Origin: Takakia lepidozioides
Taxonomy: Eukaryota > Plantae > Bryophyta
Assembly: GCA_030704615.1 (NCBI GenBank)
Contig: CM060733.1
Coordinates: 34,968,001-35,032,000 of the forward strand
Length of the DNA stretch: 64,000 nucleotides
Reading direction: 5' to 3'
Position numbers and translations under genes: made by a program. Under the pieces are notes generated by a model. It had not been told where the DNA came from. It saw nothing but the letters and a program-made list of their open reading frames with translations, and did not search any database. Positions 1 to 64,000 of the stretch are shown here, piece by piece. Position 1 is the first letter of the stretch, and the number at the start of each line of letters is the position of its first letter.

Positions 1-1
1 C

Positions 2-763
2 CCCCAAACCCCTAGGAGGGGTCGGCTTCTTCCTAGGTTTCCTCCCCTTCGGCTTGGGCGGCCTGAGCCGGATCCTCGCCCCCGATGGGAAGCGCATAGG
101 ACTATGATACTGAGGACCGTCCAGCCTCGTTGTTGGGGGAATCATCTCGACCCTCCCACCCCCATCCGAGAAAATGTGGAGTTTGAGTATTGGGGGAGAC
201 GGTATGTTGTGAGAGCCGCTACACACCCTGCTATGGGTCGGGATTTATTCACGGTCAATGATATTGTGGTTCATCCTCGGAGAAACAACATGGTGGACTT
301 GTTTCCCTACTCCGGTCCATACTACACCTCCGCGGAGTTCCGTACATTATGCCTCGAAGCCCCATACATCCTACCCTACATTTTGTGTATCAACGGACAG
401 GATGTACGTAGACGGGGGTTGTCTCCCATTGAGATCAGATTTTGTGATGGTGACCCCGACATCTTCGGCAATGTTGCTGGGCTAGTCAATAGTTCTTTTG
501 GTCATCCTAGGAGAACCAATGTAATATGGGACGAGCGAAGCGATGGGCATGAGAGCTTTTGTGGTCATACGTCAGTATACTGTGAGGGGATGTACATGTT
601 TGTGATGACCTATGCTAGTAGGACTATTAGGGCTGGCAGCGAACTATTTGCATCATACGAGTTTTCTCGGGATGATTGGGACCTCCGATTACAGCGTGAG
701 TGGGATGTGTATGATAAAAATAGGGTTCCTTTGAGACAGGGATCGCGTAGAGGGGCATTGTAG
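2..763 (+). CDS. SET-domain protein, intronless in the window and 5'-open (the frame has no stop from base 2; first Met at 104)
   Basis: SET motifs in order: MGRDLFTVNDI (GxGLFAxxDI-like), FPYSG, CDGDPDIFGNVAGLVNSS (DA..GN.ARFINHS-like), TNV, YASRTIRAGSELFASY (AxRxIxxGEELxxxY). No post-SET Cys cluster. Confidence 0.7.
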   Translation, partial: PQTPRRGRLLPRFPPLRLGRPEPDPRPRWEAHRTMILRTVQPRCWGNHLDPPTPIRENVEFEYWGRRYVVRAATHPAMGRDLFTVNDIVVHPRRNNMVDLFPYSGPYYTSAEFRTLCLEAPYILPYILCINGQDVRRRGLSPIEIRFCDGDPDIFGNVAGLVNSSFGHPRRTNVIWDERSDGHESFCGHTSVYCEGMYMFVMTYASRTIRAGSELFASYEFSRDDWDLRLQREWDVYDKNRVPLRQGSRRGAL

Positions 764-1430
764 ATATTCTCATGATGTACTTTGTATACATCCGATTAAT
801 CGATTCATGTAAAAAAAAATCCTTGTTGCTCGTGTGGGTTGCAACTTCGCATATGTGATCTAAACATACTTATGCACATGTGGACCAAATATGAGCTTGA
901 ACCAAGTTGATTCAATGGGTCATTCTAGTGTTGAACGCAGCTACGTGTCATAGAGACGGAAAATTGCGTTTCGCCTACAGATGATTTTTTTTTTATTCCA
1001 TTTTCAAGCCATATGCTTAATGATAGCATATGCAATGTGTGTGCAAAATTTGGGAGTAAACAAAAGTCATTTGGACCCATAACCAGATTTTGTTCTCTCA
1101 TTTGCACTCCAAAATTGAATTATTTACAACTTCATGCACTCTTTATAGAGAGTTTTGCAAAGTGACCCTAGAAACACACTTATTTTTTTTCCATTTGTTT
1201 TTTGTCCAATTTTTTTGCATGGATGTAGTGAAGCAAAGCCTGATGTCACAGAACAAAATAGAGCTAAAAATAAAATCATTACGCCCCTCAAAACCGCAAT
1301 AATACATTTTCTAAATGCAAATATTTATTTTAAATTCATTTAAATTCGGATTTAATTCAAAATTGGTGCAAGGGTGAGTGCGTCGTTGGGGAGGCAAATG
1401 TTTTTTTTTTTCTGCTGGATCTTTGTACAG

Positions 1431-1628
1431 GTGTTGCACACATATTCAAGCACATGTAGGAAAAAATGAAGCTTGAGCCATATCCGTTTGTTGTCCCCCC
1501 CCCTATGACACCATCCGGCCAGTTTTGGGAGGACCGATGGAAGGAGGCCCATGCGGGCACGGACGGTGAAGTGGACGTGCCCGGCATGAAACGACTTTCA
1601 ATCTTCTACGAGTTGCTATATTGGGCGG
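1431..1628 (+). pseudogene. CACTA/En-Spm TNP2-type transposase exon (upstream part of a split gene)
   Basis: Acceptor tttgtacag, then ...PPPMTPSGQFW...GMKRLSIFYELLYWA and donor gtacat. Matches the TNP2 motif KKSIFFxLPYW. One in-frame stop. Confidence 0.7.
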
Positions 1629-1679
1629 TACATATTCCACAAAAACACCATCAATATCCCTATGCATGCATGTGATATT

Positions 1680-2250
1680 CACTACAACAGATCACGGTAT
1701 ATATGACTGTATATATTACTATCCCGTAGTCATAAACGGTATATATGACTGCAATGACTTTAAGTCGTGCAAACCAAGTGAATACAATGAGTACAGTATG
1801 GTCGGTCATGGATGACTGCAGTAAGATGAACCAAGTGATACATCTCACTGTCATGTGGTAGTCATATGTACTTCTACCATACATGACTTAGTGTGCTGCT
1901 GCAAACTGTACACGTGTCTCATTTTAATAAGTCCAGGAGGTTTTCGTGGATGTGCGCCATATGACGTCTCCAAAAATTGACACGTGGCATATTATGAGGA
2001 GGCCTTGCAATCATTATCCTGACTGTCAACATACTAATATCTGGACACGTGGCATTGTATGATTATTATTATTTAAATATAAAAATATTTAAAGTCATTC
2101 CCATGACTAAGCCTGTAGGAGCTTATCGCCATGTGTTTTTCCAGGATATGACACATGTCAATGTATGATGTGATGTGTAGTAGTCATGGTATGGTACCTA
2201 CTGTAAAGTGGTTTGTTGGGTTGGACGCATGCCATCAAATTAGTTGTTTG
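1680..2250 (+). mobile_element. Non-autonomous CACTA element 2, first terminus with subterminal repeats
   Basis: Starts CACTACAACAGATCACGGTATATATGACT at 1680, preceded by ATT. Dense ATGACT/AGTCAT motifs in both orientations. Inner boundary approximate. Confidence 0.8.
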
Positions 2251-2595
2251 AGAATTTGATTTTTAATATTATTTGGAAATCATAACCCGCCATCATTCAC
2301 AAGAAAGAACAAAGTGACAAAACTGTTGGGCATGAGCAAATTAAAACCACAGAGAGTAAACACATGGTAATGTAGCAAATGAAGGCAGTATTGAGGGAGA
2401 AACCACCTAAATGGCTGGAACATGAAAAAAAAGAAAGGGAGTACTTCACTGACGAAGAGGGTGAAGGATGGAAGAGCAAGGTTGACAACTGGCTGCTTGG
2501 AAGAAAGGGGCTGTGGTGGGAAATCCTGCCAAGGAGACCACGACAAACGCCAAATGGGAGTGAGAATCAAGCACACAAAGAGCTGCCCTCTTGCT

Positions 2596-3870
2596 GGCCC
2601 TCTTGGATGAATCTAGACCCACACTCTATCTCTGCTCCTTCAGCTATCCATGCCTAATCTGCACAAATCATGCATTCATCATTGCCCTGCTGCTAGCAGC
2701 TGACAATGAAAGCCTCGAATTGTTCTAGGAAACACCCAACTCAACTTATCACACCAGTTCCTATGCTCAATTGCATCTTCTATTCTCTGTAATCCAACAG
2801 GCATTGACCTTTTTGCCTTGATTGTCCCACCGTTGACTGGGGTCAGAAAAGTATTCATTCCACAACTTCTTGTGGTCTCCGTTACTTGTTTCTGGATTCT
2901 TTCCTGTTGTCACATTGGCAGTATCATGTCAAAAGTCACTCCAAACTACAAAGGTTCACTCAACCAGCTAACTTGCAGAATTCAACATGAAAATTTAGAG
3001 CCGCTACTGATAAGAGGGAAAAACAGGGTGAAATGTGTTGAAGAAGGTGCCTTCATTAGCAGTGCCTGATTTTATCAATTCCATCGCTGCTGCTGCAGCT
3101 TCCAGTTGACCATCTACCCATGCAGGTTTCTTATAGCTATTGATCCACAAGGAATCATAGGTAATCTTGTGCTTGAAGTCGGGCCCTCTTGGATGAATCT
3201 GGACCCACACTCTATCCCTGCTCCTTCAGCTATCCATGCCTCTGCATAATTCATGCATTCATCCTTGCCTTGTTGCTAGCAGCTGACAATGACAACCTAG
3301 ATTTGTTCTAGGTAACACCCAATCAGCTTATCCCACTAGTTCCTATGCTGAATTGCGTCTGCTACTCTCTGTAATCTAATAGACATTCACATTTTTGCCT
3401 CGTTTGTCTCACCATTGACTAGGGTCAGAAAAGTATTCATGAACCACAGCTTCTCCTCATCTCTGTTACCTGTTTTTGGATACTTGAACTTGTTGTTACA
3501 TTGGCAGTATCATGTCAGTCACTCCAAACTATCAATGGTTCACTCAACCAGCTAAGTTGCAGAATGCAACATGAAAATTTAGTGCCGACTCTGATAAGAG
3601 GGAAAAACAGGGTGAAATGTGTTGAAGAAGGTGCCTTCATTAGAAATGCCTGATTTTATCAATTGTGCCGCTGCTGATGCGGCTTCCACTTGACCATCTG
3701 TTTCTTGTACTCATCCTTCCACATGGAATTATGATAGGTAATCTGGAGCTTGAATCCTGGCCCTCTTAGATGAATCTGGACCCCCACTCTATCCCTACTC
3801 CTTCACCTGTCCATGCCTCTGCACAAATCATGCATACATCCTTGCCTTGCTGCTAGCAGCTGACATGGAA
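2596..3870. repeat. Tandem repeat of ~580 bp, about 2.2 diverged copies
   Basis: GGCCCTCTT(G/A)GATGAATCT(A/G)GACCC recurs at 2596, 3182 and 3759, with colinear sequence downstream. Confidence 0.85.
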
Positions 3871-4109
3871 GTAAAGCTAACTTCTAATCGATGCCTGTTG
3901 CAGGTATATTTCATTGCAACATCAAGAGAGTTGACAAGGGTGAATGTTGTAACCAAGGCACCAGTCATCCATCACTTTTTCAAAGACAATTGCTAGGCTT
4001 GTGACTATCACATGCTTTGGGCAGCAAGAACAGTTTTCCCTGGCCAACATTGAACATGTGGATTCTAGTCTACACATGGACTTTCACAACAATGCAGCCA
4101 ATGAATGGA

Positions 4110-6140
4110 TTGGTTACGGTTGTGTTCAGAACGACATCTGGTACAATTCCGGCTTTGATGTTATCCCCATGCACCTCTTTGCCCTTGTCCCGGGCTTCAC
4201 CCCTACCCCCATCATTTGCTCATAGGTCTCCAAAGCCTCCATCCCACGTCCCTGCTGTGCATACCCTGCAAGCATCGCACTCCACGACACCACATCTCGT
4301 TCAGCCTTAGTGTTGAACATTCCCTTTGCATCCTCGATGCACCCACATTTTGCATACATGTCCACCAGGGTATTGTTCAGAATGACATTTGGTACAATTC
4401 CAGCTCTAAAGATGTCGCCATGGACCTCTTAAATCCCCTTTTCCAGAGCTGCCCAGGCAGTGTTCCGAATGACATTTGGTACAATTCCAGCTTTGATGAT
4501 ATCCCCATGCACCTCTTTGCCCTTCTCCAGGGTTGCCAGACTTGCACAAGCATTGCAAATGCACACAAACATGATGTGGCCGGGCTTCACCCCTTCCCCC
4601 ATCATTTGCTCATAGGTCTCCAAAGACTCCATCCCATGTCCCTGCAAGCATCGCACGCCACAACACCACATCTCGTTCAACCATTGTGTTGAACACTGCA
4701 TCCTCGATGCACCCACATTTTGCATACATGTCCACCAGGGTATTGTTCAGAATGACATTTGGTACAATTCCAGCTCTGAAAATGTCGCCATGACCTCTTT
4801 CCCCTTTTCCAGAGCTGCCAGGGCAATGTTCATGATGACATTTGGTACAATTCCAGCTTTGATGATATCTCCCCTTTTCCAGAGCTACCAGGCAGTGTTC
4901 CGAATGACATAAATTGGTAAAATTCCAGCTTTGATGATATCCCCATGCACCTCTTTGCCCTTCTCCAGGGCTGCCAGACTTGCACAAGCAATGCAAATGC
5001 ACACAAACACCCCATCATTTGCTCATAGGTCTCCAAAGCCTCCATCCCACATCCCTGTTGTGCATAGTGCAAACCCTGCAAGCATCACACTCCACGACGT
5101 CACCACATTTCGTTCAGCCATAGTGTCAAAAAATCCCTTTCCATCCTCAATGCATCCACATTTGGCATACATGTCCAGGTCAGGGCAGTGTTCAGAATGA
5201 CATATGGCACCTGCAATTCCAGCTTTGACCGATGTCACCATGGACCTCGTTCCCCTTTTCCAGGCTTGTGCACGCATTGCAAACACATACAAACACGATG
5301 TGGTTGGGCTTCACCCCTTCGCGCATCATTTGCTCACAAGTCTCCATAGCATTCGTACCACGTCCATGCTTGGTAATCCTGCCAACATTATATTCCACGT
5401 GATCAAAGATCGTTGAGGCATTATGTGTTGAACACTTGGTGATCATCCATGATGCTCCCCTTAACATATATGTTGACGAGGTTGTTGAGTAGAAAAACGT
5501 TCGGCGTGAATCCACTTTGGACAATGTGAGTGTGCACCTGCTTTCCAAACATGTTCACCAGGGTATTGTTCAGAATGACATCTGGTACAATTCCAGCTCT
5601 GAAGATGTCGCCATGGACCTCTTTCCCCTTTTCCAAAGCTGTCAGGGCAGTGTTCAGATTGACATTTGGCACAATTCCAGCTTTGATGTCCCCATGCACC
5701 TATTGCCCTTCTCCAGGGCTGCCAGGCTTGCACAAGCATTGCAAATGCACACAAACATGATGTGCTTCCCCCATCCTTTGCTCATAGGTCTCTAAAGCCT
5801 CCATCCCACGTCCCTGCCGTGCATACCCTGCAAGCATCGCACTCCACGACACCACATCTCGTTCAGCCATAGTGTGGAACACTCCTTTTGCATCCTAGAT
5901 GCACCCACATTTTGCATACATGTCCACCAGGGTATGGTTCAGAATGACATTTGGTACAATTCCAGCTCTGAAGCTGTCGCCATGGACCTCTTTCCCCTTT
6001 TCCAGAGCTACCAGGGCAGTGTTCATAATGACATTTGGTACAATTCCAGCTTTCATGATACCCCATGCACTTCTTTGCCCTTGTCTAGGGCTCAATGCGC
6101 CCACATTTTGCATACATGTCCACCAGGATATGGTTCAGAA
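4110..6140 (-). pseudogene. Scrambled PLS-class PPR pseudogene fragments
   Basis: Repeated motifs LVDMYAKCGCIEDA, ERDVVSWSAMLAGYAQQGRGMEALETYEQM and ALEKGKEVHGDIIKAGIVPNV across shifting frames, with many frameshifts. Confidence 0.85.
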
Positions 6141-6332
6141 TGGGCAAGCGGCGCAGGGAGAAAAGACCATCCCCGGAATTTCTCATGCAGTGTGGTAAGG
6201 TGCCAGTTTCAACTATGCCATGAGAATTATGAAGGTCTCTTTTTTATCTTTCTGAATTGAGGGAAGATCTCAAGCTGAAGAGTTTATGGCCACAAGGTCG
6301 GCAAACAAAGTCTTATGAATACATTCTTTCTT

Positions 6333-6336
<4 letters not shown>

Positions 6337-6377
<41 letters not shown>
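6337..6377. repeat. (TC)n microsatellite
   Basis: Direct reading of the sequence. Confidence 0.95.
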
Positions 6378-6381
<4 letters not shown>

Positions 6382-6708
6382 GATCCTCATGTCAATCTTC
6401 CTTCAGTTCAGCATTATGAAGGTCTTTCTTTCTCTTTTTGAATGAGATCATGTCAATCATGTCAATCTTCCTTTCAGTTCAGCCCACATACTTGAACTAT
6501 CAGCATTTCAAGACTCCCATTTTGATGCAGAGAAAGAATGTTTAGGGATAGGTTTTCCGTCAATTTGGGTTCAGGACATGACTCGGCATCACCTAGAATG
6601 CATAAGTCTCATAAAGAATTGTCAAATGTTTTGGGTAGTTTTCTCACCTCCAGAAGGTGACGTGTTGCAGCATTCAGATCCAATAGGGCACGGGCTTGCC
6701 AATCAGGC

Positions 6709-7238
6709 TGTCATGCGCATACGTATCGCTACACAACTACATTGTTGTCCAAACCACACCACACATATATGCATAATACAATAGTCTGCCACAATATGAT
6801 ATGAAAACTAAACTCACGCTGTCTGATGACACAAAAACACGAAATACAACACAATCACTCGTTAAAATAAGAATCGAGCCAGGGGCACCCCAAGCTATGG
6901 GGACTCTACCCCACAACATCCTACACTCCCTCCATAAGTACACTCAAATACTAAGCTACGAGGGAGCTCGGTCGTGCAGGCTCAACTCGAGAGAGATGAG
7001 CCGCACGACTAACGAGCTCGTGAAGATAAGATGGTTCAGGTGTCAAGCTAAACTTGACACCTGACTTAACACTTGAACTAATTCCAAGTGTTAAATACAA
7101 ATAACTAGATTTATTCTAGTTAGTTTCACACTGTGTTTATTTAACTTGACAGCTGTCGTGCGCATACGTATCGCTACACAACTACATCGCTGTCCAAACC
7201 ACACCACACATATATGCACAATACAATAGTCTACCACA
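6709..7238 (-). mobile_element. Probable 3' LTR of the Ty3/Gypsy element
   Basis: On the minus strand a PPT-like TAGGGGGGCGAT (7250-7239) is followed by TGTGGTAGAC at 7238. The region ends ...GCGCATGACA at 6709, giving TG...CA ends. Confidence 0.65.
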
Positions 7239-10200
7239 ATCGCCCCCCTAGCTGGTGGTTAGGTCCCTCTAACTCCAGATAGCTACAAGATGTAATAGCC
7301 ACAGCCGTACTAAGTCCTCTATCATTATCCCTATTGTACTCAAACTTTATAGACCAATAGGCCGGGTATAAGAGTAGCTCCATCGTTAGTCGCCATCTTG
7401 CAATCTGTGAACTTGAGTCAGGATCTCGTGTGTTGGTCTTCTAGTAGCTTGGCTTTGCATTTCTTGTTAGCCTTCCATGGTTGTATCCATTCCCACTATC
7501 CAATGCAATGCGGACATAACCAATCTCCATCATGAACCATCTCAAGAGGTGGAGTCAAACATCCCATATGCCAACCTCTAGAGCATCGATCACACACCAG
7601 CATGGTGGCTGCCCCTCTAACAAACCCACACAACATGCACCTCAAACTTGCAGGTACCAGTGCCAGGTTTGGGTCAATCTTGCCATCGACATTTGGAAGA
7701 TGACATGGCGCGCAATTACGCACATGGTCCTTCCAAGTCATGCCATCCCGATCCTCCAAGATCAGGACGCATAAGGACAATACCTCTCGAACCCTCAAAA
7801 TAACACGTCATGCAGTCACATCCAGGGTCGTTGGAGCAGTCTGCTGCAGATAAACATAGTCACCAGGGTTAAATCTCCGAACCCTAGGACGATAGCCCCC
7901 ACCACGTATGATAGCATATCTCAACGTATCACGATATTATGCAATGGCAAGGTTCTCGAAAGCCATGGGCATGACTTTCTTGAACAACTCCGCGTGCTGA
8001 CCACATGCACCCACACGTCCGGATCGTCAAGATTGAGGACTACTGTAGCCTCCCTACGAATAGATGCAGGCAAATCTGGCTCTTGGCCAAAGAAAGGAAA
8101 TAAGGCGAGAATGAGGCAAATGATGCTTGCTTGCTGAACCTGTAGCCCATGGCTAACCAGGTTAGCTGAAGGTCCCAATCTCCAAGGTGTCCTTTCTGCA
8201 AGCCATACTTGCACAAACCCCTCTTAACCGTTTGCACAACCCTCTCTGCCAAGCCATCGGCCTCAGGATGATCCCGAGAAGTGGTGCGGTGGTCTATCAA
8301 GGCCTTGTCACACAACGCCTGAAACTCCCCCAATAACTCTCTCCCTCGATCCGTGAGTACCTCAGCTGGAGCACCGAATCGGCTAAGTACACAATCCAAG
8401 AATGCATACGCAGCTCCCTCACTAGCCTTATCAGGCAATGGAACCAACTCGATCCACTTGGAGAAGTGCTCCACCATCACGAACACGTACTTGTCGTGGC
8501 GCATGGTCAATGGCAACAGCCCTACGAAGTCAAGACTCCACCTGTAGCCCAATCCCATGATCGGAAGAGGATGCAATTGTGGTGTAGGGGCATTGAATGA
8601 AGCACGCACCCTGTCACACACCATTCATCTAGCCACAAATTGTTGCACCTTTGTGTGCATACCACGCCACCAGTACTGCCCCTGCAGTAGACTATAAGTG
8701 CGTCGCACCCCAAAATGCCCCAATTCTTCATAGGCATGCCGCACTAACCGTGCCCGCTGTGTTGGGGTGAGGCACAATCCTCACTCGACCATCCTCCCAC
8801 ACTCGGAGCAAGTGTGTCCCCTCCCACTTGAACCTCTTGGGCTCGTTGTAGGATCCGATTCCTCTCCTTGGCAATCATAGTGGCTGTCATGTCACCAGTG
8901 CGGAAATAGTCTAACACAGCTGAATCCTCATATATATCTTTGGTGCCACCTTGCTCATTGCTGGCCTCAGGGTCCTCAGACACTTGGTCTACAGTCATCC
9001 ATGTTATAGGTCCAACCTGGCCTTCCGCTACCAAGATTCACAGAAATGCAGATGCATGCCATCCGGGCACCATCTCCTCATCCGTCTCACCATGCCACCG
9101 AGCTCCAGTGTCATCCTGTTGGCTCGTGCATAGATTGCGACTCAACCCATCTGCATCCCGATTGACTAGACCGGGTCGATGTACCACCTGAAAGTCATAT
9201 TCCTGGAGTATGAGTGCCCACCGTGCAAGCTTTCCTGTAAGCTTGTCTGACTCCATCAATCACTTGAGAGTGGCTGGTGATCCATGACAAGGGTGAAGAG
9301 ATTGTCGTATAGATAGCACCTGAAGTGTGCCATGGCCCACACTGCATCTAAGCATTCTCTATCATATGAGCTATACTTAGCCTCTGCAACGTTGTTCGAG
9401 CGGCTAGTATAAGCCACTACGAACTCTCTTCCCTCATCATCCACTTATGTGAGCACTGCTCCAAGCCCCAACATGCTCCAATCTGTATGTAGCTGAAAGG
9501 ACGCCCCCTGATAGGTCGTCTCAAAATGGGCACCGAGATCAACCTCGCATTGAGCTCTTGAAAGCTCGTTCTTGCTCATCTTTCCACTGCCACTCCTGGT
9601 CCACCTTGGTCAGCTTGGTTAGAGCATTTGCAATGGTACTAAATCCCTTGACAAACCGTCTATAATAGTTTTCCAACCCCATGAAAGCTCGAACTCGGCT
9701 CACATCCGTGCGGTGTGGAATCTGTGCAATGGCCTCTACCTTAGTCTGCTGCACCCCCAATCCTCCAGGATATATCATGTGACCCAGATACTCAATCTGG
9801 TTGTGGAAAAACTTGCACTTCCCCGGATGTAACTTCAATCCGTGCGCCCTCATGCGCTCCAATACCACCTGAAGGTGTCTCTCATGTTCCTCCACCGTAG
9901 CACTAAAGATGATGATGTCATCTATGTTGCACCGAGCAAACTCCACCCCTGCTAGAATCCTGTCCATGACTATCTGAAATTCTGCAGGAGTGTTCTTAAG
10001 CCCAAATGGTAAGAACCGCCATTGTTATAGGCAATCTTTCCCGTGCTCATTGATCCCCTAGAATGTCGTCTTCTGCTTATCCACTCCTTGATCGACAACT
10101 GATGATATCCGGATCGTAAATCCAAAGTGCTAAAGACCTTGGCATGCCCAATGGCATCAAAGATCTCCTCTGGTGTTGGCATGGCATACCTATCGGACTT

Positions 10201-10929
10201 GGTCTGACGATTTACAGATCGGTAATCATCGCACATACGTCTCTCCGTCCAATTGCCATAGACATCCTTCTTGGCTGGCATCACTGTGGCTGAAGCATAT
10301 TCTCCACCAGATAGCTCCACCAAACCAGCCTCCCAGAGGTCCTGAGTCCTCATCTGAATCAAGGACCTCTCCATGTCACTGTATCTATAGGGTCTCCGAA
10401 AGATTGGCGTGTCAGTGGTCAAATCAATGCGAATCTCTTGACCCTTCAGTGCTCCCAAGTCCTTCAAACTGAAGGCAAAGTAGTACCTGTAAGCCCTCAA
10501 GAACCGCCGTATACGTTGTCTCTCTCCTCCGATGACTATGGGTCCAACATCAGGCTCCCAGTTGTCCTCCGTGACTGCAACCTTGAGTCCAGTAGGCTTA
10601 GAGGTAGAAGACGCGTCCCGTGGTTGTTATGCTGCAACCTCTTGAGCAGTGACCACTGCCTGCTCTGTCAGTGACAATGCCTCATCCCGCCCCATCATCT
10701 CATCCTTGAGGACCTCCTCAACCCGAGAAAAATCCCCAACCTCATCCATCTCCGCCGTCTTGGCTGCCAACTCCTTCTGAACCTCGAGTACCTCCCACGT
10801 GTGCCATGGATGCGGCCTGCACCTCGTGGTCCTCACATGTTTGTTCCCACTCGCTGCCTGTACCGTCTCGGTAGGCAGAGAGACCATCAAGGGAAGTGTA
10901 CTCCGTACTCTGCGCTGCTCAGCCATAGC
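7239..10929 (-). mobile_element. Degenerate Ty3/Gypsy pol (RT-RNaseH-integrase-PHD), cut at the 5' side by a CACTA insertion
   Basis: RT motifs FSTLDLRSGYHQ, NIDDIIIFS and KCKFF..IEYLGH. RNase H motifs TDWS and DHQPL. Integrase motifs SLDFVG, VLTDRG and DGLAERVVQT. C-terminal C4HC3 PHD finger. Order RT-RH-INT is Gypsy. Frameshifted. Confidence 0.92.
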
Positions 10930-13001
10930 CACTACAGGAAAATGGGGGCCTTTGCGACGCTCGAGCCATGTCGCGGCCACGCCGCAGTGTCGGGAAAACG
11001 CCCATTTTGGGCAGGCGGCGGGCGTAGAATTTGTGATGCCCGGCCGTCGTATGGGCGTCGCCAAAATGACGTCGCAAATATGCGACGTATGGGGGTCGCG
11101 AGCCCCCGCCCCAACTCCCGCGACTGCAGGCATCGCTTTTCGGGCCGTCCTCGCCTATGGCAGGGGCTTCCTTTGAGCGACGTCTTGCCGTGCGGCCCTC
11201 CAACCGACGACGTTGGTGGGGGCGACGGCGCGGCGTTGCATCTTTTTTTTTTTTTTTTTCTAACCTGCCCGGGAGTCCCATCCTAAAACCCAAAAACACG
11301 TGGTGTAAGCCGGGTGGTACGCCAAGCAACTATTGGGTGTGGCAAAAAAAACAGCAAGAGCAGGAGTCGGGCTCTGCCACGCCTAGGCGTGGGTTTGTGT
11401 GACGCTCTGGCGTCGTTTTTGTTTATATTTAATAATAGTAATAAAAGACGTGGCGCAGGCAGGGTGGCGGGCTCCGCGACGCCAGGGCGTCGCTGCTTGC
11501 GACCCCCGGACCAAAAAAACACGTCGCAGGGGGGGTCGGGCGTTGCCGCCCGCAAATGGGATTTGCGATGCCTGACTGTCGCTGCTTGCGACCCCTGCCC
11601 AAAAAACATGTCGCCAATGGCGACGGGCTGCAGTCGCGAGGGAAGCCAGGTGGGGGGGGGTTGGGGGTTGCTTTTGGGGGTGAATTGGGGGTGGTTTTTG
11701 TTTTTTGCCTGGTTTTGTTTTTGGGGATGGGAGACCTTACAGTTCCATTTCTCTGATTTAGCATGTACACAATTGAGCAAGCATGAATCGAGGGTGAGGA
11801 CGGTGCGACACATGAATAAGATGGAAGATGGAACTATGGAAATATATTTATAGGAAATGAGCTGAAAAGCTCACAAGGGTTCAGTAGGCTGACCCTAGAA
11901 CCTACATGGACTAGAACTAGTCATCCTCATCCTCATCCTCATCCTCATCCTCAGTGGAGGACTCAGAGCTATCCGATGAGCCTGATGACTCCGCGCCCTT
12001 TGCTAGAGCACCTAAATGAGGCGACGTTCCCCTAAGTCCCACAGAGCTCTCATCCAATCCCAAGCCATGACCCCCGACCTCATCCATACTAGTGCCCTGT
12101 AGTGCACTCATCCCCTCCGTGTTGGCCATGTTCTTCATGAGGGATTGCCAACTGTATTATACTGGAGATGGCTTCCTCTTAAATGCGCGTTGCTACACAT
12201 GCCACAAATTAAAGTCAGTTCTTCGCGATGATGGAGCCAGAAAGAAGACATAACAAAATCCATAGGGAAGTACGACTTACAAATCGCAAGATAAAACCCT
12301 TGGATCCGCCGGCGCCCCACTTGTGTATGGATTCGTGCTTGTCAAGGCAGACTGTTGTTGCTTCGCGTGCCCGGTCAAATCTGGCCTTGTTTGCGGCATC
12401 ATTCTCTCCCGCAATGAGTGCATCCCACGATACCTATCCCCCCCCCCCCCCAACAATTAGTGAATTACACACATACGTTGAATCGAATCCACCTCATTAA
12501 TGCACATGCGACAAATGGAAGGTGACATGATTCAGGATTTGTCAACCTGTGTAATTCCATAAGGTGGTTTGGGTATGGCCCCCTTTTCCATTGCCCTCCG
12601 AATGATCTGTCTGGCACGGTACCTCCTGTCCTTCAAGTTTCGCCCCACCATCTCCATCACCCTTGTGTCACTCCAATTGCCCAGAAACCAGCGGTCTAAC
12701 TCATGGGCATACGCCCGCTTCGCGCCAAAGTGCTGATCAGCCCACTCGATGTGCAAAGGGAACCACCTCAAGGCGAGTTCGAAGGCTGGCTTCTTCATCG
12801 CCTCCTAGAATGCACCGTAGAGGTCACCATGGCGATTCACCTCCACCGGTGGCACCACGATCTTTGCCAACTCCACGTCTTGTATCGTCAAGGGCATGTT
12901 CTTCTTCCCACCCTCTCCCTTCTTTGTAGCCTCCTTCCCCTGCTTCTTTGTTACCCCATTGCCCTCCCCCGCATGCACACTCACCCCTTCCTCTCCATGG
13001 G

Positions 13002-13032
<31 letters not shown>

Positions 13033-14649
13033 CTTTTCCTTCCCCTTCTCCACGACCATCTCCTTCTCCTTCCCCGCTACTTCCTCTCTCTCTTTCTCCC
13101 TCTCCCTTCTCTCTCTCTCCTCGACAGCCCATTCATTGATGGTAAAAGGGATCTCGGGAGGTCGAAGCCTCTTCTTCTTACCTTTGGTGTTCGGGTCCTT
13201 CATGAACACCACATGCTCTCCCTCATTGGCAAACCCACTAGACTGCACCAATGAGGCCAGCCATGTTGCTGCCTCTTGAAGACAAATAACCCCTCCAAAT
13301 TCAAAAAAAGAAACAAACAACAAAGAAAATCATGCATGCAAAGGAAAGGATAAAACATGGAATAAGGTGCAACAATTGTACCTTTGCAAGCTTGTCCGAC
13401 TCGCCCCCGACGTCACCCGATGTGGCAGGAGTCCCCGTTGCTGGATGTGCCCGCGCTATCCCCTCTCGGAGCGCCACTGGAAGTAGATTCCAGATGTGGA
13501 GCATAGCCGGCGGCGGTGCCCCGTAGTCCAGGCCCTTCTTTGCTGACCACTCATGCTCAGGGGGCGGCGTCGCTGATCGGCTAGGCCGCTCCAAACCAGC
13601 CCATACATCCTCCTCCCCCCCCCCCAAATATGTATCAGGGTAGAAGCCCTCACCCGGCTTGACTTCTTCGAGGCGCTTCGCTATCTCGGCCACTTCATTA
13701 GCCCTCCTCGTCTCCTCCTCCCTCATCGACAACAATGGGCTAGCAATGGAGGCTTTCAAAGGCCCATGAACCTGACGTTGGGCCTTGGCAAGTGCAGCCT
13801 TTGCTGCGGAGGAAGGGGTCGCTATGGGGGTGACATCCAAAAGTTGCCCATACCGGGCCCTCGAACGGGTGATGTGCTTGCCAAGGTACATTTCACCCGT
13901 CTTGATGGCCGGGGGTGTGCTCAACTGAGCATCCGGCTCAGCAACAACCTCCCGAATAGGAGAGCTGGCTGAGCCAGGCCCCTGGCGTATCCAAGATGTG
14001 GACAAGAGGGGGGGCACTGACCTCGGGGGGCAGACAAGCCCTCCGGCTGCGGCTGTCAACGGGGCTGGTTAACCGTGAGACGCTCTGGCGCGTCACATGT
14101 GTCGGCAGAGAAGCCTCCCAATCTATAGATTGTCTCACAAACCTCGGGAGTCAATGTCTCACGTACTGCAATGGGCAAGATGTCTTGCAATAGATTGTGG
14201 TAGTCATGAGACTTCAAACCATGGACCCCGTCTTCTTCGCTGAACTTCGTACGGAGGGATGACCCATAGTTGGTGTTCGGACAGCACTTATGGTGGCTAT
14301 TACTTTCTTGTATTCCTCCTTTGTCCATTACCAAGGTGCGTGCGTGCCTATATTTTCACCGTACAACACCCTTTGGGTCCACACCATTTTGTTCGGCCCA
14401 TAGATGGCGCATGCGACCCTGCTCCTCAAGCTCCTTTCTAACACCGAGAGAATCTCCTTTTGCAGCCACTCCCTTCTTTGCCGGCGTGCCATGAATAACC
14501 CGAAAAATGGACGAGCAGACATTCTTCTCAATATGCATGAGATCTAGAAGATGGCGAATCTTCAGGTCCTACATATATCCCCACCCACAAAGACTTACAC
14601 AATTTTTTTTACGTGAAAGTGACAATGCAACGCATACCAAATGTGCAAT
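10930..14649 (-). mobile_element. CACTA element 1, distal part: TNP2 fragment, TNP1/TnpA-like ORF2 and terminal region
   Basis: Terminus CACTACAGGAAAATG at 10930, followed by GCGAC/GTCGC subterminal repeats to ~11650. TNP2 exon from 14568 reads DLKIRHLLDLMHIEKNVC ... GLKSHDYHNLLQDILPIAVR. ORF2 fragments at 14059-11917 include W.DQ and HKWGAGG, similar to TnpA/Ptta-type proteins. Confidence 0.85.
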
Positions 14650-14910
14650 CACTACAACAGAACGCGGTATATCTGACTACGAGGCCGCGGTAGTCATGGT
14701 TTTCCTGACTTTGACCATGACTTCCCTGTACTTTTGGACCAAATGGGGCTTCATGTAGTTGTTGAAATGACTGCGTGACTACGTAGTCCTCTGGGTGACT
14801 ATGTTAATAGACTTTGTCATGACTGCATGGCTCTGCACTAGACGGAAGATTGGTCAACGATGGTTGACCAGTGCGAGCTCACCACCAAAAAGTAGTTGGA
14901 ATGACTTCTA
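14650..14910 (+). mobile_element. Non-autonomous CACTA element 2, second terminus (same orientation as the first)
   Basis: CACTACAACAGAACGCGGTATATCTGACT at 14650, preceded by AAT (reverse complement ATT). Same TGACT/AGTCA motifs as 1680-2250. Confidence 0.8.
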
Positions 14911-15034
14911 GTGCAAGCCTGGTAGCCAAAAGGTTAATTTTTTTTTAAAAAGTTGCTTATATAGGTTGCCCATTAAAGGGCTGGGACTTAGTTTTTTTTT
15001 CTTTTTTCTCCTCAGCGGTTTCTTAGTATCGAGC

Positions 15035-17670
15035 TGTTGTGTCATGGAACGCGATGATCGCAGGATAGGGCGTGGGATGGAGGCTTTGCATTGAGCTACT
15101 GATGCGGGGCGAAGCGCAAACTGCGCCGCAACCGCAATGGGCTCTTGGCTCATGTTAGTACCATGATGTGGTATTCTTCATGATGTTTACAAGGTTCTTG
15201 GGAGAGTCAGCTTGGTCTTAGCAGTCCGTGTTTCAATTTTACCTTTGTGGAAAAGGGTAAAAAGGTCCATGGTGACATTGTCAAATTTAGGGTATCCAGA
15301 AACAGGTAACAGAGGCAGTATTGAGGATACAAAGGTCCGAGTGTTTGAGAATATGCTAAACGAACCTAGAGTGTGATGATCGCGGGATATGCCCCAGCAT
15401 GGATGCGGGATGGAAGCCCTTGGAGACCTATGAGCAAATGATGCGGGAAGGGGTAAAGGCATACCTAGTCACGTCCGTTTGTAGATGCAATGCGTGTGCG
15501 AGCCCGACAGCCCTGGAAAAGGGCAAAGAGGTCCACGTTGACATCATCAAAGGTGGAATTGTACCAGATGTCATTCCGAACGATACCCTGGTAGACATGT
15601 ATGCCAAATGTGCCAGCATCGAAGTTGTAAAGGGAAGACAAATACTGCTTCCATTGAGCGTTTTCATCTGTCTTCCTAGTGCAGAGGCTTGGGGGCAACA
15701 CACTACAACACAATCCTGTTTTATGAACGAGCATTGATCACGTGGATTTAATGATGACAGGATTCTTCTTCGACTTGTTTCAGCTTGTTTTGCCCTCTCA
15801 TCAGACTCGGCCCTGAATTGCTCGACGGAGCAAAGCTGACATGAGGGTTTTACATATCCTTCACAATGGTGGGACAACCGCGATCGCAAGGTGTGGCTTT
15901 TTCTTAATGTACAATGTGAAGAAGTTTGTCTATCCTGCAAATGGCTCTTGGCTCTTGGCAGGAAAGCTGGAAAGCAGGTGCACACTCACATTGTCCAAAG
16001 TGGATTCACGGCGAACGTTTTTCTATTCAACACCCTTGTCAACATGTATGTTAAGGGGAGCATCATCGATGATCACCAAGTGTTCAACACAGAATGCCTC
16101 AGTGATCTTTGATCACGTGGAATATAATCTTGGCAGGATTTACCAAGCATGGGCGTGGTATGAATGCATTGGAGACCTGTGAGCAAATAATGCGCTAAGG
16201 GGTGAAGCCCAACCACATCACGTTTGTTTGTGCTTGCAATGCGTGTGCAAGCCTGGAAAAGGGGAAAGAGGACCATGGTGACATCGGTCAAAGCTGGAAT
16301 CGCACCAGATGTCATTCTGAACACTGCCCTGACCTGGACATGTATGCCAAATGTGGATGCATTGAGGATGCAAAGGGAGTTTCCGACTCTATGGCTGAAC
16401 GAGATGTGGTGTTGTGGAGTGCAATGCTTGCAGGGTATGCACCAGTGTTGGGCGGTTCTTGCCTTTGTGAAGGAACCTTCGGTTTCGGTCCACAAATTTT
16501 TGAAGAGACGGTTCGGGATCCGGATCCGGTTATTTTTTATTAAGGCGGTTCCGGTCCGGTTCAGGTTCCGACTTTTTAACATGGGGGCGGTTCCGGTTAC
16601 CGGTTAGTTGCTGGGAAAAAAACACCGGTTCCGGTTAGGTTCCGGTTCTTTTTTAAAAATATATTAAATTCTTTTAATTTTTTATTCTTCTGGAAAATTA
16701 GATGAACTGATCTGATTGGTCATACTGAGAATTTTCAACTAAAACCAGGGAATTTATTAGTAAAACAGAAGTAAATAAACTTATATGTTTTTTGTGATTG
16801 TCTTTTATGGTATATATAACTAGTTATATACGCATGGTCTCCATTAAAAACGGAAAACCAGAGATTTTATAAGTTGTTGTACGGTGTAGCAAAGAACAAC
16901 TAAAACAAACTAACTACATAAGGATCTTAATTCAAAATACAAAACAAATTAAACATGTGTAATTCTATGGTTACCTTTTATGGTGCAGCAAAAGCACAAC
17001 TAAAAAAAACTACATAAATTTGGACCGGAACCGGAACCGCTTTGGAGCTGGAACCGCCGGTTCCCACACATGTGGTCGTAGCTGGAACCGCCGGTTCCGG
17101 TTCCCACACAATCCCCAATGAGCGGTTCCGGTTCTGCACAGGCGGGTCCGGTTCCGGTCCGGTTCCACATAACCGGAACCGGAACCGGTTACCTGGGGCC
17201 AGGCGGGTAACCACCCAACACTGGTATGCACAACAGGGACGTGGGATGGAGGCTTTGGAGACCTATGATCCAATGATGGGGGAGGGGGTGAAGCCCGACC
17301 ACTTTGTGTGCATTTGCAATGCTTGTGCAAGCCTGGCAGCCCTACACAAGGGCAAAGAGGTGCATGGGGATATCATCAAAGCTGGAATTGTACCAAATGT
17401 CATTCGGAACACTGCCCTGGCAGCTCTGGAAAAGGGGAAAGAGGCCCTTGGTGACATCTTCAAAGCTGGAATTGTACCAAATGTCATTCTGAACCATACC
17501 CTGGTGGACATGTATGCGAAATGTGGGTGCATCGAGCATGGACAAGGGCAAAAGGTGCATGGGGTATCATCAAAGCTGGATTTGTACCAAATGTCATTAT
17601 GTACACTGCCCTGGCAGCTCTGGAAAAGGGGAAAGAGGTCCACGGCGACATCTTCAGAGCTGGAATCTAA
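15035..17670 (+). pseudogene. PLS-class PPR pseudogene fragments, inverted paralogue of 4110-6140
   Basis: Same PPR motifs. 15970-16440 is closely similar to the reverse complement of ~5080-5550 (GKQVHTHIVQSGFT...). Confidence 0.85.
16443..17223. mobile_element. Non-autonomous hAT element (781 bp) inserted in a PPR fragment
   Basis: TIRs CAGTGTTGGGCGGTT and AACCACCCAACACTG. Perfect 8-bp TSD GTATGCAC at 16435-16442 and 17224-17231. Subterminal CCGGTT/AACCGG arrays around an AT-rich core. The PPR reading GYA|QQGRG is restored on removal. Confidence 0.93.
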
Positions 17671-18379
17671 GAAAAGATTGTGTACTCTCTCAGGCATTCT
17701 CAATCTGGACACCTAAAGCTGGATAGAGCGACGACCTGGACGGATCCCCGCAGACCTCTCTTATCAATAGTGCCTGCTCCAGCGACAGAGAAATCAGACA
17801 GCTTGACAACTCATTTTTTGGTTTCTTCGGGCAGTCTGGGCAGATTCCAAAGAGCTATTCGCTTTCAAGGGATAATTTTTGAGGGTGAGGGTGAGTGCAG
17901 TGTTTACAGAGGCAGAGGAGTACAAAACAAAGGCACAAAAATTGGGGTCATCAGGCCTGGCGCTTCACTATGCCAACATTATCAATCAAATTGACAACTT
18001 AGTCTAGCTTTACCTCTTTTGAGTGAATTTATGATATGCAAATTTTTGTCTCTCCATGTGTTTCTAGGATGTCACAATAGTTCTCTCTCCAGATGTTATG
18101 TCACCATAGCCTAGACGCTTTACTGTATACTTCTGTTTCTCTTTTTCCAGCTGACTTGTCATTCCAAACGCCAACCAGACTAACAGAAAAGAGATTCACA
18201 TGACCTTTTTGGCAGGTGTCAAGACCTAACTCGGTGCCACCAAACACCAGGGACACACTGTACCAAGGTTTGCCCCGACTTTGAAGGCCTCTCTGCGCAA
18301 TCGCTTACAGCAAAACTCCAAAAGGATGAGGTATACTACGTTTTCTTTTTATCTTTGTTTCTCTCCCTTTCTATACGTA

Positions 18380-18790
18380 ACCCACCAGGAAAACTCACTT
18401 TTGTCTTCTTCCTGGATGTAAAAAGGCTTATGACCCAGTATGGCGCGATGGGCTGTGGCTTTGTCGGTGACCTTCTGGGTTCAGGGGAAAGATGTGGAGG
18501 ATGGTTCACAACCTGTATATGAACACCAAAAGCCAGAAGTCTAATTTCTTTGACATTGACCAAGGTGTAGCTCAAGGGTGTACCCTCTTCCCACTTCTCA
18601 TCAATGTCTTCAGTAATCAGCTCCAGAAGATGTGGAAAGTGAGGGATTCGGGTTAAAGGTGGATGATGCCACGATACCAGCTCTCGTGATTGGGATGACT
18701 TCATGGACCTAGGGGATATCCTATCCAATTTCATTAGTTGATTGATTGGGCGAAGAGGTACTGTGGAGGCTAGAAGCCAATGTTAATATC
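18380..18790 (+). mobile_element. Degenerate LINE reverse-transcriptase remnant
   Basis: FLDVKRAYD-like, KMWRMVHNLY and DIDQGVAQGCTL segments resemble the LINE at 59238-61104. Confidence 0.7.
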
Positions 18791-19739
18791 GCAGTGGAGC
18801 ACTTGCTCTTCTGTCAGTGAGTCCATTAGCTCATTCTAGCAAGAGGCTCTATCTGCCAACAAAGTAATTTATCATCCTCTGATTATCTGTGTGTGCATTC
18901 TCTGGACAGGGCACATCATGGGCAAACACTGGGTGAGCATATTCACCATTTCAGCACACTTGAGGCTCCCACCCAGTCATGTTTGGTTTTCTTTTTCTAT
19001 AGTTTACTGCTGCTTGACTCTTTACTGCAACTCTCATCAGTATTGGTTTTCAGCACAACCTGGCCCCTTCTGACTAGTGTCAAGATGGTGGCATGGTGTC
19101 GGAGTGAAGTGAGTATGTTATCAAGTTGGTAGCTGTAATTTGAGTTTGTTGTCGTTATGGTGCTCACTTACACATCGAGTTTTCCTGTAAACTGGGCTTC
19201 TGCTTTGAACTGACCGTGTGCTTTTTTCAAGGCAGGTCATCAGGGGATTGAAGGTCCTTGGGCCATGCGGATCTGACTCTTCTACAGACATTGCACCATG
19301 CCAACCAAGAGTGTCAAGAGTTACATCCTAGAACTCATTGTGGGGCTTCACCATTTGGTAAGCCAGGCAAGAAGTTGTAATAGCCACCGGTCGCCACAAA
19401 AGTCACCAATCCGGTCAAGACCAACTGCCAAATTCACTCTACCAGCCCCGAACTTGTCACCACCATCTCCATCAGCAAATTTGTGGCCAGCGGTCGGCAG
19501 GAGCATCCAGTCCAGAGCTCTCGCAGGAAGATTAGGACATGTTGCGTGACATCGAATGTCCAAAGCCGCGAAAACTATTTCCGGGACAGAGTAAATCCCA
19601 GGAGTTTGACACCAGCAGAGTTGCCCAAAATTGTGAAATGCTAAGGTTGAGTAAGAGCAATAGCCATTCTCCAAGTACAACAAGGAGTGAAACACCCTCT
19701 CCACTGTATAAACTTCAGCGGCCCCATAGTATTAGTCCT

Positions 19740-22700
19740 CTAGAGCTGGATGCTATACCTTCACAGTGCAAGACAAATTTCATTTTTGCATAACTCCAAC
19801 AAACCATGAATACCATACTGATTTTTACTGAAAGTACTCAAAAAGGTAGAATTGTGTTTTACAACTACCAAAATTGTTGGACACGGGTGCAATCCAAAAC
19901 TCCACCTTTGATATGCACACAGCTGCTCACATCCACGCAGGCCATACAACCATCCAAGACTGCAGTATTCTGATAAGCAAATGACCTGGGCAAGCAATCT
20001 ACCATCCCAAATACAAGCTGCTTGAGTGTGTGGTTGGTTCTGCTGGAAATTAGTGTGGAAATTAGCTGGAAATTAGCGTGGCAGATCCAAAATTTTACCT
20101 TTTCTTCAAGGATAGACCTGCAGAGGAAGAAGTCTTCCTGCAAACCAATCAAGAAAGAGGGCTGGTTATGAACATTTTCCAAAGTTACTAGATTTCCTCA
20201 TGCAACACCATTTTCTGTTCAAGAGAAAAGGCCATCTGCACAGACTCAATCAGCCATGAAGGACTATCATATGTTCAAAAGTGTCCAAAAAAGTGAGAGA
20301 GCGATTTACAACTACCTGCAATTATGACGATAGGTACAATTGAAAACTCAAAAGCGATCCACACACCAGAGCCTCTCACCAAGTCTAGGTACAATAGACT
20401 GCGCCATGCAAAACTCAATTTTCTGATATGCAAATCAGTGGTGGCAGAGACAAAAGTTTTACCTTGTCTTCAAGGATAGATCTGCAGAGGCAGAAGTCGT
20501 CCTGCAAGTCAATCAATTCAAAGGGGTGGGTATGAACATTTTTCAAAGATGCTAGGGATCCATAAACACCATTATTTGTCTGAGGAAACAGGCCATGTGC
20601 AGAAACTCAATTAGCCATGAATGACAATCCATGTTTCAATATCCAAAAGTAGAACAACAAGTTACAACTACCTGATGTTGAAAATAGGTACAATGCAAGA
20701 CTGTCAAGAGTGCTCCATATACCACAGCCTCTCACCATGATTATGAAGATAAGGCCGTACAAAACTGCAACTTTCATGTTCAAACGAGTGGTGGCAGATG
20801 CAAAAGTGTTACCTTTTCTTCAAGGAAGAAGAGGAGGATGTCGTTCTGCAAGTGAATCAACAAAAATGGGTGGGTGTGAGCATATTTTAAAGGTACTAGA
20901 GACCGACCTGCAACATCATTGTGGTCTGAGAGGAGTCCATGTGTACAACCTCAAACAGCTATGAAATGGCTATCACATGTTTTAGTATCTGAAGAGGCAG
21001 AACTGCAATTTACGATCTACCTACGATACTAAAATGCCACAACTCAAAATTCTCCATACACCACAGCGTCTCACAAGTCTATGATGATAAGCCAGACATA
21101 AAAAAGTGCAATTTCCCGATAAGCTAATGAGTGGTTTACCTTTTCTTCAAAGACAGACCTGCAGAGGAATAGGTCGCCCTGCCTACTTTGCCAGTGCCAC
21201 CTAGTCTGGCGCTGCCCCTTGTGCCTCGTAATGAACCAGATTTGCTCTTACCTACCTCCCACCTCCCTGGTTTTGAACCTCGGTTATGATCTCCCATGTT
21301 CTTTGCCTTCTCCTTCCGTTTCTCTTCAATTTCTTTGCATTTGATTGCCTCAAGCTTCTCTCTGCTTGAAGTTAAGGCCTCCAGAGTTTCACCCTTACGC
21401 ATTGCCTCTTCAAGTTGCCCAGCCAGTACTTGATCGCGCTTTGTCACCAAGCTTGTCACCATGCCTGCATCCATCCTCAGCGTCTCTCCTATTCAACACT
21501 TGAACAAACATGACACACCATTTAAGCAAAGAGGCCTGTACAAATCTGCTTCTGGGAGTCACATCAAGAAACCTACCTTTGGCTCCCATGCGTGCGGTCC
21601 TTCCCGTGCGATGCAAGTAATCAATCTGCATTCAGAGACATACGTGGTGGGCACTGATCACCCTCAAGCTACTACTTGTAGACAAGGAAGAACTCGACCT
21701 GCCTACTAGAGATAATGGCTAGACAATGAAACATACTGTCTTGTGAAGGACTAATCTGACAACAACAAGAAGGTGCACAGCCACCAAACAAGGACAAAAC
21801 TACAACATTCTTGATGGGAGCACACATGACGCTGGTGAGCTTGTTATTGTTTGCAATGCCAGAAATGTGGGGTTCTACTCACAGGGTTGAGAGGAAAGTC
21901 AAACATGATAACATGGTCCACCACCAGGTCCAGACCACGTGCTGCCAGATCTGTGCAAACCAATGCAGGCACCGAATCCTCATCATGTTCTCCTTTGAAC
22001 TTGTTCAAGTTTTCCACCCTGCCTCATGACCAACGATACCTTCATGTATCAGTTTGCAAGCTCACTACATGTGTAGACACTGCCACAAAACACGTTCCCT
22101 CTTTGGGGTGGACAACCCGGCTCTTTCTTTTCTCAAAGAGCAATTTAAATGAACAGGCATCAATAAAAGCAAACCCAAAGCAGGAAAGAGAAGGTACCGC
22201 TCTGCTGCAGGAATTGCCCCATGATAGTTAATAGAGGCAGTGCCACATTCACACAAGAAGTGATCCACAGCACGACATGAGCTCAGTGTGCTGCAGAAAA
22301 CCATCACTCTGTTGCCTTTTGCAAGGCTGGGCTCTAGTACCTGGTCACCACCATCTTTGTCATCCCAGAGTGTACTCAAATTGATTGGTATAAACTCCTT
22401 CCCCAAGACTGCAGAACTATCTTGAAAATTTATGAACTGGTCACCTGAGACACTAATCCATTGTCGTACAGCATCCACAATCAGACACTGCTTGTGACAT
22501 CATAACGTAGCAACTATAAAAGTCACACACAACACAATATCTCGAGTAACAAAAGATGTAACCATCAAAGTCCTATCTTCTGTAAAACAATTTGACGCTC
22601 CCCCCTAGCCTAAAACTTAGGGACAAGCACTTGCCTGTAAAAGAGCTTCAAGTTTGTTCTCATTGCCAGCAAGGCGAATGAAGTCATGGCGGGCTGCTGA

Positions 22701-25053
22701 CACTTTTTTGTGCAAAGTGGATGTGTGAATGTGTCTGATGCCAGGGAACTCCTCATCCAACAGCTTTTGCACCACCTTTAGACACCCACATGTGGTATGC
22801 TTGTCATGCCTGCATCAACATGCCTATAGAACAGGTGGCCTCACAATACACAAGAATAACTAAAGAGCCTGGGCTAACCAATGCTTTGCAGTAAGGGTAC
22901 CAGGCATACCTTTGTGATGGTGGCAGTCACTAGAACAGTTTGAAAGCCCCCACCAGACTGCTTAGAGCGGTTGCGCAGTGGACCCAAAAACTTCCTTACT
23001 TCAGATCCAAATCCACGGTCAAACATGGTATCGGCCTCATCCAACACCTGCCTCAACCAAGCGGTTGTTGTTACCGTGCACGTGCTGAGGACAGAACTTC
23101 CATTGAAATGTACAGTGTGCCCCTATTCAACAATCTTAGGACGTAGGATAAGCCTCAAACTCTGTTTAGAGTCTCAAGGCATGCATGCCTCAATTTCATA
23201 TAGTGAACCAAATGCACCTACACCACGATTCTCAGGTAGGAAGGCCATAAGGAGTAAAACAATGAAGCTCACCACATACTTGAGATCACCATAGGCCATG
23301 TGGCCCTGCTCCACATGCATGAGCAGCCTGCCTGGGGTCGCAACCAATAGATCAACTGCTGTATTCAAGGAATCCTCTTGTGGCTTCATCCGACTCCCTC
23401 CCCCAACCATAGCTGCACGGAACCGGGCAGAATGGCATATTGATTTGGCCACATGAAACACCTGCAGCCAACAATGTAACAACTTACTTAATTGGAACAT
23501 TACCAGGACCTCCATCCTCAATTCATGGACCTCCACATTTGCACAATAAGTTGGGCCAAAGGAACTACCAGAGAATTATTAGTTCTGCTTCACTAAAGTG
23601 AGTTCTGCAAGTGTCAATAATGAGGATGGCTGTAAAGGTCCTCCTAGCAAATTATGTGAGAGTGAAGAAACTACAATGTTCAGCCCATACCATGTTACAT
23701 AGTGGTTTGAGTTTTAAGCATCATACGGCAAAGAGTCTTTGCTTCATATGACCTTTTAGAGATGCACTTGACAAAATGGCCCATATGTCGAAGGTTCAAT
23801 CATACAATGAACCATACCTGAGAAAATCCCCTTGCACAATCAATAGATACCCATGCAGCATAGAAAATAGGGGGAAACTAAGACCTGCTCAGCAAGCTCT
23901 CTGGTGGGACATAGAACGACAGAACGAGGTCTTCTAGGCCTAGTTGATTTCCCTGCTTCTGCTTCCTCCCTTCTCAAGGCCTGCATCACAACCTTCGCTA
24001 GTCAGACACAAAGGCCCCAGTGTACAAGGAGGGTTCCAGTCAATGCAACCCTTGAGCAATTTGACTAGAGGAGTTCCCCTCAGTACTTCAAAGGTGAGGT
24101 CATCACAGGATCCAGAAATGGATCTCACTCACAAATGACATTGATTGTTTTATTATCGAAAGCAAGATGGGCAAATGTTTGTTCGCAAGCAACTTGAAAG
24201 CCATGTGTCCTTTTCGTTTCAGAGAAATTGGAAGGATCTCATGGCAACTTGGCCTTGTGTTCCCCATCCTTCAGGTAACTAATAGAGGGTTCTTCTCAAA
24301 GTGCTGTAAGCAGTCAAGGTGAAGAACAAAGGGATGTTGGCTATCAAGGCCAGGCAAGCGTCACAAGGGGTGTGAACAAGTCACTCTAGTAAGAATCGCA
24401 TTGCCAACCCACCCTTGCTTTTGTATCTTCAGTAGTGTAGGAAGGCTAATCATCGACTGCCTCATTCAGACATGTCACAAATTTCAATGTTTATGATGCT
24501 ATGAACCCCAGTTTTTCAAAAGATTGAATACCTGAACAATGGGGAGCATGTAAGCAAGGGTCTTGCCCGAGCCTGTATGTGATGCTATCACTACGCTCTC
24601 CCCAGCCAACACCGCCGGAATTCCAAGGGCCTGCACTTCTGTGGGTTCAGAGAGGCCCAATTCGTTCACTGCCAGCATAAGCTCAGGGTCGAGACCAAGT
24701 TGCTGGAAGGAAGTGGGAAGTGGAGCAGGTTCCTTGTGTTCCTTTGGTGGCCGCAATTGCGTCGCAGCCTTGGATAAATCTCGCATCTGTCTTGCTCTCA
24801 ACCTCTCTAGCGGGGAAGCCACCTTTATAACGGGAGGGGCTTCCGTTGTGAAGTCAGAATGGGTTGCCTTAACCATACACCTAAATGCAGCATTCCATGG
24901 TGACCATTTGCCTGCCCAGTAATCACAACCATTGTGGAAGCGAGACGGGCTGAAAGACACAGTCGACATGTGGCGAGACAGCAAGACCGTCGTGGTAGCT
25001 GAGCGCAGACCCAAAACCCTTCCCGCCATAGCTAACTTCCGGCACCCCAACAT
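19740..25053 (-). CDS. RH39: DEAD-box RNA helicase, RH39-like (multi-exon, organelle-targeting-like N-terminus)
   Basis: Spliced motifs: PTEVQ (Q motif), [61 protein letters not shown], with GT-AG junctions. Start at 25053 or 25029. The last exon 19740-19758 is inferred. Confidence 0.88.
20050..21180 (-). repeat. Four ~330-360 bp tandem units, each a micro-exon (or exon end) plus intron, at the 3' end of the helicase
   Basis: TTGAAGA(A/C)AAG|GTAA recurs at 21140, 20813, 20463 and 20099, with homologous intron sequence. Confidence 0.85.
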
Positions 25054-25879
25054 GGTTTATCGCACGCCTGTTTCCACTCTCCCATTGTTCATTCCCCCAT
25101 TGTACAGCCCAAAGGGTTGTGAAGACGAGTATCGAGCTTGGTGGAGATGCGACGATACTTCAAACTACGCTCTTCTTAGAGCTATAGAATGAGTATTCCA
25201 TAGTATGGGCTATCCTCGGCACCCGCTCTCCCATACATACTCTCACAAGTATATGGCTCAATCTGATGCAGCCGTTTATTTTGTTTTATTTTGTTTTGTC
25301 TCGTCTCTTTTGAGTTCGTTTCGCAGCTCGGCTCTTTGTTCTCAGTTTTCTGGGGAATCTACTATGGGTCTTGTGCGGAGCCTTTGTTTAGTACAGATAT
25401 TGTTTGGCGTGCTGTTCCTCCAGTTTTAGGTTGCTGTAGTGTTCGATCCTTTCTTCCTCGACTTCCTTTGCGGTTTATCCTGGGACAGTGGTTCTCTTTT
25501 TTGCATTTCGCCTCTTTTCTCTTGTGCTCATCTCGTTTTCTTAGGGTTCCTGTGTGAGTGTTGTTATTTGGAGGTTTCTGAAGGCCTCTGCCGCTCTCCG
25601 CCTGGTCACTTGTCTTTAAGTGGGTGTTACTATCTTCTTTTAAAGCTTCTTTTCTGCATTATTAGTGGCTTCAGCTTGTTTTTTAGTATAGATCTCGTTT
25701 GGCGTGCTGTTCGCCTAGTCTCGGTGGTGGTCGCTGTAGTGTTCGTTCCTATTCTCATTTTGCTTTTCTCCTCTTGCCTTTCGTGTTCATCTCGTTTTTA
25801 GGGTTACTGGGTGTGTGGTGTCACTCTGGTGGTCTCTGCAAGCCTCTGCTGTTCTTTGCCAGGCCTATAAGTAGCCCCC

Positions 25880-53820: not shown

Positions 53821-53851
53821 GCATTTTCTGGCTTCTCGTTTTTTGTCGAAT

Positions 53852-53871
53852 GGTGTTTCTAAACACCACCA
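53852..53871 (+). promoter_or_regulatory. Histone 3'-UTR stem-loop-like element
   Basis: GGTGTT-TCTA-AACACC followed by ACCA, starting 31 nt after the H4 stop. Confidence 0.65.
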
Positions 53872-55329
53872 GCTACAGGAAGTTCAGTCTTCTCAATGCT
53901 CGATGCAACAAACGTTTCCCGATCTCACAAGTTGTAGGGTGTTGTTGCTTGTAGAGAATGTTACCTGTCCATCTGTTGTAGAGGGTCATAAATTAAACGC
54001 TGACGTGAGCATCATTCTGAGCGGTGGCCTGATGTTGTAGGACCATCAAGCATCAGACGGGTAAATCGTCTCTCTGTTTGCTGGAATGGCAGCTTAATGG
54101 GCACGATTGTAAGCTTGAAGTTGTAAGTTGCTCATTTCAGTTTGAGGCACGTCTTGTCGAGGTGTGTGTGTGTGTGTGTGTTTATAACAGTGACGCACGT
54201 CCACATGTCATGTCGACCTAGAAACTTATGGCAAACTGTGCTATATATGCTAAGAAAAAATTCTTGCAAAGTGGAGGAGCAAACAGCAGACCCTAGTGGA
54301 GGATGAGACTGGAGGGAACATGGGCTGAAACCCCCTGCTTGCATTGATCTCACTGTGTATGGATTTTTTTGCGCCCTTGTTCTTTCTGCCCTCCCTTCCC
54401 AATGGAGTGGACATATTTGGGGCGTGATTTGCTGACTGAGGATATTCTTGATTAGTGATTTAGAGCATCATGACTGACAGATTGTCTGTGCACCATGACT
54501 ACTCCGGAAGATGTGCCGCCCAGCCCATGGCCTGCTTTCACATGATTTCGCTTAGAATACTTGGACTCAATGATAAAGTTGACCTAATGTCACTGCTTTT
54601 TCTACAAACGGTGTCTTTGTGGAGACAGCAGCATCTTAGTTTTGAACAATATATTTGGCCAGGTTCTTGCAATTTCTCCCTGAGAAGAACTGAGATTCAG
54701 CCTTTTAAGTAGCTTGCAGACTTTCACCCCTGAGTCAGGTAAGCACTCTTCAGCCTGATGGGTGGGTCTCCAAGGGCATTTGCTTCCACTAGTGACAGCC
54801 GCATTGCACTTGCAGAGCAAAAATGACATGTTTCTAGGCCTCTAAGAGCCACTGCTTGATCAATGAAACTGTTTCAGAAAGCCCTGACACTCTTGGGAGG
54901 AAGGTTCATGGTCTACTTCTGATCTTTCTTAGGTCAGATTGAAGGTAAAATATGGCCTTGCAAATCCTGAGTTCCAAGAGAGAAAAAGAAAGCCACACAA
55001 ATGCTCAAATGGGCATCTTGTGCGCTCTACTCCCTTTGACCTCAATATGTGTGAGGGTAATAGCTTCGAAATTTGAATCCACCAGTGTCATGTATACTTT
55101 TAGGCTGAGTGGGGATAAATTAAAGTCCACTACAAAAATTTCTGTGATTGGCCTGAAAACAACTGTGTTCTTGATATAAATCAATCCCCAGAGGGTTTTA
55201 CCTGTTGTAAGTGAGAATTCTGTGGAAGGCACACTAAACTGCTGTCTTAAGAGCTAGCTGTTGATAGAAGGTTAACGGCTATGACACAATTTGGATTTCT
55301 CCTCTACACAGTGTGGGGTATCACAACTT

Positions 55330-58124
55330 TCACAACTGGGAAGCTCCTAAGAAACAGACATACACTCTGCCAGAATTGGAGATGCGGGCTGGGTAGACCT
55401 GCAGTAAAAAAAACTCAGATCAACAACCAACGGTGCCCAACCTCATTAGATGTCTGGTATTAAGATTTAAAATGGCTGAAGTGACTCTCCCACAAGCAAA
55501 GTGAAACTGTAAGAGACATAAATTTTTGGTCTCTTTAATGATTGTGTTCCCTCTTTCTGCTAAGGTGAACAGAAATTTGTGAACTTGCTGCAGAGAAGTG
55601 GGCATAATTCCATGAAGTGATGCAACTCTCATCCTACTATTTGAGGAACCTGGCGATGTAGTGCAGAGCATACTGCAGGATAAATGGGTGACATACCTTA
55701 GCCTTAGCTGAGGGAGCTTTGTCTTTTAGAACACCAACTACCCACTGTAGAGGCCCATCCTTGGGACAATACTCCTCCACCTTCCCATCCAGGAGGGAGA
55801 ATTTTGAATGACACAAGGGACAATTTATGCTCACCTGCCCTTCCTCTTGCTCATTTACCTGTGCAACACCCCAGTAAGAAGGTATGCCATGCCTCTTATT
55901 TTCCTTCAATTTTCTTTTCTGTTACAAAGAGGAAGGGGCATGAACGCAAATCAAACTTATTAGAAACCTCTCCGTGCAGCACACTCAGCAAAGCCACGGA
56001 AGGCTACCAGGGCAAGATGTCACAGAGGCAACAAAGAGGCCAATGGTCCAGATTACAAGCTTGTTGAGGCTTCTACATAAAAGATTCTGACTGAAAAATA
56101 GACCAACACATGGTGGATCCTTTCCCCATGAGTGCCGAAGTATTATTGAACCAGGCAGGCAACTGAAGATAGCAGTGGAGGCCAAGAGGGTTCTTACAAA
56201 ATGAATCCTGACCTTATTTTTACGGTCAGGATCCTCCCAGATACAACCCCTCCTGGAGGCTTCTTTCAGGGTTACCTACAGGGGATCTCTCTCTCTCCTG
56301 CACCTTCGTTTACCAACTTTGAAAATCTCGAGGCTGAGCCAAATCCCAGGGCCTTTTGGGGCCTAGTTATTGGGCAAATCACATACAGCAGATTGATGCT
56401 TGTGTAAAGGGATTTCTAGAGGATATCTGGAAAACTCGGACAATTGTCTGTTCCAAGGTAAGTCATACTACCAGGGTGAGCCCCTGACAAAGGTAGTTGC
56501 TGTTCCCTTCTGTTCCGCTCAAACTGGGCGCGGGGTCAATGGCCACAAGGCTACGGCAAACAACGTCTAATGAGTACATTCTCTCTCTCCAAGCCTGGCC
56601 CTTTCCTTCACATAACAGTCACATCGATCCACGGTAGGGCTAGAAGGCCAGTAGTGGCGTCTCAAAAAGTTGTGCAGGCCACAGCACAACTCAACAGTTG
56701 CTTCACTGCAACCAGATTGTCATCAGCTGTGTACAAGCATGGCTGCCTCTCATATGCACCAGTGAGCTGAAATACCACCACTGGCTCTGGGTAGGTTAGT
56801 GCTCCTGGGGGACTATAACATCACAGATAGGTCACACTTGGAGCAAATCTTCAAATTGAGGCACAGGCACCAGATTTCCATCAAGCAAATTACATGAGGA
56901 ACTTGGATTGAAGGCTTTGGAAACTGTATACAAGGCATGGCTTCAGTGTCAAATCAGGGTGCAAATCATTTCCCGCGACCACTCATGCAAGAGCTCCTGA
57001 GTCAGACTTGGGAGCATCAACGAGAACAAGAACCAAACAAATCAAAGGAGAGCACAACACACCTCGCCTGCAATAACTGGGAATTTACAAGCAGTGCAAT
57101 TGGCTTCAATGGAATACAATTCTGTGCCCCTCTTTACTAGGACATATCTGCACCACCCCCACCATCCAGAATCATCTTAGGATGTTTTTGCTAGCAGAGA
57201 ACAGAAAGTAAGCAACATTCGGAAGCAAGCAGCACCCACACACTTTGGCTTTTGTTTGTATCATTTAGTCTTAGAGCTACCTAGTGATGAAGCTGCTAAA
57301 AGATACGGTCCAACCAATCTAACAATGCTGAAGCTTGTGTAGATGCCCACAAGTTTTGAGGATGTCTTAAACAGCCATCTTCTTATTTCCTAGGGATTTG
57401 AATCCCTAAAAAGCACGGCAAACTCATAGTTTTAGCAACAGGTTGTCAGTTTTCTTTGTCGTGCTTTATAAAGCAAGTGGGGTTTGAATGCTCCAGGGTT
57501 ACTTCTTTTAGTATCCGATGGAAATGAGTTTCTGCATTTGCCCTTCTGGCTTGCCTGGACAGCCATGAAGTTCAAAAGATCAAAGTGTGTTTGGAGTGTA
57601 CCCAGCATTGTTATGGATGATAGCCTTGTTCTTACCATCCTCGAAATCATCCGATTCCGCCACCTACATCACCCTCCCCAACATCTCTTGACATCCTCCT
57701 GCATTTCTTGAGACAATTGTGAAAACTGCCCATCTTGGTCGTACATCTCCAAAGACAACAAAATGAGACAAATCCACCATGCACTGGACTGACAGACAGT
57801 ACCATTACAATCTCTTGGGTATCAACAAATCCTGACTGACATTGCTTCAAGAGATACTTATCACCTGTGTCCATCCCTGCAGATCCTCTTTGCCTTTAAT
57901 GCGCCTTCGGATTCCTTCAGCAGTTGCTTTCTTAGCATTTGAACCCCTCCCTTGCTTTGGCGGCACGTTCCTCGCCCATATTTGGGTGACTCCTCCCTGC
58001 TGGAGTCTTCCCACCGATAACAATGCCTTGGTCCCGGAACAACAGGGCCACAAATCTGATAAGGATTCCTTCGTTGAGCTGCCTGCCTGTCCCAAGAAGG
58101 TCAGGGGATTAACACACACACACG

Positions 58125-58155
<31 letters not shown>

Positions 58156-58694
58156 GAGTTAAGCACCCGTAACTTTCCGAAAGGCCCTAGACCTTTACTT
58201 TCCCGATTGGATTCCCCTCGAATGGCAGTAAATTTGTTGCAAGGCGTGTAGTTTGGGTGTCTCTCACCAAAATTTGAAGAACTGACCGTGTTATGAAGAT
58301 CCAAAGCAACACAAAACGTGCATTTCAACTTAGGAAGTGCTGTGACACACCCATATTGACCTCAACTGATACAATCTTCAGACATGCTTGGGTATTGGAA
58401 ATTGCACACAATACCCACGATGTTAACGAAAGGAAGCATTCGCCCTGCCACCTCGGTCAACGCTAATGCCCTGGGCGTATCTCTCCATATGCGAAGGTGC
58501 GTGAGAAAGACAGGAGCGGCTAATTTTGCAAATGGTGATTGAGTCACACAGAAAGTGCGACACAGAGGATTGCGCAATCAACAGATCAGCAGGAGGAAAA
58601 GAGAGAGAGAGAGAGAAGCACGGACCCGAATTGAGGAAAGTGATGATGGAAGTGCAGTAGTGGGCGACATGGCACAGTAGATGGGCACCGCCAT
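55330..58694 (-). CDS. Rieske-fold protein with atypical Cys-rich ligand motifs, probably plastid-targeted (~222 aa, 6 exons)
   Basis: Manually spliced exons 58694-58626, 58086-57865, 57663-57602, 57147-57063, 55858-55697 and 55398-55330. All junctions are GT-AG and frame-consistent. Core reads WTQVAESDDFEDGKNKAII..GYVLVKRGTELYSIEANCTACKFPV..SINCPLCHSKFSLLDGKVEEYCP..VYPARISNSGRVYV. The first exon is the least certain. Confidence 0.8.
56300..56590 (+). mobile_element. LINE 3'-end remnant inside an intron, ending in (TC)n
   Basis: Similar to the reverse complement of 59238-59520. Ends GGCAAACAACGTCTAATGAGTACATTCTCTCTCTC. Confidence 0.75.
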
Positions 58695-59237
58695 GCCTGC
58701 AGCGTTAGAATGCAGCTCTTGCAGGACAAGACACAGCAGCCCTCACCAGTATTATCCACATGCAGGTGTGTGGACGAAATACTCAGGCAGATCAACGGGT
58801 TTCGTGTTCGAAGGTTGATGCCAGCTTGTTTCATGACTTGACTGCAAGCCAATGGCAACAATGTGTCCACACACACTCTCTTCTTGTAGGAAGTCTAGTA
58901 AGTAAGGTGTTGAGCAGAAGGTTCTTGTCCCCTAATTCTGGCTGTGCTCCTTAATGTCTTGCATGCTTTAGAAAACAAGATTAGTATGAATTTGTTTAGA
59001 AAGTGCGAGCTGCTTGACAGAGAGGCTGTGACTCGGTCTTGCATGGGAGTAGAGGCCCTGTCAAGCTTGCCTATCCTGGCATGGAGAAGTAAGGCTATCA
59101 AAAAGGCGCCACAACGTACAACACAATAGAGATACTAACCACACTAGGTGGTGTTTGCTCACAATCAGTGGGGGTGCAAACAACAGTTCTCATCCCAGTT
59201 CTCAAAGACTCGAAAGAACAACAATGAGGGTAAGAGA

Positions 59238-61104
59238 TTGTACTCATAAGACGTTGTTTGCCGTAGCCTTGTGGCCATTGACCGCGCGCCCAGTTTGAGC
59301 GGGAACAAAAGGGACAGAACCTACCTCTGTCAGGGGCTGATGTTGGTAGTGTGACTTACCATCATATATAGAATTCATCCGGGTTTTCCAGAATCCTCTA
59401 GAAATCCCTTCACACAAGCATCAATCTGCTGTGTGTGATTTGCCCAAAAACTAGGCCTCAGGATGGCCTCGGCTTTCGGCTCAGCCTGGAGACTTTCAAA
59501 ATTGTTAAACAGGGGAACAGGCACAGTTCCCTTGATAGAGTTGAAGAGACCGTCTCTTTGGTGAGAGAACCCCGGACAGTGTATCAGAAAGTGAATTCTG
59601 TCTTCAGATTGCCCACACAGCGGGCAATTGCACTCTCCCTTTCCTCTCTGCTTTTGGTAAGCTTCCTGCCCTAAGTTTAAATTTCAGTCTACTGCCGAGA
59701 GTGGGTAGACCCTTGAGGTCATCCAAGATGTCCTCCCCCATGTCCCTGACTGGAAACAAGTTCAGGGAAGTTTTCTGCCTAACTTCATTTTCATCAGACA
59801 ATCTCATGGCAACAGACATGGCTGAGGACACTACAGCCTCTAAGTCAGATTTATCCAGCAGGGTCAAGGCTTGCGGATCCAGGTCCAGGTCCTTGAGAAT
59901 CTCTTCTACTCTCTTCTGCCAGGACTTAGCCTGTTTGACAGGGCGGTCCTGTTTCCAAGATATAGAGTCGACTAACTTAGGATATCTGGTGTTGGGCATA
60001 TGTTGCAGCTGACCCCACCATCTTCATCTCGTCGGGAGCTTAAGGACGGAATGCCAAACTCACCCCGAACAGCCACATTGGCTGTTTTGGAGCATGCTGA
60101 CATACACTCCTTAAGCACCCCGACTTGAATGGATTCTAGAGACTTAGCCTGGTTGGAGTTATCAACCCATATAGCAGATCCATACTCCAAGGCAGGTCTA
60201 ATATCGCAACAAAGCATGGTTTTCTTAACCTCAGAGTTGACCCCTCTGCAGTGGAAAAATTTAGTGAGCCCCAGAGCTTTGCCCTTGCCAGTTTGAACAA
60301 CTTTCCGGATATGTGCATCCCAATTACAATTGGAGGAAAACTCAACGCCCAGGTAAGTGTAGGAAGGGAGGACCGGGATCTCTTGGCTACCCCACTGCCA
60401 CTTAAGATCACTTCCTCCCTCTCCTCTGTCGTTGAATGCTACCACTGCACATTTGCTGACATTAGCCTCTAGCCCCCAAAGATCAAAGTATCTCTTCGCG
60501 CAATCAATCAACTCCTAGAGATTGAGACTCTCCTATGCCTGCGAAGTCGTCCGCAAACATAAGGGCTGGTATGGTGGTATCACCCACCCTTAACCCAAAT
60601 CCCTCACTTTCCACATCCTCGAGGAGTTGATTGATGAAAACATTGAAGAGCAGAGGGGAGAGAGTACATCCTTGGGCTACACCTTGGTCTATGTCAAAGA
60701 AGTTGGACTTCTGTCCGTTAACAGTGACACAGCTTTTGGTGTGAGCATACAAGTTGTGGACAACTCTCCACATCTTTCCCTTGATCCCACAAGATCAAAG
60801 GCGGAACCATAGGCCATCTCTCCACACTGTGTCATAAGCCTTTTTGACATCCAGGAAAAAAACATAAGTGGGTTTCCCTTCTTTTTTCCTTCCCTGGATA
60901 ATCTGGCTTAGAGTGAAGATATGATCCACACAGCCCCTGTTTTGCCGAAAGCCAGCTTGGCCTTCGTGGAAACAACCTCTAGACTCCAGATCAACCTCGA
61001 GACGAGTACTTATAACTCTGCAGAATGTCTTGCCAACAGCATTGAGGAGCGTGATGCCACGGTAGTTCCCCGGTTCTTCTCTGTCACCCTTCTTGTATAG
61101 ATTG
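59238..61104 (-). mobile_element. 5'-truncated LINE (RT domain plus 3' end)
   Basis: LYKKGDREEPGNYRGITLL, QAGFR, FLDVKKAYD, GVAQGCTLSPLLF, LMFADD and YTYLGV. 17-bp TSD ACAATGAGGGTAAGAGA at 59221-59237 and 61105-61121. Confidence 0.93.
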
Positions 61105-61304
61105 ACAATGAGGGTAAGAGAAAAGAGTCATATGACTTGGGATGCGAGGTACAGCATTTCATCATTCAAGGTGACAAAAGTTCCTGGTACTGCAAGGTTA
61201 CAGAATCAGTAAGTGAAATACTTCACAGATTGTCTTATGTGCCATAAAAGATGGCCTACAACAGCAAGATTCATCAAAACCTTGGCGAACACTCAATTCC
61301 TTCC

Positions 61305-64000
61305 TCACCATCCCCATTCTCTCTCGTTTTGCTGTGCTTGCAAGCATGTCACACCCTTATCTTTCCTTGGCTCCCCCAAGCCTTCCTCTCTGCTCTGGGT
61401 TGATGCATGAGGAGCCAATGGCTCTTCCAACTCAGGCTCAACTTTCGTTACTTTTGGCACCCCAGACACCTTATCCTTCTGAGTGCCTCGCATTGAGCGG
61501 GTTCTTGTCACTCGGGTGTCCGCCGTATGCCGTCCCTTAGAAGAAGACTCCAGCAAGCCACCACCATCATTTGAACTACCTTGCCTTCCTCCCTGACCCT
61601 TTACCTCCTCTACACTGCGACACCTTGCAGAACGTTTCGTCCGCCCTGTACCCTGCTGGGCTGTAGACATGGATGATGGATCCAAATGGGAATTGTAAGG
61701 CCCCAGTGGAGTGCCAGCCTGTTCTTCTGACTCTTTCTTGCTAACTCGACATGGCCATAACCGAACGCCGCCTTGCATGGCAATTTCCTGCGATGTCTCA
61801 GATGCTGCAGAAGCTGCCCCTGGTGCTTGCTTGGCAGTGTCACCACGCTGACGATGGGGCCCTGAAGACCCCTTGCCTCGGGGTCTGAGGCCATGTACAG
61901 TATGAGAGTCAACATCCGACTTAGCAACTTGTGCTGCTGCAGCCGCCGCACGGGTATGCCGAGACCGTTGTGGAGCTGGACCTTCATCTCTCTGCAGTGC
62001 AGGTGCCTCACAATGGGATGAGACCCCCACTCCTTCTGGCAAGTGGCTGTCAACATTTTGTACACTAGGAGCAGCAAACGTGCGGGCAGATCGAGAACTA
62101 CGTTTTTTCTTCATGAGGTCTTGTGATTGAGAGCCCTGCTGGGAATGCCCATCCCACCCGTGCTGATCAGTGTTCTCATTCAAGTCTCCTCTATCTTCGC
62201 CCTCCTTAAAACTCTGTGCTGGTGTTATGTTAGTCTTCTCATGGTTGTCAGAACACCCTCCACCATCAGTCGCCCTGCCTGGAAACTGATCATTATTCCT
62301 GTCTCTCCACCTTGGGCTTTTAGATTTGACATCCTGCAGTAGAAGGGTATCCTCTAAGGTCGGACGAGGGTCAGTACTGGGCAAGTTGCTGCCAAAGTCA
62401 GAATGTAGTCCGGGATCTTCTGCATTGGGTATATCAGCAGTCGTTATCCTCTGCTTCTTCTGCGGCGATTCTTTGGGCTCGGACACATCATGTTCCACGT
62501 AATGGATTGAACTTTCTTTCTTAACAAGCACCGTCTCAACCATGCCGGCGTCTGAAACATGGTGAGCAGGTACTTGCAAGTGATTTTCTTGTTGTGCAGA
62601 TGGATCTGCCTTTTTGAAGATGAATGTGGTGTACAGGCCTGCACCCCCGTATTCCCAAGATGAGACACTGCAAAAACACACCACCCTTTCACCAACTAGT
62701 TGATATACCAAGTCATCGTGTGATACTCATAAGGCAATTAGCATTGTGCTGAAAGCATCTTCACGGCCCTATCAAGTCTACTCAGCAACCCTTTCTCTCA
62801 ATTATTGCACATACACAACTGACAAGTTTGAACGTAATGGAGTGGCATCAAGCCAATGCTGATATGTTCAGCACGTATACAATTGACTATCGCTCAAAGT
62901 ATTGATCCAAGAAAATGGGATAAGCAGAAAGAAGAAAAGACACGTACTCAAAACGTCTTGAGCGACAGGAGACAATCGTCCTCTTCCATCCACCAATGGG
63001 ATTCCTTTGGAATCAAATAAGGTCCCACAACTGCTCTGCAGAGTATCGGCGAATGGAATACTGTCATAAGCAAAGCCACGGCCCCCCGCCTGTCAGACCC
63101 AGTATCCTTATTTGGGCCAGTAAACTCTAAACTGAGCATTAGCACCTATAACTTCCAGGGTTGAAGTATTTGAGCCATTGTTGCAAAATCAATGAAGATT
63201 GTCTCTCCCTTCGTTACAGACCCTTTCATGCAAGATTATTAAGCTCCTTCCCCAATCTGTCACTGGGTCCTGCACAAGTCTCAAGCACTGGCCTGCTTCC
63301 CAGTAATTTTAGAGCAGTAAACCAGGCCAGACTGCTGGTCTGTGTTCTTTTTGGGGAATCCAGGTGGCAAGAACACTTCTGACCACTATAGACTGATATA
63401 TGACAATTGTAGTATCCATACAGCAGCAGACTTCACTTGAGCAATTCTCACCACATACCGATAATCCTCATAGAAATCTGTAAGGTTCTGAATCTCCACA
63501 TATTCTAATTTCATCTCTGCTGCCAACCTGTCCCCGCACCCCAACCCATCACAAACCAGGTTTTAACCTTGTCCCGGCATCTCCCATATCTTCCACACTG
63601 GCGACTCTAAAACCTGCATCTGTCAGATAATACGAAAATGCAATGCATCTCGCAAGGAAGCTTTGCTGCATCCTCTCTTAGGGCATGGAGTAACACTTCC
63701 ACCAGCTATTGAGTGAGTGGGTCAGAAGGTACACATCCACCATGGCATACCACCACGCCACACACCGTAGCTTCCGTCTGAAGGCTACAAAAAGTCGTCT
63801 AATTGGCATTTTAAAACACAACAACTCACCCCAACCTTGGCTCAAGGATAGAACACATCTTGTCAGCCCATGCTCCAAATAGACTCCCTTCTCTCAGGAC
63901 TCTCCCTGTCTCCACATAAAATGGTGGAGAGGTGACAAACCTGATGAGGCTCGGGAAGTGAACCAAGAGCTGTGCTTGTGCCGGCAGCGAATCATCCACA
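61305..64000 (-). CDS. mRNA cap guanine-N7 methyltransferase 2-like, 3' part (5' end outside the window)
   Basis: Exons ending at 63941, then 63527-63459, 63060-62948 and 62638-61305 splice in frame to LVHFPSLIRLAAEMKLEYVEIQNLTDFYEDYR..DGRGRL..DVLSLYTTFIFKKADP. This matches the C-terminus of plant cap methyltransferase 2 as recalled. Confidence 0.82.

Follow-up and report, generated by a model that had tools for sequence, protein, structure and literature searches.

The histone H4 gene in the window, that is, the whole 64-kb stretch of DNA analysed here, is expressed and carries in its 3' UTR a stem-loop of the green or algal type (GGUGUU-NNUN-AACACC), in what is a non-flowering land plant of bryophyte type. 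Based on sequence comparisons, we conclude that this hairpin is homologous to the histone stem-loop of algae and protists and is held by selection, not present by chance. As to its use, the reading that we prefer, with a probability of about 0.62, is that an SLBP-binding stem-loop would direct cleavage after ACCA, giving a poly(A)-less H4 mRNA, and that transcripts escaping cleavage would be polyadenylated near 54.28 kb. What is new here is that a stem-loop-bearing H4 gene gives read-through transcripts, seen as contigs in two independent transcriptome-like runs.

Textbooks long described land plants as polyadenylating their histone mRNAs, with the stem-loop/SLBP system ending at the green algae. 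Work of 2026 overturned this view for a moss, a fern and a cycad: poly(A)-less histone mRNAs were described in Physcomitrium patens, Adiantum capillus-veneris and Cycas debaoensis, where 33 of 51 such genes carry an RF00032 stem-loop and SLBP is present, SLBP having been lost in Selaginella and angiosperms (Genome Biol 2026, PMC13130582). According to the same study, some genes yield both a poly(A)-less and a polyadenylated isoform, in moss, fern and cycad alike; its sampling comprised one bryophyte and no liverworts, hornworts or other mosses. A survey of 25,998 plant histone CDS reported conserved stem-loops in bryophytes and gymnosperms, together with LSM10, LSM11 and FLASH in land plants (bioRxiv 10.64898/2026.10.14.759114, October 2026), and our literature search found no paper pairing Marchantia with SLBP, or liverworts with histone stem-loops. 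The phenomenon itself has already been described, and the H4 gene of the window is a clean further example of it, in which every base of the algal-type stem has been retained by an H4 gene of bryophyte type. The locus is a convenient test case for the competition between stem-loop cleavage and polyadenylation in plants, and raises no new question by itself.

The H4 gene and its 3' stem-loop

The H4 gene is the sole histone gene in the 64-kb window, and its product of 103 residues is a standard plant H4, the identical protein being present in 10348 blocks of a public collection and 100% identical to the H4 of 16 metagenomic loci. The features of the gene and of its 3' region are as follows:

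53443-53508, + strand: probable H4 5' UTR; its 5' limit is approximate, 53443 being where contig X2 (record 9) stops, 66 nt upstream of the ATG, and not a mapped cap site
53509-53820, + strand: histone H4 gene, intronless, 103 codons plus a TGA stop (from the ORF and the sequence)
53509-53817 and 53818-53820, + strand: H4 CDS and stop codon (from the ORF)
53821-53851, + strand: spacer of 31 nt from stop codon to stem, ending in GAAT (53848-53851), which flanks the stem-loop on its 5' side
53852-53867, + strand: stem-loop core GGTGTT/TCTA/AACACC, with a 6-bp stem and a 4-nt loop
53852-53857, 53858-53861 and 53862-53867, + strand: 5' arm GGTGTT, loop TCTA and 3' arm AACACC
53868-53871, + strand: ACCA 3' flank (from the sequence)
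53876-53882, + strand: CAGGAAG tract, 5 nt past ACCA
53876-53895, + strand: candidate downstream element, CAGGAAG and then TTCAGTCTTCTC, loosely like the C-N-G-G ... TCG-CTCTT region of relatives
53872-54281, + strand: read-through part of the long 3' UTR, from transcript contigs that end at ~54276-54281

All the details given by the sequence-only reading, namely a perfect 6-bp stem starting with GG, the UCUA loop, ACCA, CAGGAAG and the CGAAT flank, 31 nt after the stop, were correct on re-reading. The hairpin lies on the sense strand at +31 nt, inside the zone of ~25-60 nt past a core-histone stop where histone stem-loops are expected, and GGTGTT TCTA AACACC has the corresponding geometry, with two basal G-C pairs (GG-CC), a loop closed by U-A, and U as the first and third base of that loop. 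The bases read by SLBP in animals are kept (second stem G, U-A closing pair, loop U1/U3 and the ACC flank), the first three being reportedly the binding determinants in the structure of the animal complex of Tan et al. 2013. The 5' flank is CGAAU and not AAA, two of the three A being present. By analogy with the animal system the cleavage site is predicted to be the end of ACCA (53871).

In RNAfold predictions the hairpin forms in the MFE structure as well as in the centroid structure, and the flanking U and A lengthen the stem to 7 bp. Such a seventh pair is possible in two related loci as well, the bases before and after the stem being U-A in the window (53851/53868), U-G in L024 (1530/1547) and U-A in L043 (1545/1562).

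Recurrence of the stem behind H4 genes

The H4 loci compared comprised 80 loci from metagenome contigs and nine from NCBI assemblies encoding the identical protein; the latter, which came from an exact-protein look-up, are the assemblies with the longest contigs, and none has the hairpin, so that they were used as controls. Forty of the 80 metagenomic loci encode an animal-type H4 (I61V and R78K), are not distinguishable from animal or human DNA, and were left out of the hairpin comparison. Seven further distinct metagenomic loci have the same 12-nt stem downstream of H4, at +27 to +89 nt from the stop, and three more loci have compensated stems:

GGTGTT/AACACC with a plant-identical H4 protein: L024 at +31, loop TTTG; L043 (the same sequence as L047) at +33, loop CTTG
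GGTGTT/AACACC with other non-animal H4 variants: L015 at +27, L030 at +55, L042 at +43, L051 at +89, L079 at +54
Compensated stems: L020 and L033, GGTTTC/GAAACC; L067, GGATTT/AAATCC

The sequence-only reading had counted a lack of such hairpins in orthologues against a stem-loop system; what the comparison revealed is this repeated occurrence. The stems of L024 and L043 are preceded by TCTAAT and that of the window by TCGAAT, AAT being common to all three. The coding identity of these two loci to the window is 0.80-0.81, and their 3' UTRs cannot be aligned with that of the window except for the hairpin and its immediate flanks. Directly 3' of the stem, ten of the 11 aligned sequences have AC, L024 differing with GCC, and seven have ACC.

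The covariation called for by the sequence-only reading was found in part. Across the 11 aligned rows, both partners vary in three of the six pairs and no pair is broken, although the rows were picked as hairpins and the 100% pairing follows by construction from that choice. Row selection does not explain why one exact 12-nt stem recurs behind H4. Moreover, a GG..CC hairpin of 6/4/6 type within 300-400 nt past the stop was found in none of 25 control plant-type H4 loci (nine from NCBI assemblies and 16 metagenomic).

Rfam and covariance model searches

The Histone3 model of Rfam (RF00032) aligns over its full length to 53847-53893, with 21.6 bits and an E value of 0.002 in a search of 601 nt against 4227 families at a permissive threshold. 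The scan with this model, which the sequence-only reading had suggested, thus returned a full-length match that lies below the gathering score of 34, and at the gathering threshold no Rfam match was obtained in the whole window. Algal-type relatives also stay below 34 with this model (24.1 and 21.6 bits for L025, 19.6 bits for L042). Because RF00032 is dominated by animal sequences, a sub-threshold score weakens formal Rfam membership, not homology. In a permissive Rfam scan of 20 plant-type H4 loci only the GC-rich algal L025 and L042 were matched, and L024, L043 and L047 were missed; weighted towards animals, the model detects the green-type stem-loop poorly. In L025, a GC-rich alga-like H4 locus, the sub-threshold Histone3 matches are located at 67-112 (- strand) and 1785-1831 (+ strand), neither directly behind the H4 stop, and are probably those of adjacent genes in a histone cluster.

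A simple degenerate DNA pattern gave matches across the window that were not above chance, the site itself excepted. Covariance model R1 re-found its training rows alone and nothing further in the window or in 32 loci, indicating that the window holds no second copy of the stem-loop. With the leave-one-out covariance model R2, built from five relatives with the window excluded, 53842-53898 ranked first over both strands (128 kb), with 17.5 bits and a rough E value of 0.014.

The homology of the hairpin and its maintenance by selection are thus argued from the identical stem at the same place in otherwise unalignable loci, the compensated variants, the hairpin-free controls and the leave-one-out ranking. 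On this homology, and not on an Rfam threshold, the element may be filed as a histone 3' stem-loop of non-metazoan type. The first three of these observations support the proposal of the sequence-only reading that an ancestral 3'-end system based on the stem-loop, or what is left of it, may persist in this lineage; that the hairpin is used as an mRNA end is what we infer beyond them.

The region downstream of the stem

In five green-type relatives, invariant CTG and TCG triplets stand 5-7 nt apart, 9-25 nt behind the stem, and are followed by a C/T-rich run, e.g. CTGGGATTTGTCGCTCTTTC. The CTG...TCG regions of these loci are:

L024: 1547-1579
L043: 1562-1594
L042: 1572-1598
L020: 732-764
L033: 619-651

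The window is without the CTG and TCG triplets and retains the pattern of the relatives only loosely (CAGGAAGTTCAGTCTTCTC, 53876-53895). Its purine-rich tract is the short CAGGAAG, whereas the pattern of the relatives differs and is partly pyrimidine-rich; a clear counterpart of the animal purine-rich element was not found behind the window stem. The CTG...TCG pattern, which is unlike that animal element, could be a green-lineage downstream processing element or else the noise of a small sample.

Transcripts of the H4 gene

Contigs covering most of the stretch were obtained from two runs on one organism (coded A), which come from two studies and are recorded as 'RNA?'. Both runs are probably transcriptomes rather than DNA runs, as suggested by contig totals of 33-49 Mb, a depth of 79-116 on the H4 gene and contig starts 24-66 nt before ATG codons. 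In X1 (record 1) and in X2 (record 9), a single colinear contig extends from the H4 5' UTR through the hairpin to ~54276-54281, running 131 and 126 nt, respectively, past 54150. Three substitutions and one 2-nt insertion set the contigs apart from the window sequence, and all of these lie outside the hairpin. The H4 gene is therefore expressed, and read-through transcripts exist in which the hairpin lies inside a 3' UTR of ~460 nt; this holds for at least some transcripts.

The contigs end 15-25 nt past the A-rich tract AAGAAAAAA (54252-54260), and the end at ~54276-54281 would correspond to a plant poly(A) site, the tail itself not being visible in contigs. A (GT)n microsatellite is located inside the read-through 3' UTR, at ~54163-54183.

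H4 paralogues are also represented in these runs, by contigs that extend 284-792 nt past the stops, and the depth of the H4 gene contig is similar to theirs. One paralogue 3' UTR end, of which 30 letters are visible and which stops just before the expected stem, reads TTCTAA, like the flank of L024 and L043; as a likeness in sequence this may be taken as suggestive, not as evidence.

Polyadenylation of H4 transcripts only far downstream had been named by the sequence-only reading as speaking against a stem-loop system. The contigs do run on through the hairpin for ~410 nt, which counts against such a system, but contigs cannot reveal an RNA ending at the hairpin: they show no ends, tails, strand or local depth, and libraries of this kind are usually poly(A)-selected, so that RNAs ending at the hairpin are neither shown nor excluded.

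Surroundings of the H4 gene

Upstream of H4, neither the histone promoter motifs typical of flowering plants (Oct, Hex, Nona) nor a CCAAT, TATA or E2F consensus was found within 600 nt (52900-53508). A (CT)n run is present at ~53397-53412, and at 52984-53244 (- strand), ~265 nt away from the ATG of H4, there is a divergent first exon that encodes a LisH-like motif (LLQEQYLLTAFELLHELQEDG). In X1 the contig connects this exon with the H4 transcript region, which points to a very short common promoter region or to overlapping 5' ends.

Farther away, at 4216-5002 and 15428-17716, there are several broken ORFs on both strands with the wording of PLS-type pentatricopeptide repeats, e.g. GIVPNVILNNTLVDMYAKCGCIE, which resemble pieces of PPR genes that have decayed or been repeated. 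Long ORFs of a degenerate short peptide repeat (GYRG/RVTW-type) at 30847-32516 (- strand) reflect a dense short DNA repeat.

Possible roles of the stem-loop

In the reading that we prefer, SLBP would bind the hairpin during S phase and machinery of the LSm11/FLASH/CPSF73 type would cut just past ACCA, so that the H4 mRNA would lack poly(A), like the histone mRNAs measured in the moss, the fern and the cycad. Uncut transcripts would run on and be polyadenylated ~410 nt downstream, and it is this form that would be seen in the available transcriptome contigs.

Alternatively, the conserved hairpin, bound by SLBP or by another factor, may have an internal role in the 3' UTR (in translation, stability or the cell cycle), with all of the mRNA polyadenylated downstream, a real possibility although an unlikely one. 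The colinear contigs from two studies are consistent with such a role, as are the long 3' UTRs of the paralogues and the loss from the window of the triplets kept in relatives; in addition, Cycas panzhihuaensis retains an SLBP gene, yet all its histone mRNAs are polyadenylated (PMC13130582). However, the runs are probably poly(A)-selected and hence blind to poly(A)-less RNA, and depth is one figure per contig, so that a drop past the hairpin would be invisible. Furthermore, the histone genes with a stem-loop are for the most part poly(A)-less in Physcomitrium, the single bryophyte sampled (PMC13130582), and ACCA is retained at the expected cleavage position.

A bolder proposal, which we regard as distinctly unlikely, is that the stem-loop acts mainly inside a polyadenylated H4 mRNA as an SLBP-bound internal 3'-UTR element, cleavage at the hairpin being weak or conditional since the downstream CTG...TCG was lost. 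On this view the gene would be a surviving intermediate on the way from stem-loop-ended to polyadenylated histone mRNAs, and the pattern of the relatives would be the green-lineage counterpart of the U7-binding element.

It is very improbable that the hairpin is a decaying relic, that is, an ancestral stem-loop without function and not yet mutated away. An Rfam score below the cut-off, a non-canonical 5' flank and a weak downstream element would agree with decay, but the stem is perfect and identical at 12 of 12 positions to that of distant loci in which the adjacent UTR is unalignable and the H4 CDS is ~20% different. Loop U1/U3 and the ACC flank are also retained, and a neutral 16-mer would not outlast such divergence.

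A chance hairpin unrelated to histone stem-loops is practically refuted: short hairpins are common, with ~1.9 of the GG-start 6/4/6 type with any loop expected per window in first-order Markov simulations, but those with loop U1/U3 are expected only 0.125 times per window (both strands, 128 kb), this is the only GG-start perfect hairpin with a 6-bp stem and a 4-nt loop on both strands of the window, it stands on the sense strand behind the only histone gene, in a zone of ~40 nt past the stop where the chance of one such hairpin is of the order of 4e-5, and its exact stem recurs behind H4 in the seven other loci.

Comparison with known systems

Compared with the SLBP-bound metazoan stem-loop (RF00032, Histone3), the window element is alike in its position 25-60 nt past the stop, its 6-bp stem and 4-nt loop, the GG...CC base, the U-A closure, loop U1/U3, the ACC(A) 3' flank and the match to the full length of the model. 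It is unlike in its inner stem, UGU versus the animal pyrimidine run (GGYYYU), in its 5' flank, GAAU versus AAA, in having no clear purine-rich U7-binding element, and in its score of 21.6 versus 34. Animal stem-loops also have an unpaired A on both sides, whereas in the window the flanking U and A can form a seventh pair.

The genes of Physcomitrium, Adiantum and Cycas debaoensis resemble that of the window in belonging to non-flowering land plants and in having an RF00032-type stem-loop behind a core histone gene; poly(A)-less RNA was measured there, whereas the window H4 is known here from read-through contigs.

As for the green-type and protist metagenomic loci, the green-type relatives keep CTG...TCG downstream, whereas the window does not, and the loops of the ten loci (L015, L020, L024, L030, L033, L042, L043, L051, L067 and L079) are TTTG, CTTG, TTTT, AATT, TTTC or ATTT, versus TCTA in the window. 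Seven of these ten share the stem of the window, and L024 is the only one of the ten without AC after the stem.
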